Assembly (NCBI RefSeq): GCF_039921305.1 | Contig: NZ_JBDSCA010000061.1 | Coordinates: forward strand, 11,153 to 75,152 | DNA length: 64,000 nucleotides | Reading direction: 5' to 3' | From: Mucilaginibacter sp. | Lineage (GTDB): Bacteria; Bacteroidota; Bacteroidia; Sphingobacteriales; Sphingobacteriaceae | Shown here: in pieces, positions 1 through 64,000 of the stretch | Layout: each line of letters begins with the position of its first letter | Position numbering within the stretch: the first letter of the stretch is position 1 | The notes under the pieces: generated by a model | What the model was told of the DNA's origin: nothing | The model's database searches: none | Seen by the model: the letters and a program-made list of their open reading frames with translations, nothing else | Program-made: the position numbers and the translations under genes

Positions 1-2202
1 GAAGAAACCAAACCTGTGGTTGGCCGCAAAACGCTCGGAACCGTTGTAACCAAAATCAACCTCAAATAGGTAGCGGTTATCGTACCCATAAGTAAACCTG
101 CCCGAAACACCTTCGTTACGTGCCGGCAGCGAAGTTTGCAGATCGGGCGCGTTACCTGTGAGGTAATTCCTGATGGTACCTATCAATAAAGCGCCTACAC
201 TATGCTTAACATTAAAAATGTGCGAGTAATTAAGCGCGGCTTCTGCATAAGTAGTACTGTTAACCTGGGCAGCACCGGGTGTGTAAGTCAAATATTCTGT
301 AGGTGTTACCCCAACACTTCCAGAAGAGCCATCGTTAAGCAGTGTTAAGCCGGTAAATACCCCATCAAGCGAGTTTGAACGGTAAAAATAAGGGCTTACT
401 TGGCGCGATACCGCAAAACTTGCATAGCGTTCGGTATAAGCCATCACCCTTGCCGACAGGCCCGGAGTAACTACGTCAAGGTTTTGTTTAAGGCTCAGTT
501 GTGCTATTAAAGTGCTTGTGTTAGATGTTTGAAAGCCCGATAGTGATTTCGCATAAGGGTTTACATATAACCCTCCGCCGCCCGGAATAAGCGAGTTACC
601 AAATAAAGGGTGCTTTGCATAAGGCAGTAAACCAGCCGGATAAACAGCCGGAAAAGCAACCGGATTGCTCCATAAAGCGTTATAATAAACGCCGCCACCA
701 CCGCCAATAGGTCCGTTATAATCATCAAATTGGCCTTTAAGGCTAACCAGAGCTTCTGTTGTTTTTGTAAGGTTTAAGGTAACGTTTGATAACAACGAAT
801 AAGATTGCAGCTTAATATTATTATTAAAACCATTAAGCGAATTATCTTTCAAATTGCCATTGTCAATATTGTAAGTCATGGCCAAATAGTACTTTGACTT
901 ATCCGAACCTCCGCTGGCATTTAAATTAAATCTTTCGTTATTGGTTTTGTCTTTTATTAACTGCTGTATCCAATTATTGCTTGGATATAATAATGGGTTA
1001 TCGCCATTAGCCGTATGGTCAATTTTATTTTGCAAATAAGGTAAGGCTCCAAGTGGGTTTCTGGTTAAAACGGCCTCGTTGGCAAGTGTCATATAAGTTA
1101 CATTATCAGCCAGGCCAATATTGCGGGTATTTGACGAAGTAGAATTCTCTACCCGTGCGTTAAGTTTCATCTTTCCGGGTGCACCTAATTTGGTATTGAT
1201 CAATATAACACCGTTTGCGCCCCGGGCGCCATATAACGATGTTGCCGTTGCATCTTTTAATACCGAAAAACCGCCAATATCATCGGGCTGTAGCCTTGCT
1301 AGATCGTTGGTGCTTGATTCGATACCATCAATTAAAATAAGAGGATCCACCTTGCCTGCGCCAAATGTGCCAACTCCTCTTATAAAGAACGAAGCATTGT
1401 CTTGTCCAGGCTCACCACTACGTTGGTAAGATATAACCCCACCTATTTTCCCGGCCAGCATGGTGGTAAGATTACTTGAAGGCCCTTTCAACTCAGTTGG
1501 ATCAACAGATGTAACAGCGCTTACCAGGGTTGTTTTTTTCTGAGTGCCATAAGCCACCGTAACATTCACTTCGGTTAGGCTGTTCGCCTTGGTTTTAAGT
1601 TTTAGATTGATAACCGACTTATTGCCAATTGCTATTTCTTGGGTATCATAACCAATGTAGGTGAAAACAAGTATTGCTTTGTCATCCGGTACGGTAAGGG
1701 CATACTTACCATTTAAATCGGTAGTAGTACCAGTTACCGAACCTTTTAGTTTTACAGATACGCCAATAAGCACCTCTCCATTCTCATCAGTAACCTTACC
1801 GGTGACGATTGTTTTTTCAATAACTACGGGCTGAATTGACGGTCTTTTTGTGATTAAGATTGAGGTATTAGTGATGGTATACATCACCGGCTGATTAGAA
1901 AAGCAGATATCAAGCGCTTGTTTTAATCCAGTATTATCTATGTGTAAATTAACCGGTTTGGATGTTTCCAGATCTTTCGCGTTGTACAGAAAATCATAGC
2001 TCGTTTGCTTCCGAATTTGCTCAAACACATCTTTCAGACTGGCGTCTTTAACGTGTATGGTAACTTTTTGGGCATACATTGCAGCCGAAGCTTGTAATAG
2101 AGCTGTCGTTAGCAAGATCATTGTTATCTTCATAATAAGCTGAACTTTATAAATGCAGCGGGTTTGGCTACCGAACTTGAATGCGGTAAAAATTTTATAC
2201 AT
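1..2202 (-). CDS. susC: SusC/RagA-family TonB-dependent transporter with N-terminal extension, 3' end beyond window start
   Basis: Not in the ORF track because the stop is outside the window. Hand translation from ATG 2202 (alternative ATG 2133) gives MYKIFTAF..MKITMILL..QKVTIHVKDASLKDVFEQIRKQ, then the SusC motifs VAYGTQKK, RSGEPG, LIDGIE, VLKDATATSLYGARGANGVILINTK and GYNGSERFAANHRFGFF at the window edge. Confidence 0.93.
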   Translation of the reverse strand, partial: MYKIFTAFKFGSQTRCIYKVQLIMKITMILLTTALLQASAAMYAQKVTIHVKDASLKDVFEQIRKQTSYDFLYNAKDLETSKPVNLHIDNTGLKQALDICFSNQPVMYTITNTSILITKRPSIQPVVIEKTIVTGKVTDENGEVLIGVSVKLKGSVTGTTTDLNGKYALTVPDDKAILVFTYIGYDTQEIAIGNKSVINLKLKTKANSLTEVNVTVAYGTQKKTTLVSAVTSVDPTELKGPSSNLTTMLAGKIGGVISYQRSGEPGQDNASFFIRGVGTFGAGKVDPLILIDGIESSTNDLARLQPDDIGGFSVLKDATATSLYGARGANGVILINTKLGAPGKMKLNARVENSTSSNTRNIGLADNVTYMTLANEAVLTRNPLGALPYLQNKIDHTANGDNPLLYPSNNWIQQLIKDKTNNERFNLNASGGSDKSKYYLAMTYNIDNGNLKDNSLNGFNNNIKLQSYSLLSNVTLNLTKTTEALVSLKGQFDDYNGPIGGGGGVYYNALWSNPVAFPAVYPAGLLPYAKHPLFGNSLIPGGGGLYVNPYAKSLSGFQTSNTSTLIAQLSLKQNLDVVTPGLSARVMAYTERYASFAVSRQVSPYFYRSNSLDGVFTGLTLLNDGSSGSVGVTPTEYLTYTPGAAQVNSTTYAEAALNYSHIFNVKHSVGALLIGTIRNYLTGNAPDLQTSLPARNEGVSGRFTYGYDNRYLFEVDFGYNGSERFAANHRFGFF

Positions 2203-2276
2203 TTGAATGTTAGGTTAAATTGGTTGTTCCTAAATAATTGATCGTATCTAACAAAGTTGTGCTTAAGCACAGATAC

Positions 2277-2300
2277 ATGGGGCGGCTCCAATCGCCCCAT
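2277..2300 (-). promoter_or_regulatory. GC-rich hairpin in the fecR-susC leader
   Basis: ATGGGGCG-gctccaat-CGCCCCAT, 8-bp stem; a perfect 12-bp palindrome GTGCTTAAGCAC lies just beside it at 2259-2270. Confidence 0.5.
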
Positions 2301-2345
2301 TATTTTACTTTGCAGATAAAGAGAAGTATGTTTAACATGTAAGCA

Positions 2346-3572
2346 TTATTTCATAACAATTACCCTCCTTTCTATGATCTTGAAATGAATGTTTCCCACC
2401 TCTTCCATGTAGGATAATAATTCGTTAATACTTTTTGAGCGGTAAAACGTTCCTCCAAATCTTATATCGGCAAAGTCTCCGCGGCACTCTACTTCTACAT
2501 CATACCATCGTGATATTTTTTTCATGATACTTTTCACGTCCTCATCACCAAATATGAAATATCCATTTTTCCAGGCCATAGCTTTTTCAATATCTGCTGG
2601 TGCTACCTTTATCGCATCTGCATTATTATTAACGATGGCTTGTTCTCCTGGTTTAATAAGCGCTAGCCGATCATTCTTTTTCACCTGGACAGAGCCTTCC
2701 AACAAGGTGGTTGTTATGTTATTATCATCTTCATAAGCGCTGATATTGAAATGTGTTCCTAAAACTCTGATCTCAACATTGTTGACACTGACAAAAAATG
2801 GTTTGTTTTTATTTTTTGCAGCTTCAAAATAAGCTTCGCCGGTGAGGGTTACCCGTCTTTCATTTCCGGTAAACTCTGTAGGAAATTTGAGGGAAGATGC
2901 GGAGTTTAACCAAACCTTAGTTCCATCAGGTAATATAACCTCAAATACACCACCTTTGGGTGTAGACAAAATATTATAGGAAGGTGTATTATTTTGTATA
3001 TTGGTAGAAACGCCAACCGTTGGCTGGGCATAGGTAAGTTGTGCTTTATTACTTTTAAAAACTTTGGCTTTTCCCATGCTTGCTATCAATCCGTCATTTG
3101 CTGTATCGAGTGCAATAACCTTTCCGTTTGATAGGGTTAGGGTTGCCTTATTGCCTCCAGGGAGTATAGGCATACTTACCTGATTTTGAACAATATTTGA
3201 ATCCCCCGTTTTATTTTTACTATTGATGATGTATAGACCAACACCCATACAAACAAACAAAACCGCGGCAGCGATTTTTAACCATGTATTTTGATAGAGT
3301 TTAACAACTTTAGGGAGATCATCATGAGGCTTAGGATGTTCATTTGCAAATCTCGGGTCCAACTTGATCTGTTGCAAAACATCATGCTTTCTTGGGCCGC
3401 GAAATTCCGGACCAACTTGTAGTTTGAGCATTTCCTCGTTAATAACATCAACTATGTTATCTGTTTCAGAGGCATTTAAATAATTTAACAACTCAATAGC
3501 ATCAGTTTTGCTTATCGTATCGTCAAAATATTCTTGCAGCAAACGCACAAGTTTGTCTTGGTTCATATTCAA
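2346..3572 (-). CDS. FecR-family anti-sigma factor
   Basis: TM helix, then IxPGGNKATLTL, STPKGG..ILPDGTKVWLNSASSLKFP..F.GNERRV.LTGEAYFE, VLGTHFNISAY, AWKNGYF; lies between an ECF sigma and susC. Confidence 0.95.
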   Translation of the reverse strand: MNMNQDKLVRLLQEYFDDTISKTDAIELLNYLNASETDNIVDVINEEMLKLQVGPEFRGPRKHDVLQQIKLDPRFANEHPKPHDDLPKVVKLYQNTWLKIAAAVLFVCMGVGLYIINSKNKTGDSNIVQNQVSMPILPGGNKATLTLSNGKVIALDTANDGLIASMGKAKVFKSNKAQLTYAQPTVGVSTNIQNNTPSYNILSTPKGGVFEVILPDGTKVWLNSASSLKFPTEFTGNERRVTLTGEAYFEAAKNKNKPFFVSVNNVEIRVLGTHFNISAYEDDNNITTTLLEGSVQVKKNDRLALIKPGEQAIVNNNADAIKVAPADIEKAMAWKNGYFIFGDEDVKSIMKKISRWYDVEVECRGDFADIRFGGTFYRSKSINELLSYMEEVGNIHFKIIERRVIVMK

Positions 3573-3658
3573 TTGGTTTTATAACTACCCGAGAGCTGGG
3601 CTGGTTTATTACTAATAGAACACACAAGTCAACCACTACGGCTAGTCTGTTTTAAAAT

Positions 3659-4234
3659 TTATTTAAAAAAAAAGAAAAAGAGACAAAGCAGTCCGCAATC
3701 GCTTAATCTGGACTTTATAGTTTTAAGCGCCGTACCCATGTGGTTTTTTACGGTATTTGGGGAGATATTTAACTGATCGGCAATTTCTCTATGAGAAAAA
3801 CCTTCAAAACGACTGAGCCTGAATATAATTTGCTGCTGTTTTGGCAAGTCGCCAATTACTTTTTTAGTTAACAACTCAAATTCGTTGGCAAATACAGATT
3901 CTTCTGTAGTATTGACAGTTTCTCTAAAATTAGCGAGCAGGTTTTCGGTATGGATTTTAGATTGGGTTATGTTTCTTAATTCATTTAAAGATAACCTCTT
4001 CCCAATAACATATAGGTAGAGCCAAACATTACCCTCTGAATCAAGCTTCTCTCTGTTTACCCAAAGATTGATAAATGTTTCCTGAACTATTTCTTCACTT
4101 TGCTCTACATCCTTTAAAAAACGGAAAGCCAATCTGAATAGTTTTTCACTGCAAAGGTCATAAATTTTTTCAAACGCGGCTTGATCTCCCATAATCAATC
4201 GCTGCATATCATCACTGCCTATATCCTCATGCAT
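3659..4234 (-). CDS. ECF sigma-70 factor (SusC-locus type)
   Basis: Region 2 SEEIVQETFINLWVNRE and region 4 LPKQQQIIFRLSRFEGFSHREIADQLNISPNTVKNHM. Confidence 0.93.
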   Translation of the reverse strand: MHEDIGSDDMQRLIMGDQAAFEKIYDLCSEKLFRLAFRFLKDVEQSEEIVQETFINLWVNREKLDSEGNVWLYLYVIGKRLSLNELRNITQSKIHTENLLANFRETVNTTEESVFANEFELLTKKVIGDLPKQQQIIFRLSRFEGFSHREIADQLNISPNTVKNHMGTALKTIKSRLSDCGLLCLFFFFFK

Positions 4235-4907
4235 TGCTTAAATTCAATTTATATACAGTTAAATTTTTCTTTCTAAAAAGATTGACATAGCAACCAAGCT
4301 TGTTTACTATAAAAAACACTTTTTGGTATTATGAACTACAATTGGTTATGATTGGTGGATGGTTAATCCTGATACTAATGTAGTAATAATTGTTAAAGCA
4401 ACACTAATTAAAAATGTTACAAATAATTAGCTTTAAAAATTGGTTGGCAGGCTTTATTTGAAATCAAATGAGTTGTATATTTCCATCAAAACAACAATAT
4501 AATATTATAAATATCTATTATACAGATATTTACATAAATAAAATTCAATAAATGAGATGTTTTTATATAATAACATTTTTTAGTGATTGTAATTAATTAC
4601 GTTCTGTTTTCTGCGATATTTCAAAGTGCTTGGTGGTATTCGCGCCGTGTTCCGGCCTCTTTTAGGGCTTTTGATATGCCTTCCAGGGCATAAGATACTG
4701 CCACAGCTTAAGTTAAATATAAAAATAGATAGCCGTTTTGATGTTCAGTCTAAGATTGGATACTCCGGAAGCCTCGCGCAGTGATTCCGTAGGCTTTAGA
4801 CCATCGGGTTGTGTTTGTAATGGTAGAAATTTAATTTGATAGTCATTGCCAAAAAAATCGCATTGGGAGCAGTGAAATGAAAACAATTACAAATGATTGA
4901 AAATAAA

Positions 4908-4925
4908 TTACTTGCCGATACAGAA
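4908..4925 (-). mobile_element. att core: displaced copy of the mnmE 3' end (FCIGK-stop)
   Basis: Minus strand TTC TGT ATC GGC AAG TAA versus mnmE TTC TGT ATT GGC AAA TAG at 37224-37241. Confidence 0.8.
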
Positions 4926-5138
4926 AGTACTTATGTTGTGATTATCAGCAATAATCATATTTTGAGTAACAAATGGAGAACAAAAATTTTGACCTATTTT
5001 TAGGACAATTCTAACCGTTTGGGGTGTAGAAAACTTGCCTTTTAGATGCGTTTTACGAAAAAAAGAATATCTGCAACTTTCAAAAAGGGGTTTTAATAAG
5101 ACACTAAAAGGGATTAAATGTTGCAGCCGGAAGCTCCA

Positions 5139-5825
5139 TTATGTTGGATACCTGAATTCAAAGCCAGTGCCCCGGACAGTTTCCAGGCTGATGTTCGTAT
5201 CGGCAATTAAATACTTACGCAGTTTGCTGACAAAGACATCCAGGCTGCGGCCAGAGAAATAATCATCGCTCTTCCAGATATGCAGGAGCAGTTCATTGCG
5301 CTTGATCAGCCGGTCTCGGTTCGCGCAAAAATACAGTAGCAGCGTAGCCTCTTTTTCCGTCAGCCGGGTATAGCCCGTCTCATGGCGCAGCAGCAGGCTG
5401 GGATGGTCAAAGATATAGCTGCCGATGTGTAATAGTTCGGGAATTACCGTTTCAGGCGGCTCCGTGCGTTTTAAGATGTTCTTCAGCCGCAGGACCAGTT
5501 CTTCTACCTCGAAGGGCTTGACCACATAATCATCGGCACCCAGGCCGAGCCCTTTTAAGCGGTCTTCTTTCTGGTTGCGCGCGGTCAGGAAAATAAAAGG
5601 TATCCCCGGATGGGTCGCGGTGATCTTTTCGGCAAGCGTAAAACCATCCATTACCGGCATCATCACATCCAATACACAGATGTCCGCAGTGTCGGTTTTA
5701 AAAAAGGCCAGGGCATCTGCGCCGTTCGTTTTCCAGCTGACCCGGTAGCCTGCCAGTTCCAGGTATTGTTTGAGGATACCGCCAAAATCCGGATCATCTT
5801 CCGCTAACAGGATGTGTTTATTCAT
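5139..5825 (-). CDS. OmpR-family response regulator
   Basis: Receiver ILLAEDD, CVLDVMMPVMDG, FLTA, KPF; winged helix LTEKE..LL..IW..GRSLDVFVSKLRK..TVRGTGF. Confidence 0.95.
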   Translation of the reverse strand: MNKHILLAEDDPDFGGILKQYLELAGYRVSWKTNGADALAFFKTDTADICVLDVMMPVMDGFTLAEKITATHPGIPFIFLTARNQKEDRLKGLGLGADDYVVKPFEVEELVLRLKNILKRTEPPETVIPELLHIGSYIFDHPSLLLRHETGYTRLTEKEATLLLYFCANRDRLIKRNELLLHIWKSDDYFSGRSLDVFVSKLRKYLIADTNISLETVRGTGFEFRYPT

Positions 5826-7132
5826 CGGGGTAAAATTAAAGTAAAAGTACTTCCCTGCCCGGTGCCGCTTTGCAGCAGAATCTTCCCACCATGGGCCGTG
5901 ATGACCAGTTCACTGTAATAAAGGCCTAAGCCCAAGCCCTTGGTATTATGAATATCGCCCTTTTCAGCGCGGTAGAACTTTTCAAAGATCCGGGCCTGGT
6001 CAGATCCGGTGATACCTATACCATTATCCTTGATGGTGATGCCATAACTATCCGTATCTGCAACCGTGGTAACAATGATCTGCCCCCCGCCGTATTTGAC
6101 GGCATTGTCCAGGATATTGACAATGGCAGTGGTCAGGTGAAAGCGGTCGGCTTTAATTGCAGCTACCTGGCTATCCAATTCGGCCATCAGTTCGATCTGC
6201 GGGCTGCCCAGCTTAAAATCTTCCAGCATTTCGGCGATAAAGGCAGGCATATGGATCAGTTCCCGATGCAGCCGGAGCTGCTGTGGCCCGGCGGTATGCG
6301 AGATCACTTGCCCGATCAGTTTCCGGAGCCTTTGCTGCTGGCGGTCGATGGTGGCGACCGAGTTATCCAATATCGGGTCTGGCTGTCCGGCGAGCCTGTC
6401 TTTTACTGTGCTGAGGGCGACCCCCAGGGTAGCCAGCGGGGTGTTGAACTCATGGGTGATGTTATTGATAAAATCGGTCTGCATATCCGAAATCTTCTTT
6501 TGGGTGACCAGGCTCCTGATCGACAGGTAAAAAAGCAAAATGACCACGCCCAGCAGCAGCACCGAAAAAATCAGCAGGCCCAGCATTTCCCGGAGGATAC
6601 TATTTTCGCCCCCGTTTATCGCGAAGCCCGAGCGGGAGGTAAAGTTCCGGACGAGGCCGCCGCTGATATTGTTGTCCGTGGTCAGGTCATGGATAACCAG
6701 CTGTTCGCCATGCAGCTCACCACTGCCGAACCAGGGCCGATCGGTCAGGGTAACCCTCTGGCCGGAGGGGCTTTCCAACAGGACCTTGTTGATCACGACC
6801 TGGTAAACCGTGCGGTATTGGTGCAGTATCGGGTTGGTATTGATATATTGGGCTACCTTTCTGCTCAATACCGGAGCCCCGGAACTGAAAAAACTTTCGG
6901 CCGCGGTGATTCCCTGCGCGCGCAGCAGGGCGTTGCCATGCACAAACCAGCCATTCCGGACCGAATCGATATTGATCAGGTTCTCCATCCGGATCAGTTC
7001 CAGGCGTACCACGCTCTGCGCTTCTTTCTCTTTGAGGATATAGGTATTGTAAATAAAATAAGACTGGATCGCCGCCAGCGCCGTTATCGCCAGGCTGCAG
7101 CCCCAGATCAGGTATCTTATTTTGCGCTTCAT
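5822..7132 (-). CDS. Membrane sensor histidine kinase
   Basis: Two TM segments; H-box FINNITHEFNTPL, N-box NILDNAVKY, DNGIGI, FEKFYR, GLGLGL; 4-bp overlap with the regulator. Confidence 0.95.
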   Translation of the reverse strand: MKRKIRYLIWGCSLAITALAAIQSYFIYNTYILKEKEAQSVVRLELIRMENLINIDSVRNGWFVHGNALLRAQGITAAESFFSSGAPVLSRKVAQYINTNPILHQYRTVYQVVINKVLLESPSGQRVTLTDRPWFGSGELHGEQLVIHDLTTDNNISGGLVRNFTSRSGFAINGGENSILREMLGLLIFSVLLLGVVILLFYLSIRSLVTQKKISDMQTDFINNITHEFNTPLATLGVALSTVKDRLAGQPDPILDNSVATIDRQQQRLRKLIGQVISHTAGPQQLRLHRELIHMPAFIAEMLEDFKLGSPQIELMAELDSQVAAIKADRFHLTTAIVNILDNAVKYGGGQIIVTTVADTDSYGITIKDNGIGITGSDQARIFEKFYRAEKGDIHNTKGLGLGLYYSELVITAHGGKILLQSGTGQGSTFTLILPR

Positions 7133-7256
7133 GAATTCAAAGATAGCGAGGCCAGTTCATTTAAATGCAGGAAACGGCGGCATTAACATTCCGTTAACCA
7201 AGCATTAACCAAATCCCGTCTTTCGCTAACGGAAGTTTGCAGCAAATTAAAAGATC

Positions 7257-9644
7257 ATGCGCCAACTTATTAAAGTTCTTCTTTACGTTTTCCTCTTCAT
7301 GCCCATTGTCGGGTTCAGCCAGGCGATCCGCTTGTCCGGTCAGCTACAGCACGAAAAGCAACAGCCGGTCCCTTATGCCACCATTACCTTGAGGAATCAG
7401 CCGGATTCCCTGCTTTTTAAAAGCACCCTTGCCGACAAAGACGGTCGGTTCGCCTTCAGCGGAATCAGCAAAGGTAATTATCTTTTACAAGTGAGCGCTG
7501 TCGGTTTCCAGGCGCGGCAGCAAAAGGTTACGCTTTCCGGCGATGCCGTTTTACCGCCCATTATCCTGCAGGAGGAATTGACCCAACTTGGGGAGGTTAC
7601 GGTCGCAGCAAAAAGGCCCACGGTCACCCGGAAGATCGACCGCGTGGAATTTAACGTGGAAAATACCGCGCTGTCCTCCACCAATGCCTGGGAGATCGTT
7701 AAACGCGCTCCGGGGGTGCAGTCGGGCGGCGGAGAGCTGTCCATTCGGGGCAGCAAGGGTATCCTGGTTACCATCAACGATAAAAAAGTGTACCTGTCCG
7801 GCGATGAACTGAAAGCTTACCTCGAAGGCACTAATGGCGGGGATGTAAAATCGGTCGAGGTGATCACCAACCCACCTGCCAGGTATGAAGCCTCGGGCAG
7901 CGCGGTCATTAACATCAAGCTGAGAAAGAATACGAAGTCTGGTTATAAAGGCTCTGTCGGCGGGAGTTATGTACAGGGGATCTACGCGAAAGGAAATATC
8001 AGCACCAGCCAGTATTACAAAACGGAAAAGTTATCGCTTTCCGGCAGTTATACCTTTGGTAGCGGCGTATATTATAATGAGATCAAAGAAGTGACCCGTT
8101 TTACCGCCGGGCAGCAGACCTGGGAGGATGAATTAAAGCGGAAGAACTACCGCGATGCGGAACATACCTACCGTGCGGGTTTGGATTATGCCATCGACAG
8201 CCTTAATAGCCTTAGCCTGGGAACGGACGGCTATATCGCCCGGCAAAACCATGCACAGTACAATGTGCCTACCCGGATCTACGATCAGGATCATCAGTTA
8301 GTCTCCTATTTCGAGACACAGAACAACCGGCTGGCACCCAATAGTAATCATGCTTATAACCTGGGTTATGACCATTTATTCTCTGCCAAAGAAAAGATCA
8401 GCCTAGGGGCTGACTATACCAATTACCGCAGCGAAGCAGACCAGGATGTACGCACGGCCTATTATTTAGTTAACCCGCGCAATGCCCGTTTTACCACTGA
8501 TAACACCCAGCACATCCGCTTATTCAGTACACAGCTGGATTACAGCAAACAAAGCAAATTTTTTGATTTGGAAACGGGCTTTAAATACAGCCGGGTAAAA
8601 GCGGCTAACGGTGTAGCATTCAGCATGGATACCACGGGTGGGTTGGTCAATGATCCGGCGCTGAGCAATACCTTTGCCTATGATGAATCAGTCTCGGCGG
8701 CTTATCTGAGCCTGAACAAAGACCTGAAAAGCTGGAGCCTGAAGGCAGGACTAAGAGGGGAATATACAGCCATTAACAGCCATTCGGTAAGCCCCCCGGA
8801 GCTAAATAGCCAGCATTATTTCAACCTGTTCCCTACCTTGTTTATCCAGGATAAGTTGTCGCCGGATCATCAGCTGGGATTTTCTTATGGCAGACGGATC
8901 AGCCGCCCGCAATACAGGTACCTGAACCCGTCCAGGAGCTACTTTAGCCCCAATTCCTACCTGGTGGGCGATGCCCGGCTGAAACCGGCCACGACCGATC
9001 AGTTTAACCTGAATTATGATTACAAGGGAAATTATCATGCACAGCTGTACTACATCAGCGAGCGCAACCCGACAATACAGCTGCCTTTCCAGGATAATGC
9101 GACCAATACACTGATCCAAAAAGTAACCAATATTCCCGGCAACCATTATTACGGCATTGACCTGAGCACCAGTTTACAGCCCGCATCCTGGTGGTCTGTG
9201 GATGTGCAGGCCGGGCCGGGGCATGTGGAAAGTAGTTTCGGGCTCGCGGATGGTACTGTATTACATAACCGGGCTTTTACCGTCAGCGGCAGCCTGGACA
9301 ACCAGTTGACGGTCAATAAAAAAGCGGATTTTACGGCGGGCGTCAATTTCAGTTTCAACACTGCCGGTGTACAAGGCCCTGCCAAAGTAAGCGGTACGAG
9401 CAGCCTGGGTTTCAGCGCCCGGAAAAAACTATGGCAAAACCGTGCGGAGATCTCCCTGCTGGTATCGGATATCTACAGGGGTGAAAAGATGAAGGTCAGT
9501 TCGGACTATTCCGACCAGCACAATTATTTCACCTATTATGGTGACAGCCAGAACCTGCGCATCAGTTTTAAATACAACCTGGGCAATACCGGCCTAAAAG
9601 CAAAGGCAGCTAAAGAGAAAACGGAAGAACAAAACCGCTTATAA
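7257..9644 (+). CDS. Outer-membrane beta-barrel / TonB-dependent receptor family protein with N-terminal carboxypeptidase-regulatory-like domain
   Basis: Signal peptide, LGEVTVAAKRP, EVITNPPARYEASG..INIKL, GLRGEYT, LFPTLF, SYGRRISRP, C-terminal SFKYNLG; divergent from the two-component pair. Confidence 0.85.
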   Translation: MRQLIKVLLYVFLFMPIVGFSQAIRLSGQLQHEKQQPVPYATITLRNQPDSLLFKSTLADKDGRFAFSGISKGNYLLQVSAVGFQARQQKVTLSGDAVLPPIILQEELTQLGEVTVAAKRPTVTRKIDRVEFNVENTALSSTNAWEIVKRAPGVQSGGGELSIRGSKGILVTINDKKVYLSGDELKAYLEGTNGGDVKSVEVITNPPARYEASGSAVINIKLRKNTKSGYKGSVGGSYVQGIYAKGNISTSQYYKTEKLSLSGSYTFGSGVYYNEIKEVTRFTAGQQTWEDELKRKNYRDAEHTYRAGLDYAIDSLNSLSLGTDGYIARQNHAQYNVPTRIYDQDHQLVSYFETQNNRLAPNSNHAYNLGYDHLFSAKEKISLGADYTNYRSEADQDVRTAYYLVNPRNARFTTDNTQHIRLFSTQLDYSKQSKFFDLETGFKYSRVKAANGVAFSMDTTGGLVNDPALSNTFAYDESVSAAYLSLNKDLKSWSLKAGLRGEYTAINSHSVSPPELNSQHYFNLFPTLFIQDKLSPDHQLGFSYGRRISRPQYRYLNPSRSYFSPNSYLVGDARLKPATTDQFNLNYDYKGNYHAQLYYISERNPTIQLPFQDNATNTLIQKVTNIPGNHYYGIDLSTSLQPASWWSVDVQAGPGHVESSFGLADGTVLHNRAFTVSGSLDNQLTVNKKADFTAGVNFSFNTAGVQGPAKVSGTSSLGFSARKKLWQNRAEISLLVSDIYRGEKMKVSSDYSDQHNYFTYYGDSQNLRISFKYNLGNTGLKAKAAKEKTEEQNRL

Positions 9645-9663
9645 CAGGATACTGAACGCGCAA

Positions 9664-9849
9664 CTACCTGCTGGCTTTCAGCCGTTCCGCGAGTTCCCGG
9701 GTCTGCGCGTTCGGCACCAGCAAATACGCACGTTCCGCCCATTTTCGCGCATCTTTCCGGCCGGGGTCGCCCGGCGGCAGTACTTCGGCAAAAGCCTCAG
9801 CGACGTTGTACAGGGTGGCGGCAGGTTGCCCTGAGTATTCCGCCAACAT
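9664..9849 (-). pseudogene. Orphan 3' fragment of a helical (TPR-like) protein gene
   Basis: TLYNVAEAFAEVLPPGD..KDARKWAERAYLLVPN..ELAERLK reads like a C-terminal helical repeat; its 5' end runs straight into the truncated hydrolase on the opposite strand at about 9845. Confidence 0.45.
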
Positions 9850-10513
9850 TGTTATCGTTCACGGCGCTTTTGCCGATGCCTCTGGTTGGGAAGCGGTGTA
9901 CAATATCCTGAAAAAGGATGGTTACCATGTTACGCTTGTGCAAAACCCACTCAGCTCATTGGAAGACGATGTTTCCGCTACGAGCCGGGCATTAGATAAG
10001 CAGGATGGTCCGGCAATCCTTGTAGGGCATTCCTGGGGAGGGGCGGTGATTACGCAAGCCGGTGTTTCGGAAAAGGTTGTGGGTTTAGTTTATATGGCAG
10101 CCTTTATACCTGACCAAGGAGAAACCGTTATTTCTTTGCTGCAATCGGGACCGCCATTGCCGGTAAACGGGATTTTGCCGCCAGACGAAAAGGGAATGAT
10201 TTATTTTGACAAGGCGAAATTCAGGGAATGCTTCGCCGCCGAACAAAGCGAAAACAAGGCAAATTTCATGGCTGATTCTCAGCAACCTATTACAGTTAAA
10301 TCATTTTTAACTCCATTAACAGAAGCGGCCTGAAAGAGCAAACCCTCATACGCTATCGTAGCAACTGAAGACAAAAGTATCAATCCATCGCTTGAACGAA
10401 CTATGTATAGGCGTGCTGGAGCCATAGTTACCGAACTCAAAGGAAGCCACACTTTATATATGTCGCAGGCGAAAGCTTTAGCTGATGTGATCGAATCTGC
10501 AGCACGAAAATAA
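9845..10513 (+). pseudogene. Alpha/beta hydrolase (Abhydrolase_6-like), 5'-truncated, with an internal TGA
   Basis: NIVIVHGAFADASGW, nucleophile elbow GHSWGG; TGA at 10331-10333 is followed in frame by KSKPSYAIVATEDKSINPSLERTMY..KGSHTLYMSQ..RK-TAA (10513), which carries the remaining catalytic Asp and His. Confidence 0.85.
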
Positions 10514-10670
10514 TAACAGACAGCAGCGTCGGCATTATTAATTGCAAATACGACTCTAAAATATTGCTGGCGCTGACTTTCTTAAATGTAACCGGTCAGT
10601 TAACACTCACCCCAAGAAAATTACCACATAGATATCCGTTGTTGTTTCTCCCTAAATTGTAGTGTTTTGT

Positions 10671-10720
10671 GTGCCATTTAGTATCATTTAGTGCCATTTA
10701 GTTACCGATAGTTACAACGA
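10671..10720. repeat. Five phased 10-bp repeat units
   Basis: gtgccattta gtatcattta gtgccattta gttaccgata gttacaacga; TAGT recurs at 10679, 10689, 10699 and 10709. Confidence 0.75.
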
Positions 10721-10890
10721 TTTATAAGCAACTGAAAAATGAAGGAACAAAAGACAATTTGAGAACCAAAAAAGTAACAGAATTACTTTCCAATAGTAAC
10801 AAAAAGCACAAATATACCGATTGGTTTTATTTACAAAGACCTGATATTATGATATTTATGGAAAAAGATGCAGGTTTTTACGTTTTGTTT

Positions 10891-10935
10891 TAAATTGATA
10901 ACTAATTGATTATAAATCAGTTAGTTATCAATTTA
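10891..10935. repeat. 21-bp inverted repeat abutting the att core
   Basis: TAAATTGATAACTAATTGATT-ata-AATCAGTTAGTTATCAATTTA, one mismatch; a second inverted repeat at 10950-10983 flanks the other side of the core. Confidence 0.8.
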
Positions 10936-10950
10936 TTTGCCGATACAAAA
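10933..10950 (-). mobile_element. att core: displaced copy of the mnmE 3' end (FCIGK-stop)
   Basis: Minus strand TTT TGT ATC GGC AAA TAA. Confidence 0.82.
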
Positions 10951-11320
10951 AGTAACTAACTACTGATTATCAATTAGTTACTTAGTTTCAGTACCAAGAC
11001 AGTAACAAAAAATATTGACCTGATTTTAGGTCGTTTTCTAATAGGGAAATGTGGATAACCACCCTACTAATTAAAGAAAAACTCACAATAATTTTAAGAG
11101 AGAAAGCTAAATTTTGATCGCTAATAGACAATCAATTACCGGACTTGGAAATTTCGGCAGCCTTGACCAGACCATTCCGTGTGCTTTATTGCACTGGTTT
11201 GTGTTAGAGGTTTAGGTGATCGTAATTACTGGTCAACGAATTAACATGGTCAAAGTGTTACGGGATTGTATGTTCGTTGTTTCGGAATAAGGTGATCCAT
11301 GGCCCGGAATATCTACTACA

Positions 11321-11485
11321 GGGATGGATCAAGCCCTTTTGCTTACCTCAGACAAAGGAATATAGACCGATTGTGGTTTCGACATCAAGCAACATTTCCT
11401 TTTTGACCAGGCCGACCGTGTAACTCCGGACAAAATTGAAAACTGGACAACAGCCATCATTAATTCATTTTCAAATCATAATTAA
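11321..11485 (+). pseudogene. 3' fragment of a flavodoxin-fold NAD(P)H-dependent oxidoreductase
   Basis: Hand translation GMDQALLLTSDKGI*TDCGFDIKQHFLFDQADRVTPDKIENWTTAIINSFSNHN* with an in-frame TAG at 11363-11365; resembles the C-terminus of this family (from recall, not searched). Confidence 0.5.
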
Positions 11486-11594
11486 TTCAACAAATATATA
11501 TGAAAAAGTTCCTCTTAAGTGTTATTTCGGTGGCTGTATTAACTACGCTTACCGTTGGGGCATTAGAAACTTTTATATACCGGTTAAAAACGAT

Positions 11595-11874
11595 CTACCT
11601 ATCCAAGGACATATCAAGAAGAAACCCCAGAATTAATGCCTTTCCTTTTTGCCTACTTGCCTTATTGATAGAGATCTTTGCTGTTTAATTGTAAAATATC
11701 TTTCGTGCTTTTTACACCGTAAAATTTCAATCCATTTTTTACTTGTGGTAGGAAAATTTCTATCTGATCAATGGAAAAATGTTTTTTAAGCTGACACTTT
11801 TGTTGCAGCATTTGAAAAAGTAACGCTTCACTTTTCCGGGAAAGAATCTGAATATTGTATGATTTAGCCTCCAT
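11595..11874 (-). pseudogene. Possible frameshifted RNA polymerase alpha-CTD-like (HhH) small protein
   Basis: LPQVKNGLKFYGVKSTKDILQLNSKDL continues after a frameshift as LSIRQVGKK, matching the alpha-CTD pattern N.L..G..T..DL....DLL.I...GKK. Confidence 0.35.
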
Positions 11875-11963
11875 TGTTAAAACGGTTTAATACTTTAAAA
11901 TGATTCCTTATGAACGGTGCGCCAATTGATCGATAGAAGTTACGGCATTACTTCCCTTAACCA

Positions 11964-13637
11964 TTAAGACTGCAGCTTGCGATTTTTATTGATATATCTT
12001 AAAATAAATAATGCAGCTGTGATTATTATAGAGCCTACGATTAAAACAATCATGCCATATTTTTCTGCAACAACACCCAACATGAATATCCCCGCTCCAA
12101 CCACCAGCATGGAGATAGCAATAACGCGGATTCCAAAATTATTTTGTTCTCGGGCGTCATTATCCGCTTGAATTGTGATAAAAGCCGCCGGACTGTCATT
12201 TGTTACTTTATTAATGTAAGTACCTTTACCATAAAAGAAATAATAGCACTCAAAAACTAAAAGTACAGCTATCGGAATACCCATTCCCAAACTTGTTTCA
12301 ACTGTTCTGCTTAATGTTAATAGCAACAATTTTGGCCCTAATACCTTGAAGAACAAGTTAATGGTCAATGCCGTGATTGTAGCCATTACTACAGAAAACC
12401 CTGTTTGTCTGTTTGAAAACAAAGACCAAATTATTGGAGCAAATAATGCCCCGCCGGCAATTGAGGCTGTACTTAAAACAACCTCAACAATACCACCTGC
12501 GCTGGGTATCCAGATAGCTATCAAAATCGTTCCTATCCCAAATATCAAAGTAAACAAACGGGCGATCCAGATCGTTTCTTTTTCTTGAGCAACAGGTCTT
12601 AAAATATTCTTATATATATCTTGAGCAAAAACGGTTGCAGCCATATTAATGGTTGTATTGGCTTTACTTGATGTTGCGGAAACCATACCTGCCAAAACTA
12701 AACCTATCAACCCGGCTGGCATTACCTTTTGTATCAGCATCATATAAGCATCTTCTGTTTGCAAACCTTTTAAATCCGGGTTGATGATGTGGTAAATCAT
12801 TGGCGGGAGCATCCATATAACAGGACAGATAAAATATAGAATTGTAAAAATACCCGCTACTTTTTTTGATTGCTTAGGGCTTGCCACCGTAGTGTAACGC
12901 TGAACATAAGACCAGTTGCCACCTATATAAAAGGTTTGGTAAACAACAAATGCAAGCATAAAGCCGAATGTGTAGTCTGAATTAACAGGTTCGAAAAAGT
13001 GCGGTGGTGCCTTAGAAATTAAATTTTGAAAACCTCCTATTTGCGCCAAAGAGATAGGAATTACTATAACAACAGCAGCCGATAGCACAACAAACTGGAT
13101 AACGTCTGTTACCAGTACAGCCCACAAACCACCTGCTGCAGTATATAAAATTATGATAAGGCCAATAACAATAATACAAGCATTTAAAGAAAATGGAGTA
13201 GCGACATAAACCATTTTCCCTACAGGATACAATACTGCCCCAGTAGTAAATAAACTCAACAACAGCGTTAGATAAGTATAAAATTGCTTGGTTTTGCTCC
13301 CAAATCTGTTTCCGATATATTCTGCCGGTGTACCTGCACCTGATCTTTTCCAACGGGCCGCAATAAAAAAAGTCACAATTAAACCACTAATAGCCATTGT
13401 TAATTGAATGGCGTTAGCTACCAAACCACTTTTGTAAGCAATGGACCCCCAAACAACAAATGTGCCTGCCGAAAAATAACTTATAAATAACGACAATCCG
13501 TTTATCCACCATGGAGTTGCCCCCCCGGCTTCAAAAAAGGCGTTTCCGTTTTTACTGCTAACCCTGGTAAAGGTTAATCCTATGGCGAAGATCAATATGG
13601 CGAATACCGCCATAACAACGAAATCTAATCGCCCCAT
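11964..13637 (-). CDS. Sodium:solute symporter (SSS family)
   Basis: About 14 hydrophobic segments; FFEAGGATPWWINGLSLF.SYFSAGTFV, YTAAGGLWAVLVTDVIQF, GLIGLVLAGMVSATSS. Confidence 0.93.
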   Translation of the reverse strand: MGRLDFVVMAVFAILIFAIGLTFTRVSSKNGNAFFEAGGATPWWINGLSLFISYFSAGTFVVWGSIAYKSGLVANAIQLTMAISGLIVTFFIAARWKRSGAGTPAEYIGNRFGSKTKQFYTYLTLLLSLFTTGAVLYPVGKMVYVATPFSLNACIIVIGLIIILYTAAGGLWAVLVTDVIQFVVLSAAVVIVIPISLAQIGGFQNLISKAPPHFFEPVNSDYTFGFMLAFVVYQTFYIGGNWSYVQRYTTVASPKQSKKVAGIFTILYFICPVIWMLPPMIYHIINPDLKGLQTEDAYMMLIQKVMPAGLIGLVLAGMVSATSSKANTTINMAATVFAQDIYKNILRPVAQEKETIWIARLFTLIFGIGTILIAIWIPSAGGIVEVVLSTASIAGGALFAPIIWSLFSNRQTGFSVVMATITALTINLFFKVLGPKLLLLTLSRTVETSLGMGIPIAVLLVFECYYFFYGKGTYINKVTNDSPAAFITIQADNDAREQNNFGIRVIAISMLVVGAGIFMLGVVAEKYGMIVLIVGSIIITAALFILRYINKNRKLQS

Positions 13638-13695
13638 TAGTTTAATTTAGTTATTAGGTTTATCATCGGTTAAAATATATTGTTGCTGGCCTTTA

Positions 13696-15984
13696 TCAAA
13701 AAAAAGAATAGCACCGGATAGCAAATATTGCAGCTGGAATTTGTTTAGACGGATGCTCAACAAAAAACGTTAATTTATCAACAATCACGGGCTGATCAAA
13801 GGTGATACGATTTATGGACTGATAATTATCTTTTTTTTCATAAATCAAATTCCCAACTCCATCTTTAATTTGATAATTACGAACGCAAAAAGGCATTACA
13901 TCTTCCGGATGCCCCATTAATACGGTTTCCATAGGATGATCGTAATCCGCATCAAAAAAAACATCTATTTTACTGATTTCTTTTTTATCAGGCCATTCTA
14001 ATACAATATGTGGCTTAGCATCACTTAATAACGCCACCCAGGCATTAGGCTGGTTTGTGGGCCTATATATCCCTGTTTTAATATTTGATACCTTGAACGT
14101 TTTTAAAGCAGGCTCCACCTTAATTGCCACATTATGCCCTTCAGGCCGGCGTTGCGGGCACCAAAATTCAAACTCTTCAACACCGATGTCCTCTGGTGGT
14201 GTTTGTTTCCCAAAATTAGAAACAGCTTTATTCACTAAATTAAACACTGAAAGAACCCCTGTTACACGCTGATGTGAAAAGTGAAGTTCTACGTCCGGAT
14301 TTTTATGGACCACAAAAAAAGCATACGAGGGTCTGGAAATGATACTTGTAAAATCAATTTGTAAGCAGTTACGTCCCGGATGAATAGATAATGTATGTTT
14401 CTCTAAGCTAATATCAGGCGTATAATTTTCATGCTTTCCGCTTATTCTAAGTTCAACTACCAATTTAGTATTGCTCTTCGATTCAGCGTGAAAAATAATT
14501 TGAGGCACTTTGCCAGTATTTAACGGGATCATTTGAGCCATCGAAATGTCGACCGGTTTTAAAATATCCGACGATAACTCATTTAATTGATATTCGCTGG
14601 AAGCGGATAGTTTTGCGATTTGTACCAAATCATTTGGATCGTTGTATTCCAAACCTGGAATATGTTGCCCTGTCTTTAATAATTCCCGTTGTAGCTGCGC
14701 TATCAAATTATGTTTTAAAATATCCCTCGGATATAAATCATTTTTTGCTGCCATGTATGCCGCCATTCCAACTGCCTGCCCTACATGCGCCGAGGTAGCC
14801 ATCACCCTGGTTGACGCAAAAGCCACGTGACTGGCACTTATGATACGTCCCGTAAGAAAAAGGTTTTTGATATTCTTGCTATATAAGCACCTATATGGAA
14901 TTTGATATATGCCTTTGCTATGCCATTGATTACAGCCTGGTTTTTCGCTAAACACACCATCAGCCGGGTGAAGATCAATTGACCAGCCACCATACGCTAC
15001 TGCATCATGATGAGTATGTTGCTCAATAATATCCTGTTGTTTAAGCATGTAGTCACCTTCAAATCTACGGCTCTCACGCTTACCCGGAATTGTGCCAACC
15101 CATTCAAGTGTCATGGTATCAGCTTCAGGAAACTTACCGGAGTTTTTAATATAGTCCCAGGCTCCATAAACAACTTTCCATAGTTCCCATTTAATTTTTT
15201 CGGTATCATGTACCGTATCTAACCTGCCGCCGTATTCAAGCCACCACAGTTTACAACCATGTTCTTTAGCGTTAAAGCTTTTAAAGCGCGGTATCTCAGC
15301 GGTAATATTTTTTAGTGCGAAATCAGGAGGAATAAACTTTACAGGTTTACCTGTATCTTTACTGTAGAAATACAAGCTGTGCCCTAACAATTCGCCATAT
15401 TCTGCTGTTGGAGCAAATTTTTCACCAAATTCTTCTTTACTCTCGGCGCCCATTCTGAAAGCAGCTCCTGATAAAAAACCAACAATACCATCTCCTGAAG
15501 CATCACAAAACAACGGCGCTTTAACAACATACTCAACTGAGTTTTGACTACAAAATGCACTTACTGAGGATATGGTTTCTGAATTTGATTTCTTTACCGC
15601 ATTTACCGCTGTATTCAATAACAAAGTTATGTTGGGTTCGCCAACTACCTTATCAAGCAATATTACGTCAAAAAGCAAAGGGTTACCTTCTTTGTTTTTG
15701 TATGTGTTTTCAACAAGTATTTCATCGATCACCCCACCCTCTCTGCTCCATCGGTTATTATTGCCCATATGAGACGTCGCACCTAATATCCACAAACGAA
15801 CTTCGCTGGATGAATTTCCACCAAGCACAGGCCGGTCTTGTATTAAAACAACCTTTAAACCCATACGCGCTGCTGTGATCGCCGCACAAACACCCGAAAG
15901 CCCTCCGCCAACGATAGCATAATCTGTATGGATATCTTCCCTGCGTAAACTTCTTTTTTCTTTATTGTCGTCCTTGAGCATCAA
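13696..15984 (-). CDS. FAD-dependent oxidoreductase (FAD_oxidored family) with C-terminal extension
   Basis: Dinucleotide fold IVGGGLSGVCAAITAAR..VLIQDRPVLGGNSSSE, FCDASGDG, GKRESRRFEGDY, IPYRCLYS..NLFLTGRIISASH; no signal peptide. Confidence 0.88.
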   Translation of the reverse strand: MMLKDDNKEKRSLRREDIHTDYAIVGGGLSGVCAAITAARMGLKVVLIQDRPVLGGNSSSEVRLWILGATSHMGNNNRWSREGGVIDEILVENTYKNKEGNPLLFDVILLDKVVGEPNITLLLNTAVNAVKKSNSETISSVSAFCSQNSVEYVVKAPLFCDASGDGIVGFLSGAAFRMGAESKEEFGEKFAPTAEYGELLGHSLYFYSKDTGKPVKFIPPDFALKNITAEIPRFKSFNAKEHGCKLWWLEYGGRLDTVHDTEKIKWELWKVVYGAWDYIKNSGKFPEADTMTLEWVGTIPGKRESRRFEGDYMLKQQDIIEQHTHHDAVAYGGWSIDLHPADGVFSEKPGCNQWHSKGIYQIPYRCLYSKNIKNLFLTGRIISASHVAFASTRVMATSAHVGQAVGMAAYMAAKNDLYPRDILKHNLIAQLQRELLKTGQHIPGLEYNDPNDLVQIAKLSASSEYQLNELSSDILKPVDISMAQMIPLNTGKVPQIIFHAESKSNTKLVVELRISGKHENYTPDISLEKHTLSIHPGRNCLQIDFTSIISRPSYAFFVVHKNPDVELHFSHQRVTGVLSVFNLVNKAVSNFGKQTPPEDIGVEEFEFWCPQRRPEGHNVAIKVEPALKTFKVSNIKTGIYRPTNQPNAWVALLSDAKPHIVLEWPDKKEISKIDVFFDADYDHPMETVLMGHPEDVMPFCVRNYQIKDGVGNLIYEKKDNYQSINRITFDQPVIVDKLTFFVEHPSKQIPAAIFAIRCYSFF

Positions 15985-16007
15985 ATAAATTACTTAAATA
16001 ATAGTAG

Positions 16008-16022
16008 TCTGGTTTGGTCTGG
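16008..16022. promoter_or_regulatory. Candidate operator TCTGGTTTGGTCTGG upstream of the oxidoreductase-symporter pair
   Basis: Identical 15-mer at 35501-35515 in the gntR/GH3 divergent region. Confidence 0.65.
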
Positions 16023-16106
16023 TCAAATATATTATTATAATTGCTTTCGGAGAAATTATATTTTAGATTTCCCGAAAGCAATTGGATCAATTTGAAAGTA
16101 TCATGG

Positions 16107-19100
16107 TTAATTCTTCAATAACTTAGTGTAGAACACCTTTTCCGTTCCTTCACATTTTAGTTTCACTATGTAGATCCCTTCCATTTGATTACTGATGTTG
16201 ATGTGTATTGAAGTTGTTCCCTTAGGGAGATTTCGATCTACAAGAGTTTTACCGCGCACGTCAATTACTTTAATGTTGTTATTTGTAGCGCTAAAATTTG
16301 AAACATCAATATTAAAATTGCCATTTGATGGATTTGGATATATTTTCAAAACCTTTTGATCTTGCTTGTCTAACTTTAGATGATCCGTATTAAATGGTGC
16401 TTTTATTACGCTGACCGTATCTTTTTCAGTTTTCGAGGTACTCTGCATAGACCTTAGCGACCCCATGTCGGGAACGACTACGGTTAACTGATTAGAGTAA
16501 AGAGATTTGCAGGTAATGGCGTAATCAGCAACCCGGTAAATATATGTACCTGGTGTAGCGGTGGTATCGGTAAATGTGGTTGTACCGGCAGGTAATGTAG
16601 CCAACAAGGTAAAAGGTGAAGAACCTGATTTACGTTCCACAATGAAAGATGTTTCATTGCTCGAAAGGTCAAGCCATTGCAAAGCCACACTGCCCGAAGA
16701 TACCGATGTTGTGTCGAGCGATCCTGGAGCGATGGGATGTTCATCTGATACCTGGATGTAGCCCAATCCATCAAACACCGTTTTAGACGTTGATCCATTA
16801 GCCGAATCATCTAAATATACAGAAAACCCATTCACACCACTTACCCTACCCAATTTGGCTCTGAATAACCGATTCGATGTAGTTGTACCGGTGTAATCAG
16901 GCAATAATACCGCGCCTGCGGTTGTACGGTCAAATAGCTTAAAAGTGGTACTGTCTGCCATGCGCGCACGTGTTTTCCAGGTTTGGGTAGTTGGTGACAG
17001 GTAATATAAATAAACATCATATGTGTTGCATATATCCAATACGCTATCAACCGTCATTTTTATCACCGGCGCATTTTCGGTACCAGCGTTCGAGCGCATA
17101 AAATCTTTATCCACTGTTCCTGTGCCACTGGAGTTTACGAGTGTCCATTTATTGTCTGTAGTAGTTTCAACACTTGCAAAAGCTGTATCCGGCGAACAAT
17201 TAGCATATGTAGCATTCACAAATTTAAATTGATAGTTTGGCGGACTGGTAACCAGCGTTGTAAAACCATTATAATTTACCCAGCTGCTTTCGCTGCCGTA
17301 ACAGCTGTTGCGTACCGCGCATTCATAGTCAGTTGCGCTTTTTAAACTTAACAGCTTAACCGAATCAGCTTGAACATTGTAGGCATATTTCCAGGTTGTA
17401 TCGCTACCAACCGGCCTGTAACGTACATCACTGTTTATACCACCGGTAACACTCCAATGCAAAACAGCCGAAGTGTCTCTAATGGAGCTAATATGCAAAC
17501 TGTCGGGTGCGCCACAAGACCCGGGGGTAACGCAGGCAACGGAATCTACTCTAAACAGCACCACTGATTTGTAGGCAGGCAATGAGAATGTACCACAATA
17601 TGCCTGATTATAAACTGTTGTATATAAGCCAAATGGTAGCGTAATAGGTTGAGAAGACGATGTGTTATTATAATAAAACTTAATAACATTAGCTGGTATA
17701 GTACCCGAAGGGTATTTTTTTACAGCAGGCACGGTACCGTTAACTTGTACAACGCTGGCTTCCCATTCGTAAGGCGTGTAACGTTGAGTTTTAGGCCCAT
17801 CATCCGCCCGGTAATTAAAAGTGATTGCTTTATCATTAAAGGGGTTGATGATATTGTTGTATTTAAACAAGCCTAGTTGTGCGTATGAATAATCATCCGT
17901 ACTAATAGTTTTAAATACATCATGATCAACAGCTAATGAGTTTGAGACCAATATATTACCTGTAATTACAAAACCAGGGGCAGCAAGCGGGTGATAGATC
18001 TGCATTTCATTAAGCCCGCTTTGAAAGGAGGTATTGTTTGAAACCTCGATCCCGGTTTGTACCGAACCGATAAAAAGCCCCTCTCCGTTCACAAATGCAA
18101 CCGTATTGTTTTTTACTGTGACCCCTTGTGAAAAGTTATCGATGTAAATACCATTTGCCAAACTTGTTGCAGCCGGGGCTCCCAGCCTTTCGCCAAAACT
18201 ATTGGTTATGATATTTTCGTCGATCACGGTACCTGTAGTTACACCAATATTCCCATTAGTATATATACCACCATTATCTTCCAAATAGTAGCATGCACTA
18301 TCAATTACGTTGTGTTTTACCAGATTATTTATTCCCGCTGAGATAATACCGGAGTAGCCTGTTCTTGTGATCTTATTATCCTGTATTTGGCAATTAGGTG
18401 AGTTGCAATCTATACCGATAAACGTTTTGCTCTTCCCATTTGCTTCATTCCCGATATGACTTATTGTATTCCCTGTAAAAGCTATGTTATTACAAGTCGC
18501 GTTAGATATGATCCCACTCCAATTCACATCGGTTATTGTGTTATTGCTGAATGTACTGTAAGTAACTCCTGAGAAAGCGACTCCATCAGAACCCGAACGT
18601 GAAATATCTACATTATCAACTAACAAAGACGATCCATTTTTTAAAGAAAGGCAAACAAGGCGGGCATATTTTAGTTGGACATTTTTAACGGTAACATTAT
18701 TGGCATTCTCAATAGATAACGTAGTATCCGTACGTAAAAAAGTAACCGCTGTGCTTGGATTTGAAGTTGAATATAGCAGCACTTTACCAGTAGTAGCTGA
18801 ATAAGACCATTCGCCATCAAGGTCGATAGCATTAACGTTATTGACAAAGAAGTAACCATAACCGTCCCTCAACTGGTCAATTGTTGTAAGTGATGGTATT
18901 GTGATGGTACTGCCGCTATGTGTAGAAACCTTGGTTTTAACAAGACGGAACCTTTCTGCCCTAACTACAACATCTGATCCCGTCCAACTTGGTGTTCCCG
19001 TAAGTTGATTATCTGTAAATTGAGTTATCCCGCTGTGAGATTCAAAGTTCAAATAACCATTGTTTACGCTCTTGTTCGGATAACGGCTGATAGGCAGAGG

Positions 19101-19514
19101 ATTTTCACTTTTATACAACCCCCTGATATCAGCAGGTTTAGTTAATGAAGAAAAAGTGGTTTGCCAGATATTGCCGCTGTAAGTTGTCCAGGTGGTAGTG
19201 ATTTGTTCAGCACCTGTGATTATTGGTTTATTGCCACTTCCATAAGCATCGACAGTTACGCCGGAATATTTGACCCTCAATATCCCTGTAAATTTATCGC
19301 CTCTTTTCAGCAAAATACTATCCCCATTTGATAATGCGGTACCATTCACTTTTGCAAGGGTTTTCCACGCGGTTGCGGTGGAAGTACCTGCCAGGGCATC
19401 ATTCCCGGTTGCAGATACATAATAAGCATGTTGAGCTAATAATGCACTTGCGTTTAAGAAAAACACAGGCAAAAAAATGGCCCAACGAAGGTTAATTCGT
19501 AAAAAAGGTTTCAT
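16107..19514 (-). CDS. Secreted right-handed beta-helix protein with FN3 domains and a T9SS type A C-terminal sorting domain
   Basis: YYVSATGND..AWKTL.KVN..GDSILLKRGDKF, repeated beta-helix coils (DNGGIY, GIYIDNFS..NNT), two FN3-like segments, C-terminal IYPNPSNGNFNI..IDVRGK..GIYIVKL. Confidence 0.82.
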   Translation of the reverse strand: MKPFLRINLRWAIFLPVFFLNASALLAQHAYYVSATGNDALAGTSTATAWKTLAKVNGTALSNGDSILLKRGDKFTGILRVKYSGVTVDAYGSGNKPIITGAEQITTTWTTYSGNIWQTTFSSLTKPADIRGLYKSENPLPISRYPNKSVNNGYLNFESHSGITQFTDNQLTGTPSWTGSDVVVRAERFRLVKTKVSTHSGSTITIPSLTTIDQLRDGYGYFFVNNVNAIDLDGEWSYSATTGKVLLYSTSNPSTAVTFLRTDTTLSIENANNVTVKNVQLKYARLVCLSLKNGSSLLVDNVDISRSGSDGVAFSGVTYSTFSNNTITDVNWSGIISNATCNNIAFTGNTISHIGNEANGKSKTFIGIDCNSPNCQIQDNKITRTGYSGIISAGINNLVKHNVIDSACYYLEDNGGIYTNGNIGVTTGTVIDENIITNSFGERLGAPAATSLANGIYIDNFSQGVTVKNNTVAFVNGEGLFIGSVQTGIEVSNNTSFQSGLNEMQIYHPLAAPGFVITGNILVSNSLAVDHDVFKTISTDDYSYAQLGLFKYNNIINPFNDKAITFNYRADDGPKTQRYTPYEWEASVVQVNGTVPAVKKYPSGTIPANVIKFYYNNTSSSQPITLPFGLYTTVYNQAYCGTFSLPAYKSVVLFRVDSVACVTPGSCGAPDSLHISSIRDTSAVLHWSVTGGINSDVRYRPVGSDTTWKYAYNVQADSVKLLSLKSATDYECAVRNSCYGSESSWVNYNGFTTLVTSPPNYQFKFVNATYANCSPDTAFASVETTTDNKWTLVNSSGTGTVDKDFMRSNAGTENAPVIKMTVDSVLDICNTYDVYLYYLSPTTQTWKTRARMADSTTFKLFDRTTAGAVLLPDYTGTTTSNRLFRAKLGRVSGVNGFSVYLDDSANGSTSKTVFDGLGYIQVSDEHPIAPGSLDTTSVSSGSVALQWLDLSSNETSFIVERKSGSSPFTLLATLPAGTTTFTDTTATPGTYIYRVADYAITCKSLYSNQLTVVVPDMGSLRSMQSTSKTEKDTVSVIKAPFNTDHLKLDKQDQKVLKIYPNPSNGNFNIDVSNFSATNNNIKVIDVRGKTLVDRNLPKGTTSIHINISNQMEGIYIVKLKCEGTEKVFYTKLLKN

Positions 19515-19560
19515 AATAAAAAAGGTTAATGGTTAATAAATAAAACGGAAACGTAGGTTG

Positions 19561-20943
19561 TTAATCGTCTTTAATAAGCTTAAAAACGTGTTTTGTTGGT
19601 TTATTCGTAGTATATATTTGAGTTTGGATAGATAACAATTTGCTTTCTGTAGCAGGTTGCTTGGGCTTGTTAGTTAGGTAACCGTTAAATTGCGACTTGT
19701 AATAATCATAGTGACCACTGTTTTTTAGTTTTTCCAGGTTAACAGCAAGTAACTGTCTTATTTCTGTCGTGTCGTTAAGGTTTTTTAGTTCTCCGAGGTG
19801 ATTGTATTCAACAAATTTCAGACTTCGTAATAATCCCTCTGTTTTACGGTACAGCAAGCACAGATCCATTACCCTTATTGCTTGCTGGTATTGCGGTGTC
19901 TGTTTTTCTGTCGCGAGGTTTATACCCTCTTTTAACTGCGCGGCAGTATATTTACCCACAAGTATGCTATCTATTGATAGTTTATAATAACCAGCGGACA
20001 GGTCAACAACCTGTAAGATCTCCTTGTTAAGCTCGTCCGTAAATGGGACCCACGAAAGCGCTTTAACAGCATCGTCCCAAACAGGAAAGGGCAAGCTATA
20101 TTCAAGACAAGTAAATTCTACTGATCTATTATCGACCTTTTGTGATTCTATCTTACAATTAATACTTTTTCCCCTGCTTGTTTTTACACCCTTATCAACG
20201 ACTATTTTTGAAACAAATTTAGGCGCGCCTGTTTCCTTTAAAAACTGGTAAGCCATAACAAAGTGACCTGCGGGGCCAGGATGTATTCTATCCGGACCGA
20301 TAATGGTTGCGGTTGAATCTACTTTTTGTACGGATCGATTAACTTGTTTCATGATACTCCAGTAATCAACTAATTTAGTTTTATAGATCATGGAGAGATC
20401 TTGCATATGATCGCCACCAAATTTTAGCGCTTCGTTTACACCGATCGCATTTTCTGCCTTTATCGCCGCGGTCTGATCAAAAATGCTTGGTTTTTGCAGT
20501 ATCACTTTGCTCTTCGCAGCAAGTATTTTAACAATAGCTTCGCTATCCTCTTTATACTTAGCCATAGCCTGCGCCCACTTTTGAGGTAGATCAGGATCAG
20601 CTTTGGCAGCAATGGTATATAAATTACGTTTTACATCGTTCATACCGATCATTAAAACCGACCAGTTGGGTTTATGAATAAGTACATCGCTATCCATCCT
20701 TTTTAGTACACCGCCTGATACGTCGCCCGAGATGCCGCAGTTGTAAAACCACAACCGATCATTAGGAAAACGTGTTGCATAGTACAGGTAGACATAATTG
20801 TAAAACTGCCCATTGTTAGTAATGCTATCACCTATCCAACAAACGATGTCCCCATCTTTAAACAAAGGGCTTGATAATGTTTGTGCATAAGCAGCCAGAT
20901 TAAGCTGTAATATGAGCAGGGTTATCAGAAACTTCTTTTTCAT
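19561..20943 (-). CDS. SGNH/GDSL hydrolase (probable carbohydrate O-acetylesterase)
   Basis: Blocks WIGDSIT, NCGISGD, IGMND, DRIHP; signal peptide. Confidence 0.88.
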   Translation of the reverse strand: MKKKFLITLLILQLNLAAYAQTLSSPLFKDGDIVCWIGDSITNNGQFYNYVYLYYATRFPNDRLWFYNCGISGDVSGGVLKRMDSDVLIHKPNWSVLMIGMNDVKRNLYTIAAKADPDLPQKWAQAMAKYKEDSEAIVKILAAKSKVILQKPSIFDQTAAIKAENAIGVNEALKFGGDHMQDLSMIYKTKLVDYWSIMKQVNRSVQKVDSTATIIGPDRIHPGPAGHFVMAYQFLKETGAPKFVSKIVVDKGVKTSRGKSINCKIESQKVDNRSVEFTCLEYSLPFPVWDDAVKALSWVPFTDELNKEILQVVDLSAGYYKLSIDSILVGKYTAAQLKEGINLATEKQTPQYQQAIRVMDLCLLYRKTEGLLRSLKFVEYNHLGELKNLNDTTEIRQLLAVNLEKLKNSGHYDYYKSQFNGYLTNKPKQPATESKLLSIQTQIYTTNKPTKHVFKLIKDD

Positions 20944-20997
20944 ATAATTCGTGTTATTGATATGCTAAATATTGATCAAAGCCAAACTTTTTTAATT

Positions 20998-22395
20998 TCA
21001 TTTTAAAAAAACCTCAATAACCGGCATTTCAGAAACGGGCCTTTGTACTGGCAAATGAAGTATTACATCATTACTTGCAGCTGTTTCGGTAGTGTGGCTA
21101 CCCGGTTTTATTTCTTCGTCAAAGCTAATTTCTGAACCATCTTGTAACAGTTGGGCAAATTTGATTTTGCCCTTATAATTCGGTAAATGCAAAGATTTAA
21201 ATGGCCACTCGATGATATGAATATATAACCTATTCAATTGCGGGTTATAGGTCAAAAAGCAGTTATCCGGTTTAGTAAATTCTTTAGGGGCCTGGGTACA
21301 TCCGTAAATTGCGCGGTTGTTATATTTCATCCAATTACCAATAGCTGCCAAACGTTCAATAGCCCGGCTATCAAACTCACCACGTGCTGTAGGACCCACA
21401 TTTAACAACAGGTTACCACCTTTGCTCACCGTTTCAACCAACATTGATACCAACTGATGCGCACTTTTCCAGGAATATTCATCACGATTATATCCCCACG
21501 AACCGGAAAAAGTCTGGCATGTCTCCCAAGGTACTTTCAGCCCGTTAAGCGTTGGCCACTCGACCGGCATAAACTGCTCCGGAGTTTTATAATCCCAGCC
21601 CCAATCTGTTTGACTTAGATCCAACCTGTCGTTCACGATGATCTGGGGCTGCAGCTTTCTAATCATCTTGAGTAGATTGGATGCATCCCAATCTTTGGCA
21701 CCCTTTCCGTTAGTACCCGGATAAGAATAATCTAGAAATAGTTCGTCAATTTTTCCGTACTGGGTTAGCAGTTCCGTTAACTGATCACGTAAATATTGGC
21801 GGTACTTACTCATATCGCGATTGCTGTTTAGAGCCAAAGCAGACTTATCTTCGCGAAGGGGGTGTAACTGGTCAATGGTAAAATCCGGATGGTGCCAATC
21901 GATCAATGAGTAATAAAACCCAATGCGTAATCCTTCCGCGCGACAAGCATCAACCAACTGTTTTAAAAGATCTCTTCTTGCAGGCGTATTCGTCGCCCTG
22001 TAATCGGTAACCTTACTATCCCACAAACAAAAACCCTCGTGGTGTTTTGTAGTGATTACAATATATTTCATTCCGGCGGCCTTGGCCTGTTTTGCCCATT
22101 GTACCGGATCGTATAAGTCAGGGTTAAAGGCATCAAAATACTTATTATAGTCTTTATCCGATATCATTTCCCTGCTCTTTACCCATTCATGCCGGGCGGG
22201 TACTGAATATAGCCCCCAATGAATAAACAAGCCGAAACGTGCATCCCGCCACCATTCCATTCGTTTATCCTTTTGCTCAAGGGTTTCCGTCGCCCATGTC
22301 GGACGAGTTTCTGCCTGTCCTATCACCTTCGGCTTAAAAGAGATAAGTAAGAGCATAAAACAAAGTAATTTCCTTTTCATGATGATATCTATCAC
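20998..22395 (-). CDS. GH29 alpha-L-fucosidase
   Basis: WWRDARFGLFIHWGLYS, FNPDLYDP..WA..AGMKY..TTKHHEGFCLWD, LFLD nucleophile region, PWETCQT..SWGY, NLLLNVGP. Confidence 0.93.
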   Translation of the reverse strand: MIDIIMKRKLLCFMLLLISFKPKVIGQAETRPTWATETLEQKDKRMEWWRDARFGLFIHWGLYSVPARHEWVKSREMISDKDYNKYFDAFNPDLYDPVQWAKQAKAAGMKYIVITTKHHEGFCLWDSKVTDYRATNTPARRDLLKQLVDACRAEGLRIGFYYSLIDWHHPDFTIDQLHPLREDKSALALNSNRDMSKYRQYLRDQLTELLTQYGKIDELFLDYSYPGTNGKGAKDWDASNLLKMIRKLQPQIIVNDRLDLSQTDWGWDYKTPEQFMPVEWPTLNGLKVPWETCQTFSGSWGYNRDEYSWKSAHQLVSMLVETVSKGGNLLLNVGPTARGEFDSRAIERLAAIGNWMKYNNRAIYGCTQAPKEFTKPDNCFLTYNPQLNRLYIHIIEWPFKSLHLPNYKGKIKFAQLLQDGSEISFDEEIKPGSHTTETAASNDVILHLPVQRPVSEMPVIEVFLK

Positions 22396-23675
22396 TTTAT
22401 TGTTTGTATCGCTTCGTGCATCGTTTCTCTTTGTATCTTATTAACTAAAGTTGACGCGATACCGATCTGCTTTTGCGCATCGGTGTAGTTGGAATGTATA
22501 TGGCTCACCATATTAGCAATTTGAGAAGCCGGTGTCTCATCTATCTCAAATATCCAATCATTAAGGCCAATATCCCTCCACATCTGTCCTTTCCTCGTGT
22601 CTGTAGGTTGTTTTAAATATATTGCCGGTACTTTCTCAGTGAACGCAATTATGGGTGAATGCATTTCATAGCTGATCAGCACCCTTGCTTTGGCATATAT
22701 AGAACGTGCTTCGTCAGGCAACCAAAACGAATCCCGCCATACCACATTTTTTTTTATCTCATCTGGCAACGGGTCAACCAAAACTTCTTTTGATAAGGCA
22801 ACTTGTTGGGTAACTTCCGCACATGCCAAAACTTTTAGGCCTGTATCTTTTACCCATTTTATCATCACCTCGCGTAGTTTGGCCGCATCTATTTCTTTGT
22901 GTTGTAGCGAAATGGCATACTTTCTCTTTTCTTCTACGGTTGGCTCAACACCACGCATCTGCCAGTATGGGGTATATCGTAACCTGGGTATCACGCAAAT
23001 AAATTTACCTCTTTTTAAACCATTAGCGGTTAAGTAAGCTTCGGCCTTTTGTTCATTTTGTAATTTGAGGGCAAAAGTTGCATCCAGGCCTAATTGCTGT
23101 ATCGGGCATTTCAAATTGAGCGAACGTAAATATTTTAACGATTCAGAATCTCTGCAGAAAAAGAACGAAGCATGATCTATCAATTCTTTTAAGGGCTCAT
23201 CTACCTCGTCAAGCGAAACGCCATATACTCCAAATGGTTTTTTGGTATTGTTCCACCAGGCCCTTACATCTTTATAAGCAGCTACATATGGGCCCGAACC
23301 ATGAACCATTAGGTCACATTCGGCAAATGCTTTTTGCAGATCCGTGGTCGCCGGTTTGCCAGAATCATCCAGCCGGCCTTGTATAATATTTAACTTAGGG
23401 AACGATCTCCTCATTAATGCATCTACTTCCACGTCAACGCTAACAGGCCATAATATAATTTCAGCTTCTGGCAAATAGATGTTAAACAATTCGATCAGAC
23501 CGAAGCTATGGCTAATGTCGCCAATGTTAACTACCTGCCATGATGAGCGCAATAATATTTTCGGTTTCTTTTGTGAACCCTTTCCCATAGCTATTGCATT
23601 AATAACAGGCATCATTACAGATGCGGCTGTCAGAAAACCTGTTTGTTTTAAAAAGTCCCTTCGTTGTTGATCCAT
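22392..23675 (-). CDS. Polysaccharide pyruvyl transferase family protein with a twin-arginine signal
   Basis: QRRDFLKQ Tat-like N-terminus; NIGDISH, VHGSGP, FFFCRDSESL, DATF, MHSPIIA motifs typical of the family. Confidence 0.78.
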   Translation of the reverse strand: MDQQRRDFLKQTGFLTAASVMMPVINAIAMGKGSQKKPKILLRSSWQVVNIGDISHSFGLIELFNIYLPEAEIILWPVSVDVEVDALMRRSFPKLNIIQGRLDDSGKPATTDLQKAFAECDLMVHGSGPYVAAYKDVRAWWNNTKKPFGVYGVSLDEVDEPLKELIDHASFFFCRDSESLKYLRSLNLKCPIQQLGLDATFALKLQNEQKAEAYLTANGLKRGKFICVIPRLRYTPYWQMRGVEPTVEEKRKYAISLQHKEIDAAKLREVMIKWVKDTGLKVLACAEVTQQVALSKEVLVDPLPDEIKKNVVWRDSFWLPDEARSIYAKARVLISYEMHSPIIAFTEKVPAIYLKQPTDTRKGQMWRDIGLNDWIFEIDETPASQIANMVSHIHSNYTDAQKQIGIASTLVNKIQRETMHEAIQTIK

Positions 23676-23693
23676 AATTATATATCGTAGATA

Positions 23694-25568
23694 TTACCAG
23701 GCAGATAATGATTGAAATACCGGTACAGTGTTATCGTTTTTTTCTTTAAATAGTACAGTAATGGCAACGTTCCCAATTGCTTTAAAATGAATGACGAGTC
23801 TTTTTATACCTTCATTTGGTGTATTGCCTTTTGATAGGGGTTCGTTTAGTATAGGTATGGCGTCAATAATTTCGAAGGCTGCTTTAGTTGCTGGTTTTAA
23901 GATCTCGACCTTTAATTCATCCACTCCCATTTTTAGTATAGCTGATCTTTTGTCATCCGACAAAGTAATTATCGCAGGGGTATGGATCTGCCAATAAAGA
24001 TCGAGTGGTTTATCAGTCGTTATCTCGTCTTGTATCAAAACCTGTTTTTTATCGATCATAGCGATCCCACGTTTTACAGATCTCCCATTCGGTGCATAAG
24101 CTTCGGTCAAATCCATAATACCGAATGAATTGTTATTATCACTTTTGAACTTTTTTATAAACGTTGAGGCGGCAGCATTTTGATTCGCATCTTGCCCGAC
24201 TTTTACCACCAACGTATTGTGGCCTTCTGTGCTCAACCGATAATAGCTATAGCGTTGAACCGATTTGTTTTTGCCCCCGTTAAAGTATCCCGGTAAATTA
24301 TAAGTATCAGGCCCCAGATCAATTACCCAACGCTTCGCATTTTTTTCCAGAACGAAAGTACCCAGATCCAAATGCCCATGATTAACACCGTTTTCACCGG
24401 CTTTGAATCCAACAAACCAGGCTTTTTCATCGTTCCAGCTACTTCTTAATGAAGCTACCTCTGCAGAGCGAAAATATTGGTCAAGTGGCAATTCAGCGGC
24501 TTTCCGTAATTTCTTGTCAGAATACCATAACATCTCTACCGCCGTTGAATGATCGGTATATTTTTGCTGATAGGCTGCTATTTCCGGGTCATTAAATTTA
24601 TTGGCCAACCACAAAAACTCAGGCATGGTAACAATTCTCAATGGCGCATCCGAGTAATTGAATGTTTGTGCCGTAGCTCCGCTCATCGCCATAACGAATG
24701 AACCTGTTTTTGAAAAGCCTTGTATAGTGCTTAAACCAAAATCCGTTCCTAAAGCCGACTCCAAACAAGCGATAGCGGCCACGTTATAACGCATGGCGAA
24801 AGCAAGATAGGTAGGACCCTCAAACCACGCTCCATCGGGACCATAATGCTTCATAGCCGCCGGAAGTCGCTTTATTGCATTCTTGATCAAGGTATCAGCC
24901 AATTGTGGTTCTTCATCGGCTATAGCTAAAGCGCCTATGATCATACTGCCATTACAAACCTGGTTCCAGTTATGTTCAGCTTTCGCCCAATCAAAACCGG
25001 GGCCTTTGCCTTGATAATACAATAGACCGCCCTCAAGTGCTTTATCTTTTATAGCTGTTTTTATAATTTGTTTTTGAGGATCGGTCCACACGTCATAAAG
25101 CCAATCGTAGGCTATAGCGAAGGCCTGGTCCATTTCTGCAGTGCCCAAAAAATGTTCAATATCCCAATCGGGGAATTTGGCAGCATTGTCTAACTCAAGC
25201 CATAACCTGTCCGCATACTTTTTTTTGCCGGTAAGCCTGTACATCATACTTAAAGTGTAGCTACGATCCAATACGCTACGGCTTGTATTGAGCAAATAAT
25301 TACTCGGGATCATGGTGTATTTATTGAGCGGTTCCGTAAGCATTTTATCTGCTTTAAGCCGCAATGTATTTTCTGCTTTTATCAAAAACTCATTACCGGG
25401 AATACGTTTTTTCAACTGCTCAAAATCAGCTAAAGATGATACCAACAAGCGGGGATGTCCCTTTTTTAAAGTAGCGACCGGGTTATCTGGTACAGTTACC
25501 TGTGCATTGGCCTTCAAACAAGTACAATAGACACAAAGTACTAGTACAAAGAAAGATCTATAGCTCAT
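23694..25568 (-). CDS. Heparinase II/III-like polysaccharide lyase
   Basis: HPRLL, WD..HFLGTAE, HNWNQVC, EGPTY, FNYSDA, HGHLDLGTF, GHNTL; signal peptide. Confidence 0.85.
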   Translation of the reverse strand: MSYRSFFVLVLCVYCTCLKANAQVTVPDNPVATLKKGHPRLLVSSLADFEQLKKRIPGNEFLIKAENTLRLKADKMLTEPLNKYTMIPSNYLLNTSRSVLDRSYTLSMMYRLTGKKKYADRLWLELDNAAKFPDWDIEHFLGTAEMDQAFAIAYDWLYDVWTDPQKQIIKTAIKDKALEGGLLYYQGKGPGFDWAKAEHNWNQVCNGSMIIGALAIADEEPQLADTLIKNAIKRLPAAMKHYGPDGAWFEGPTYLAFAMRYNVAAIACLESALGTDFGLSTIQGFSKTGSFVMAMSGATAQTFNYSDAPLRIVTMPEFLWLANKFNDPEIAAYQQKYTDHSTAVEMLWYSDKKLRKAAELPLDQYFRSAEVASLRSSWNDEKAWFVGFKAGENGVNHGHLDLGTFVLEKNAKRWVIDLGPDTYNLPGYFNGGKNKSVQRYSYYRLSTEGHNTLVVKVGQDANQNAAASTFIKKFKSDNNNSFGIMDLTEAYAPNGRSVKRGIAMIDKKQVLIQDEITTDKPLDLYWQIHTPAIITLSDDKRSAILKMGVDELKVEILKPATKAAFEIIDAIPILNEPLSKGNTPNEGIKRLVIHFKAIGNVAITVLFKEKNDNTVPVFQSLSAW

Positions 25569-25590
25569 GTTATTTCAATTTAATGCTCAT

Positions 25591-26772
25591 TTATTGTTTT
25601 TTTTCGATCGCTGCTAAACGTAACAAAGCCTCCAGATAATAATAATCAGCATACACCAATGGCTTATCAACTTCTTTCCCTAACGTTTTGGCACCGACGC
25701 TATGCTTCAATATAAAATAATTATTTTCACCTAAACCCGCTTTATATTGTGGTGAGGATAGAGATCGAATTATCTTTTTTGCTGACTGTACATAATAAAC
25801 TCGTTTTGTTGGCACGTAGCGTTGCAATTCTAATAAGGCGGATGCTATAACGGCAGCGGCCGAAGCGTCGCGTTCTTCATTAGGAATATTGGGAGCCAAA
25901 TAATCCCAATAGGGTATTTTATCTTTCGGGAGATTCGGGTTATTTAAAATATAAGATGCTGCCTTATTTGCAACCTCCAGGTATTTTTCCTTCCCTGTTT
26001 CGCGGTACATTACCGTAAAACCGTACAAAGCCCATGCCTGCCCCCTGGCCCATGCTGACTCATCCTGAAAGCCCTGATGATTTTTTTTTGCTAAAACCAT
26101 ACCGCTATCACTATAACAAACCACATGATAGCAGCTACCATCTGACCGGAAATGGTTTTGTAAAGTTTTATCTGCGTGAGAGATACAAATTCCTTTATAA
26201 TTATTGGTCGTACCGTGCTTTGATGCCCACATCAAAAATTCGAGGTTCATCATATTATCTATAATAACCGGGAACCGATACTTACCAAAAGTATCCCACG
26301 ATCTGATAAGTCCGACATTTGCATTATATCGTGTAGCTAATGACTTTGCGCCATTTTTTAGTATGTTTTTATAATTTTTGTTTTTAGTGAGTTTGTAACC
26401 GTTACCATAAGAACAGTATAACATAAACCCAAGATCGTGGGTACTGATATTATACTGTTCTTTTTCAAGCATGGCCGTCCAATGTTGTGCCGCCGTTTTC
26501 CATTTAAGGTTCCCTGTGTATTCATATAGCTCCCATAGTATTCCTGGAAAAAAGCCGCTGCACCACCATGAAGAAGGCATATCTTTACGAGTGCCGTTCT
26601 CATTTACAGAAAACGGGAATTGGGTTAGATCGGAATGAGCATTTAACAAGAGTGTTATTTGCTTTTCAGCAAAACCCATTTCCTTTTGTATGTTAATGTT
26701 TTGCGCACCCACATTGCCATTCAGCAATAACAGCTGCCCCAAAAACATCAATATTACTACTCTATATAGCAT
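25591..26772 (-). CDS. GH88 unsaturated glucuronyl hydrolase
   Basis: WWCSGFFPG.LW, THDLGF and IIDNMMNL (both catalytic Asp present), WARGQAWA.YG, RDASAAA, YADYYYLEAL. Confidence 0.92.
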   Translation of the reverse strand: MLYRVVILMFLGQLLLLNGNVGAQNINIQKEMGFAEKQITLLLNAHSDLTQFPFSVNENGTRKDMPSSWWCSGFFPGILWELYEYTGNLKWKTAAQHWTAMLEKEQYNISTHDLGFMLYCSYGNGYKLTKNKNYKNILKNGAKSLATRYNANVGLIRSWDTFGKYRFPVIIDNMMNLEFLMWASKHGTTNNYKGICISHADKTLQNHFRSDGSCYHVVCYSDSGMVLAKKNHQGFQDESAWARGQAWALYGFTVMYRETGKEKYLEVANKAASYILNNPNLPKDKIPYWDYLAPNIPNEERDASAAAVIASALLELQRYVPTKRVYYVQSAKKIIRSLSSPQYKAGLGENNYFILKHSVGAKTLGKEVDKPLVYADYYYLEALLRLAAIEKKQ

Positions 26773-26773
26773 A

Positions 26774-27667
26774 CTATGGTGTTACAACGATATCAAATTC
26801 TTTAATGATACTTTTTTGATCATCAACACTGTTATTAAACCCAACAAATGTTACATGATAGGTACCTGGCTTGGTGTATACGTAACTGTAATTTGTTAAC
26901 GCGTCACTTCCGATATTTTGAATCGATCGGCTGAGATCCGGAGCTATCTTGTTTAGCGTTAAAGGTCTTGTTATTAGCCAGTCTTCGTTATCATCCGAGT
27001 TCGCCACCCCGCCATTTATGGTTATTTGGGTAATTGTCGCCGTATTGGGTATAACCCAAATAGCTGCCGGGTTTTTTATATTAATTGACGACCAGGATGC
27101 GTCCGCAATGGTTGCGATAGGCGCCACCGTACCATCTGGCAATATATTATTAACTAAAAGTGATTTGATGATCCATGTTCTTTGAGCCAGGGTAGCACTT
27201 TTAGTACCAAGATATTTAAAGGCAAGCCAAACCGGTTGTCCGTTATTCTTAAAATCACTCAGATCAATATTGCCCGAGCCAAGTGCCGTACCTGTTGATA
27301 ATACTGAGCGCCCTGTAATATCGGTCCACGTGGCATGTACGACATGCGAGGAGTCGACGACGGAAAGATCTGTAGAGACCATTACCATCAACGAATTGTC
27401 TTGCGCACCGCCACCGCGTGTACTGTTAAAAGAGAACTGCGGGGTTCCGTCTGCTGTTAGCCTGGTTCTGTTCGCATAAGTAAAACCCTGTTCTCCTGAA
27501 TAAAATAAGATGTTACCCGCATTACCAGAGATGTTAAACCTCACAGTATCATTTATCTTATAGGTTAATTTCACGGTTTGAACATCAAATAATGGCGAAG
27601 CCACCTCCAATTTTTTACAACCTCCGATGATCAACGAGACCAATAAAAGCACATATATATTTTTCAT
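26774..27667 (-). CDS. PUL surface lipoprotein (DUF5017-like, C-terminal PKD-like segment)
   Basis: Lipobox IGGC; FYSGEQG, NEDWLIT, YVYTKPGTYHVTFVGFN; immediately follows susD. Confidence 0.65.
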   Translation of the reverse strand: MKNIYVLLLVSLIIGGCKKLEVASPLFDVQTVKLTYKINDTVRFNISGNAGNILFYSGEQGFTYANRTRLTADGTPQFSFNSTRGGGAQDNSLMVMVSTDLSVVDSSHVVHATWTDITGRSVLSTGTALGSGNIDLSDFKNNGQPVWLAFKYLGTKSATLAQRTWIIKSLLVNNILPDGTVAPIATIADASWSSINIKNPAAIWVIPNTATITQITINGGVANSDDNEDWLITRPLTLNKIAPDLSRSIQNIGSDALTNYSYVYTKPGTYHVTFVGFNNSVDDQKSIIKEFDIVVTP

Positions 27668-27686
27668 GTTTTTTTTATGATAATAA

Positions 27687-29528
27687 TTAATAGCCCGGAT
27701 TTTGAACCAAAGCTTTGTTTAAAGACATTTCATGAATAGGTATCGGAAAATAAATATTGCGCGAAGAAAGCCTTGTCGCCGGTGTGGTGATAACCGTTGC
27801 CGTTCCTCCGTTTGCTGAAGCGTAAGCTAAAAAGTCTTTGATATCACCAACATAATTCCCCCACCTGATCAAATCGTTGCGCCTAAAGGCCTCGAAACAT
27901 AATTCTCTTAAACGCTCGTCTTTAATGGCCTGGCGTAAACTTTCCTTACTAGCGGTCTGTGTTGCAGAAAGATCGGCATCTGTAGATTTAGATATGGTTG
28001 CCGTGGCAGCGGCACCTGTGCCTGCTGTTGCGGTAAATGTTATAGTTGGAGCCGAAGTATAATACGGCCCTGCAACTGTCAATGTTCCCGGATTAATGAT
28101 ACTGATACTTGTTATCTTTCCGGCCGCCACGGTAGCGGTGGCAGTAGCGCCGGAACCTCCTCCGCCAACGATATTTACGGTTGGAGCTGTTGTGTATCCC
28201 GAACCCGCATTAGTGATCGCAATATTGCGAACTACGTTACCATATAAGATGCCGTACCCTCGCTGTCTTACCTGGTTTACGAACGGATAAGCTTTGGTAG
28301 GCCCGTTTAATTCATTCTCGGCCTCGGCCATCATAAGTAAAATGTCAGAATACCTAATTACAGCGTAATTTTCATTGGTATAGTTCTTATCCTTGGTGGC
28401 TGTTGTTTCATATTCTCTCCTCCATTTACCGCTATTCATGATCCATGTGTTGGTAACCGGTGTGTAAGTAGCAGTTGTCGTTTCACTCCAGGTGTAATTA
28501 GCGCAATTCCAATCTCTCCTTATGTCGAACGATGTTTTGTTTGGCGATGCTGTGTTTAAGGTATTCAACTCATATGCATCGTATAATTTTTTTGTCGCGT
28601 TTAAATACCCGGCGCTAAAGCCTTTGGTTTCGTCAACACAACGGATACCACAATAGCGGCCGGTATAGGTAGTCCCCAGGTTTTTACCTGATACCAATCC
28701 TTCAAATTCAATTTCGAATAAATTTTCTTTAATATCATATTTATCCTGCGCGTAGTTGATAAATACCTGTTTATAATCAGGATTTAAAGCATGCTCTTTA
28801 GTATCGATAATTTTTTGGCACCATGATATAACCTCCGGATAACGGGATACATCATATAGAGGAAAACCAGCCATATAAAGATTTACACGGGCAAGTAAGC
28901 CCATTACCGCTGTGTGATTAGCCTTACCACTATAGCCTAAAGAAGTAATAGTTTGAGTTTTCAATAAGGTTTCGGCAGATGTGAGATCGTTAATAATTTG
29001 CAGATATACCTGTTTCATTGGGGCACGTGCTATATTAACATCAGTTATCGAGCCTGTGGGATCGATAACAAGCGGCACATCGCCATAGTTGCTCACCAGC
29101 ATAAAATAAAAGTAAGACCTTAAAAACAATGTTTCTCCCCTGATCACATCCTTTTGTGATTGTGTTGCGGTTACGCCGTCAATACTTGCAAGTAATAAGT
29201 TAGCATTACCTATCCCGGCATACATTTGCTGCCAAAAATTAGAAACATTTACGTTTTCGGCTCCAAACAAGAAAGATGGAGTATCCTCAGTTGCCCTGCC
29301 GTAAGACTCATCGCTATTTGTATTAAAGTTATAGAGATAATTATTACCGAACGCGCCAATATTCCCCATAGTGGCGTATACGCCAATTAAGGCGTTTTGT
29401 AGCTGGTAGGGAGTTTTATAATAAGCGGCCGGCGTGATAAAATCAGTTGGGTTGGTATCAAGCATTTTGTTGCACGCTGTTGCGGTTAAAATCAGCGTTG
29501 TTAAAAGAGTGTATTTTAATATTTTCAT
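27687..29528 (-). CDS. susD: SusD/RagB-family lipoprotein with a Gly/Thr-rich insertion
   Basis: Lipobox TAC; GETLFLRSYFYF.LV..YGDVP, IRYSDILLMMAEA.NE, ERLRELCFEAFRRNDLIRWG, FPIP..QNPGY. Confidence 0.93.
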   Translation of the reverse strand: MKILKYTLLTTLILTATACNKMLDTNPTDFITPAAYYKTPYQLQNALIGVYATMGNIGAFGNNYLYNFNTNSDESYGRATEDTPSFLFGAENVNVSNFWQQMYAGIGNANLLLASIDGVTATQSQKDVIRGETLFLRSYFYFMLVSNYGDVPLVIDPTGSITDVNIARAPMKQVYLQIINDLTSAETLLKTQTITSLGYSGKANHTAVMGLLARVNLYMAGFPLYDVSRYPEVISWCQKIIDTKEHALNPDYKQVFINYAQDKYDIKENLFEIEFEGLVSGKNLGTTYTGRYCGIRCVDETKGFSAGYLNATKKLYDAYELNTLNTASPNKTSFDIRRDWNCANYTWSETTTATYTPVTNTWIMNSGKWRREYETTATKDKNYTNENYAVIRYSDILLMMAEAENELNGPTKAYPFVNQVRQRGYGILYGNVVRNIAITNAGSGYTTAPTVNIVGGGGSGATATATVAAGKITSISIINPGTLTVAGPYYTSAPTITFTATAGTGAAATATISKSTDADLSATQTASKESLRQAIKDERLRELCFEAFRRNDLIRWGNYVGDIKDFLAYASANGGTATVITTPATRLSSRNIYFPIPIHEMSLNKALVQNPGY

Positions 29529-29539
29529 CGTTTTATTAA

Positions 29540-32500
29540 TTAAAATGATACGTTCAATCCGAATACGATAGTTTTGGCTCTTGGATACGCGGAAAAATCG
29601 TAGCCCGGTGTTAATGTTGAATTCCTGTTGGATACTTCAGGGTCTGGACCTGTATATTTTGTCCATGTATATAAATTTTGAGCCGATGCGTAAATTCTCA
29701 GGCTTTTGATACTCACTTTTGCTAATATTTTTGTCGGGATAGTGTAACCTAATGACAGCGTTTTTAATCGTAAGTATGAGCCATCTTCTACTACCCTGCT
29801 CGAATAATTAATTAGGCCTTGGCCACCTGCTCTGAATAGGGTATTGCTTGGATTATCAGGCTCCCAACGATCTGCATAACTTGCAAATTGATTTAAGTAT
29901 TTTGCGCCTTTTGCATTTCCTTCAAACAATAATCGATTGGCATTAATGATATCGTTTCCGTATGACCATTGGAAAAGAATATTCAGATCAAAGCCATTAT
30001 AGGTGAAGTTATTCGTAAAACCGCCTACACTAATAGGCAAGCCTCTGCCGATCACCGTGAAGTCCTTAGCGTCTATCACCCCGTCGCCATTGATATCCCT
30101 GTATTTGATAGAGCCCGGCTGCGTTGATGTTCCGTTATTGGGTATACCATTTTTCAGCACATATTTGCCTTGTGGTGTAACATCAAAGTCGCTGTATTGA
30201 TAAACCCCATCCCATATCAATCCATACATTTGCCCTACGGGTTGGCCCACTGTAGCAATATAAGCCGGCAGTGTATTTAATTTCAAGTCGACATTAACAG
30301 TTGATAACAGAGATTGTTGATTTTCAGTTAAAGCAATTACCTGATTTCGATTAAAACTGATATTGAAATTTGAACCCCATGTAAATGTTTTGTTGTGAAC
30401 ATTTACAGTATTTAGTGTAAACTCAAGACCTTGATTTCTGATACTGCCAATATTTTTAAATGCCTGTGATAAACCCGTTGTGTAAGGCAGCTGGGCATTT
30501 AACAATAGGTCGCGTGTTGTTTTAGAATACAGATCGACGGTGATGTCTATCCTGCTGTTGAACAGGCTTAGGTCATATCCCAAATTCGTTTGGATAGCCG
30601 TTTCCCATTTTAGATCTGGGTTTCCGTAAGCGGTAACAACAGCGCCATTTAAGGGAATAGAGTTATTAAACGAATAGAGTACCGAGGCCGGCAAGTTGAT
30701 CTGCGATAGGTACGCAAAGTCCGACACCCTGTTATTTCCCGTTTGACCGTAACTAAACCGAAGTTTTGAATCGGAGATAAAGGTTAAGCCTTGCATAAAC
30801 TTTTCGTTGCTCATTCGCCATGCCACTGAAGCCGACGGGAAATACCCCCATTTTTTTCCACTGGCAAACTTTGATGAACCATCAGCACGAAAGGATGCCG
30901 TAAACAGGTATTTTGATCTGTAGCTGTAAGTTGCTCTGCTCAAAAAAGACATCAGCGCCCATCTGGAACTCAACGAAACAGGCGTTATGGCCGTTGATTG
31001 ATCTAAACCATCTATTCCCAGAGATTCGTTTGGGACTAATATGGCACCGAAACCATAATTTTCGGATGTGTTACCTTGCTGGCTAAATCCACCTAATATG
31101 GTAATATCGTGATCTTTGTTAAAAGTGTTTTTATAGGTTATGGTATTTTCGTTAAGCCACGTGGAGTTATTAGCATTATAAATTGATCCGTTTACACCCG
31201 TTGATGTATTTAATTTATTTCCCCTGGCGGTTAATGAATTATAAAAGGATTCCACTTTACTATCATTTGTTGTAATACCTCCTGTTACTCTTAGCGTAAA
31301 ATGAGGAACCAACAGATATTCTAAATAACCATTTGCCTGTAAGCTTTTTACTATGGTTTGGCGTAGTTGATTTTGCGCGTCTATTATAGGGTTAACCCTA
31401 TAATCAGATGTGGTAACGGCGTCGAATCCAGGGTCAAAGAGTTGATCTTGAAGATCAAGGTCGTTATCTGATGATCCGCCCGAAACCGGTCGCCACCCCC
31501 ATACGGCATATAAAAGATTAGTACTTGCAGAAGAAATGGTTGAAGGGTCTGATGCTACCAGGCCGTTATAGCTACTTTTGCTGTAGTTAATATTCGCGCC
31601 GACCTTAAGTTTTTTATTCACATTTTGATCAAGGGTAAACCTACCTTGAGCACGATTAAAACCTGAGTTTATAATTATACCATCCTGATCTATGATTCCG
31701 CCTGAAATGGAATACTTTGTTTTATCATTACCACCCCGAATAGATATCGTATGGTTTTGCATGGGAGCAGTACGGTACAATTGCTTTTGCAGATCTATAC
31801 CATTGATGTTTTTGTAATCATCTAACGTACGCCCGTTCAGATAGATCGACGCCGCGGCCGGATCATAATCAAGTTGGTAACGCACAAATTCATACGCGCT
31901 CATTAATGGTATGGTTTTGCTGTTTTTCTGTAAGCCATAATATCCATTATAATTGATAACCGGATCGCCTTTACCGCCGCGTTTCGTTGTAATTACGATA
32001 ACGCCGTTAGCTCCTCTGGCACCATAAATAGCGGTGGCCGACGCATCTTTAAGAACGTCGATAGATTCGATATCTGCCGGATTTATTGAATTGGGATCAG
32101 CATTTTCAACCGGGAACCCATCTATGATATACAGCGGAGATATATCTTGTGTTATTGATCCGGCACCACGGATCGTAATATTAGAATTAGACCCCGGTTG
32201 CCCATCATTCCCAGCAACTTGTACACCTGCCGCTCGTCCCGCCAAAGCTTCATCGAATGATTTTATAGGAGCCTTTTCAAAACTTTTCATATCTACCGAG
32301 GCGATAGCACTGGTTAACTCTTTTTTAGTGGTTTGACCATAACCGATCACAACTATTTCGTTTAAGTTCTTAGCTGATTCCTTGAGCTGCACATTAATAC
32401 TGTTTTTATTTGCTATCGGCACTTCGATAGGCGAATAACCTATAAAACTAAATATTAAGGTTCCGCTGAGATTTGGAACAGTAATTTTATAGCCTCCATC

Positions 32501-32755
32501 CTGATCTGAAGATGCGGAAATATCGCTGTTTTTAAGTTTGACGGTTACCCCTGGCAGTGATGAACCATTGACCGCGTCAGTGACTTTCCCTGTGATTACC
32601 ACAGATGCTTTTACTTTAGCTTGAAAGATACCGCCAAAAGAGCTGGTTGATATTGTACAGAAAAAGATCAGAAGCGTGCTCATTGATCGCAGCCGAACAC
32701 GATATAACCACGGATAGTAATTTGTTTGGGTTAGTAAAGTAATAGGTATACTCAT
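29540..32755 (-). CDS. susC: SusC/RagA-family TonB-dependent transporter
   Basis: [73 protein letters not shown]. Confidence 0.96.
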   Translation of the reverse strand: [1071 protein letters not shown]

Positions 32756-32795
32756 ATAGTTGGTTTATTTATTGGTTATCAAGAACAAAGTGAGT

Positions 32796-35333
32796 CTATT
32801 TTATGTTAATCGTGTTTTTTAAAGATATATCAGCAGATGATGACCCGATCAATAGTTCAAACATTCCCGGATCGTGCTTGAATTTCTTTTCCTGCGCACT
32901 GTAATATTCAAAGGCAGAACGGTTGAGGCGAATATTGATATCCTTACTTTCACCTTTTTTAATAAACGTTTTAGCAAATGCCTTCAATTCTTTATAAGGC
33001 CTGAGTACCGGACAATTAATTTGCCTCACATAAACCTGTGAAACTTCAGCCCCATCATATTTGCCTGTATTTTTAATTGTAAAGTGAATATCAACAGTTG
33101 TTGAATCGGTAACTTTTACATTCAAGTTATCATAGGAAAAATTAGTGTACGACAATCCGTATCCAAATGGAAAAAGTGGCTTAGTGATATTACTGTCGTA
33201 AAAACGGTAGCCTAAAAATACTCCTTCTTTATAATTGATTCTCTTACTACCTGTAGTATCGTAGTAGTTTTTGTAGACAGGATTATTGCTCCATGATTTT
33301 TCAATACTGATAGGTAAATGGCCACTGGGATTTGTTTTGCCAAAGATAATATCCGCGATCACCTCTCCACCCTCTTGACCTGGATACCATGGGTACAATA
33401 TACTTTTGACATTGGTTATCCATTTTGCCATACTAACACCTCCGCCAGCATTTAAAACAACCACCGTGTTACGGTTGGCTTTAGCTATAGCCGAAATAAG
33501 TTCATCCTGTCCTGCAGGTAATCCAAAGGTTCTGTCAACAGATTCTTTCTCTGTTGATTCATTAAAACCAGCACATACAAATGCGATGTCAGCTTTTTTT
33601 GCTGCCTTTATAGCATCTTGATAATTTATTTTTTCAATACCCCACGCAAAACTGATATCAACGGGGTGAGTATTTGCATAGTATTCCAATTTTATGGCAT
33701 ACGGTTTATTTCCATCTAAAAGCATAGACGCACTTTTAGATGTAATACCCTGATCTTGCCAGGCATCAATGATTTTTTTATCGTTTATCCAAAGTCTAAA
33801 TCCATCAAATCCTCGTACTGTAAATTGATACCTCCCACTTAATTTAGGTTTTACATACCCCGTCCAACGGATAGATGTATGATCATAAGGAACCCCTTTA
33901 TTTTCGGCCACGACACCCCAACCATTATGGATATTTACATTTTGTTCCTCTGCTACTTTTACCGGTATTCCATCAAGTTTGCTGTTGTTAAAATAGGTTG
34001 CTTTTAATCCCGTACGACGAAAATTCTTATCAATATAGAATTTTGAGTTAGAAACCAGATCGCTAAATGGAGGTATCCCAGGTACGTAAACCACTTTGAC
34101 ACCGTTGGCATTCTTCTTAATTCCCTGTAAAGCAGTAATAAATGAAAATGGAAATGTATATGAACTTCCACCTCCGGCTATGTATGTGTTGGCATTGGGT
34201 CCGATAACTGCAATGGTTTTTACTGTTTTTGATAAGGGTAATAGTTTCCCCTGATTCTTTAGCAATACTATTCCACCTTTCGCTAATTCCAGAGCAACCT
34301 TTTGTCCATCCGGATTATTTTTAGGTATCGTATTGTCTTTTTGTTGGTGATCATAAAAACCATTCTTAAATACTAAACGAAGTATCCTGGCAACCTTATC
34401 GTCGATCACACTCTGTTTTACTTCACCTTTATTTAAGGCGGACAACAAGTTTGCCGAGCTCATAAATTTAGCGTATGGCATCTCCAGATCCAGGCCAGCG
34501 TTTGCTGCAGCGCGCCCATCGTAAGTTGCATCCCAGTCCGACATTAAAACACCATCGAAATGCCAGTCCTTTTTAAGTACCACATTGTTTAAATAATTAC
34601 TTTGGGTGGCATGTTGCCCGTTAATAAGGTTGTAACTATTCATTACCGCTCCCACGTGCGCTTCCATTACTGCGGCTTTAAATGCCGGAAAGTAGATCTC
34701 TTGTAACGTTCTTTCATCAATATCAGAGCTGATATTGTTTCTATCCCATTCCTGGTTATTAGCAGCAAAATGTTTTACCGTTGCGACCACACCCGCTTGT
34801 TGTACACCTTTGATGTAATTGACGGCCAGCCTTGAAACCAGGTATGGATCCTCGCCCATATATTCAAAACTACGACCGGCCATGGGGGCCCTGTAAATAT
34901 TAACTCCCGGCGCTAAAAGAATATGAGCGCCGCGCGCTCTGGCATCACGGCCCAATTGATAACCAAGTTGATTAACCAGGCTTGTATCCCACGTTGCCGC
35001 GGTAAGGATAGTTGCCGGATAAGCTATTGCCCTGCCATCTTTATGAACTCCGACAGGTCCATCTGTCAATTTAATTTCAGGTAGGCCAAGTCTGCTTATA
35101 CCCCGTATATAAAATCCATTGTAGCCGCCTATGTAATTTAATTTTTCATCCAATGTCATATTGGAAAGCATATCACTAACACGATCTTCAACGGGTTTCT
35201 TTGGATCTTTGTAAACCTGTGCAAACGCACCGCTTGAAATTGCAGCGCAGAAAATGCATGCACAGAACTTCACTAAGATCTTTTTCAAATGAGCCATTGT
35301 ATTTATCAAAGTCTTTATCGTTTTAGAGATCAC
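32796..35333 (-). CDS. GH3 beta-glucosidase with PA14 and FN3 domains (likely start ATG 35297)
   Basis: LTDGPVGV, LAPGVNIYR, FEYMGEDP, VKHFAAN, nucleophile MSDWDA, PA14 insert, FPFGYGLSYT, KELKAF. Confidence 0.93.
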   Translation of the reverse strand: MISKTIKTLINTMAHLKKILVKFCACIFCAAISSGAFAQVYKDPKKPVEDRVSDMLSNMTLDEKLNYIGGYNGFYIRGISRLGLPEIKLTDGPVGVHKDGRAIAYPATILTAATWDTSLVNQLGYQLGRDARARGAHILLAPGVNIYRAPMAGRSFEYMGEDPYLVSRLAVNYIKGVQQAGVVATVKHFAANNQEWDRNNISSDIDERTLQEIYFPAFKAAVMEAHVGAVMNSYNLINGQHATQSNYLNNVVLKKDWHFDGVLMSDWDATYDGRAAANAGLDLEMPYAKFMSSANLLSALNKGEVKQSVIDDKVARILRLVFKNGFYDHQQKDNTIPKNNPDGQKVALELAKGGIVLLKNQGKLLPLSKTVKTIAVIGPNANTYIAGGGSSYTFPFSFITALQGIKKNANGVKVVYVPGIPPFSDLVSNSKFYIDKNFRRTGLKATYFNNSKLDGIPVKVAEEQNVNIHNGWGVVAENKGVPYDHTSIRWTGYVKPKLSGRYQFTVRGFDGFRLWINDKKIIDAWQDQGITSKSASMLLDGNKPYAIKLEYYANTHPVDISFAWGIEKINYQDAIKAAKKADIAFVCAGFNESTEKESVDRTFGLPAGQDELISAIAKANRNTVVVLNAGGGVSMAKWITNVKSILYPWYPGQEGGEVIADIIFGKTNPSGHLPISIEKSWSNNPVYKNYYDTTGSKRINYKEGVFLGYRFYDSNITKPLFPFGYGLSYTNFSYDNLNVKVTDSTTVDIHFTIKNTGKYDGAEVSQVYVRQINCPVLRPYKELKAFAKTFIKKGESKDINIRLNRSAFEYYSAQEKKFKHDPGMFELLIGSSSADISLKNTINIK

Positions 35334-35382
35334 TAAACCTTTAATTTAATAGCTATTCCTCAAAGAAAGTCTATTAATTAAA

Positions 35383-35403
35383 TCTGGTCTGGTTTAGTCT
35401 GGT
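35383..35403. promoter_or_regulatory. Candidate operator (TCTGG pentamer array)
   Basis: TCTGG TCTGG TTTAG TCTGG T upstream of GH3. Confidence 0.6.
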
Positions 35404-35500
35404 TTATACTTACAATGATATGGCGTTTATTTTAGATTTCAAAATTTATTTATTCAGTATGCCGATTTATTTTTTTCGCTTCACATCATATGGGTTAAAA

Positions 35501-35515
35501 TCTGGTTTGGTCTGG
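35501..35515. promoter_or_regulatory. Candidate operator TCTGGTTTGGTCTGG upstream of gntR
   Basis: Identical to 16008-16022. Confidence 0.62.
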
Positions 35516-35566
35516 AATACTATGCGAAAAATTCTTACTTTGCAAGCACTTACTGATTAAATTCCC

Positions 35567-36592
35567 GTGAAAAAAAGCAACGAAACTTCGACTGATCTGC
35601 CTAATATTAATCATCGCATGAAATATCTGCAGTTAGTTGAGCATGTGAACAGCCTGATAGAAAACGATAAATTACAGATCAACGATCGTCTTCCTTCACT
35701 CAATGAGCTCACAAGTCAATTAAAAATGAGTAAAGAAACAGCCTTAAAGGGTCTCAATTACCTCTCTGAAAAAGGTATTATTGAGGCCGAATACCGCAAA
35801 GGCTATTACGTAAAAAAGAAAGCACAGTATCGTCCCTACCGGGTTTGTTTAATACTTGATAAGATGAATGTCCTGAGAGATAGGATCTACCATTCCTTTT
35901 TAGAAGTCATAAAAGACCAAGCGGATGTTGATGTATATTTCCACCATCATAATTTTAAAGTATTTGAAAAATTGATCGATGAGAACCTGAATAATTATAC
36001 CCACTTTGTGGTCATCACCTTTTTCAGAGAAGATCCGGCAGAGATCTTAAACCATATCCCTCCTCATAAAAGAATTATTTTAGACTTTGAAGAAAAGAAT
36101 TTGACGGGCGACTATACATGTATATATCAAGATTACAGATCAGATATTATAGATAAACTGACCGAACTACAACCAAGATTAGATAAATACGATCGTCTTA
36201 TATTAGTAGCTCCTTTGGAAGCTTTCCATGCTAAAGCCGTTATTGAGGGATTTGAAACATTTGCCAAAAAATACTCCAAAATTTATAAGGTTATTAACGC
36301 CTTAGATGAAGCACAAGCTAAAAAGGGAGATGCTTATATTACTTTCAGCAGATACGACCAGGACGATGTTTCGATTATAAAGCTAAGTCGAAAAAACAAT
36401 TGGCAGTTAGGCAAGGACATTGGTTTGCTTTCGTACAATGATACAGCAGTTAAAGAGGTTCTGGAAAATGGAATTACTGTTATTACTACAGACTTTAATA
36501 AGATGGGGGAAGAAGCAGGCAGAGCAATTATAAATAAGGAAATCATAAAGATGCGTGACCCGGCCAAAGTGATCTTAAGAAATTCATTATAA
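35567..36592 (+). CDS. GntR-family regulator with a C-terminal periplasmic-binding-fold sugar sensor
   Basis: KYLQL..DRLPSLNEL..MSKETALK.L..L..GII....KGYYV wHTH; C-terminal IGLLSYNDT..ITVITTDF..MGEEA; divergent from the PUL. Confidence 0.9.
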   Translation: MKKSNETSTDLPNINHRMKYLQLVEHVNSLIENDKLQINDRLPSLNELTSQLKMSKETALKGLNYLSEKGIIEAEYRKGYYVKKKAQYRPYRVCLILDKMNVLRDRIYHSFLEVIKDQADVDVYFHHHNFKVFEKLIDENLNNYTHFVVITFFREDPAEILNHIPPHKRIILDFEEKNLTGDYTCIYQDYRSDIIDKLTELQPRLDKYDRLILVAPLEAFHAKAVIEGFETFAKKYSKIYKVINALDEAQAKKGDAYITFSRYDQDDVSIIKLSRKNNWQLGKDIGLLSYNDTAVKEVLENGITVITTDFNKMGEEAGRAIINKEIIKMRDPAKVILRNSL

Positions 36593-36595
36593 TTA

Positions 36596-36728
36596 AACCG
36601 GATACTGATCCGTCAATGGTAGCACGGGTCGCACCGTTTATCGCGCCAGTTTGCTCATCCTGTAACAGGCCGATGATCTCCCAGTCATGAGCATTAAAAC
36701 CAGCAGGCATTACGATCTGCTGAGTGCC
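36596..36728 (-). pseudogene. 3' fragment of a probable DUF1223-type thioredoxin-like gene
   Basis: Hand translation [36 protein letters not shown]; resembles DUF1223 C-termini (recall, not searched); no 5' part. Confidence 0.45.
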
Positions 36729-36822
36729 TTAAGCTACTGCAAAACCTCGTAACGGTGGTTTTTGCTACAAATACGTTTCCGCATTGTTCACATAATCGGT
36801 TTACTGTGAAATTTGAACTCAT
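36694..36822 (-). pseudogene. 5' fragment of an excisionase-like HTH gene of Bacteroidetes integrative elements
   Basis: [30 protein letters not shown] (CxxC..C zinc motif), then out-of-family sequence and a stop after 42 aa; sits next to the att arm. Confidence 0.7.
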
Positions 36823-36985
36823 AAATAATCTCAATCAAAAATATAATCAGCGAAATTTTGGCAAAGCAATTCCCTGCGATAATATCTCCACTTTTAAAAT
36901 ACTAAATATCAGATTATTACACCACTCTGGGAAGATAACCACCGATGTCTTAACCCGGCATCATCAGTCGTAATTGCCCCGAATT

Positions 36986-37040
36986 TAAGCCATTCTAAGC
37001 ACATCTAAGGCTTAATAAGCGTAAATAAGGGTTTATAAGT
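36986..37040. repeat. Six TAAG motifs at exact 10-bp spacing
   Basis: gaattTAAGc cattcTAAGc acatcTAAGg cttaaTAAGc gtaaaTAAGg gtttaTAAGt. Confidence 0.8.
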
Positions 37041-37223
37041 GACTTAATTTTCCCCCAAAATCTTGATCGCAAAAAAAATCATTTTTGAGTAACAACTTAG
37101 TACCAAATATAAGAAATACAATGCCAATTATCCAAGAATTTGGACAAGCGAATAATTATAACTTACTAACAATGAACTATTTAATTGTAGTAAATTGTCG
37201 TTAGTTTTGGGTATTTGTCGGCA

Positions 37224-38630
37224 CTATTTGCCAATACAGAACTTAGAAAATATATTATCGAGCAAATCATCAGTAGTAACGGCTCCGGTGATCTCGCCTA
37301 AGTAGTAGAGGGATTGTTTGATATCCATGGCCAGAAAATCGGAGGTTACGGGGTGTTCTATTCCGTTGAGGACGCGGATTAGGGCTTGCTCTGTTTTTTG
37401 GAGGGCTTCGAGGTGGCGAATATTGGTTACCAGGGTTTCGTTGCCAGTGAGTTGGCCCTGTACGGAGCTGTTGTATATGGTTTGTTTCAGTTCATCAATG
37501 TGCTGCTTTTCGCGAGCGGATACGGTGATGAGCTTTACATCTTCGGGCAGATTAAAACTGGCGGCGAGCTTACTATCTGCTAACAGATCTATTTTGTTGG
37601 CTATGGCTATGATGGGGATGCCTGGGTGAATCAGGTTTTTCAGGTCTTGGGCTACGTCTTCGCCAGTCATGGTTTCTGCATCGAATACATACAGTAGTAA
37701 CGCGCTTTGGCTGATCTTTTCGAGGGTTTTTTGTACGCCTATGGCTTCGATAGTATCGGTGGCTTCACGTAGTCCGGCTGTATCTACTAAACGGAAATTT
37801 ATTCCGTTGATGTTGAGGATCTCTTCGATAGTATCACGTGTTGTACCTGCTATGTGACTTACAATGGCACGATCTTCATTTAACAATGCATTGAGCAGAG
37901 TGGATTTACCGGCGTTTGGCCGCCCGGCTATTACTGTGTTTACACCTTGTTTTATAGCATTACCCAATTCAAAAGATTGGATGAGTTTGCTTATCATGTT
38001 ACTGATATCAACTACCAGTTGCTTTAATTGTATGCGGTTGGCAAACTCTACATCTTCTTCCGAAAAATCGAGTTCTAACTCAATTAATGATGCAAAGGTT
38101 ACCAGTTGATCACGCAGTTGTTGTAGCTGATTGCTATAGCCGCCACGTAATTGCTGCATGGCTACCTGTTGCGATGCTTTTGAGTTTGAGGCTATCAAAT
38201 CGGCAACGGCTTCGGCCTGACTTAGATCAAGCTGACCGTTGACAAACGCGCGTAGTGTGAACTCACCGGGTTTGGCTGAGCGTGCCCCTTGTTTGATAAA
38301 AAGCTTGATGATAGACTCCATAATGTATGCCGAGCCATGGCAGGATACTTCGACCACGTTTTCGCGGGTGTACGAGCGTGGGGCTATGAATACGGATGCC
38401 AATACTTCGTCTAACACAATGCCCTCACCAACTATATTACCGAAGTGAATAGTATGGGATGCCTGTTTCTCCAGATCTTTACCTTTAAAAACACTGTTGG
38501 CTATCGCGATGGCATCCGGACCGGAAAGCCTGATAACGCCAATGGCTCCTATGCCGTTTGGCGTGGCCAGGGCAACAATGGTATCTTCCTTTTGAGAGAT
38601 TTGAGATTTTAGATTTGAGATTTGAGACAT
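37224..38630 (-). CDS. mnmE: tRNA modification GTPase MnmE (TrmE)
   Basis: ATPNGIGAIGVIRLSG, GEFTLRAF.NG.LDL.QAEA, GRPNAGKSTLLN, GTTRD, DTAG, NKID, terminal FCIGK. Confidence 0.98.
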   Translation of the reverse strand: MSQISNLKSQISQKEDTIVALATPNGIGAIGVIRLSGPDAIAIANSVFKGKDLEKQASHTIHFGNIVGEGIVLDEVLASVFIAPRSYTRENVVEVSCHGSAYIMESIIKLFIKQGARSAKPGEFTLRAFVNGQLDLSQAEAVADLIASNSKASQQVAMQQLRGGYSNQLQQLRDQLVTFASLIELELDFSEEDVEFANRIQLKQLVVDISNMISKLIQSFELGNAIKQGVNTVIAGRPNAGKSTLLNALLNEDRAIVSHIAGTTRDTIEEILNINGINFRLVDTAGLREATDTIEAIGVQKTLEKISQSALLLYVFDAETMTGEDVAQDLKNLIHPGIPIIAIANKIDLLADSKLAASFNLPEDVKLITVSAREKQHIDELKQTIYNSSVQGQLTGNETLVTNIRHLEALQKTEQALIRVLNGIEHPVTSDFLAMDIKQSLYYLGEITGAVTTDDLLDNIFSKFCIGK

Positions 38631-38805
38631 TAATGCAAAGGTGCGGATTTGGGGGGAATGTTCCTATATATCAAAATTAGTGGCGTGTCATTTTCTTATC
38701 GGTCACAAAAAACATTAGTAAAAAACTGGGTACTAAAAACGTTGCGGGCCTGATATCGAAAATTAGTGGGTTAAAATGATTAGAGATTTGAGACTATATT
38801 TCATA

Positions 38806-39405
38806 TTAAACCATAGTTCTGAAGGTTAGGTTTACACGTGGCGTTGTTACCTTTTTTGTTTTGGGGAGCGAGTGCAGCCAATTGGTTTGGGTTGTGCCTT
38901 TCATTACGAGCAGGCTGCCGGTTTCTAATAATAGCGAGCGTGACTCTTTTGACGATCTGTGTTTGAGGGCGAATTTGCGTTCGGCGCCAAAGCTTAGTGA
39001 GGCTATGGTGGTGTTTTTACCGAGGGATTTTTCATCGTCGCTGTGCCAGGCCATGCCTTCGTCTCCGTTGTGATAGAGGTTGAGCAGGCAGGAGTTGAAT
39101 TGATCGCCGGTTATGGTTTCTACTAATTGTTTGAGTTGGAGCAGTTCGGGTGTCCAGTCCAGAGCATGTTTGGTTGTGCCGGAGTATTTGTAGGAGAAGC
39201 CGGCGTTGCCATACCAGGCTACTTTGCGTTTGGTGATGATGTGGCGGCCAAAGATGATGGCTTCGTCGTTCTTCCATTCGATGGTATTGAGCAGGGTGTG
39301 TAAATAATGATCGGCGGTGTGCAGATCGAGCACGCGCCCGTAGTAATTTACTTCGCCATCAAAGGGCAATATGTTGGTTAGCATTTCGGTATTAAACAAA
39401 TCCAT
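38806..39405 (-). CDS. AlkB-family 2OG-Fe(II) dioxygenase
   Basis: NSCLLNLY..G..GMAWHSDDE, H(SLPK), RVNLTFR. Confidence 0.92.
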   Translation of the reverse strand: MDLFNTEMLTNILPFDGEVNYYGRVLDLHTADHYLHTLLNTIEWKNDEAIIFGRHIITKRKVAWYGNAGFSYKYSGTTKHALDWTPELLQLKQLVETITGDQFNSCLLNLYHNGDEGMAWHSDDEKSLGKNTTIASLSFGAERKFALKHRSSKESRSLLLETGSLLVMKGTTQTNWLHSLPKTKKVTTPRVNLTFRTMV

Positions 39406-39583
39406 AACACAAAAGTATGGCAGTTAGCGGTGAATAAAAATCTGATTGTTGCTATTTTAACATAGCTAAAAATATGGCGTATTGTATAAAACGGACGTTT
39501 TTTGTATATTTGTGTATAGTAGGCTTAACCAAAAAGAAAGCCGAAAATTGTTATTTAAATTTCTTACTATTTCCCCCTCTCTT

Positions 39584-39648
39584 CGCGTTAGCGATTGCAG
39601 TGGAAAGCCCGGAACCGCTTCTATCGGCGGTGAGGACTTGTAACGCCC
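39584..39648 (+). ncRNA. Structured repeat / candidate ncRNA resembling the Flavo-1 class
   Basis: GCGTTAGCGATTGCAGTGGAAAGCCCGG, hairpin ACCGC..GCGGT, then GAGGACTTGTAACG; a TATATTTG promoter-like motif lies at 39505-39512. Resemblance is from recall, not a covariance-model hit. Confidence 0.35.
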
Positions 39649-39779
39649 AAAAGAAGAAGCAAGAATCAAGACTTCAATATCCATACCCATCAAAAGTGTT
39701 CAAATATTAATTCTCTCCCATTTTATTAACACAAAGTATTTGCTTTACTTTATATGTAAACCTAACCAGTGCTTAAAAC

Positions 39780-40568
39780 ATGAATATCACTAAATTAACT
39801 AAACATTTTATTTGTTTTTTACTGTTGCTAACGGGTATTTTACCGGCTAAGGCACAGATATTCCGTATCAATACCATCAATTGTAAATTGAGTAATGCCG
39901 ATACTGCCCTGCTTAATAAAATGGGAAGGTTTGAGGCTAATTTTTACAACCAGGTGTTTAAAACTACCCGGAACGACACAGTTACTATCGATATTAATTT
40001 ATATGGCAAAAAGCGTGAATTTAATGACCTGCAAAATGGTGCTACGGCTAATGCTACTTTTGCAGACGGATATTACATGCCGGCTAAAAACAAGATTTTT
40101 ATCTACAAAACGGATAATTACATGCGCACGCTTTTCCATGAATCGAGCCATAACCTGTTGCGTTATAATTATACAAACCCGCCTAAGTGGCTTAACGAGG
40201 GTATTGCAACTTTGTTAGGTTATTTGGTTGAAACTACCGACAACCGGATATTGTATATGCCACAGGCAGGGATTGTAAAGATGGTAAAGGATAGTATAAG
40301 GGCACGTACTTTTAACCTGAATAACTTTTTCAAGACCCCAAACTCAGATTGGTACATCAAAAAGAAGGCCGATATGCTTTATGCGACATCGTACTGTATC
40401 ATCTATTTTTTGATCAATCAGGATAAGGATTACCTGGCGCCGATACTTGTGCTGATGCAAAAAGGATATTCAACCGATAGGGCTATTAAAGAAGCTTTTG
40501 GGAGCCTGAATAATTTCGCGGAGGAATTTTATGATTTTTATTTGCGCGGTGCGGGAATCAAGATTTAG
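39780..40568 (+). CDS. Exported HExxH metalloprotease-like protein (peptidase MA / DUF1570-like)
   Basis: Signal peptide; LFHESSHNLL..PKWLNEGIA gluzincin pattern; YATSY..IYFL. Confidence 0.7.
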   Translation: MNITKLTKHFICFLLLLTGILPAKAQIFRINTINCKLSNADTALLNKMGRFEANFYNQVFKTTRNDTVTIDINLYGKKREFNDLQNGATANATFADGYYMPAKNKIFIYKTDNYMRTLFHESSHNLLRYNYTNPPKWLNEGIATLLGYLVETTDNRILYMPQAGIVKMVKDSIRARTFNLNNFFKTPNSDWYIKKKADMLYATSYCIIYFLINQDKDYLAPILVLMQKGYSTDRAIKEAFGSLNNFAEEFYDFYLRGAGIKI

Positions 40569-40574
40569 ATATTG

Positions 40575-40707
40575 AAAGAAGAATCAAGAGGCAAGAGTCA
40601 GGAATCAAGACTTTTGAAAACACCCATATTTACCCATGTGCAAAGAAGAATCAAGAGGTGATAATCAGGAATCAAGCCTTTTGATAATACCCATATTTAC
40701 CCATGTG
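40575..40707. repeat. Tandem duplication, two ~66-bp units (period 67)
   Basis: AAAGAAGAATCAAGAGG..CAGGAATCAAG.CTTTTGA.AA.ACCCATATTTACCCATGTG at 40575-40640 and 40642-40707. Confidence 0.85.
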
Positions 40708-40714
40708 TTGTTAA

Positions 40715-41590
40715 TTAAAACTTCTCTTCTATACCCAGGCCGAAGAGGGCAAAATCGTACTTAACGGGGTCAATTGGATCGAAATCGCGGAGTTTTTGGG
40801 TGAGTTCGACGGCGGTTTGCCAATCGGTTTGTTTACGGGTAATGAGTTTGAGTTTACGGGCCACACGGTCTACATGTAAATCGCAGGGCATAATAAGATC
40901 GGCGGGTTTAATGTGATTCCAAATGCCGAAGTCTACTCCGTTATCATCTTTACGCACCATCCAGCGAAGAAACATATTCAGGCGTTTACAAGTTGATTTC
41001 TGCTCGGGCGAGGATACGTGTTTTTTGGTGCGGTGCGGAAAATCGGGCAGGGAGAAGAAGTAGCGGCGGAAATAGTTGAGCGACTGCTCAGCCCCCCAGC
41101 CCGCTAAAGGTGGAGCTAATTTGCTACCGGCTCTTGCCTTAGCTAATTCTATTATTTGTTCGCCCTTTAGGGGATTAGGGGGCATGAATGCGGCTTCGAG
41201 CGATTCGTGCCTTTCGTAATGGTAGCGGAAGAAGCTGATGAAATATAGGGTGTCGATATCGTTAAAGGTACGGTGTTTGAAATGGAGCAACTTTTTGAGG
41301 TCGATCTCTTGGTGGTTCATGATGAAATCGTGCGGTGCGCCATCCATCAAACTGATGAGTTGTTTACATTTATTGATGATGGTTACGCGTTGCCCCCAGG
41401 CTAAAGTTGCCGCCCAGAAGCCCATGATCTCGATGTCTTCCTTTTTGGTGAACAGGTGCGGGATGACGATAGGGTCGTTTTTGATGAAATCGGGGCGATT
41501 GTATTGGGCTACTTTGGCATCGAGAAAATGCTTCAGGGCCCCTTCCATCCCCTGAAGGGGAAACTCATAATCAAATTTGTTCTTAACCAT
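40715..41590 (-). CDS. TIGR02757 / DUF2400 family protein (HhH-GPD-like) containing REP-derived segments
   Basis: FIKNDPI.IPH, LAWGQR..II, FKHRTFN..D, STCKRLNMFLRWMVR..GVDFGIW, PCDLHV.RVAR, DPVKYDFALFGLG. Confidence 0.9.
   Translation of the reverse strand: MVKNKFDYEFPLQGMEGALKHFLDAKVAQYNRPDFIKNDPIVIPHLFTKKEDIEIMGFWAATLAWGQRVTIINKCKQLISLMDGAPHDFIMNHQEIDLKKLLHFKHRTFNDIDTLYFISFFRYHYERHESLEAAFMPPNPLKGEQIIELAKARAGSKLAPPLAGWGAEQSLNYFRRYFFSLPDFPHRTKKHVSSPEQKSTCKRLNMFLRWMVRKDDNGVDFGIWNHIKPADLIMPCDLHVDRVARKLKLITRKQTDWQTAVELTQKLRDFDPIDPVKYDFALFGLGIEEKF
41091..41182. repeat. REP-like doublet located inside the TIGR02757 coding sequence
   Basis: GCCCCCCAGCCCGCTAAAGGTGGAGC (41091-41116) facing GTTCGCCCTTTAGGGATTAGGGGGC (41158-41182). 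Confidence 0.75.
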
Positions 41591-41620
41591 AGTTTGTTCC
41601 CCCTTTAGGGGGTAGGGGGC
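41538..41620. repeat. REP-like doublet spanning the TIGR02757 start codon
   Basis: GCCCCTTCCATCCCCTGAAGGGGAAAC (41538-41564) and GTTCCCCCTTTAGGGGGTAGGGGGC (41596-41620). Confidence 0.72.
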
Positions 41621-41621
41621 T

Positions 41622-42767
41622 TTATCCTAAAGCTTGTTTCAGGTCCTCTAATAAATCTTCAATATCCTCCACTCCTACGCTTAGGCGTAAAAGACTATCA
41701 ACAACGCCGGCTTTTTCACGGAGTTCTTTCGGGATGGAGCCATGAGTCATGCTTACGGGGTGGTTGATCAATGATTCTACACCGCCTAATGATTCGGCAA
41801 GGGTAAATACTTTGAATGAGCCTGCAAGCTTGTAGGTATCTTCTAAGGTTGCACCCTTTACGGTGAAGGATATCATGCCACCAAAATCGCGCATTTGCTT
41901 TTTGGCGATATCGTGGTTAGGATGATCTTCGAAACCGGGCCAATAGAGTTTATCGATCTTGGGATGTGTTTTTAGGTATTGAGCTATTTGGCGACCGTTT
42001 TCGCAATGGGCTTTCATACGCAGGTGCAGGGTTTTAATACCTCGCAGCACTAAAAAGCTATCCTGCGGACCAGGGGTTGCGCCCGTTGCGTTGTAAATGA
42101 ACCAGAGCTTTTTGTAAAGTTCATCGTCGTTCAGCATCAACGCTCCCATTACCACATCGGAGTGACCGCCGAGGTATTTGGTTGCAGAGTGCATCACAAT
42201 ATCGGCACCCAGATCGATAGGGTTTTGCAGGAATGGTGAGGCAAAGGTGTTATCTACACAAAGCAGGATATTCTTTGCTTTCGCTATTTTGGCTACGGCC
42301 TCAATATCGATGATCTTCATCGTTGGATTGGTTGGTGTTTCTATCCAGATGAGTTTGGTTTTATCGTTAATGTAGGGTACAATATTTTCTGGTTTGGACA
42401 TATCCAGAAAATGGAACTTAATACCAAAGTTGGCAAATATTTTGGTGAACATGCGGTATGAACCGCCGTACAGATCGTCGCCGGTTATTACTTCGTCTCC
42501 GGGTAAAAGTAGTTTCATTACGGCATCGGTAGCGCCTAATCCGCTGGAAAAAGCGAGGCCGTGTTTGGCGTTTTCGAGCGCTGCCAAACAATCTTCCAAT
42601 GCCTTACGGGTTGGATTTGTACCACGCGAATACTCATACCCCTTATTATCGCCCGGCGTTTTTTGCCAATAGGTTGATGTTTGGTATATGGGCGTCATTA
42701 CGGCACCGGTTGTTGGGTCGGGCTCCTGCCCCGCGTGTATTGCTTTTGTTCCGAATTTCATGAGCAT
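41622..42767 (-). CDS. Cys/Met metabolism PLP enzyme (cystathionine gamma-synthase/lyase)
   Basis: [39 protein letters not shown] lysine [32 protein letters not shown]. Confidence 0.93.
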
Positions 42768-42775
42768 GTAGTTGA

Positions 42776-42868
42776 GCCCCCCAGCCCCCTAAAGGGGGAG
42801 CAATTATAAACGACCGATTTCCTTTAGGGAAAGGAAACTCCTGTTCCCCCTTTAGGGGGTTAGGGGGC
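42776..42868. repeat. Intergenic REP-like doublet (93 bp)
   Basis: GCCCCCCAGCCCCCTAAAGGGGGAGC facing GTTCCCCCTTTAGGGGGTTAGGGGGC; touches the proS stop codon. Confidence 0.8.
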
Positions 42869-44340
42869 TAATACGCCCTCGCAAATAGCACACGTTGGGT
42901 ACTTGGTTTGCCGGTTAATATACACGTTCCGGCTTCCTGTTTATTGTCTAAGGGGATACAGCGGATTGTTGCTTTGGTTTCTTGTTTGATGCGTTCTTCG
43001 GTTTCTGGCGTACCATCCCAATGTGCTGAGATGAAGCCCGGAGTTTCGTCGAGGGTACGTTTGAAATCTTCGTAAGTATCTACTTCGCGTGTGTTTTCTG
43101 CACGGAACTTGAATGCTTTTTGGAAGATGTTATCCTGGATCTCAACCAGTAGGTTTTCGATCAAATCAGTTAAACCTTCTTGCTGAACGGTTTCTTTGGT
43201 TTTGGTATCGCGGCGAGCTAACTCTACAGTACCGTTAGCCAGGTCACGGCCACCGATGGCTACCCTTAACGGGATACCTTTTAGTTCGTATTCGGCAAAC
43301 TTAAAGCCTGGGCGTTGTGTATCGCGGTTGTCGTATTTAATGCGAATATTCTTTGATTTTAACTCTTTGGATAGCGTAGCTACATATTCGCTGATCTGTG
43401 CCAACTCTTCATCGCTGCGGAAGATAGGCACGATAACAACCTGTATTGGTGCCAGTTTTGGTGGCAAAACCAACCCTGAATCATCAGAATGGGCCATTAC
43501 CAAGGCGCCCATTAAGCGGGTTGATACCCCCCATGATGTTGCCCATACAAACTCTTGTTTGCCTTCTTTACTGGTGAACTTTACATCAAAAGCTTTGGCA
43601 AAGTTTTGACCTAAGAAGTGTGATGTACCGGCTTGCAGAGCTTTACCATCCTGCATTAAAGCCTCGATGCAATAGGTATCCAATGCTCCGGCGAAGCGTT
43701 CGTTGGCTGTTTTTTTACCACGAACTACTGGTAATGCTAACCAGTTTTCGGCAAAGTCGGCATATACGTGGAGCATTTGCTCGGTTTCGGCAATGGCTTC
43801 TTCTGGCGTGGCGTGGGCGGTGTGGCCCTCTTGCCACAAAAACTCCGTGGTGCGTAAAAACAGGCGTGTGCGCATTTCCCAGCGCACTACATTGGCCCAT
43901 TGGTTTATTAAAAGTGGCAGATCACGGTAGGATTGGATCCATCCTTTATAGGTATTCCAGATAATGGTTTCGGATGTTGGGCGAACGATCAGTTCTTCCT
44001 CTAATTTTGCAGTTTCATCCACAATAATATTGCCATTGCCATCGTTCTTTAGGCGGTAATGTGTTACAACCGCGCATTCCTTAGCAAAACCTTCTACGTG
44101 GCTTGCCTCTTTTGAGAAGAATGATTTTGGTATAAAGAGCGGAAAATACGCGTTACTATGCCCTGTATCTTTAAACATTTGATCTAATACGGCCTGCATC
44201 TTTTCCCAAATGGAATATCCATATGGTTTAATTACCATACATCCTTTAACGGCAGAATGTTCGGCCAGATCGGCTTTAACAACTAAATCATTAAACCATT
44301 GCGAGTAATCTTCGTCTTTACTAACGATCCCTTTGCTCAT
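42868..44340 (-). CDS. proS: Proline--tRNA ligase (eukaryote/archaeal type)
   Basis: [70 protein letters not shown], terminal FARAY. Confidence 0.97.
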
Positions 44341-44442
44341 ATATATTGTGGTATAAAATTTGACTATTCAATTATGTTATTATTGCCGCCAAATTTATAA
44401 ATTTATACTTTATTTAAACTTTTACTTTAACCAATTATAAAA

Positions 44443-45339
44443 ATGAAACGGAACATACTTAAGGGAATGATTCTAATCGGCGCTATAGCGTTGAGTTCCT
44501 GTTCTACTCAAAATAAGTTAGCATCGTCACAAGTACCTGATGATGATGTATATTACACCAAGGCTAAAGCCGGCGACCAGCCTGTTTATGCAGTCCAGCA
44601 AAATACGTATCGCAGCGATGATAATTATAACAATCGTTACAACAACCAGGACGATTATTACTATTATGATAGCTATTCGGCACGCTTAAATCGCTTTTAT
44701 AATTACTCGCCGTTCTTATCATCGTATTATGAAGACCTATACTACGGACAATACAGCCCATATTACAACGGATACAGCTTTGGCGTTGGATTAGGATTTG
44801 GCGGTTATGGTGGTGGTTATTTTGGCTACAGTCCTTATAGCTATTATGGATATAACTATGGGTACAACCCGTACTTTGGCTATAGCAATTATGGCTATTA
44901 CGGTAATACTATAGGTTATGGTTACTCACCTTACTGGGGAGCGGTATCTTATTATAATGTTGCACGCACATATAATAACCCAAGGCCTTACCGTGGATCG
45001 GGAATGCCTGCTAACTCTAACACTGCTGGTGTATCTTATGGTAACAGAGGTAGTGGTATATCTTATAACAATGGCAACAACAGCGGCGTTTACACACAGC
45101 GTGGTTCAAGGGGATCTGGTTCGGCAAGTGTAGCTACCAATAGTACAAACGGCAATAATGGTAGTAACAACAATAGTGGCGCAAGGCCGGTTCGTCAGGA
45201 TGCACAGCCACAGCAACAACGCCCGCAACCAACTTACCAACCACAGCCACAAACACAATCGCAGCCAGCTTCTTCATCTTCGGGTTCAAGTAGCTCAGGT
45301 TCATCATCATCAGGTGGTGGCAGGCCGGTTAGACCATAA
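44443..45339 (+). CDS. Tyr/Gly-rich lipoprotein of unknown function
   Basis: Lipobox LSSC, DDVYY motif, Tyr-rich middle, low-complexity Ser/Gln tail. Confidence 0.8.
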   Translation: MKRNILKGMILIGAIALSSCSTQNKLASSQVPDDDVYYTKAKAGDQPVYAVQQNTYRSDDNYNNRYNNQDDYYYYDSYSARLNRFYNYSPFLSSYYEDLYYGQYSPYYNGYSFGVGLGFGGYGGGYFGYSPYSYYGYNYGYNPYFGYSNYGYYGNTIGYGYSPYWGAVSYYNVARTYNNPRPYRGSGMPANSNTAGVSYGNRGSGISYNNGNNSGVYTQRGSRGSGSASVATNSTNGNNGSNNNSGARPVRQDAQPQQQRPQPTYQPQPQTQSQPASSSSGSSSSGSSSSGGGRPVRP

Positions 45340-45343
45340 TTAA

Positions 45344-46876
45344 TTGTACGCAGACAATCTATCTTACATGAAAACCAAACATATACTAACCGTAGTGGCT
45401 ATAGTAGCCATTACACAAACCTCTTACGCTCAATATTCGCAGGATGCTATCCGGTTTTCTACTTCCCAAACCGGATCAACGGCCAGAATAAAGGCTATTG
45501 GTAACGCTCAAACCGCTGTTGGCGGCGATATGAGTAACATTAGTGGTAACCCTGCTGGTTTAGGTTTTTTTACCAAATCGGAATTAAGCATTACTCCCGA
45601 GTTTAACAAGTTTGGTGCAAGTACTTATTACTTAGGGCAAGGTTCAGAATCAAATACAAGTAATTTAAATTTCAACAATGCCTCAGCGGTTTTATATTCC
45701 AGATTAAATACCCCATCGGGAGGTAATAAAGAACAAGGGTGGTTGAGTTTTAATGTTGGTGCATCATATAACCGCACTAATGATTTTTATCAAACCATTA
45801 ATTATAACGGTAATAATACGGCCAATTCTATTTCAAATTATTACGCAAACCTGGCTAATGGCCAAGGGGTAGATGTGAATAACCCATATACTTTGCAGGA
45901 TTGGGCTTATGTACATAACCTGATAGACCAGTACAGCAATGGCGGGCCTACTTATCAAAGTAACGTATTCCCTTACAATTCGGCAGCGGGTAGTAAAACT
46001 GTTAATCAAACCAACAGCATTACGCGCGAAGGCGGACAAACCGAATTCAGTATTTCGGGAGGAGCCAATTACAGTAACACATTTTACCTCGGTTTTGGCA
46101 TAGGTATAACCAGTTTGCGTTACAATTCTATTAATACTTTCACAGAAACAGGTACTGCTTCGGTGCTTAATTCAAGCAATGTGCCCACAAACTCTAATTA
46201 CGTATCATCATACTCACAAAACCAGGCCACTACAGGTTCGGGCTTTAATGCCCGTTTAGGTTTTATATACAAACCAGACCCGGCGGTACGTATTGGAGCT
46301 ACTTTAACTACACCAACCTGGTATACTATTGACGATGATTACTCTGAAGGATTAAATACTAATTACAAAACGGGTGTGATTGCCACTTATGCAAATGGCC
46401 CGGCAGATTATCCACTAACTTATAATTTTCATACCCCATTAAAAGTTAGCGGTGGTGTAGCTGTGTTTTTAGGCACCGTTGGCTTTATTACCGGCGATGT
46501 TGAATACCTTGACTACTCAAGCACCAGGTTAACCAATGCTGATGGCTATGATGCAAGTAATGATAACCATGACATTAAAAGCCTGTACCGCTCAACAGTT
46601 AACGCGCATGCTGGTGCCGAGGTCAAATTAGACCAACTTTACCTGCGTGGAGGATATGGCATCCAGGGTAACCCGCAACGTAACTATGGCAGCGATTTGA
46701 AAACCATTAGTGGTGGTTTGGGGTATAGGTTTATGAATTATTATATTGATGCAACCTATACCAATGTGCAAGGAACACAAAGTATATTCCCTTATACAAC
46801 CACTACTTTAAGTCCGCAGGCTGATGTGAGCAAAACATACGACAATGTTTTTGTGACGTTTGGTTTGAGATTCTAA
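45344..46876 (+). CDS. FadL/OmpP1-like outer-membrane transport protein
   Basis: Signal peptide, GSTARIKAIGNA..A.GGD.S....NPAGL, terminal GLRF. Confidence 0.82.
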   Translation: MYADNLSYMKTKHILTVVAIVAITQTSYAQYSQDAIRFSTSQTGSTARIKAIGNAQTAVGGDMSNISGNPAGLGFFTKSELSITPEFNKFGASTYYLGQGSESNTSNLNFNNASAVLYSRLNTPSGGNKEQGWLSFNVGASYNRTNDFYQTINYNGNNTANSISNYYANLANGQGVDVNNPYTLQDWAYVHNLIDQYSNGGPTYQSNVFPYNSAAGSKTVNQTNSITREGGQTEFSISGGANYSNTFYLGFGIGITSLRYNSINTFTETGTASVLNSSNVPTNSNYVSSYSQNQATTGSGFNARLGFIYKPDPAVRIGATLTTPTWYTIDDDYSEGLNTNYKTGVIATYANGPADYPLTYNFHTPLKVSGGVAVFLGTVGFITGDVEYLDYSSTRLTNADGYDASNDNHDIKSLYRSTVNAHAGAEVKLDQLYLRGGYGIQGNPQRNYGSDLKTISGGLGYRFMNYYIDATYTNVQGTQSIFPYTTTTLSPQADVSKTYDNVFVTFGLRF

Positions 46877-46906
46877 TAAGCCAAACAGATTATCCAACTT
46901 AAGTAT

Positions 46907-46945
46907 ATTAAAGAAGCCTGCTTGTTCAAAGCAGGCTTCTTTAAT
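46907..46945. terminator. Intrinsic terminator
   Basis: 17-bp stem ATTAAAGAAGCCTGCTT / AAGCAGGCTTCTTTAAT, 5-nt loop. Confidence 0.8.
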
Positions 46946-46964
46946 TAATGCGACTAGCCAATAC

Positions 46965-47726
46965 ATGATAATATTAAAGCCATCCATACAACAGCAATTT
47001 GCGGGGCAGATATGGCGAATGCTGATCGACCCGCAAAAGGAGTTGTTGTTTACTGAAACACGTGATGTAGAAAGCAGGCAAGTTTCCTTTTCGGGATTTG
47101 ATCTGAATAGTGGTAAAGTTACTTTTATTGATTTTATTCCGGATGAAAGCTGGCTAACCGGAATGGAAGGCTGCTTTGAAGGTGTTTTGTTTTTACATGG
47201 ATATGAATCGGCACAAAGCCCGGTACACAAAGGCATTACTGCTATAGACGGAGCCACAGGAAATATTTTATGGAAGAATTTCACCTACGCCATTCAACAT
47301 ATCAGCGCAAGCGGACCTATAGCCTACAATACCCAGATACAGCCGCCTAAATTATTTGTATTAAACGCTCAAACTGGTGCAGCTTTACGCGGTTTTGATG
47401 TATCTGTTGATATAGATCAGGATCAAAACATGAAGGTTCCACATCTTATAGACACGCTGGATGATAACTTTAAAGCACATATTGAGGGCGAGGTAGTTGG
47501 TAATATCCATTACATTGAGCACAATAGTTTTAGAATTGTATCTTTGCACGCCTTAGTTAAAACTAACCTTAGCCAAATTTTGCTGATAATGCAAGGTGAA
47601 GAATTGGTTTACGAGGATTTATTACTTGATGAGATACAAAAACTGCAACCCGAGGCGTTTATAATGCAACAAAACCGGTTGATCTACATCAAAAACAGAA
47701 TTGAACTAAAGGTTTTAAATTTATAA
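46965..47726 (+). CDS. Conserved hypothetical protein (DUF4905-like)
   Basis: ORF track; GQIWRM..D, WLTG, P.HKGI.A.D..TG..LW pattern; operon-like position. Confidence 0.65.
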   Translation: MIILKPSIQQQFAGQIWRMLIDPQKELLFTETRDVESRQVSFSGFDLNSGKVTFIDFIPDESWLTGMEGCFEGVLFLHGYESAQSPVHKGITAIDGATGNILWKNFTYAIQHISASGPIAYNTQIQPPKLFVLNAQTGAALRGFDVSVDIDQDQNMKVPHLIDTLDDNFKAHIEGEVVGNIHYIEHNSFRIVSLHALVKTNLSQILLIMQGEELVYEDLLLDEIQKLQPEAFIMQQNRLIYIKNRIELKVLNL

Positions 47727-47742
47727 ATGCGTTTAAAAAACA

Positions 47743-48762
47743 ATGATGAAATTTAAATTTTTATTAATAACCATCTTATTATCATCACTTTCTATTTCTT
47801 TATTTGCCAATGGCCTGATAGATTCTACAGGGGTTGAAAATCAGAATGGCAAAAAAGTTATCCTGCATAAAGTTGAACCTCACGAGAGCTTTTACTCCAT
47901 AGCCCGAAAATATAAAGTTGAACCAAAAGTGCTTATCGCTTTTAATAACAATGCACCAACGTTAAGTATCGGTCAGGTTATTAAAGTACCTACAGAGTTA
48001 GCTTTCGCGGAAATGCCTGCTCCCAAAAAAACCGGCATTGCCGCTCACAATGATTTTAGTATAAGAAGCTCTCCGGCTATGGAGCCCAAAGCTACGGTTC
48101 AAAACCCAACTGCAACTACGCCAATACCTACTTCAGAAACACAGGCATCTACCACCCAATACAAAGTTGCTGCCGGCGAAACGCTGTACGCGATATCAAA
48201 ACGCTTTAATACTACCGTTGCTGATATTACCAGTTTAAATAATTTAAAATCCACTAACCTTACTCCCGGTCAAATCATATTGGTTAGATCGGTGCCGCCA
48301 ACCACATCTGCGGTTAAACAAGTGGTAACTCCAACTGTGGTTGCTCCAAAGCAAGTTACTCAGCAAATCCCTGTACAGCAGCCTCCTATTCCTACTGCCA
48401 AACGTGATACAACATTGGTTGCAACATCAGACAGTATTGAGTTGAGCCATCGGAATGTTCCGGCTAACCGCTATGGCTTACAGGAAAAGAACGAGAAAGG
48501 TTTGGCTGTTTGGATGGATAACGATAACCTTGACCCTACCAAGAAATGGGTACTGCACAAAACCGCTCCAATTGGTACCGTAATTAAAATTACAAACCCG
48601 ATGACAAACCGTACAACTTTTGCAAAAGTTGTTGGTACATTTACTGATAATGAAAATACCAAAGATGCCCTGATGGTGATGACGAAAAGTGTTGCAGAAT
48701 CAATAGGCGCCATGGATAAACGTTTTCACGTAATTATAAGCTACGGAACTCCGAATGAATAA
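47743..48762 (+). CDS. LysM peptidoglycan-binding protein with C-terminal DPBB/RlpA-like domain
   Basis: Two LysM domains (HKVEPHESFYSIARKY; YKVAAGETLYAISKRF) and LHKTAPIGTVIKITNPMT..FAKVVG. Confidence 0.88.
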   Translation: MMKFKFLLITILLSSLSISLFANGLIDSTGVENQNGKKVILHKVEPHESFYSIARKYKVEPKVLIAFNNNAPTLSIGQVIKVPTELAFAEMPAPKKTGIAAHNDFSIRSSPAMEPKATVQNPTATTPIPTSETQASTTQYKVAAGETLYAISKRFNTTVADITSLNNLKSTNLTPGQIILVRSVPPTTSAVKQVVTPTVVAPKQVTQQIPVQQPPIPTAKRDTTLVATSDSIELSHRNVPANRYGLQEKNEKGLAVWMDNDNLDPTKKWVLHKTAPIGTVIKITNPMTNRTTFAKVVGTFTDNENTKDALMVMTKSVAESIGAMDKRFHVIISYGTPNE

Positions 48763-49390
48763 ACCTTTTATTATTGGTATTGCCGGCGGAAGCGGATCGG
48801 GCAAAACCTTTTTTTTGAAATGCTTTTTAGAACACTTTAAAGCCGACGAAGTGTGTTTAGTATCGCAGGATGATTACTACATCCCGGTAGCGGATAACAT
48901 GACTCCGTTAGAGAATAAACTTTACAATTTCGATTTGCCGCACACTATTGATAAAGCCCATTTTATGGCCGATATTGATAAACTGATGCACGGTGAAAGT
49001 TTCACTAAAAAGGAATACACCTTTGGCAACCCAAATGCCACACCTAAAATGCTTGAGATTAAACCTGCCCCTATTGTTATTGTAGAAGGTTTGTTTATTC
49101 TGCATTTTAAGGAAATAGCGGATGTATTGGATATGAAGATATTCATTGATGTAGAAGAAGACATAGCCCTGCAACGCCGCTTAAAACGCGACCTGCTGGA
49201 ACGCGGCTACTCACACGATGATGTGATGTACAAATGGGAAAATCATGTTGTACCGGCTTATAAAGAGTTTTTATTGCCTTATAAAAATGAATGCCATAAG
49301 ATCATCATTAACAATACCCAGGTTGCCGATGACATTATTGCGATAACGGATACCATTAGCGAAGAATTGAGGGAAAAATTGGAAATGTAA
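48755..49390 (+). CDS. udk: Uridine kinase family protein
   Basis: IGIAGGSGSGKT, SQDDYY, NFDLP, IVEGLF, RRLKRD..ERG. Confidence 0.85.
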   Translation: MNKPFIIGIAGGSGSGKTFFLKCFLEHFKADEVCLVSQDDYYIPVADNMTPLENKLYNFDLPHTIDKAHFMADIDKLMHGESFTKKEYTFGNPNATPKMLEIKPAPIVIVEGLFILHFKEIADVLDMKIFIDVEEDIALQRRLKRDLLERGYSHDDVMYKWENHVVPAYKEFLLPYKNECHKIIINNTQVADDIIAITDTISEELREKLEM

Positions 49391-49406
49391 TTACTACTCT
49401 CTATCA

Positions 49407-49500
49407 TGTCATTGCGACGTACGAAGCAATCGCGAACAATACAAGACCAATTGACATGGTCGCTTTTTTCCGTGCGATTGCTTCGTACCTCGCAATGGCA
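49407..49500. repeat. Palindromic REP/RPE-like element between convergent genes
   Basis: 27-bp arms TGTCATTGCGACGTACGAAGCAATCGC / GCGATTGCTTCGTACCTCGCAATGGCA, two mismatches. Confidence 0.85.
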
Positions 49501-49505
49501 AACTT

Positions 49506-50162
49506 TTAAATTACCATCTCGGGCACATCACCATCAATAATTAGTTTACCCGCTGTAGCCGCTATTATTTCTTCGATACTTACACCGGGCGCGCGCTCTA
49601 ATAGTTTGAAACCGCCTTCGGGCAAAACATCCAATACGGCCAATTCAGTTACTATTTTTTTAACACAACCTACACCAGTTAAGGGCAATGTACATTGGGG
49701 TAAGAGTTTAGATTCGCCTGCTTTATTTACGTGCTGCATAGCTACGATGATATTTTCGGCAGAAGCTACCAGATCCATCGCGCCACCCATACCCTTAACC
49801 ATTTTGCCGGGGATTTTCCAGTTGGCTATATCTCCGTTTTCCGAAACTTCCATAGCACCTAAAATAGTAAGGTTAACTTTTTTGGCCCGTATCATACCAA
49901 AACTCATAGCCGAATCAAATATGGCCGAGCCCGGCAGCATTGTAATAGTTTGCTTACCCGCGTTAATGGTATCTGCATCTTCTTCTCCTGCAAAAGGAAA
50001 TGGCCCCATACCTAACAAGCCGTTTTCGGATTGCAGCACTACATCCAGATCTTTCGGAATGTAATTGGCAACCAATGTTGGGATACCGATGCCCAGGTTT
50101 ACATAAAAGCCATCCTTTACTTCGCGGGCTATGCGTTTGGCAATATCGTTTTTATCGAGCAT
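49506..50162 (-). CDS. scoB: 3-oxoacid CoA-transferase subunit B (start reassigned to ATG 50162)
   Basis: MLDKNDIAKRIARE, YVNLGIGIPTLV, LQSENGLLG, GDIANW, VKGMGGAMDLV. Confidence 0.92.
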   Translation of the reverse strand: MLDKNDIAKRIAREVKDGFYVNLGIGIPTLVANYIPKDLDVVLQSENGLLGMGPFPFAGEEDADTINAGKQTITMLPGSAIFDSAMSFGMIRAKKVNLTILGAMEVSENGDIANWKIPGKMVKGMGGAMDLVASAENIIVAMQHVNKAGESKLLPQCTLPLTGVGCVKKIVTELAVLDVLPEGGFKLLERAPGVSIEEIIAATAGKLIIDGDVPEMVI

Positions 50163-50391
50163 GGGGTTATAGTTGGTAATACAAAGGTAGCAGAAAAGAA
50201 TCAAGAGGTAAGATTCAAGAATCAAGAATTTACAGTCTAAAAAATTACCCCACTTGCACATTCAACAATTGTTACTTATCTTTACAGCAAGCAATCGCTT
50301 TAATTCAAAACCAGGCTCGCGCCGGAGTATCTCAGCCTTCCCATTCCGGGAAATAAATACTAAGCGATCCTCAACAAACATTAAATTTTAT

Positions 50392-51141
50392 ATGGTACAA
50401 CCAACTTTTGATTATAACTCAACAAGGAGCAAATTGCTTTTGAGTGAGTATGGCCGTAATGTTCAAAACATGGTCAAATATATAGTTGCCCTCCCTACAA
50501 AGGAAGAACGCAACAAGTACGCCGCTGTGGTGATAGACCTGATGGGTTTTTTAAACCCGCACCTGCGTGATGTAGCTGATTTTAAACACAAACTGTGGGA
50601 TCACCTGCATATCATCTCTAACTTCCAGATCGATGTGGATTCACCCTATCCACCACCCGATCCTGAAAAGATACATGAGAAACCAGAACCTTTAAAGTAT
50701 CCGCACCAGCGTATCAAATACAAGCATTATGGCAAAACCATTGAGCTGATGATAAGCAAGGCTAAAAGCATACAAGAGCCGGATCGTCGTAACCATATGG
50801 TGCAGGCTATCGCTAACTTTATGAAAATGGCTTATGTGCAATGGAATAAAGATTCGGTTGCTGATGAAACCATTTTAAACCACTTATACGAACTATCTGG
50901 TGGTGAGTTAAAGCTTGATGAGAACGTTAACCTGGCTAAAGTTGAGTACCGTGCAAACACCCATACACAAAGCAAAGGTGGTACTGGTGGGCGTACTAAC
51001 AATACCCAAAACCGTGGTGGCGGAAGCAGCGGTGGTGGGCGTACTAACAACACCCAAAACAACAGGAACAATAACAACAACCAAAACCGTGGCCGCAGTA
51101 ATAATAGCGGTGGCAGCGGCGGCGGTGGACGCAAATATTAA
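50392..51141 (+). CDS. DUF4290 family protein (start reassigned to ATG 50392)
   Basis: FDYNSTR..L...EYGRNVQNMV, HKLWDHL, HYGK.IE.MI, MK..Y..WNKDSV; Asn/Gly-rich tail; precedes murA. Confidence 0.85.
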   Translation: MVQPTFDYNSTRSKLLLSEYGRNVQNMVKYIVALPTKEERNKYAAVVIDLMGFLNPHLRDVADFKHKLWDHLHIISNFQIDVDSPYPPPDPEKIHEKPEPLKYPHQRIKYKHYGKTIELMISKAKSIQEPDRRNHMVQAIANFMKMAYVQWNKDSVADETILNHLYELSGGELKLDENVNLAKVEYRANTHTQSKGGTGGRTNNTQNRGGGSSGGGRTNNTQNNRNNNNNQNRGRSNNSGGSGGGGRKY

Positions 51142-51271
51142 TTAGATATGAGTATTGAGATATCAGATGTGAGATAAAAGATTCATATCTGATATACAAA
51201 ATTTGGCTATCATTGTATAAACCAAAATCAATCTCAAATCTATTATCTAACATCTCATATCTAAACAAAAC

Positions 51272-52579
51272 ATGGGTGCATTTGAAATAAAGGGTGGTAA
51301 ACCATTAAAAGGCGAGATCATTCCGCAAGGTGCAAAAAACGAGGCCTTACAGGTAATATCGGCTGTATTGCTTACCGAAGATAAAGTGACTATCAGCAAT
51401 ATCCCGAACATTGTGGATGTAAATAAGCTGATCGAATTATTAGGCGATATGGGCGTTTCTATTACACAGGATGCTCCCGATACTTATACTTTTGAGGCAA
51501 AGAATATCGATCTGGATTTTTTCCAGTCGCCGGTATTTAAAGCTAAAGGTGGTAGCTTGCGCGGATCTATCATGATAGTAGGCCCCTTGCTTGCGCGTTT
51601 TGGTAAAGCGGCTATCCCTAAACCAGGTGGCGATAAAATAGGACGCCGCCGATTAGATACCCACTTTTTAGGTTTCGAAAAATTAGGCGCACGCTTTGAT
51701 TATAACCCCGAAAACGGGTTTTTTAATGTAGATGCCTCTAATTTGAAGGGGACCTATATTCTATTAGACGAAGCATCCGTTACCGGCACAGCCAATGTAG
51801 TAATGGCCGCTGTATTAGCTAAAGGAACTACAACGTTATACAATGCCGCTTGCGAACCATACCTGCAACAGCTATGCAAGATGCTTAACCGCATGGGTGC
51901 AAAAATTAGCGGTATAGGTAGTAACCTGCTAACTATTGAAGGCGTAACTAAATTAGGCGGCACAACACACCGCATGTTACCAGATATGATCGAGATTGGT
52001 TCATTCATTGGCCTTGCGGCGATGACAGGCTCTGAGATCACGATCAAAGATGTTCAATATGATGAACTGGGTATGATACCTGATATTTTTAAACGTTTAG
52101 GTATTAAACTGGAACGCCGTGGCGATGATATCTTTATCCCCGCGCAAGAGCATTACGAGATAGAAACCTTCATTGATGGCTCGATTATGACCATAGCTGA
52201 TGCGCCATGGCCCGGCTTTACGCCCGACCTATTAAGCATTGTATTGGTAGTAGCCACACAATCAAAAGGTTCGGTACTGATACACCAGAAGATGTTTGAG
52301 AGCCGTTTATTCTTTGTTGATAAGCTGATTGAAATGGGTGCTCAGATCATTCTTTGCGATCCGCATCGTGCTACGGTGATTGGTTTGGATAAACAAATGT
52401 CATTAAGAGGCATCAAAATGACATCTCCGGATATTCGTGCCGGGGTTTCGTTGCTGATTGCAGCGCTATCCGCACACGGCACATCAACCATTTATAACAT
52501 TGAGCAAATTGAACGCGGTTATCAATATATCGACCAAAGGCTGATCGCTTTAGGTGCTGATATTAAGAGAGTTGAATAA
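51272..52579 (+). CDS. murA: UDP-N-acetylglucosamine 1-carboxyvinyltransferase
   Basis: GAKNEAL, LRGSI, PGGDKIGRRRLDTH, ASVTGTAN, PDMIE.GS, WPGFTPD, MFESR, SPDIRAG, IERGY. Confidence 0.97.
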   Translation: MGAFEIKGGKPLKGEIIPQGAKNEALQVISAVLLTEDKVTISNIPNIVDVNKLIELLGDMGVSITQDAPDTYTFEAKNIDLDFFQSPVFKAKGGSLRGSIMIVGPLLARFGKAAIPKPGGDKIGRRRLDTHFLGFEKLGARFDYNPENGFFNVDASNLKGTYILLDEASVTGTANVVMAAVLAKGTTTLYNAACEPYLQQLCKMLNRMGAKISGIGSNLLTIEGVTKLGGTTHRMLPDMIEIGSFIGLAAMTGSEITIKDVQYDELGMIPDIFKRLGIKLERRGDDIFIPAQEHYEIETFIDGSIMTIADAPWPGFTPDLLSIVLVVATQSKGSVLIHQKMFESRLFFVDKLIEMGAQIILCDPHRATVIGLDKQMSLRGIKMTSPDIRAGVSLLIAALSAHGTSTIYNIEQIERGYQYIDQRLIALGADIKRVE

Positions 52580-52592
52580 GTATACTATTAAG

Positions 52593-52637
52593 TTTTTAAA
52601 TAAGAAAGCGGCTTATGGCCGCTTTCTTATTTAAAAA
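52593..52637. terminator. Bidirectional intrinsic terminator
   Basis: 20-bp stem TTTTTAAATAAGAAAGCGGC / GCCGCTTTCTTATTTAAAAA between convergent genes. Confidence 0.85.
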
Positions 52638-52643
52638 CTATTG

Positions 52644-53249
52644 CTAAACCGTTGGGTCTAAACCCTCATCGGGATCTAAACCCTCCACCGCTAATGGTTT
52701 TTCCTTTTTAAAGAAAGCTGCGTATATCAATGCGATTACAAAATCAATAATGATAGCTATGCCAAGCCCTTTGGCTAATTTGCCAGGCGTACGATTATCT
52801 TCAAATTTCGACTCCATATCGGCAGTTTGCTTATCAATCTTTTCCTGATCAACACCTTGTTTCTTCATATAATCACTTGTAGCACTTGCATACACAGTTT
52901 TCATTTTACTCATTTGGTCTGGCTCTATAAAAGTTCCAAAACCAAGGCTACCAATTGTTGAAAGCAAGTAGCTAACAAAAAACATAATAAATATCCCTGT
53001 TGTAGCTTGTCTGAAATTCCAAAAACCACCTATCTTTTTACGCAGATCAAAACATAACCAAATAGATATCGCTAATGGGATCAAAAAAGTTATTCCAATT
53101 GGACCAACAATGGTTATCATCCAAAAATTGTTAGTCATAGAGGTCACAAAATAAAATAAGAATATACCCAGCACTAAAAATATAACGCCAAATATCAGAC
53201 CGTTAGTAACGGCATTTTTTCTAATTTTTTGCTCTAACGTTTCCATCAT
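52644..53249 (-). CDS. DUF4199-like membrane protein
   Basis: Four hydrophobic helices; GGFWNFRQA..GIF pattern. Confidence 0.75.
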   Translation of the reverse strand: MMETLEQKIRKNAVTNGLIFGVIFLVLGIFLFYFVTSMTNNFWMITIVGPIGITFLIPLAISIWLCFDLRKKIGGFWNFRQATTGIFIMFFVSYLLSTIGSLGFGTFIEPDQMSKMKTVYASATSDYMKKQGVDQEKIDKQTADMESKFEDNRTPGKLAKGLGIAIIIDFVIALIYAAFFKKEKPLAVEGLDPDEGLDPTV

Positions 53250-53254
53250 TAATT

Positions 53255-53923
53255 TTAATTAAATTTCTCTAATATACTAAACACCGCCATATCAAAATCT
53301 TTGGCTACCGATTTTTTCTCAATCGATTTCTTCAGCTCGTCCGATGGTTGTACATCATAAAAGAAGCACATTATCGGGTAGAACAACTCTTTCAGTTCCG
53401 ATTTATCGTTAACCGTAGTAGCCGTTTTGGCTATTTCTTCTACCGATGTTTCCATCAATATCTGGTTCGCAATTATCGGCTCATAAATACGGTATTCATC
53501 CTGAAACTCATCTTCATCAACTAATAAAAACTCCTTTAAAAAGTCTTCTAATTCGGGTTCAATATCTTCGTCTTTACATTCGTTAAGATATAATAGCACA
53601 TTTAAAAGCTCGGTTCCTCGGTCAAGCGTATCCTCCTCTATTTGCTCCCATTCCTCCGAATCCAAGTAATCTTCTTCCAATTTAATTACATCCGCGCTAA
53701 AAAAATTCATCAGCAACAGATCAAAGAAAACCTCGCGCAAAGCTTCCATTTGTGGATAATCGTCAAACACAGCATCCAACAGGTCAACTTTTGATAAAAA
53801 GTCTTCCTCGCTCGAAAATGCTTTGATCAGATCATCCTGAATAGCTTTGGTATTAAGCTCGTTCTTTTCGGCAAAAACCGCTACCGCGCTTGTTAAAGCC
53901 GCCTGAATTTTGGGGTCCATCAT
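53255..53923 (-). CDS. Acidic conserved hypothetical protein
   Basis: ORF track; Asp/Glu-rich; tightly packed in the pyrC operon. Confidence 0.75.
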   Translation of the reverse strand: MMDPKIQAALTSAVAVFAEKNELNTKAIQDDLIKAFSSEEDFLSKVDLLDAVFDDYPQMEALREVFFDLLLMNFFSADVIKLEEDYLDSEEWEQIEEDTLDRGTELLNVLLYLNECKDEDIEPELEDFLKEFLLVDEDEFQDEYRIYEPIIANQILMETSVEEIAKTATTVNDKSELKELFYPIMCFFYDVQPSDELKKSIEKKSVAKDFDMAVFSILEKFN

Positions 53924-53927
53924 AATT

Positions 53928-55181
53928 TTAGGATTTAAATACCTGGTTATTGTTACAAGTTAACAAAACTTTCCCGGTTAATTGCTTGTCAATAAAAGGG
54001 GAATTATATGATTTGGATTGGTTATTCTGTTTAGTATAGGTCCACTCGGCTGTGGCGTCAAATACCACCAAATTAGCTTTCTGCTTTTCAGTAATGCTTG
54101 GCACATTGATATTCAATATCTGGCGAGGTGCAACCGATAGTTTCTGAATAATCAGTTGAGGTGTTAAACCAGCTTGCAAGGCCAGCGATAAAGCAGTTTG
54201 CAAACCTATCATACCAAATTCGGCTACCTCAAATTCCACATCTTTAAACTCAATTTCGTGAGGGGTGTGTTGCGATACAATGGCATCAATAGTACCATCT
54301 TTCAAGCCATTTATCAATGCCGTAACATCAGCATCGGTACGCAAAGGCGGCTTAACCTTATATTGTGAGTCAAAACCTAACAAGTCTTTATGTGTAAGTA
54401 CCAAATGGTGTGCCGCAACATCGCAGGTAACCTGCAAGCCTTTAATCTTAGCCTGGCGGATCAGATCAACCGAACGCTCGGTAGATACCGTACTGAAATG
54501 AACCTTTGAGCCTGTATACTCAGCCAGGTAAAGGTCGCGTGCTATCATCAACTCTTCGGCTAATGCTGGGATACCTTTCATGCCCAACAAGGTGCTGATC
54601 ACACCTTCGTGAACTTTAGCCTTACCGGCGATGGCTTTATCTTCAGGATATGAAAAAACCAGGCCACCAAAGCCCTGCACATATAACATGGCGCGTTCCA
54701 TCAACCCGGCATCTTGTATCGGGTACTTGCCATCCGTAAAAGCTTTCGCTCCGCTTTGATGCATATCATACATCTCGGCCATGTCCTTACCCTCGCATTT
54801 GTGTGAGATAGTGCCCAACGGAAATATATCAACCAAATTACCTTTAGCTTTATTAAGGATGAATTCTACTTCCGATTTTGAATGCACCGGCGGCTGTGTG
54901 TTCGGCATTAAAGCCAAACCTGTAAAACCACCTGCCATGGCCGCTTTGCTACCACTTTGCAGGTCTTCCTTAGTTTCAAGGCCCAATTCGCCAATGTTAC
55001 AGTTCAGGTCAAAAAAGCCTGGAGCAACCTGTTTGCCTTTCGCGTCAAATGCCTCTACATCACTTTTAATATCCGTTGCTATTTGAACAATAACACCATC
55101 TTCAATTAAAATATCGGCAATTTGCTGGTTAAAGGCAGAGTTCGGGTCGGTAATGGTTGCAGATCTGATGAGCAAATTCAT
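53928..55181 (-). CDS. pyrC: Dihydroorotase-family amidohydrolase
   Basis: PGFFDLNC..GE.G.E.KED..SG..AA.AGGFT...MPNT.P, KVKPPLR, SQHTPH; the metal-binding HxH appears replaced (DLNC), so it may be a non-catalytic PyrC'-type subunit. Confidence 0.82.
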   Translation of the reverse strand: MNLLIRSATITDPNSAFNQQIADILIEDGVIVQIATDIKSDVEAFDAKGKQVAPGFFDLNCNIGELGLETKEDLQSGSKAAMAGGFTGLALMPNTQPPVHSKSEVEFILNKAKGNLVDIFPLGTISHKCEGKDMAEMYDMHQSGAKAFTDGKYPIQDAGLMERAMLYVQGFGGLVFSYPEDKAIAGKAKVHEGVISTLLGMKGIPALAEELMIARDLYLAEYTGSKVHFSTVSTERSVDLIRQAKIKGLQVTCDVAAHHLVLTHKDLLGFDSQYKVKPPLRTDADVTALINGLKDGTIDAIVSQHTPHEIEFKDVEFEVAEFGMIGLQTALSLALQAGLTPQLIIQKLSVAPRQILNINVPSITEKQKANLVVFDATAEWTYTKQNNQSKSYNSPFIDKQLTGKVLLTCNNNQVFKS

Positions 55182-55206
55182 TGGAGAGGTGCTTTTATAT
55201 GGGTTT

Positions 55207-57261
55207 CTAATTTATCGGAACCACTTGTTTTTCAGGTTGATAAAACCTGATCAGCAATATTTCGGCCGCCAGACTTATCAGCGCCAAAATTATACAAAGT
55301 TTCCATAATTCTAAGCCAATATTTGTTTTGGCAACAGTATCTTTTAATGATGCCACTCCGGCTTGTATAATATTGCTCTCTTTACCGCTGGTTTGCGCCT
55401 TTAATTCAGCATCGTCCGGGTAACTTAAGTCCGACTCACTCCTGCTGTTATTAAATGCCAGCACAGCCATCAAACTATCCTGCTTTTGTAACCTATAGTT
55501 TCCTGGCTCACGCACCTGGTCGCTCAGGTAAAGCACTGTACTCCCCTCCTGCTGCCGCACATCCGGAATAATGACCTGCTGATCTTTATGTAGTTTCAAA
55601 ACCTGCTTATCTGTTGATTGTACAGGTAAAGTTTCTACTGCTTCATCTTCACCAATAGTATAAAACAAAGCCGGATCGTGTCCGCTCAATAAAGCTATCC
55701 TGAACAAAGTTGGCACCAACAAAGCATGGTGTGCTAAATTACTGTAAGCATCATCCAAAGGTACCGCCGAAACATAAGTTCGCCCCCTTCCAAAAGGATA
55801 AACACCAAAGAACGTTTTACCACCCGGCAGATCCATCAGGCTTTCACGACCGCTATGCGACGAGCCTACCAGGTCATAATATTTAGAAACCACCGGCAGA
55901 TTAGGATTTTGAGGTAATTGCTCAAACGTATTTTTAAATACCGGATTTTGCAGATTTATACGCGATACCTTACCACCCTGAACTATCACCTTATCGGGAT
56001 AATCAGCCGCAATAGGTTGTAATAGCAATTTATAACTTGACACATCAGCGCCATCCGCCGGGAAAACCAATAACGAACCACCTTTGCTCACATAGGTTTT
56101 TAACTGCTGCGCCAATCCTGTCGAAATAGCCTTCACATCGCTCAACACCACTAATGGGTAAGCGGCTAAGCCCGCATAATCAACATTTCCATCATGTACA
56201 GCTTGCACTTTAAAAAATGGGTCGGTATTAAATACAGCCTGTATATATTTATTAGGCGTACCACCATCAACCAGTAAAAGGGGCATTTGCTGCTGTACTT
56301 TAAAGGTGAAATAAAACTGATTATCAAAGCTTACGGGATTATCCTGCAAGTCAATTTCGGCTTGTTGCCAGCCTGCTTTAAGTCCCGAAAAGCTCAACGT
56401 ATCTGTTTGTATACCTCTCGCTTTTAAAGTAAAGCTACCTAATGCCTTTTGCTCACCATTAACCAATAGCTTAAGCGGAACTTTCTCGGCTTGCTGATCG
56501 GCATAGTTATGCAGTTGCACTACCAGTTTTTCACTCTCGCCGGGGCGATGCACCGCGCTCAGCAACCAAACCGAATCAACCGCGATATTAGCCAGCAGGT
56601 TTGATTTTAATCTCACCAAGCTTAAAGCAGCCAAAGTATCGGTTTTAATGGCTTTTTGCGAGAACATGTTCTTCTGAAAATCAGATATCACATATAAAGC
56701 CTTATCCCCATTAACCTGCGTATTCAGCAGGCTTTGCTGGCGGTTAACTATCTGCTGCAATTGTCTGCTCTGCGGACTAACCCTGATCTTATCCACTTCA
56801 TCATCAAACTCATCCCGGCTCAACAAACGCTGGTGCCTGCCTTCAAAATCCTGTGTCAGCAACTGAAACCTATCGTTTATACTATAACCAGAAGCTATCT
56901 CTTTAGCACGCCTGCGTGCCTCATCCAGCAAACTCCCCTCGCGGTTAAGCGTTAGCATCGAGTACGAATTATCAACAAACACACTCACCAAGTGCATTTT
57001 ACCAATGCTGATGTTCTTCCTTGCGGGGATAAATGGCCTCGCGAAAGCCAGCACCAAAAAAAACAGCGCCAGCAAACGGGGAATGAGTATCAGGAGCTTT
57101 TTAAGATTCTTTCGGGATGATTGCTGTTGCTGAATATTCTTCAAAAACTGCACATTACTAAAATACACCTTTTTGTACTGCCTGAAATGGAACAGGTGTA
57201 TGATAATTGGTATGGCTAATGATAAAAGCCCGAATAAAAATGCAGGATATACAAATTGCAT
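55207..57261 (-). CDS. BatA-domain / vWA membrane protein
   Basis: MQFVYPAFLFGLL.LAIPIIIHLF BatA motif, VFVDNSYSM, ISDFQ, C-terminal LWKLCIILAL..L.AEILL. Confidence 0.88.
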   Translation of the reverse strand: MQFVYPAFLFGLLSLAIPIIIHLFHFRQYKKVYFSNVQFLKNIQQQQSSRKNLKKLLILIPRLLALFFLVLAFARPFIPARKNISIGKMHLVSVFVDNSYSMLTLNREGSLLDEARRRAKEIASGYSINDRFQLLTQDFEGRHQRLLSRDEFDDEVDKIRVSPQSRQLQQIVNRQQSLLNTQVNGDKALYVISDFQKNMFSQKAIKTDTLAALSLVRLKSNLLANIAVDSVWLLSAVHRPGESEKLVVQLHNYADQQAEKVPLKLLVNGEQKALGSFTLKARGIQTDTLSFSGLKAGWQQAEIDLQDNPVSFDNQFYFTFKVQQQMPLLLVDGGTPNKYIQAVFNTDPFFKVQAVHDGNVDYAGLAAYPLVVLSDVKAISTGLAQQLKTYVSKGGSLLVFPADGADVSSYKLLLQPIAADYPDKVIVQGGKVSRINLQNPVFKNTFEQLPQNPNLPVVSKYYDLVGSSHSGRESLMDLPGGKTFFGVYPFGRGRTYVSAVPLDDAYSNLAHHALLVPTLFRIALLSGHDPALFYTIGEDEAVETLPVQSTDKQVLKLHKDQQVIIPDVRQQEGSTVLYLSDQVREPGNYRLQKQDSLMAVLAFNNSRSESDLSYPDDAELKAQTSGKESNIIQAGVASLKDTVAKTNIGLELWKLCIILALISLAAEILLIRFYQPEKQVVPIN

Positions 57262-57341
57262 AGACTAATCAAATATAGATATTATATATGCAAATGAGTA
57301 AATGTGCAGGTATGCAAATGATTTTACTTGAGATTTCTTAA

Positions 57342-57374
57342 AGTCTCCCCTTTCGGGGGAGATTTAGAGGGGGC
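57342..57374. repeat. REP-like element overlapping a stop codon
   Basis: AGTCTCCCCTTTCGGGGGAGATTTAGAGGGGGC, related to the 41091-42868 family. Confidence 0.65.
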
Positions 57375-58809
57375 TAATCTTTATCCCAAACACATCCTTC
57401 AAAGCCCGCTTTGCCGAGTAATACCCGCACATGCCATGCACACCACCACCTGGTGGGGTCGACGATGAGCAGATATACAAACCCTTTGCCGAAGTACGGT
57501 AAGGCGAGCTTCGCAATACCGGCCGGGTAAACAACTGGCCAATATCAATCACGCCTCCATTAATATCACCACCAACATAATTAGGGTTATATTCTTCTAT
57601 CTGCTCAGTATTCATCGTATGGCGCGCCAATATCCTATCTTTAAAGCCGGGCGCGAAACGCTCAACCTGCTGCTCAATAATTGCCGTCATATCTTTGGTT
57701 GAACCATTCGGAACGTGGCAATATCCCCACACAGCCTGCTTCCCTTCGGGTGCCCGGCTACTATCAAACAAGCCTTGCTGGGCCAGCAGCACATAAGGCT
57801 TTTCGCTATGCTGTCCTTTCCATACCTCTTTTTCAGATAGTGCTATCTCCTCAAAACTGCCGCCTATATGTACCGTTCCGGCTTGCGAACATTCGGGTGC
57901 AGTAAATGGCACATTACCATCAATGGCCCAATCTACTTTAAAAACACCCATACCATAGCGGTAACGCTCCAGTTGCCATTTATAAAGCGGGCTCAATTTA
58001 TAACCTGCAATTTGCAGTAACTGCTTAGGGGTAACATCAAACAGTACCGCATGTGCCGATGGTAGCTGATCTAAACGTTTCACATAAAAACCAGTCTCTA
58101 TCTTACCACCTATCGAAGCAAAATATCCTGCCAAAGCATCTGCAATTGAGCTCGAACCACCTTTCGGGATAGGCCAGCCATACAAGTGCCCTGCCGACAT
58201 TAATACCAAACCAATAGCAGCCGTAGCAATATTCGACAACGGCTGAATAGCATGTGCTGCCATCCCGCCAAACAAAGCCTGGGCCTCCGCGGTTTTAAAG
58301 TGTTTAGCCAAAGTAGCAGCAGGCTTTAACCCCTGCAAACCAAACTGAGCCATAGCTATAGGGTGTTTCGGATAATGCAAGGGCCCTAAAACATCTGCGG
58401 CAATTAACGGCCAATTTTTAACAACCGGCTCCATCAAATCCAGGTAATTCTGCCTGTCGGCACCCAGTAATTCGGCCGTTCCGGTTAGTGATCTTTTCAA
58501 TACTACCGCGGTACCATTATCTAACGGATGCGCCACGGGCAAATCTGGCTGTATAAATTCCAATCCAAATTGAGCCAAAGGCAAAGTCTTAAAAAATGGC
58601 GAACCAACTGCCAGTGGGTGTATCGCCGAACAAACATCATGCACAAAGCCCGGCAACGTTAACTCTGCCGATCGCAAACCGCCACCAATCGAACCCTTGC
58701 CCTCCACCAGCAAAACCGATAAGCCCGATTGTTGCATAGCAATAGCAGCCGCAAGCCCATTAGGCCCAGAGCCAACCACTATAGCATCATAATCGCGCTT
58801 GTCCAACAT
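57364..58809 (-). CDS. Phytoene desaturase family FAD-dependent oxidoreductase
   Basis: IVVGSGPNGLAAA, IGGG.RS.ELTLPGFVHDVCSAIHP, YICSSSTPPGGGVHGMCG. Confidence 0.9.
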   Translation of the reverse strand: MLDKRDYDAIVVGSGPNGLAAAIAMQQSGLSVLLVEGKGSIGGGLRSAELTLPGFVHDVCSAIHPLAVGSPFFKTLPLAQFGLEFIQPDLPVAHPLDNGTAVVLKRSLTGTAELLGADRQNYLDLMEPVVKNWPLIAADVLGPLHYPKHPIAMAQFGLQGLKPAATLAKHFKTAEAQALFGGMAAHAIQPLSNIATAAIGLVLMSAGHLYGWPIPKGGSSSIADALAGYFASIGGKIETGFYVKRLDQLPSAHAVLFDVTPKQLLQIAGYKLSPLYKWQLERYRYGMGVFKVDWAIDGNVPFTAPECSQAGTVHIGGSFEEIALSEKEVWKGQHSEKPYVLLAQQGLFDSSRAPEGKQAVWGYCHVPNGSTKDMTAIIEQQVERFAPGFKDRILARHTMNTEQIEEYNPNYVGGDINGGVIDIGQLFTRPVLRSSPYRTSAKGLYICSSSTPPGGGVHGMCGYYSAKRALKDVFGIKISPL

Positions 58810-58815
58810 TTAGAT

Positions 58816-59012
58816 TTGGGTATTGAGATGGGAGTTTTAAGGCAATAACTTTAATAACAAGACTAACAAATTATGGGTATTTATGGGTATGCTTAATTAC
58901 AAATTATGGGTATTTTTCCTTGTTTTTTTGATACTCAATTATCAAATCCGCAACAAATCCATCAATAGTAACTGTAATTACCTCAATAATTTAAATAACA
59001 AAATATGGGTAT
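58816..59012. repeat. Five TGGGTAT copies upstream of the desaturase-family gene
   Basis: TTATGGGTAT in tandem at 58871-58890, again at 58904-58913, variants near 58816 and 59004. Confidence 0.6.
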
Positions 59013-59280
59013 AAAGGTTGTAAACTATTTGTGCAATATTGATCAACATCCTATCGCCCATTCGGGCGTCACACCTGAATACAAACAGTTTCAGCGTCCA
59101 CGCTTACGTGTGCATTTGGATCCGATAAACTATTGTTACTATTTAGGTTTCAAAGCATTGCGCTTAGTTCTAATACAAAAATACGAAAAATCAACGGCAT
59201 AGTCAGTACAGCATTTCAATGCTGGCAAATTAAACGCCATCAAAAAAACTCATTTGTTATCCAAAATTTTAGGGAATCCT

Positions 59281-59345
59281 GCCCCGGCGGGGCTACATAT
59301 TTGTAGAAAACAAAAGTAATTAGCTTTGTGCCTCGTAGAGGCTAC
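59281..59345. repeat. REP pair of a third family
   Basis: GCCCCGGCGGGGCTACATATTTGTAGAAA and GCCTCGTAGAGGCTAC short palindromes. Confidence 0.6.
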
Positions 59346-59371
59346 CCTTCCGGGGAGCTAAGCCCCCACAA

Positions 59372-59402
59372 AAAAAGCCCCACAATAAATTGCGAGGCTT
59401 TT
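59372..59402 (-). terminator. Probable terminator after lipoprotein A
   Basis: AAAAGCC..GGCTTTT imperfect stem with an A-tract on the plus strand. Confidence 0.55.
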
Positions 59403-59423
59403 CCTTTTCTAAAAAAAATAGAA

Positions 59424-59633
59424 TTACATTTTTTTAGCTACTGAGTCTTTTTTAACTACAGTGTCAGCTTTAGAAATTGAAGTGTCTTTTTTAGCTGTTG
59501 TGTCAGCAGCCATTTTAGCTGAATCTGCTTTTGCAGCTGAATCAGCAGCAGAAGTTTTTTTCGGACCACCGCAAGAAGCGAATGCTACTGCTACTACTAA
59601 CGCTAATGCGCTTAATTTGATAGAGTTTTTCAT
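59424..59633 (-). CDS. Small lipoprotein A (69 aa)
   Basis: MKNSIKLSALALVVAVAFAS-C21; mature part with DSA, DSA, DTT, DTV, DSV. Confidence 0.88.
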   Translation of the reverse strand: MKNSIKLSALALVVAVAFASCGGPKKTSAADSAAKADSAKMAADTTAKKDTSISKADTVVKKDSVAKKM

Positions 59634-59666
59634 GTTAGTTTTTTAAAAGTGATTAATAGTTTAGGC

Positions 59667-59695
59667 TTAATACCTAAAACGAAAAAAGGTAACCC
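59667..59695 (-). promoter_or_regulatory. ECF-type promoter GGGTTACC-N14-GTATTAA (gene A)
   Basis: Plus strand TTAATAC 59667-59673 and GGTAACCC 59688-59695. Confidence 0.8.
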
Positions 59696-59752
59696 AATTA
59701 TTTTGAAAAAAATAATTAAGCTACCCTTTTGTTATTAATTACTTAATAAAAA

Positions 59753-59962
59753 TTACTTTTTAGTGGTGCTATCAACAGTAGTAGTTGTTGTAGTTGTTGT
59801 AGCAGTGCTATCTTTCTTAGCAGCTGTATCAACTTTAGCAGTTGAATCTACAGTTGTAGTTTTAGTTGAATCTACAGTGCTGGTTGATTTGTTACCACCA
59901 CAAGCAACAACTGATAATGACAATACTAATGCTAAAGCGCCTAATTTGAATGAATTTTTCAT
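59753..59962 (-). CDS. Small lipoprotein B (69 aa)
   Basis: MKNSFKLGALALVLSLSVVA-C21; DST x4, DTA, poly-Thr. Confidence 0.88.
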   Translation of the reverse strand: MKNSFKLGALALVLSLSVVACGGNKSTSTVDSTKTTTVDSTAKVDTAAKKDSTATTTTTTTTVDSTTKK

Positions 59963-59987
59963 GTTTGAAGTTTTTATTATTTTAAGC

Positions 59988-60016
59988 TTAATACTAGCTT
60001 ATAAAGAAGGTAACCC
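59988..60016 (-). promoter_or_regulatory. ECF-type promoter GGGTTACC-N14-GTATTAA (gene B)
   Basis: TTAATAC 59988-59994, GGTAACCC 60009-60016. Confidence 0.8.
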
Positions 60017-60055
60017 TAAAAATTAAAATTAATTTCAGGGTTACGCTTCATCAAA

Positions 60056-60277
60056 TTACATTTTTTTAGTCTCTGTCTTTTTAGTTTCAGTTGTAACTGT
60101 AGTATCCTTTTGTACTGGAGCAGTAACAGATGTATCTTTCTTAACTGTATCAGTTACAATTGTAGATGAATCAGTTTTGGTTGTATCAGAACCTGTAGAA
60201 GTTTTGTTACCACCACAAGCAACAACTGATAATGATAATACTAAAGCTAAGGCACCTAATTTGAATGAGTTTTTCAT
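60056..60277 (-). CDS. Small lipoprotein C (73 aa)
   Basis: First 25 aa identical to B; DTT, DTV, DTT. Confidence 0.88.
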   Translation of the reverse strand: MKNSFKLGALALVLSLSVVACGGNKTSTGSDTTKTDSSTIVTDTVKKDTSVTAPVQKDTTVTTETKKTETKKM

Positions 60278-60300
60278 GATTTAATGTTTTTAATTTTAAC

Positions 60301-60329
60301 TTAATACAGATAACTTGAAAAGGTAACCC
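60301..60329 (-). promoter_or_regulatory. ECF-type promoter GGGTTACC-N14-GTATTAA (gene C)
   Basis: TTAATAC 60301-60307, GGTAACCC 60322-60329. Confidence 0.8.
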
Positions 60330-60375
60330 AATTATTTTAAAGAAAATATAAATCGTATCAGGATATTATATTTTA

Positions 60376-60648
60376 TTACTGCTTAGTAACTTTCTTTGTT
60401 GTAGTGGTAGTCTTCTTCTTTTCAACTTTGTTAGATACCGTATCAATAGGTTGCTTTAAACTTTTGTTTGATACCGTGTCAATAGGTTGCTTTAAGCTCT
60501 TGTTTGATACCGTGTCAAAAGGTTGCTTTAAACTCTTGTTTGATACTGTATCCTTACCTTGTTCTGTTGATTTTCCTTTTGGATCACAAGCTACAATGCT
60601 TGATGCTATTACCAAACCTAAAGCGGCTAATTTAAATGAATTTTTCAT
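60376..60648 (-). CDS. Small lipoprotein D (90 aa) with a 12-aa tandem repeat
   Basis: MKNSFKLAALGLVIASSIVA-C21; (DTVSNKSLKQPF/I) x3 plus DTVSNK. Confidence 0.88.
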   Translation of the reverse strand: MKNSFKLAALGLVIASSIVACDPKGKSTEQGKDTVSNKSLKQPFDTVSNKSLKQPIDTVSNKSLKQPIDTVSNKVEKKKTTTTTKKVTKQ

Positions 60649-60674
60649 GATGGGTTTTTTGGTTTAATTTACCC

Positions 60675-60703
60675 TTAATACCTTATTATGAATAAGGTAA
60701 CCC
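60675..60703 (-). promoter_or_regulatory. ECF-type promoter GGGTTACC-N14-GTATTAA (gene D)
   Basis: TTAATAC 60675-60681, GGTAACCC 60696-60703. Confidence 0.8.
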
Positions 60704-60899
60704 TATACATTATGCACTATATTTCGACTATCATAAGCATCTGCTCTTAATGTTTAAAAAATAGCTGACAACTATTCAGCATGTTAAATAATTAAACACG
60801 GCCATTGGTATAAATAAGTGCTTTGGTAAGCATATTTGCACTATTTTTGATTTTGTGACAATGCACCAACACCCCATCAAACTTATTTATATAATTGTT

Positions 60900-60928
60900 G
60901 GGTTACCATTTGAAAATAAACGTATTAA
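60900..60928 (+). promoter_or_regulatory. Same promoter motif in front of the sigma gene (autoregulation)
   Basis: GGGTTACC 60900-60907, GTATTAA 60922-60928, spacer 14. Confidence 0.8.
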
Positions 60929-60931
60929 GTA

Positions 60932-61501
60932 GTGAATAATAATGTGAACAATCCGGCACCGGCAGATAACGAAGCTATTTTAGGCATCCTGAATAACTCG
61001 GAGGCCATGCTTAAACGGATTTATTTAGCATACTTCCCCATGGTACTCCAACTGGTTATCACCAATAATGGTAACGAAGACGATGCCAAGGACATTTACC
61101 AGGAAGCTATTATCGTTCTTTATAATAAGGTTAGGGCAGGCAATTTTGAACTAAGCAGCAAGCTTAAAACATTTATCTACTCTGTTTGTCGAAGGTTATG
61201 GCTCAAAAGGTTAACCCAACTGAGCCGTTACGGTGGCGACATTCACGACCTGCAGGAGTATTTACCCGTAGAAGAAGATATAGCCAACCACGAAGAGAAA
61301 GATATACAGTTCAACAAAATGACTGGTGCATTAGGTTTGTTAGGCGAACCCTGCAAAACCATTATTGAAGACTTTTATATAAACGACAGATCGATGCAGG
61401 AGATCTGCGAAAAATTTGGCTATACCAATGCGGATAATGCCAAAACACAAAAATACAAATGCCTGCAACGCTTAAAGAAACTATTCTTTCAGCAAAAATA
61501 A
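60932..61501 (+). CDS. ECF sigma-70 factor
   Basis: Region 2 DAKDIYQEAIIVLY..LKTFIYSVCRRLWLKRL; region 4 LGEPCKTIIEDFY..SMQEICEKFGYTNADNAKTQKYKCLQRLKK. Confidence 0.92.
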   Translation: MNNNVNNPAPADNEAILGILNNSEAMLKRIYLAYFPMVLQLVITNNGNEDDAKDIYQEAIIVLYNKVRAGNFELSSKLKTFIYSVCRRLWLKRLTQLSRYGGDIHDLQEYLPVEEDIANHEEKDIQFNKMTGALGLLGEPCKTIIEDFYINDRSMQEICEKFGYTNADNAKTQKYKCLQRLKKLFFQQK

Positions 61502-61514
61502 AAGGAGTAAAAAG

Positions 61515-62618
61515 ATGAGTGATATTGAATTAATGGCAGTAGTTGAACGGTACCTTAACGGCGAAATGAATGCCGATGAGCGTATCCGCTTTGAAATGCT
61601 TCGCCGCGAAAACGCCGAGGTTGATAATACAGTTAAAGAACACCAGGAATTTACCGGCCGCCTAAAACAATATGGCGAACGCCTGGCGTTCGAAAACTTA
61701 TTGAACGATATCCATAACGAAATTGATGTTCAGGCCCTGAAAGATGAGTTTGTACATCACCCATCATTAATAGTTCGTTTATGGAGAAACCACCACTCAA
61801 AAATATCTGTAGCGGCATCAATTACCATTTTCGCGGTTTTAGGTACTTTATTCCTTACGGGATATTTGAAAAGCCAGAAACAAGAGAATGATGTAATTTA
61901 CCTTAAGCACGAAATTGCCCAGGTTAAGCATAAAAACGATGTGATATCGCAGTCTATTAATACCTTAAATATACGGCCAAAACAAATGGCGCCATCAAAC
62001 TATCATGGCACCGGAACAGGTTTCGCTATATCTTCCGACGGTTACCTGGCAACTAATTTCCACGTAATAAACGGAGCCGATTCTGTATACATCCAAAACG
62101 CTGATGGTACTGCCTATCACGCCAAAATTGTATCTACCGATCCGGCAAATGATATCGCTATCCTAAAAATAACCGACCCATCTTTCAAATCATTTGGTGC
62201 ATTACCTTATGGGTTCAAAAGAAGTAAGTCAGATTTAGGCGAAGATGTATATACTTACGGTTACTCAAAAGATGATGGTTTTTATTCAAAAGGCTATATA
62301 AGTTCCGGTAATGGCTTTAAAGGTGATACCGTAAAATATCAACTCAGCATGGATGTTGACTTTGGTAACAGTGGTGGTCCGTTGTTAGATGCTAAAGGCA
62401 ATGTAATAGCCATTATAAGCAGTAAACAAGCCCATACCGATGGCGCCTTCGCTATCAAATCAAAATATTTATATAAAGCCATTCAGGCCATTGCTCCCGA
62501 TTCGTTAAGATCAGACAAAATTGTACTAAGCTCTAAAAGCAAGTTTGCCAACCTGGGCCGTACACAGCAATTGAATAAATTACAGAATTACGTATTCATG
62601 GTAAAGGTTTACAATTAA
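61515..62618 (+). CDS. Anti-sigma-like N-terminus + TM helix + trypsin-like (S1C) serine protease, no PDZ
   Basis: VERYLNGEM..ER..FE, TM ISVAASITIFAVLGTLFLTGYL, intact triad ATNFHV / NDIAIL / GNSGGP. Confidence 0.88.
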   Translation: MSDIELMAVVERYLNGEMNADERIRFEMLRRENAEVDNTVKEHQEFTGRLKQYGERLAFENLLNDIHNEIDVQALKDEFVHHPSLIVRLWRNHHSKISVAASITIFAVLGTLFLTGYLKSQKQENDVIYLKHEIAQVKHKNDVISQSINTLNIRPKQMAPSNYHGTGTGFAISSDGYLATNFHVINGADSVYIQNADGTAYHAKIVSTDPANDIAILKITDPSFKSFGALPYGFKRSKSDLGEDVYTYGYSKDDGFYSKGYISSGNGFKGDTVKYQLSMDVDFGNSGGPLLDAKGNVIAIISSKQAHTDGAFAIKSKYLYKAIQAIAPDSLRSDKIVLSSKSKFANLGRTQQLNKLQNYVFMVKVYN

Positions 62619-62637
62619 ACCAAACACATACTTTTAT

Positions 62638-62679
62638 AAACCAAAAAGGGATAGCAATTGTGCTATCCCTTTTTGGTTT
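62638..62679 (+). terminator. Intrinsic terminator of the sigma-protease operon
   Basis: 19-bp stem AAACCAAAAAGGGATAGCA / TGCTATCCCTTTTTGGTTT. Confidence 0.85.
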
Positions 62680-62779
62680 TAACGAAATTCCATTTTGTTA
62701 AATAATGTTAAGCCCTTAACCTTTCATCAAATTTTCATGTCTACCCAATAGTTTAGTATCAACAAAAACTTAAAACGCC

Positions 62780-62857
62780 ATGAAAAAACTATCCCGCCTA
62801 AATTACCTCATCATTCGTATTGGTTGCCCGCTGTTAGGTTTAAATCCTAAAAAGTAA
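62780..62857 (+). CDS. Candidate 25-aa small protein
   Basis: MKKLSRLNYLIIRIGCPLLGLNPKK; A-rich leader (AACAAAAACTTAAAACGCC) typical of Bacteroidetes starts; below the ORF-track cutoff. Confidence 0.35.
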   Translation: MKKLSRLNYLIIRIGCPLLGLNPKK

Positions 62858-62886
62858 TTGATTTTCACAATTTCAAACCTATCGCT

Positions 62887-63006
62887 ATGAATACCAACTT
62901 CGTCAACTTTTTAACCCGCTTGGGCGTATTTCTATCTATATTAATGATATTCGCTTTAATGCTTTGGTTATTTGTAGGCTCACGCATACACTACATGCCC
63001 TACTAA
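62887..63006 (+). CDS. Candidate 39-aa single-pass membrane protein
   Basis: MNTNFVNFLTRLGVFLSILMIFALMLWLFVGSRIHYMPY; one clear hydrophobic helix. Confidence 0.45.
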   Translation: MNTNFVNFLTRLGVFLSILMIFALMLWLFVGSRIHYMPY

Positions 63007-63012
63007 TAGTGA

Positions 63013-63597
63013 TCAGGATAAGTTCCTGTCTTTAAACCAAACCTCATCAGGCTCAGCGCTAAAGTTCTGCATCAGGCTAACCAACTCAGTAGCATCGCCC
63101 GATGTGAGTACAAGTTCTCTGTTAGTTGGCTTCAAAAACCGCTGCTCAACCATCACATCCATCTGTTTCAGCAAAAAATCGTAAAAGCCATTCACATTCA
63201 ATATCCCTATCGGCTTTTTATGCAGTCCCAATTGCAACCAGGTTAATACTTCAAAAAATTCTTCCAAAGTACCAAAACCACCAGGCAGGGTAATAATGCC
63301 ATCGCACAAATCATTCATTAGCTGCTTCCGCTGATGCATGTTTTCAACCACATGCATTTGGGTTAAACCCGTATGTCCAACCTCTTTATCCATCAAAAAA
63401 CTGGGGATAACGCCAATGGCTTTACCACCACGCTCCAAAACAGCATCGGCCATTAAACCCATCACGCCTACCTTACCTCCGCCAAATACAAGCGCAATAT
63501 CCCTGCTAACCATTACATCGGCCAATAGTTCAACAGCTTGTTTCAAATTAGGGTCGCCATTAAAATTGGCTCCGCAGAATACGCAAATAGATTTCAT
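63013..63597 (-). CDS. LOG family (TIGR00730) nucleotide phosphoribohydrolase
   Basis: ICVFCGA, LVFGGG.VG.MG, MHQRK, PGGFGTLEEFFE..TW.QLG.H.KP. Confidence 0.93.
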   Translation of the reverse strand: MKSICVFCGANFNGDPNLKQAVELLADVMVSRDIALVFGGGKVGVMGLMADAVLERGGKAIGVIPSFLMDKEVGHTGLTQMHVVENMHQRKQLMNDLCDGIITLPGGFGTLEEFFEVLTWLQLGLHKKPIGILNVNGFYDFLLKQMDVMVEQRFLKPTNRELVLTSGDATELVSLMQNFSAEPDEVWFKDRNLS

Positions 63598-63733
63598 TGG
63601 TTCACTTGTTCATTAGTTCATTGGTGCCTTCATAAAGAAAACAAATCTATTCTTCTTATCAAAATAATAACAAATAAAAGGCCCCACCAACAACAAGACC
63701 AATGAACCAATGGCAAATAAACTAATGAACCAC

Positions 63734-64000
63734 TTAATTCAGCGCCGGGTTCTCTGGAAAGTTAGCGATATGCGCATATTTATTCCCCAAACTTATCACC
63801 ACTTCCTTCCAAAGCGTTTCTTCGTTATGGTTAAATAAAATATCGGGATTAAACTTGTTGGCTACAATCCAGGTATCTTCGTCCAGTTCGCGGTCCAATT
63901 GGTCTTCACTCCATCCTGAGTATCCTACAAAAAAGCGGATCTCATCGTCGGTTAACTGATAATTATTAACCAACTCTTTCACCTGTTCAAAATCTCCGCC
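63734..64000 (-). CDS. YqgE/AlgH family protein, 5' end beyond window
   Basis: GGDFEQVKE..IRFFVGYSGWSEDQLDREL..W..PALN. Confidence 0.9.
   Translation of the reverse strand, partial: GGDFEQVKELVNNYQLTDDEIRFFVGYSGWSEDQLDRELDEDTWIVANKFNPDILFNHNEETLWKEVVISLGNKYAHIANFPENPALN

Follow-up and report, generated by a model that had tools for sequence, protein, structure and literature searches.

Four Tandem Lipopeptide Genes of a Mucilaginibacter sp. Carry Dense Arrays of the Bacteroidota O-Glycosylation Sequon behind an ECF-Type Promoter Box

The window analyzed here, the whole stretch of 64,000 nucleotides from the soil bacterium Mucilaginibacter sp., contains four small lipopeptide genes on the minus strand and, next to them on the plus strand, the genes for an ECF sigma-70 family factor and for an anti-sigma-like protein that is fused to a periplasmic protease domain. 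The coordinates and properties of these features are presented in Table 1.

Table 1. Features of the lipopeptide locus (positions are those of the window)
Feature	Position	Strand	Description
Lipopeptide gene 1	59424..59633	-	69 aa; mature part 49 aa (CGGPKK...AKKM); 5 strict sequons, 6 D-S/T-x
Promoter box of gene 1, GGGTTACC-N14-GTATTAAG	59666..59695	-	exact ECF-type box; ATG 32 nt downstream
Terminator-like hairpin after gene 2	59683..59730	-	overlaps the -35-like box of gene 1
Lipopeptide gene 2	59753..59962	-	69 aa; mature part 49 aa; 5 sequons; T8 run
Promoter box of gene 2, GGGTTACC-N14-GTATTAAG	59987..60016	-	exact box
Lipopeptide gene 3	60056..60277	-	73 aa; mature part 53 aa; 3 strict sequons, 5 D-S/T-x; conserved tail TTETKKTETKKM
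Promoter box of gene 3, GGGTTACC-N14-GTATTAAG	60300..60329	-	exact box
Lipopeptide gene 4	60376..60648	-	90 aa; mature part 70 aa; starts CDPKGK; 4 x DTVSNKSLKQP(F/I) repeat
Promoter box of gene 4, GGGTTACC-N14-GTATTAAG	60674..60703	-	exact box
Promoter box of ECF sigma gene, GGGTTACC-N14-GTATTAAG	60900..60929	+	exact box; autoregulation signature
ECF sigma-70 family factor	60932..61501	+	Pfam Sigma70_r2, TIGR02937; probably regulates genes 1–4
Anti-sigma-like N-terminus, one TM helix, periplasmic trypsin-like (HtrA/DegS-like) protease	61515..62618	+	PDZ-less

Each of the four precursors begins with MKNS(F/I)KL, which is followed by a hydrophobic core and a lipobox cysteine at residue 21. The segments up to this cysteine are MKNSIKLSALALVVAVAFAS-C, MKNSFKLGALALVLSLSVVA-C (two precursors), and, for peptide 4, MKNSFKLAALGLVIASSIVA-C. 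The precursors thus have the basic N-terminus, the hydrophobic core, and the [LVI][ASTVI][GAS]-Cys motif within about 15–30 residues by which bacterial lipoproteins, the substrates of signal peptidase II, were recognized, and 62 relatives, chosen by their promoter box without regard to sequon content, have kept the signal peptide. An earlier, first-pass annotation had placed four lipopeptides with mature parts of 49, 49, 53, and 70 aa at 59424–60648; the open reading frames lie exactly there, on the minus strand, and the mature lengths agree. It had also described the peptides as having no folded domain, and this was borne out by a Pfam scan of the four peptides (up to E = 0.1), which gave nothing above threshold, and by AlphaFold2, which predicted no fold for the two peptides that were modeled. 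For peptide 1 (20-sequence alignment) the pLDDT was 55 and the pTM 0.20, with values of 47–53 in the mature part and weak helices in this Ala/Lys-rich sequence; for peptide 4 the pLDDT was 60 and the pTM 0.12, with no secondary structure. Across the family the mature parts are rich in K, T, S, D, and A, have a mean net charge of +3, and contain only 1.5% large hydrophobic residues (FWYLI). The mature parts are predicted to be intrinsically disordered, and the products to be lipoproteins of about 5–7 kDa. The Pfam names New_glue, Acanthaporin, and DUF7537 appeared for the peptides only as sub-threshold noise.

The 5.66-Mb genome holds five exact copies of the promoter box, all of them at this locus: one in front of each of the four peptide genes and one in front of the sigma operon. 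The genome also has an unlinked paralogue of the four genes. All 31 of the related loci with enough flanking sequence carry 1–4 peptide genes behind the box and linked to the sigma/protease genes, and box and linkage are also seen in further genera. The peptide arrays adjoin these genes in seven of the eight Sphingobacteriaceae genomes tested (or species representatives), and the eighth has its peptide gene away from them but still behind the box. A box that is common with an autoregulated sigma gene, together with conserved linkage, is what marks an ECF regulon, and by both measures the four peptide genes appear to form the regulon of the ECF sigma factor encoded next to them. The protease gene matches Pfam Trypsin_2 (2.7e-25) and, in part, the NCBIfam models degP/MarP/DegS, and 36 related loci were found for it. 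The ECF re-classification paper makes no mention of a protease-fused anti-sigma factor or of a lipoprotein regulon. Many of the related loci belong to Mucilaginibacter from soil, lichens, and cold habitats.

Genes that are this short and of such low complexity, with open frames on the opposite strand and one internal tandem DNA repeat, might be chance open reading frames in low-complexity DNA or the decayed N-terminal stubs of larger lipoproteins. We find this hardly credible, and conservation effectively refutes it. At least four genera of the Sphingobacteriaceae, a family in which the module is conserved, share the signal peptide, lipobox, size, promoter box, and gene order, and relatives are also found in Chitinophagaceae-labelled assemblies. 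The mature part of gene 1 is 67% identical to that of its best orthologue (L002), homologues of gene 2 were found (P0001–P0011), and the mature part of gene 3 is 79% identical to its orthologue in L004, although the protease encoded beside it is just 63% identical. A terminator-like hairpin also lies 3' of gene 2. On this evidence the four genes are judged to be real, and each is probably transcribed separately from its own predicted promoter.

The first-pass annotation had counted 17 D-(S/T)-(A/L/V/I/M/T) triplets and had identified them with the O-glycosylation sequon of the Bacteroidota; the motif match was upheld, and our recount in mature peptides 1–4 was identical (5 + 5 + 3 + 4 = 17), with the qualification that the four DTV triplets of peptide 4 are not independent events because they stem from a single 36-bp x 3.7 tandem DNA repeat (60420–60552) in gene 4. 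In 100,000 shuffles that kept the composition, the mean was 3.5 (sd 1.6) and the maximum 11, and 17 was never reached. Ser or Thr follows 20 of the 21 Asp residues, the lone exception being the Asp that adjoins the Cys of peptide 4. The rule used in glycoproteomics also admits Ser at +2 (PMC8729774 Table S6 notes, PMC12871550), and by this wider rule there are 20 sites in the four peptides. Both the strict and the extended sites lie in disordered, exported segments, as is required of substrates of the general O-glycosylation system of the Bacteroidota. The density of 7.7 sequons per 100 aa compares with 0.36 in the exported-like ORFs of the same genome, and when 143 lipobox ORFs were ranked by sequon density, all four peptides were within the top five. 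The unit of the mature arrays is (A/K/V/T)-D-(S/T)-(T/A/S/V)-K, repeated every 5–7 residues. Recent DNA slippage lies behind some arrays, and raw sequon counts are thereby inflated.

The same annotation had made its reading depend on the conservation of D-S/T-x in homologues and had proposed a comparison with shuffled controls. The triplet is kept: Ser or Thr follows Asp in 359 of 376 cases (95%) among the 62 promoter-selected relatives, which contain 296 strict sequons versus 57.8 ± 6.6 in shuffles. The residues at +2 in these relatives are T (48%), A (24%), S (14.5%), V (7%), and L/I (4%), a spectrum that agrees with the published preference list of L, I, V, T, A, S, and M (PMC12871550). Lys, which at 19.6% is the second commonest residue in the relatives, is absent at +2 (0%) yet makes up 60% of the residues at +3. 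The residue preceding Asp is A, K, V, T, or M in 87% of the units. At the Chitinophagaceae-labelled loci the Lys-rich character is lost, and the D-S/T-hydrophobic triplet is the sole surviving feature of the mature part. These comparisons indicate that the D-S/T-x core is under selection across genera.

The C-terminus in the 62 relatives is KKM in 31 and K in 21. Small lipoproteins with so strongly conserved a Lys-rich C-terminus could conceivably be Lpp-like tethers whose Lys-rich end attaches, by covalent or electrostatic bonds, to peptidoglycan or some other polymer of the envelope, with the sequons as incidental decoration; the Bacteroidota are not known to have Braun's lipoprotein. We consider this very improbable. 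Nothing in the sequence of the peptides would form a coiled coil or a trimer, no fold is predicted for them, their final residue is usually Met rather than Lys, no linking enzyme is implicated, and the sequon statistics would be left unexplained.

A less remote alternative is that the peptide itself is functional, as an unglycosylated, polycationic, disordered lipopeptide that acts as a hydrophilin/LEA-like protectant or a charge-modifying membrane shield against drying, freezing, or attack by cationic peptides; the D-S/T-x-K unit would be kept for solubility or helix propensity. The amino acid composition and positive net charge of the family, the weak helices predicted for peptide 1, and the habitats of many related loci are all compatible with such a role. 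So is the result that no glycan was found on family members in three sets of glycoproteome supplements: PGN_1739/PG1828 in the Porphyromonas gingivalis glycoproteome (Veith 2022 Table S6) has 4 predicted sites, 0 identified sites, and 0 spectral matches, and peptides of the VDSAA, VDSTA, and DSAAA types were not found in those of P. intermedia and T. forsythia. Lys recurs every 3–5 residues in the peptides, and the glycopeptides that trypsin would release are too small to be usable, which is the probable reason why published data lack them. However, neither solubility nor helix propensity explains why Ser or Thr follows Asp so regularly or why Lys is excluded from +2 and favored at +3, and the Chitinophagaceae-labelled versions drop the Lys-richness and retain the triplet. 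In addition, non-cytoplasmic Bacteroidota proteins reportedly bear glycans at nearly all of their sequons, and sequons introduced by engineering are glycosylated as well (PMC12871550). We therefore regard a protectant role as unlikely.

On balance, we favor the reading that the peptides are heavily O-glycosylated lipoglycopeptides, probably facing the periplasm, and that they are the output of an envelope-stress ECF sigma factor. Sequons are enriched in the exported-like ORFs of this genome (observed-to-expected ratio of 1.20) and occur at the expected rate in its cytoplasmic-like ORFs (1.00); control motifs show no enrichment. The genome also contains two TMEM260-like GT-C genes, which are a lead only for the glycosylation machinery. 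A glycan-locus fucosyltransferase from Pedobacter heparinus, a member of the same family, is functional (PMC8698959). The function of the Bacteroidota O-glycosylation system is described as largely unknown, and its oligosaccharyltransferase as undiscovered (PMC12871550); no newly identified Bacteroidota O-oligosaccharyltransferase came to light in a search of the literature.

With regard to localization, the first-pass annotation had noted that no acidic export signal follows the Cys and had taken this as an argument for the periplasm. The Bacteroidota surface export (LES) signal, located right after the Cys, is K-(D/E)2, SDDDD, or SDDFE (PMC5080379), and an acidic signal at this position was found in 0 of 62 family members, as had been noted. 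The argument from its absence is uninformative, since the acidic signal is present in only 2 of this genome's 40 SusD-like lipoproteins, which are presumably on the surface, and the criterion (PMC5080379) is for that reason uncalibrated for this lineage. In place of the acidic signal, the SusD-like lipoproteins of this genome bear C-(K/N/Q)-K-x-(F/L)-(L/V)-D. In P. gingivalis the main glycosylated class is the lipoproteins of the periplasm and inner membrane, and abundant surface lipoproteins avoid sequons (PMC8729774).

The closest named family is that of the PG1828 lipoproteins (NCBIfam NF050142; curated cut-off of 50 bits, whole protein). Gene 2 scores 35.8 bits against this model, two other peptides score 31.5 and 17.1 bits, and peptide 1 is unmatched; a search of the whole genome gave no match over the cut-off. 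Sub-threshold matches via the signal peptide also occur in seven unrelated control genomes (Bacillus and Caulobacter among them), and because matches at the same level occur in these controls, the peptides are not filed as NF050142 members. Tandem arrays in related Sphingobacteriaceae genera reach 42–54 bits, and members above the cut-off (L045–L049) and near it have the same architecture as the peptides. The precursors of the PG1828 family (60–75 aa) and those of the peptides (69–90 aa) are alike in being small lipobox proteins whose mature part is disordered and repeats (V)D(S/T)(A/T). However, the peptides are Lys-rich (D-S/T-x-K, KKM end) and are encoded by 1–4 tandem genes with an ECF-type promoter, whereas true PG1828 members are Ala/Val/Glu-rich and are encoded by single genes with housekeeping-type TAnnTTTG promoters. 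From these comparisons the peptides appear to be divergent, Lys-rich, sub-threshold relatives of the PG1828 family. Neither this kinship nor the link to the ECF sigma factor had been noted in the first-pass annotation of the peptides. The prototype, P. gingivalis PG1828/PGN_1739 (7.1 kDa; 4 predicted sequons), has been described only as a triacylated lipoprotein that stimulates TLR2 and accompanies LPS during purification.

The peptides resemble the O-glycosylation substrates of Bacteroides fragilis, Tannerella forsythia, P. gingivalis, and Flavobacterium johnsoniae in their sequon, in export by a signal peptide, and in the soluble, unstructured setting of the sites; lipoproteins are also a major glycosylated class among the known Bacteroidota substrates. 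The known substrates are folded and have few sites each, whereas the peptides are without a fold and have one site every 5–7 residues. In P. gingivalis there are at most a handful of sites per protein, with 13–42 predicted per ten abundant proteins per compartment (PMC8729774). In design, an anchor with a disordered string of putative glycan acceptor sites, the peptides are similar to eukaryotic mucin domains; mucin domains are glycosylated by GalNAc transferases with other chemistry and have no homology to the peptides.

In the reading that we favor, the peptides would be produced once the ECF sigma factor is set free by the membrane anti-sigma factor, a protein with a periplasmic protease domain of its own. 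Export through Sec and lipidation would follow, and the general O-glycosylation system would then modify most or all of the D-S/T-x sites in the periplasm. The glycans of other Bacteroidota are ~1.4 kDa; at that size, carbohydrate would account for over half the mass of a glycosylated ~5-kDa peptide bearing 5 sites, and the functional part would therefore be the glycan array. The lipoglycopeptides would be the effector of the envelope response, as a hydrated, lipid-anchored glycan layer on a membrane, most likely on the side that faces the periplasm. The roles of glycan sink and decoy receptor suggested in the first-pass annotation are pure speculation. It is a speculative extension, and one that we consider unlikely, that in the Sphingobacteriaceae and probably some Chitinophagales a protease-bearing anti-sigma factor and an ECF regulon made up of sequon-array lipopeptides only constitute an inducible glycan-coat circuit. 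If this were true, the protein part would be a mere lipid-anchored handle for O-glycans, and the circuit could also monitor O-glycosylation capacity, provided that the fused protease can sense how far the peptides are glycosylated.

The fused protease also raises the alternative that the lipopeptides are its ligands or substrates in a feedback loop. An under-glycosylated peptide, for example, might be cut before Asp (P1 = A/V/T/M/K) and so report on O-glycosylation or undecaprenyl-phosphate capacity, or the mature peptides might engage the protease and thereby end the response. The regulon apparently consists of just the sigma operon and these peptides, and linkage to the PDZ-less protease on the anti-sigma factor is kept at all of the loci that could be assessed. 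HtrA-type proteases prefer aliphatic residues at P1, which the residues found before Asp resemble, and the -KKM terminus conserved in half of the family is a possible recognition element. The proposal is purely inferential, and PG1828-type peptides outside the Sphingobacteriaceae have housekeeping-type promoters and no such protease as a neighbor, from which it follows that the basic role of the family needs no protease. We judge a feedback role to be quite improbable; it would, in any case, be compatible with the effector role that we prefer.

If the peptides are glycosylated, the glycan can be the functional product in this phylum, beyond its decoration of folded proteins. The peptides would also be natural, minimal multi-site acceptors of about 50 residues for in vitro assays and for genetic screens that seek the missing transferase. 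The tie between glycan display and a very small ECF regulon would provide a handle on the timing of envelope-glycan demand. PG1828, the TLR2-stimulating contaminant of P. gingivalis LPS, would be re-framed as a member of a phylum-wide class of sequon-array lipopeptides.

Several database names of homologues were rejected. The UniRef name "Entericidin A/B" for homologue P0011 is most likely an automatic label: no entericidin family Pfam match was found up to E = 0.1, and although entericidins are similarly small lipoproteins, the peptides lack their amphipathic helix and toxin/antidote gene pairing. The JGI names [quoted passage not shown] and "nitrate reductase cytochrome c subunit" (P0001, P0005, and P0006) are mis-transfers driven by the signal peptide.

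The first-pass annotation had proposed that four minus-strand lipopeptides of the window (peptides 1–4, numbered by rising coordinate) are pure O-glycosylation scaffolds, and a recount of the acceptor motif (sequon) of the Bacteroidota general O-glycosylation system in its strict form, D-[ST]-[ALVIMT], gave the same copy numbers. The 17 strict sequons found in the four peptides compare with a mean of 3.5 (sd 1.6, maximum 11) in 100,000 shuffles that preserved the composition of each peptide. Ser or Thr directly follows 20 of the 21 Asp residues. When Ser is permitted at the +2 position, as in glycoproteomic practice (PMC12871550; PMC8729774 Table S6 notes), the number of candidate sites is 20. 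All four sites of peptide 4 originate from a 36-bp tandem repeat at 60420-60552 and are thus not independent of one another.

Features of the lipopeptide locus (window positions)
Feature	Position	Strand or orientation	Description
Lipopeptide gene 1	59424-59633	-	ORF; mature peptide 49 aa; 5 strict sequons
Lipopeptide gene 2	59753-59962	-	ORF; mature peptide 49 aa; 5 strict sequons
Lipopeptide gene 3	60056-60277	-	ORF; mature peptide 53 aa; 3 strict sequons
Lipopeptide gene 4	60376-60648	-	ORF; mature peptide 70 aa; 4 strict sequons
ECF sigma gene	60932-61501	divergent from lipopeptide genes	fifth copy of promoter box upstream
Anti-sigma/protease gene	61515-62618	3' of ECF sigma gene	anti-sigma-like N-terminus, one TM helix, PDZ-less HtrA/DegS-like protease

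Peptides 1–4 are lipoprotein precursors, each with an MKNS(F/I)KL N-terminus, a hydrophobic core, and a lipobox whose Cys is residue 21. The mature parts of all four are disordered, as had been proposed in the claim that they hold no folded domain. No Pfam family matched any of the four above threshold, and AlphaFold2 returned a pLDDT of 55 and a pTM of 0.20 for peptide 1 (20-sequence alignment; 47–53 in the mature part, with weak helices only) and a pLDDT of 60 and a pTM of 0.12 for peptide 4, with no secondary structure. Across the family, large hydrophobic residues account for 1.5% of the mature parts.

A database search with peptide 2 returned eleven relatives of 61–106 aa from metagenomes, Pedobacter, and Mucilaginibacter, all of which are built from K/V-D-S/T-T/A/V units. 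The JGI names attached to three of these (P0001, P0005, and P0006; 61–81 aa), [quoted passage not shown] or "nitrate reductase cytochrome c-type subunit", were set aside as an evident transfer of annotation through the signal peptide. Since relatives should not be picked by the feature being tested, a further sample was collected via the neighboring anti-sigma/protease gene at 36 loci, from which every small ORF behind the shared promoter box was taken, whatever its sequence. Two of the frames obtained in this way were spurious; the other 62 are genuine peptides. Across their 3,038 mature residues, the 62 peptides have 296 strict sequons, where shuffling gives 57.8 ± 6.6, and Ser or Thr comes directly after 359 of their 376 Asp residues. 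The residue at +2 is T (48%), A (24%), S (14.5%), V (7%), or L/I (4%), in agreement with the published acceptor preference for L, I, V, T, A, S, and M (PMC12871550). Lys never occurs at +2, although it accounts for 19.6% of the composition and 60% of the +3 positions. In loci labeled Chitinophagaceae/Chitinophagales the Lys-rich linkers are lost (e.g., PMDSTMVPMDSTIAPIDTTVAPQ), but D-S/T-hydrophobic is retained. The counterpart of peptide 3 in another genome shares 79% identity with it, although the proteases of the two genomes are only 63% identical. The sequon array is under selection: the triplets are kept in the promoter-selected relatives, the Chitinophagaceae-labeled loci, and the orthologues, so the loss of D-S/T-x from homologues that would have spoken against the scaffold proposal was not seen.

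Two features of the C-terminus were also observed among the 62 peptides (loci L001–L036 and the window). The peptide ends in -KKM in 31 (e.g., 59424-59435 and 60056-60067), and Met is the last residue in 34, compared with 4.5% Met in the composition. This conserved element of otherwise repetitive peptides might be a signal for recognition or for processing.

The related loci assign the window to Mucilaginibacter (family Sphingobacteriaceae). The source genome (5.66 Mb, 41.6% GC) was divided by a crude classification into exported-like and cytoplasmic-like ORFs, for which the observed/expected ratios of the sequon were 1.20 (1,718 versus 1,432) and 1.00, respectively. Neither of two control motifs, E-S/T-hydrophobic (0.83) and N-S/T-hydrophobic (1.02), shows such enrichment among the exported-like proteins. 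Peptides 1–4 carry 7.7 sequons per 100 residues versus 0.36 in exported-like ORFs, and all four fall within the top five of 143 lipobox ORFs by sequon density. Published work describes near-complete occupancy of the sequons of non-cytoplasmic proteins, as well as glycosylation of engineered sequons (PMC12871550); in Pedobacter heparinus the fucosyltransferase of the glycan locus is functional (PMC8698959). We think it probable that peptides 1–4 are glycosylated carriers of sequons, which would be exported, lipidated, and then O-glycosylated at most D-S/T-x sites. Five sites bearing glycans close in size to the 1,436-Da mass listed for P. gingivalis (PMC8729774) would add ~7 kDa to a peptide of ~5 kDa. 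With less confidence, we suggest that the products form a lipid-anchored, hydrated glycan layer that probably faces the periplasm.

The transferase acting on the sequon has yet to be discovered (PMC12871550), and the peptides offer minimal natural substrates for tracking it down. A TMEM260-like (DUF2723) GT-C domain is present in two ORFs of ~1,025 aa each (contig C15:184695-185234, minus strand, and contig C77:12809-13342, plus strand); this family was found in only one of 14 control genomes, that of Bacteroides thetaiotaomicron. The two genes are possible candidates for a protein O-glycosyl transferase and serve as a lead only.

Peptides 2, 3, and 4 score 35.8, 31.5, and 17.1 bits, respectively, against the PG1828 family lipoprotein model (NCBIfam NF050142; cutoff 50), and no membership is claimed because similar scores are obtained in unrelated control genomes. 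In a survey of 301 genomes of the class (E ≤ 1e-5), the true members were found to be lipoproteins of 60–75 aa (e.g., ...CKKADAAATETVDSTAVTVDSAAAVVDSAAAVVDSAATTVDSAAAKVEEAAKEVKK) that share the build of the window peptides but have Ala/Val/Glu linkers rather than Lys-rich ones. Tandem arrays from other Sphingobacteriaceae genera reach 42–54 bits. PG1828 of P. gingivalis (PGN_1739, 7.1 kDa), the prototype, is known as a triacylated lipoprotein that copurifies with LPS and activates TLR2. In its glycoproteome entry, 4 sites are predicted, none is identified, and no spectral match is recorded (PMC8729774 Table S6), by which glycosylation of the class is neither shown nor excluded; no matching peptides were found in the P. 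intermedia and T. forsythia glycoproteome supplements.

The absence of an acidic surface-export signal, from which a periplasmic location had been argued, was confirmed: no pair of neighboring acidic residues occurs between +2 and +7 in any of the 62 peptides, and thus none carries a signal of the type established in Capnocytophaga, Bacteroides, and Flavobacterium (K-(D/E)2, SDDDD, SDDFE; PMC5080379). The argument itself is uncalibrated for this lineage, since only 2 of 40 SusD-like lipoproteins of the same genome have such a pair. The SusD-like lipoproteins typically read C-(K/N/Q)-K-x-(F/L)-(L/V)-D from the lipidated Cys (e.g., contig C61:40030-40575), and surface export in Sphingobacteriaceae may depend on a signal other than the acidic one. 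A better, though indirect, argument for a periplasm-facing location may be drawn by analogy with P. gingivalis, in which abundant surface lipoproteins avoid sequons and heavy glycosylation is seen on lipoproteins of the periplasm and inner membrane (PMC8729774).

The box GGGTTACC-N14-GTATTAAG stands 22–32 nt upstream of each lipopeptide gene and again upstream of the divergent ECF sigma gene; these are the only five exact copies in the genome. In each of the 31 related loci whose upstream flank is long enough, one to four peptide genes follow the box. The arrays adjoin the sigma/protease genes in five of the eight Sphingobacteriaceae genomes checked for the protease. Two others, of the same genus, gave no array match at the E ≤ 1e-5 of the class-wide search, and same-genus loci from the protease-based fetch do show the adjacency; in the eighth, the peptide gene is unlinked and retains the box. 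The promoter box is common to the peptide and sigma genes, and the linkage is conserved, whereas PG1828-type genes outside Sphingobacteriaceae have ordinary TAnnTTTG-type promoters. From these sequence comparisons the peptides of Sphingobacteriaceae appear to be under the control of a single ECF sigma factor, and inactivation of the anti-sigma factor would induce their production. Four other readings carry less weight. That the peptides serve, unglycosylated, as hydrophilic or polycationic protectants is unlikely; that the fused protease binds or cleaves them in a loop for feedback or for sensing glycosylation is rather doubtful; that they are Lpp-like tethers acting through a Lys-rich C-terminus is very improbable; and that the four ORFs are not genes is hardly credible.

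The PG1828-type class of small lipoproteins and the sequon are already known. In the literature searched, we found no description of the class as acceptor-site arrays, of its Lys-rich tandem variant, or of the wiring of that variant to a dedicated ECF sigma/anti-sigma-protease module. The lipopeptide regulon provides a tractable handle on the purpose of O-glycans.

Small sequon-rich lipoproteins are also encoded outside the window, on contig C55 (135888-136076, plus strand; 62 aa, ending in KDTTTKM) and on contig C23 (near 71943, minus strand; 89 aa). No ECF-type box precedes the C55 gene, so at least one relative in this genome is unlinked and under different regulation. Within the locus, a terminator-like hairpin (59683-59730) 3' of gene 2 takes in the -35-like GGGTTACC box upstream of gene 1; termination of the one and initiation of the other thus use a common sequence. 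The ECF sigma gene is listed with a GTG start (60932) just 2 nt past its promoter box (window 60900-61010), and other loci conserve, at the protein level, the N-terminal residues gained from this start (EVILGILNN). Its transcript may accordingly be leaderless; alternatively, translation may begin at the ATG at 61007. At four loci from other Sphingobacteriaceae genera (L051, L056, L057, and L063), the ECF-type box of the array gene nearest the sigma/protease genes overlaps TACCTTTG, which resembles the Bacteroidota housekeeping -7 element, and this copy may thus be expressed both constitutively and on induction.

Follow-up and report, generated by a model that had tools for sequence, protein, structure and literature searches.

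The 64,000-nt stretch of Mucilaginibacter sp. DNA analysed here (the window) contains an ECF-type sigma factor gene and an array of four small lipoprotein genes, among which a bipartite motif, GGGTTACC-N14-GTATTAA, recurs. The locus raises the question of what reads this motif: the adjacent sigma factor, some other regulator, or nothing at all if the repeats were left by gene duplication or serve mainly in transcription termination.

Motif copies and the genes that they precede

An earlier note on this DNA had reported five exact copies of the motif and, by eye, no others; an exact search confirmed the positions and strands and found exactly five matches in the window. The putative autoregulatory promoter of the sigma/anti-sigma operon, P-sigma, is located on the plus strand (60900..60928). 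The minus strand carries P4 (60675..60703), P3 (60301..60329), P2 (59988..60016) and P1 (59667..59695), which lie 26, 23, 25 and 33 nt, respectively, upstream of lipoprotein genes 4, 3, 2 and 1. All copies have the same direction as their downstream genes, and the 23–33 nt distances noted earlier for the lipoproteins hold; for the sigma ORF, the gap between motif and start codon is 3 nt. P4 and P-sigma stand back to back, and this divergent layout is kept in relatives.

Among the five copies the boxes are 100% identical (15/15 positions), the spacer is always 14 nt long, and its sequence varies as had been noted, with 41% pairwise identity between spacers and 48–50% between the 20-nt flanks. 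No match was found in 100 shuffled versions of the window that preserved dinucleotide content, a chance expectation of 0 against the five seen. In the Mucilaginibacter genome (82 contigs, 5.66 Mb) the exact motif occurs only at the five window sites. One copy with 14 of 15 matching positions, AGGTTACC-N14-GTATTAA, is located on another contig (C39:6208-6236, minus strand), 20 nt ahead of an ORF for a 114-aa membrane protein; when up to one mismatch per box was allowed, this site and the five window sites alone were convincing.

The lipoprotein genes, taken from the ORF list, are tandem paralogues on the minus strand, each with a Cys21 residue. Lipoprotein 4 (60376..60648, 90 aa) has DTVSNKSLKQP[FI] repeats and four D-[ST]-x sequons; lipoprotein 3 (60056..60277, 73 aa) is rich in Thr, Ser, Asp and Lys; lipoprotein 2 (59753..59962) and lipoprotein 1 (59424..59633), the last gene of the array, have 69 aa each. 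The proteins match no NigD family in Pfam. Assignment to the PG1828 family (NF050142) was rejected, the best scores being 35.8 and 31.6 bits against a curated cut-off of 50 bits. Since 7 of 14 unrelated control genomes also give hits to this model, the similarity reflects a signal peptide and low-complexity sequence. Membership in the PG1828 family would have tied the lipoproteins to SigH of P. gingivalis.

The divergently transcribed operon begins with a 189-aa ECF-type sigma factor (60932..61501, plus strand, from a GTG at 60932), identified by Pfam Sigma70_r2 and NCBIfam TIGR02937 (sigma70-ECF; 61 bits, residues 28–183). Its small size and its possession of just regions 2 and 4 of the sigma-70 family fit group 4 (ECF), and it does not reach the threshold of any specific sigma subfamily in NCBIfam. 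Its orthologues, 72–82% identical, are present in 33 other genomes of the genus, and about 7,400 homologues at E <= 1e-10 are named only generically in public databases; a sequence search found no relative of solved structure at E <= 1e-3.

The next gene (61515..62618, plus strand) encodes a 367-aa protein, a putative anti-sigma factor by position and architecture. From the N- to the C-terminus it contains a three-helix cytoplasmic domain, one long transmembrane/coiled helix and an HtrA/DegS-like serine protease domain that is not accompanied by a PDZ domain (Pfam Trypsin_2, 2.7e-25, residues 167–300). In the AlphaFold model (mean pLDDT 77) helices span residues 3–14, 20–32, 34–69 and 85–150. 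The nearest solved relatives of the protease domain are MucD, DegP, AlgW and DegS, and residues His183, Asp213 and Ser286 are invariant in 22 homologues. The main text of the ECF reclassification paper mentions no trypsin-linked Bacteroidetes group. The gene is followed by a perfect 17-bp inverted repeat with T residues, read from the sequence at 62640..62677 (plus strand), probably the operon terminator.

Conservation of the motif with the sigma operon

The scan of the genome and its relatives that the earlier note had proposed showed 2–6 motif copies in each related genome. In a MAFFT alignment of 30 loci, anchored on the sigma gene and thus not ascertained on the motif, GGGTTAC-N15-GTATTAA is invariant ahead of the orthologous sigma gene in 30 of 30 cases. 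The two boxes form conserved islands in upstream DNA that is otherwise unalignable, and the gap between them is fixed at 15 nt, occasionally 16. Within the genus, about 121 motif sites were found versus about 5 for a reversed control pattern. The motif is present in all 34 same-genus genomes with a full-length sigma orthologue and in none of the 27 without one, and in a 401-genome sample of the phylum exact copies occur in 28 of 31 genomes with a full-length homologue of the anti-sigma-protease, mostly at that locus, versus only 8 of 370 genomes without it (single matches, at control level), although the compared genomes are related and these statistics therefore overstate independence.

The motif accompanies the sigma/anti-sigma pair into other genera of Sphingobacteriaceae and into Chitinophagaceae-like families; in the genome sample used, most other families of the class gave no homologue of the operon. 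Among the distant loci that bear the motif are one in a Chitinophagaceae MAG and one in a Sphingobacterium MAG; the anti-sigma protein there is just 32–36% identical. At one locus, both promoters carry the same variant of the -10 box. A relaxed pattern, GGTTAC-N15/16-GNATTAA, gave background-level counts in five genomes with variant boxes, so this observation could not be extended.

Of 140 sites in relatives that do not precede the sigma gene, 108 are located upstream of small lipoprotein genes, and the distance to the start codon peaks at 32–38 nt. Copies away from the sigma locus are intergenic and lie upstream of genes for envelope proteins, namely small multi-pass membrane proteins (orthologues of the gene on C39), further small lipoproteins, or a DUF2459 protein.

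These observations support the earlier suggestion that the promoter is specific to the adjacent sigma factor: the invariant boxes in all 30 loci, the co-occurrence across the genus and across families, and the envelope-gene targets all point the same way. The promoter could instead be read by another alternative sigma factor encoded elsewhere, the neighbouring sigma gene being merely one of its targets; the genome has 27 sigma-like candidates at first look, and one paralogue of 30% identity on contig C72. We consider this very unlikely, as the motif tracks exactly this sigma/anti-sigma-protease operon across genus, family and order and is always directly upstream of that sigma gene, and a separate regulator would need equally strict co-occurrence.

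Terminator-like hairpins and geometry of the putative promoter

Two of the motif copies overlap hairpins on the minus strand. Downstream of lipoprotein gene 2, a terminator scan detected a hairpin of 22 pairs (59683..59730; RNA fold -23.7 kcal/mol, z = -7.4), whose 3' arm includes the GGGTTACC box of P1 and is followed by UUUUUUCGUUUU, where the T run provides the U tract. After lipoprotein gene 3, the hairpin at 60002..60053 (-20.7 kcal/mol, z = -6.6; none of 200 shuffles equally stable) has the GGGTTACC box of P2 as its 3' arm, and UUCUUUAU comes next. Each is a stable stem-loop with a direct U run located 3' of a stop codon, as predicted for an intrinsic terminator. A further intrinsic-terminator-like hairpin with a U run closes the lipoprotein array (59370..59405, minus strand; -21.7 kcal/mol, z = -3.6). 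An Rfam scan of 58700–61100 yielded sub-threshold chance matches only.

The hairpins bear on the possibility that the repeats have no shared regulator and either arose passively when a lipoprotein gene and the DNA ahead of it were duplicated in tandem, or are primarily arms of terminators. The four lipoprotein genes are indeed tandem paralogues, at two junctions the first box contributes to a stable hairpin with a U run, and the same palindrome was found in about 20 other species. However, P3, P4 and P-sigma have no hairpin partner, the GTATTAA box plays no part in a terminator, and motif copies also precede genes unrelated to the array, namely the sigma gene and, on other contigs, membrane-protein genes. 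Identity has dropped to 41–50% in the spacers and flanks while the 15 box positions are identical, the surroundings are unalignable in the 30 loci, and the boxes are kept even between families whose anti-sigma proteins share no more than 32–40% identity. Duplication alone, which the earlier note had already doubted, does not explain this conservation. The comparison of sequences argues that the motif is a selected element and not a leftover of gene duplication; the explanation without a shared regulator, extremely improbable in our estimate, is already largely excluded.

If the motif is a promoter of the ECF type, its boxes depart in part from the canonical pattern. Textbook ECF promoters have AAC in the -35 element and CGT in the -10 element, with 16–17 bp between them; here both signatures are absent, the -35-like box being GGGTTAC and the -10-like box (N)GTATTAA. 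The first box ends in AC and is followed by CTTTT, and the second contains GTAT. Sigma-54 geometry (GG at -24, GC at -12) was rejected on inspection, there being no conserved GC element. A generic sigma-70 promoter scan predicted fewer sites than in shuffled sequence, and a search of the literature brought up no mapped transcription starts for this system.

The position of P-sigma is also peculiar. The GTG at 60932 follows its second box after 3 nt, too short a distance for a normal leader, and in relatives the conserved GTG of the sigma gene is located 2–3 nt past the box. With the canonical geometry (TATTAA at -12 to -7) the transcription start would fall past the GTG, so that an unusually short discriminator or a leaderless start is needed; the closeness of box and start codon thus implies one of the two, as far as can be judged from the sequence. 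Since there is no room for another promoter, the sigma mRNA is probably leaderless in most Sphingobacteriaceae. The 5' end of such an mRNA would be 3–4 nt past GTATTAA, placing the -10-like element at about -10 to -4; we know of no characterised ECF promoter with a -10 element in this span. We tentatively propose a joint reading, possible although open to considerable doubt, in which a leaderless, GUG-initiated sigma mRNA in most Sphingobacteriaceae goes together with co-option of the -35 box and its T run into the terminator of the preceding gene. Co-option of this kind would create compact terminator-promoter cassettes insulating each mini-lipoprotein gene.

The leader problem would disappear if GGGTTACCTTTT were a modified version of the Bacteroidota '-7 box' (TAnnTTT), with the start in the spacer and GTATTAA transcribed, as the sigma mRNA would then have a leader of ordinary length, about 15 nt; TACCTTTT is indeed similar to TAnnTTTG. 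Alternatively, the motif could be an operator for a DNA-binding regulator, as GGTNACC is a short palindrome and GGTTACC is self-reverse-complementary save for its central base. Yet the G that is conserved at the end of the housekeeping box is missing from the sigma-type copies, whose sequence is TACAATTT or TACCATTT. The element as a whole has a strict direction and two parts, the second being a non-palindromic box at a constant distance of 15 nt. Both variants would leave unexplained an invariant GTATTAA situated 2 to 38 nt from start codons, and we regard them as very unlikely.

Proposed regulation and comparison with known systems

We infer that the motifs are very probably the promoters of an autoregulated ECF sigma factor whose envelope regulon is very small; their dependence on sigma and the point where transcription begins are deduced from sequence comparison. 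RNA polymerase with the ECF sigma factor of 60932–61501 would recognise all five motifs, with GGGTTAC(C) and the following T-rich stretch as the -35 element, GTATTAA, 14–15 nt downstream, as the -10 element, and an A/T-rich tract 10–20 nt upstream of the first box as a possible UP-like element. One copy would drive the sigma/anti-sigma operon, providing positive autoregulation, four copies would each drive one tiny lipoprotein gene, and the sixth, near-perfect copy elsewhere in the genome would drive the gene for a small membrane protein. At rest, the N-terminal domain of the downstream protein presumably holds sigma at the inner membrane. Upon an inducing signal, the periplasmic HtrA-like protease domain may take part in sensing, or in the cleavage that releases sigma, and the released sigma factor would amplify its own operon and switch on the mini-lipoproteins.

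The switch would be of the ordinary autoregulated ECF kind, but an uncommonly clean example; it is conserved in many soil Bacteroidota and has apparently not been studied before. The ECF sigma lineage for which the motif may be a precise recognition sequence is uncharacterised and occurs widely among Bacteroidota of soil and rhizosphere (Sphingobacteriaceae and Chitinophagaceae-like families). With 2–6 sites per genome, the motif is so specific that the regulon could be read directly from any genome. This regulon would be unusual in its tiny lipoproteins, rich in O-glycosylation-type sites, and its small membrane proteins. Genetic tools for Bacteroidota are scarce, and the promoter is a possible orthogonal, tightly controlled expression part for them. 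To our knowledge, this phylum does not use Shine-Dalgarno sequences; the juxtaposition of promoter and start codon could serve as a natural test case for leaderless GUG translation.

The Bacteroidota housekeeping promoter (-33 TTTG/-7 TAnnTTTG) is present in the same organisms and in a similar A/T-rich context, but its sequence is different. The distinction drawn in the earlier note stands: no TAnnTTTG was found on the sense strand upstream of the four lipoprotein genes, and upstream of P-sigma there is one candidate, TTTG-N16-TATTTTTG (60822–60849), at chance frequency. With a leaderless sigma mRNA, the second box would extend to about -4, near the reported -12 to -5 span of the -7 box (PMC9723704). 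The supplement searched from the Flavobacterium psychrophilum start-site atlas lists no GGGTTAC promoter; the ECF motif described in that atlas, SM6, is of another, CGT type and is associated with genes for type IX secretion (T9SS).

Among autoregulated ECF promoters, those of E. coli sigma-E (rpoE P2, GGAACTT-N16-TCAAA) and Bacillus subtilis sigma-W (TGAAAC-N16-CGTATA) are well-known examples. The motif described here is similarly bipartite and near-invariant with fixed spacing, one copy is directly ahead of the sigma/anti-sigma operon, and the predicted regulon is small and envelope-related. As in the sigma-W consensus, a T-rich stretch follows the -35 box and the -10 box contains GTAT. These promoters have GGAAC or TGAAAC in the -35 box where the motif has GGGTTAC. 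Compared with sigma-W-type promoters, its spacer is shorter by about 2 bp, and its second box abuts the sigma start codon. Large-scale prediction of autoregulatory ECF motifs is established practice (PMC7776599, PMC7826278). Within the literature searchable as full text we found no earlier account of this motif; the only matches were unrelated primer sequences.

The predicted signalling components resemble those of the sigma-E/RseA/DegS/RseP system of E. coli and the AlgU/MucA/AlgW system of P. aeruginosa, where an ECF sigma factor, a single-pass membrane anti-sigma factor and a periplasmic HtrA-family protease also act together. Unlike in these pathways, the putative anti-sigma factor carries the protease domain as a fused part of its own chain, a PDZ domain is lacking, and the predicted regulon consists of a few mini-lipoproteins instead of porin-assembly and chaperone genes.

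Within the phylum, a close parallel is provided by the envelope stress-induced EcfO/Das1 (ECF21)-Reo/Dma1-NigD system of Bacteroides fragilis, B. thetaiotaomicron and Phocaeicola vulgatus (PMC13114119, PMC10927553), likewise a Bacteroidota-specific ECF sigma/anti-sigma pair whose small regulon comprises its own operon and a few paralogous lipoproteins. Identity with EcfO/Reo was rejected, as the partner here is a 367-aa single-pass Trypsin_2 protein and the lipoproteins are outside the Pfam NigD families. In contrast to the NigD system, the lipoproteins of the present locus are low-complexity peptides of 69–90 aa.

Motif copies and genes at the locus

Exactly five copies of the bipartite motif GGGTTACC-N14-GTATTAA are found in the window by exact search, at the coordinates claimed in the earlier note. 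Four of them, P1 (59667-59695), P2 (59988-60016), P3 (60301-60329) and P4 (60675-60703), lie on the minus strand upstream of four lipoprotein genes, and P-sigma (60900-60928, plus strand) precedes a gene for an ECF sigma factor (60932-61501). None of 100 dinucleotide-preserving shuffles of the window has a match. A scan of all 82 contigs of the 5.66-Mb genome (41.6% G+C; the window is on contig C61), which the note had asked for, found the exact pattern at these five places only. Relaxation of the first base yields one extra site, AGGTTACC-N14-GTATTAA, on contig C39 (6208-6236, minus strand), which is intergenic and located 20 nt upstream of an ORF for a 114-aa multi-pass membrane protein. With at most one mismatch per box, the whole genome contains no convincing site beyond these six.

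The description of invariant boxes around a varying spacer holds: identity among the five copies is 100% in the boxes, 41% in the spacers and 48-50% in the 20-nt flanks. Compared with a promoter, passive gene duplication is thus a much less likely explanation. Every copy points toward its downstream gene, as the note had proposed; the distances to the start codons of lipoprotein genes 1-4 are likewise confirmed (33, 25, 23 and 26 nt), and P-sigma ends 3 nt before the start codon of the sigma ORF.

The four tandem lipoprotein genes of the ORF list (59424-60648, minus strand) encode proteins of 69-90 aa, all with Cys21 after an MKNS[FI]KL signal peptide and a mature part rich in Thr, Ser, Asp and Lys. 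The mature mini-lipoproteins (49-70 aa) contain three to five copies each of D-[ST]-[AILVMT], the Bacteroidota O-glycosylation sequon. In lipoprotein 4, the 12-aa unit DTVSNKSLKQP[FI] occurs three to four times. The intergenic region after the gene at 58809 contains four AAATTATGGGTAT-like words, and GC-rich REP-like palindromes are located just past the lipoprotein array (58860-59015 and 59270-59370).

The sigma factor (189 aa, plus strand) matches Pfam Sigma70_r2 and TIGR02937 (61 bits, residues 28-183). After a 13-nt gap it is followed by a gene for a 367-aa protein (61515-62618, plus strand) that begins with three helices, continues with one long membrane or coiled helix and ends in an HtrA/DegS-like protease domain (Pfam Trypsin_2, E = 2.7e-25); it has no PDZ domain. 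The best solved relatives are MucD, DegP, AlgW and DegS, and 22 homologues all keep the catalytic His183, Asp213 and Ser286. The AlphaFold model has a mean pLDDT of 77, with about 80-87 in the N-terminal three-helix domain. Position and architecture point to a putative anti-sigma factor, hereafter the anti-sigma-protease.

Conservation of the motif

The host is a Mucilaginibacter, with M. rivuli and M. gracilis as its closest named relatives. Thirty loci of the genus were gathered by sigma-protein homology, and hence without selection on the motif. GGGTTAC-N15-GTATTAA occurs directly upstream of the sigma gene in all 30, accompanied by one to four extra copies per locus, typically GGGTTACCTTTT-N10-GTATTAA, before neighbouring, mostly divergent small lipoprotein genes. 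When the 200 nt surrounding the sigma start were aligned with MAFFT, every column of both boxes showed conservation of at least 90%; DNA farther upstream is unalignable, save for a tract rich in T that precedes the first box by 10-20 nt. A pattern search of whole genomes identified about 121 sites in 34 of 37 genus genomes (36 relatives and the host), about five sites for the reversed control pattern, and no sites in 24 genomes from other families. The three site-free genus genomes are exactly those that lack the sigma orthologue or have it truncated by the end of a contig. The motif is therefore present in 34/34 genomes with a full-length sigma orthologue versus 0/27 without, a comparison of related genomes that yields no independent-sample probability.

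Full-length homologues of the anti-sigma-protease were found in 31 of 401 genomes of a phylum-wide sample, which represent four genera of the host's family and two further families of its class; the named loci include some from Chitinophagaceae/Chitinophagales MAGs and one from a Sphingobacterium MAG. Beyond the genus, the protease-bearing partner shares only 32-48% identity with that of the window, and these distant loci carry GGGTTAC-N15/16-GTATTAA before the sigma gene and a divergent lipoprotein gene. Exact copies are present in 28 of the 31 operon-bearing genomes versus 8 of the 370 others, where they are single N16 matches at the level of the control pattern. The remaining three operon-bearing genomes have one-base variants at the locus. 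In each of two loci, one variant of the second box is found in both promoters, GAATTAA in G122 (L101) and GCATTAA in G094 (L112), which hints at co-evolution of the promoters with the sigma factor; the noise in a relaxed genome-wide scan was too high to take this observation beyond these two genomes.

Strict co-occurrence with the operon and the copy before the sigma gene support the note's claim that the motif is a recognition sequence for the adjacent sigma factor, and make a promoter read by another sigma factor much less likely. The motif has a direction, keeps its two boxes a fixed distance apart, and comes with an A/T-rich tract upstream and envelope target genes; an operator or a modified housekeeping -7 box is also much less likely. 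Taken together, these properties make it highly probable that the motif is an autoregulated ECF-sigma promoter, for which we infer the sigma dependence and the start site.

In Mucilaginibacter species (loci L007-L066), the sigma-promoter spacer, A[AT]TTTCGCATAAAT, varies far less than the lipoprotein-promoter spacers and is a possible site for a second regulator.

Proposed start of the sigma transcript and overlap with terminator-like hairpins

In about 50 Sphingobacteriaceae loci, a single in-frame start codon of the sigma gene is conserved, a GTG located 2-3 nt after GTATTAA (window 60929-60934). GTG, not ATG, is kept across families (L001-L066, L083-L112). The length of the nine codons that follow is kept, the sole insertion seen being 3 nt; variation falls at wobble positions, and one position stays hydrophobic (L/I/V/M) via five different codons. 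These features show that GTG is the true start. The divergent intergenic region is only about 130 nt in many species, leaving no space for another promoter.

If TATTAA took its canonical place at -12 to -7, transcription would start after the GTG. The self-consistent alternative would be a start 3-4 nt after the second box, which fits the leaders implied by the box-to-GTG gaps of Chitinophagaceae-like loci (10-13 nt) and of four Mucilaginibacter species (15-17 nt). The sigma mRNA would then be leaderless or near-leaderless in most Sphingobacteriaceae. In Flavobacterium psychrophilum, 5.5% of mRNAs are leaderless (PMC9723704).

Loci L086-L088 (genus g27), L004, L009, L020, L021, L027, L043 and L056 have a second motif, oriented the same way, at 67-125 nt upstream of the sigma promoter; such tandem promoters would add a leadered sigma transcript to the proximal one. 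The window also has a candidate -33/-7 promoter of the housekeeping type, TTTG-N16-TATTTTTG (60822-60849, plus strand), some 80 nt upstream of the sigma gene. It could provide basal sigma expression; this is one isolated match, as frequent as chance predicts (1.2 TAnnTTTG per kb).

Lipoprotein genes 3 and 2 are each followed by a stable terminator-like hairpin on the minus strand (60002-60053, -20.7 kcal/mol, z = -6.6; 59683-59730, -23.7 kcal/mol, z = -7.4), in which the GGGTTACC box of the next promoter supplies the 3' arm and its T run the U tract. The same palindrome, AAAAGGTAACC-loop-GGGTTACCTTTT, recurs ahead of lipoprotein promoters in some 20 other species (median -18 kcal/mol; loci include L002, L004, L008, L021, L024, L028 and L056). 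No hairpin partner was found for P3, P4 and P-sigma, and the terminator arm is therefore a secondary use of the box, not the reason for its existence.

Proposed regulon and comparison with known systems

Of 140 non-sigma sites pooled from all loci, 108 precede small lipoproteins, with start-codon distances peaking at 32-38 nt. Outside the sigma locus, 15 of 16 sites in relatives are intergenic; the genes downstream encode 94-114-aa membrane proteins, including the orthologue of the C39 protein, more small lipoproteins and a DUF2459 protein. These targets make for a tiny regulon aimed at the cell envelope. In L067 (G024:C25) and L071 (G019:C1), an orphan copy that is conserved, GGGTTACTTTTTAACA..GGTATTAA, has no convincing ORF downstream and possibly belongs to a small RNA or a very small ORF.

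In kind, the system is an ordinary autoregulated ECF promoter. Its layout resembles that of Bacillus sigma-W-type promoters: the -35 box ends in AC and leads into CTTTT, and the -10 box has GTAT. The sequences differ, and the spacer here is about 2 bp shorter. The protease domain is similar to those of DegS in the sigma-E pathway and AlgW in the AlgU pathway; in contrast to these pathways, the protease is fused to the putative anti-sigma factor.

Autoregulatory motifs have been predicted for thousands of ECF sigmas in bulk surveys (PMC7776599, PMC7826278). No description of the present motif was found in searchable text, and the supplementary tables of these surveys may already list it.

Within the phylum, EcfO/Das1 - Reo/Dma1 - NigD of gut Bacteroidales comes closest in function, as a sigma/anti-sigma pair driving a few paralogous lipoproteins (PMC13114119, PMC10927553). 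The window system likewise combines a sigma and putative anti-sigma pair with a few paralogous lipoproteins, but membership in that group was rejected, as both the anti-sigma architecture and the lipoproteins differ. The value of the system lies in a very clean motif, its deep conservation, a compact and unusual regulon, and the putative leaderless and terminator-overlap features.
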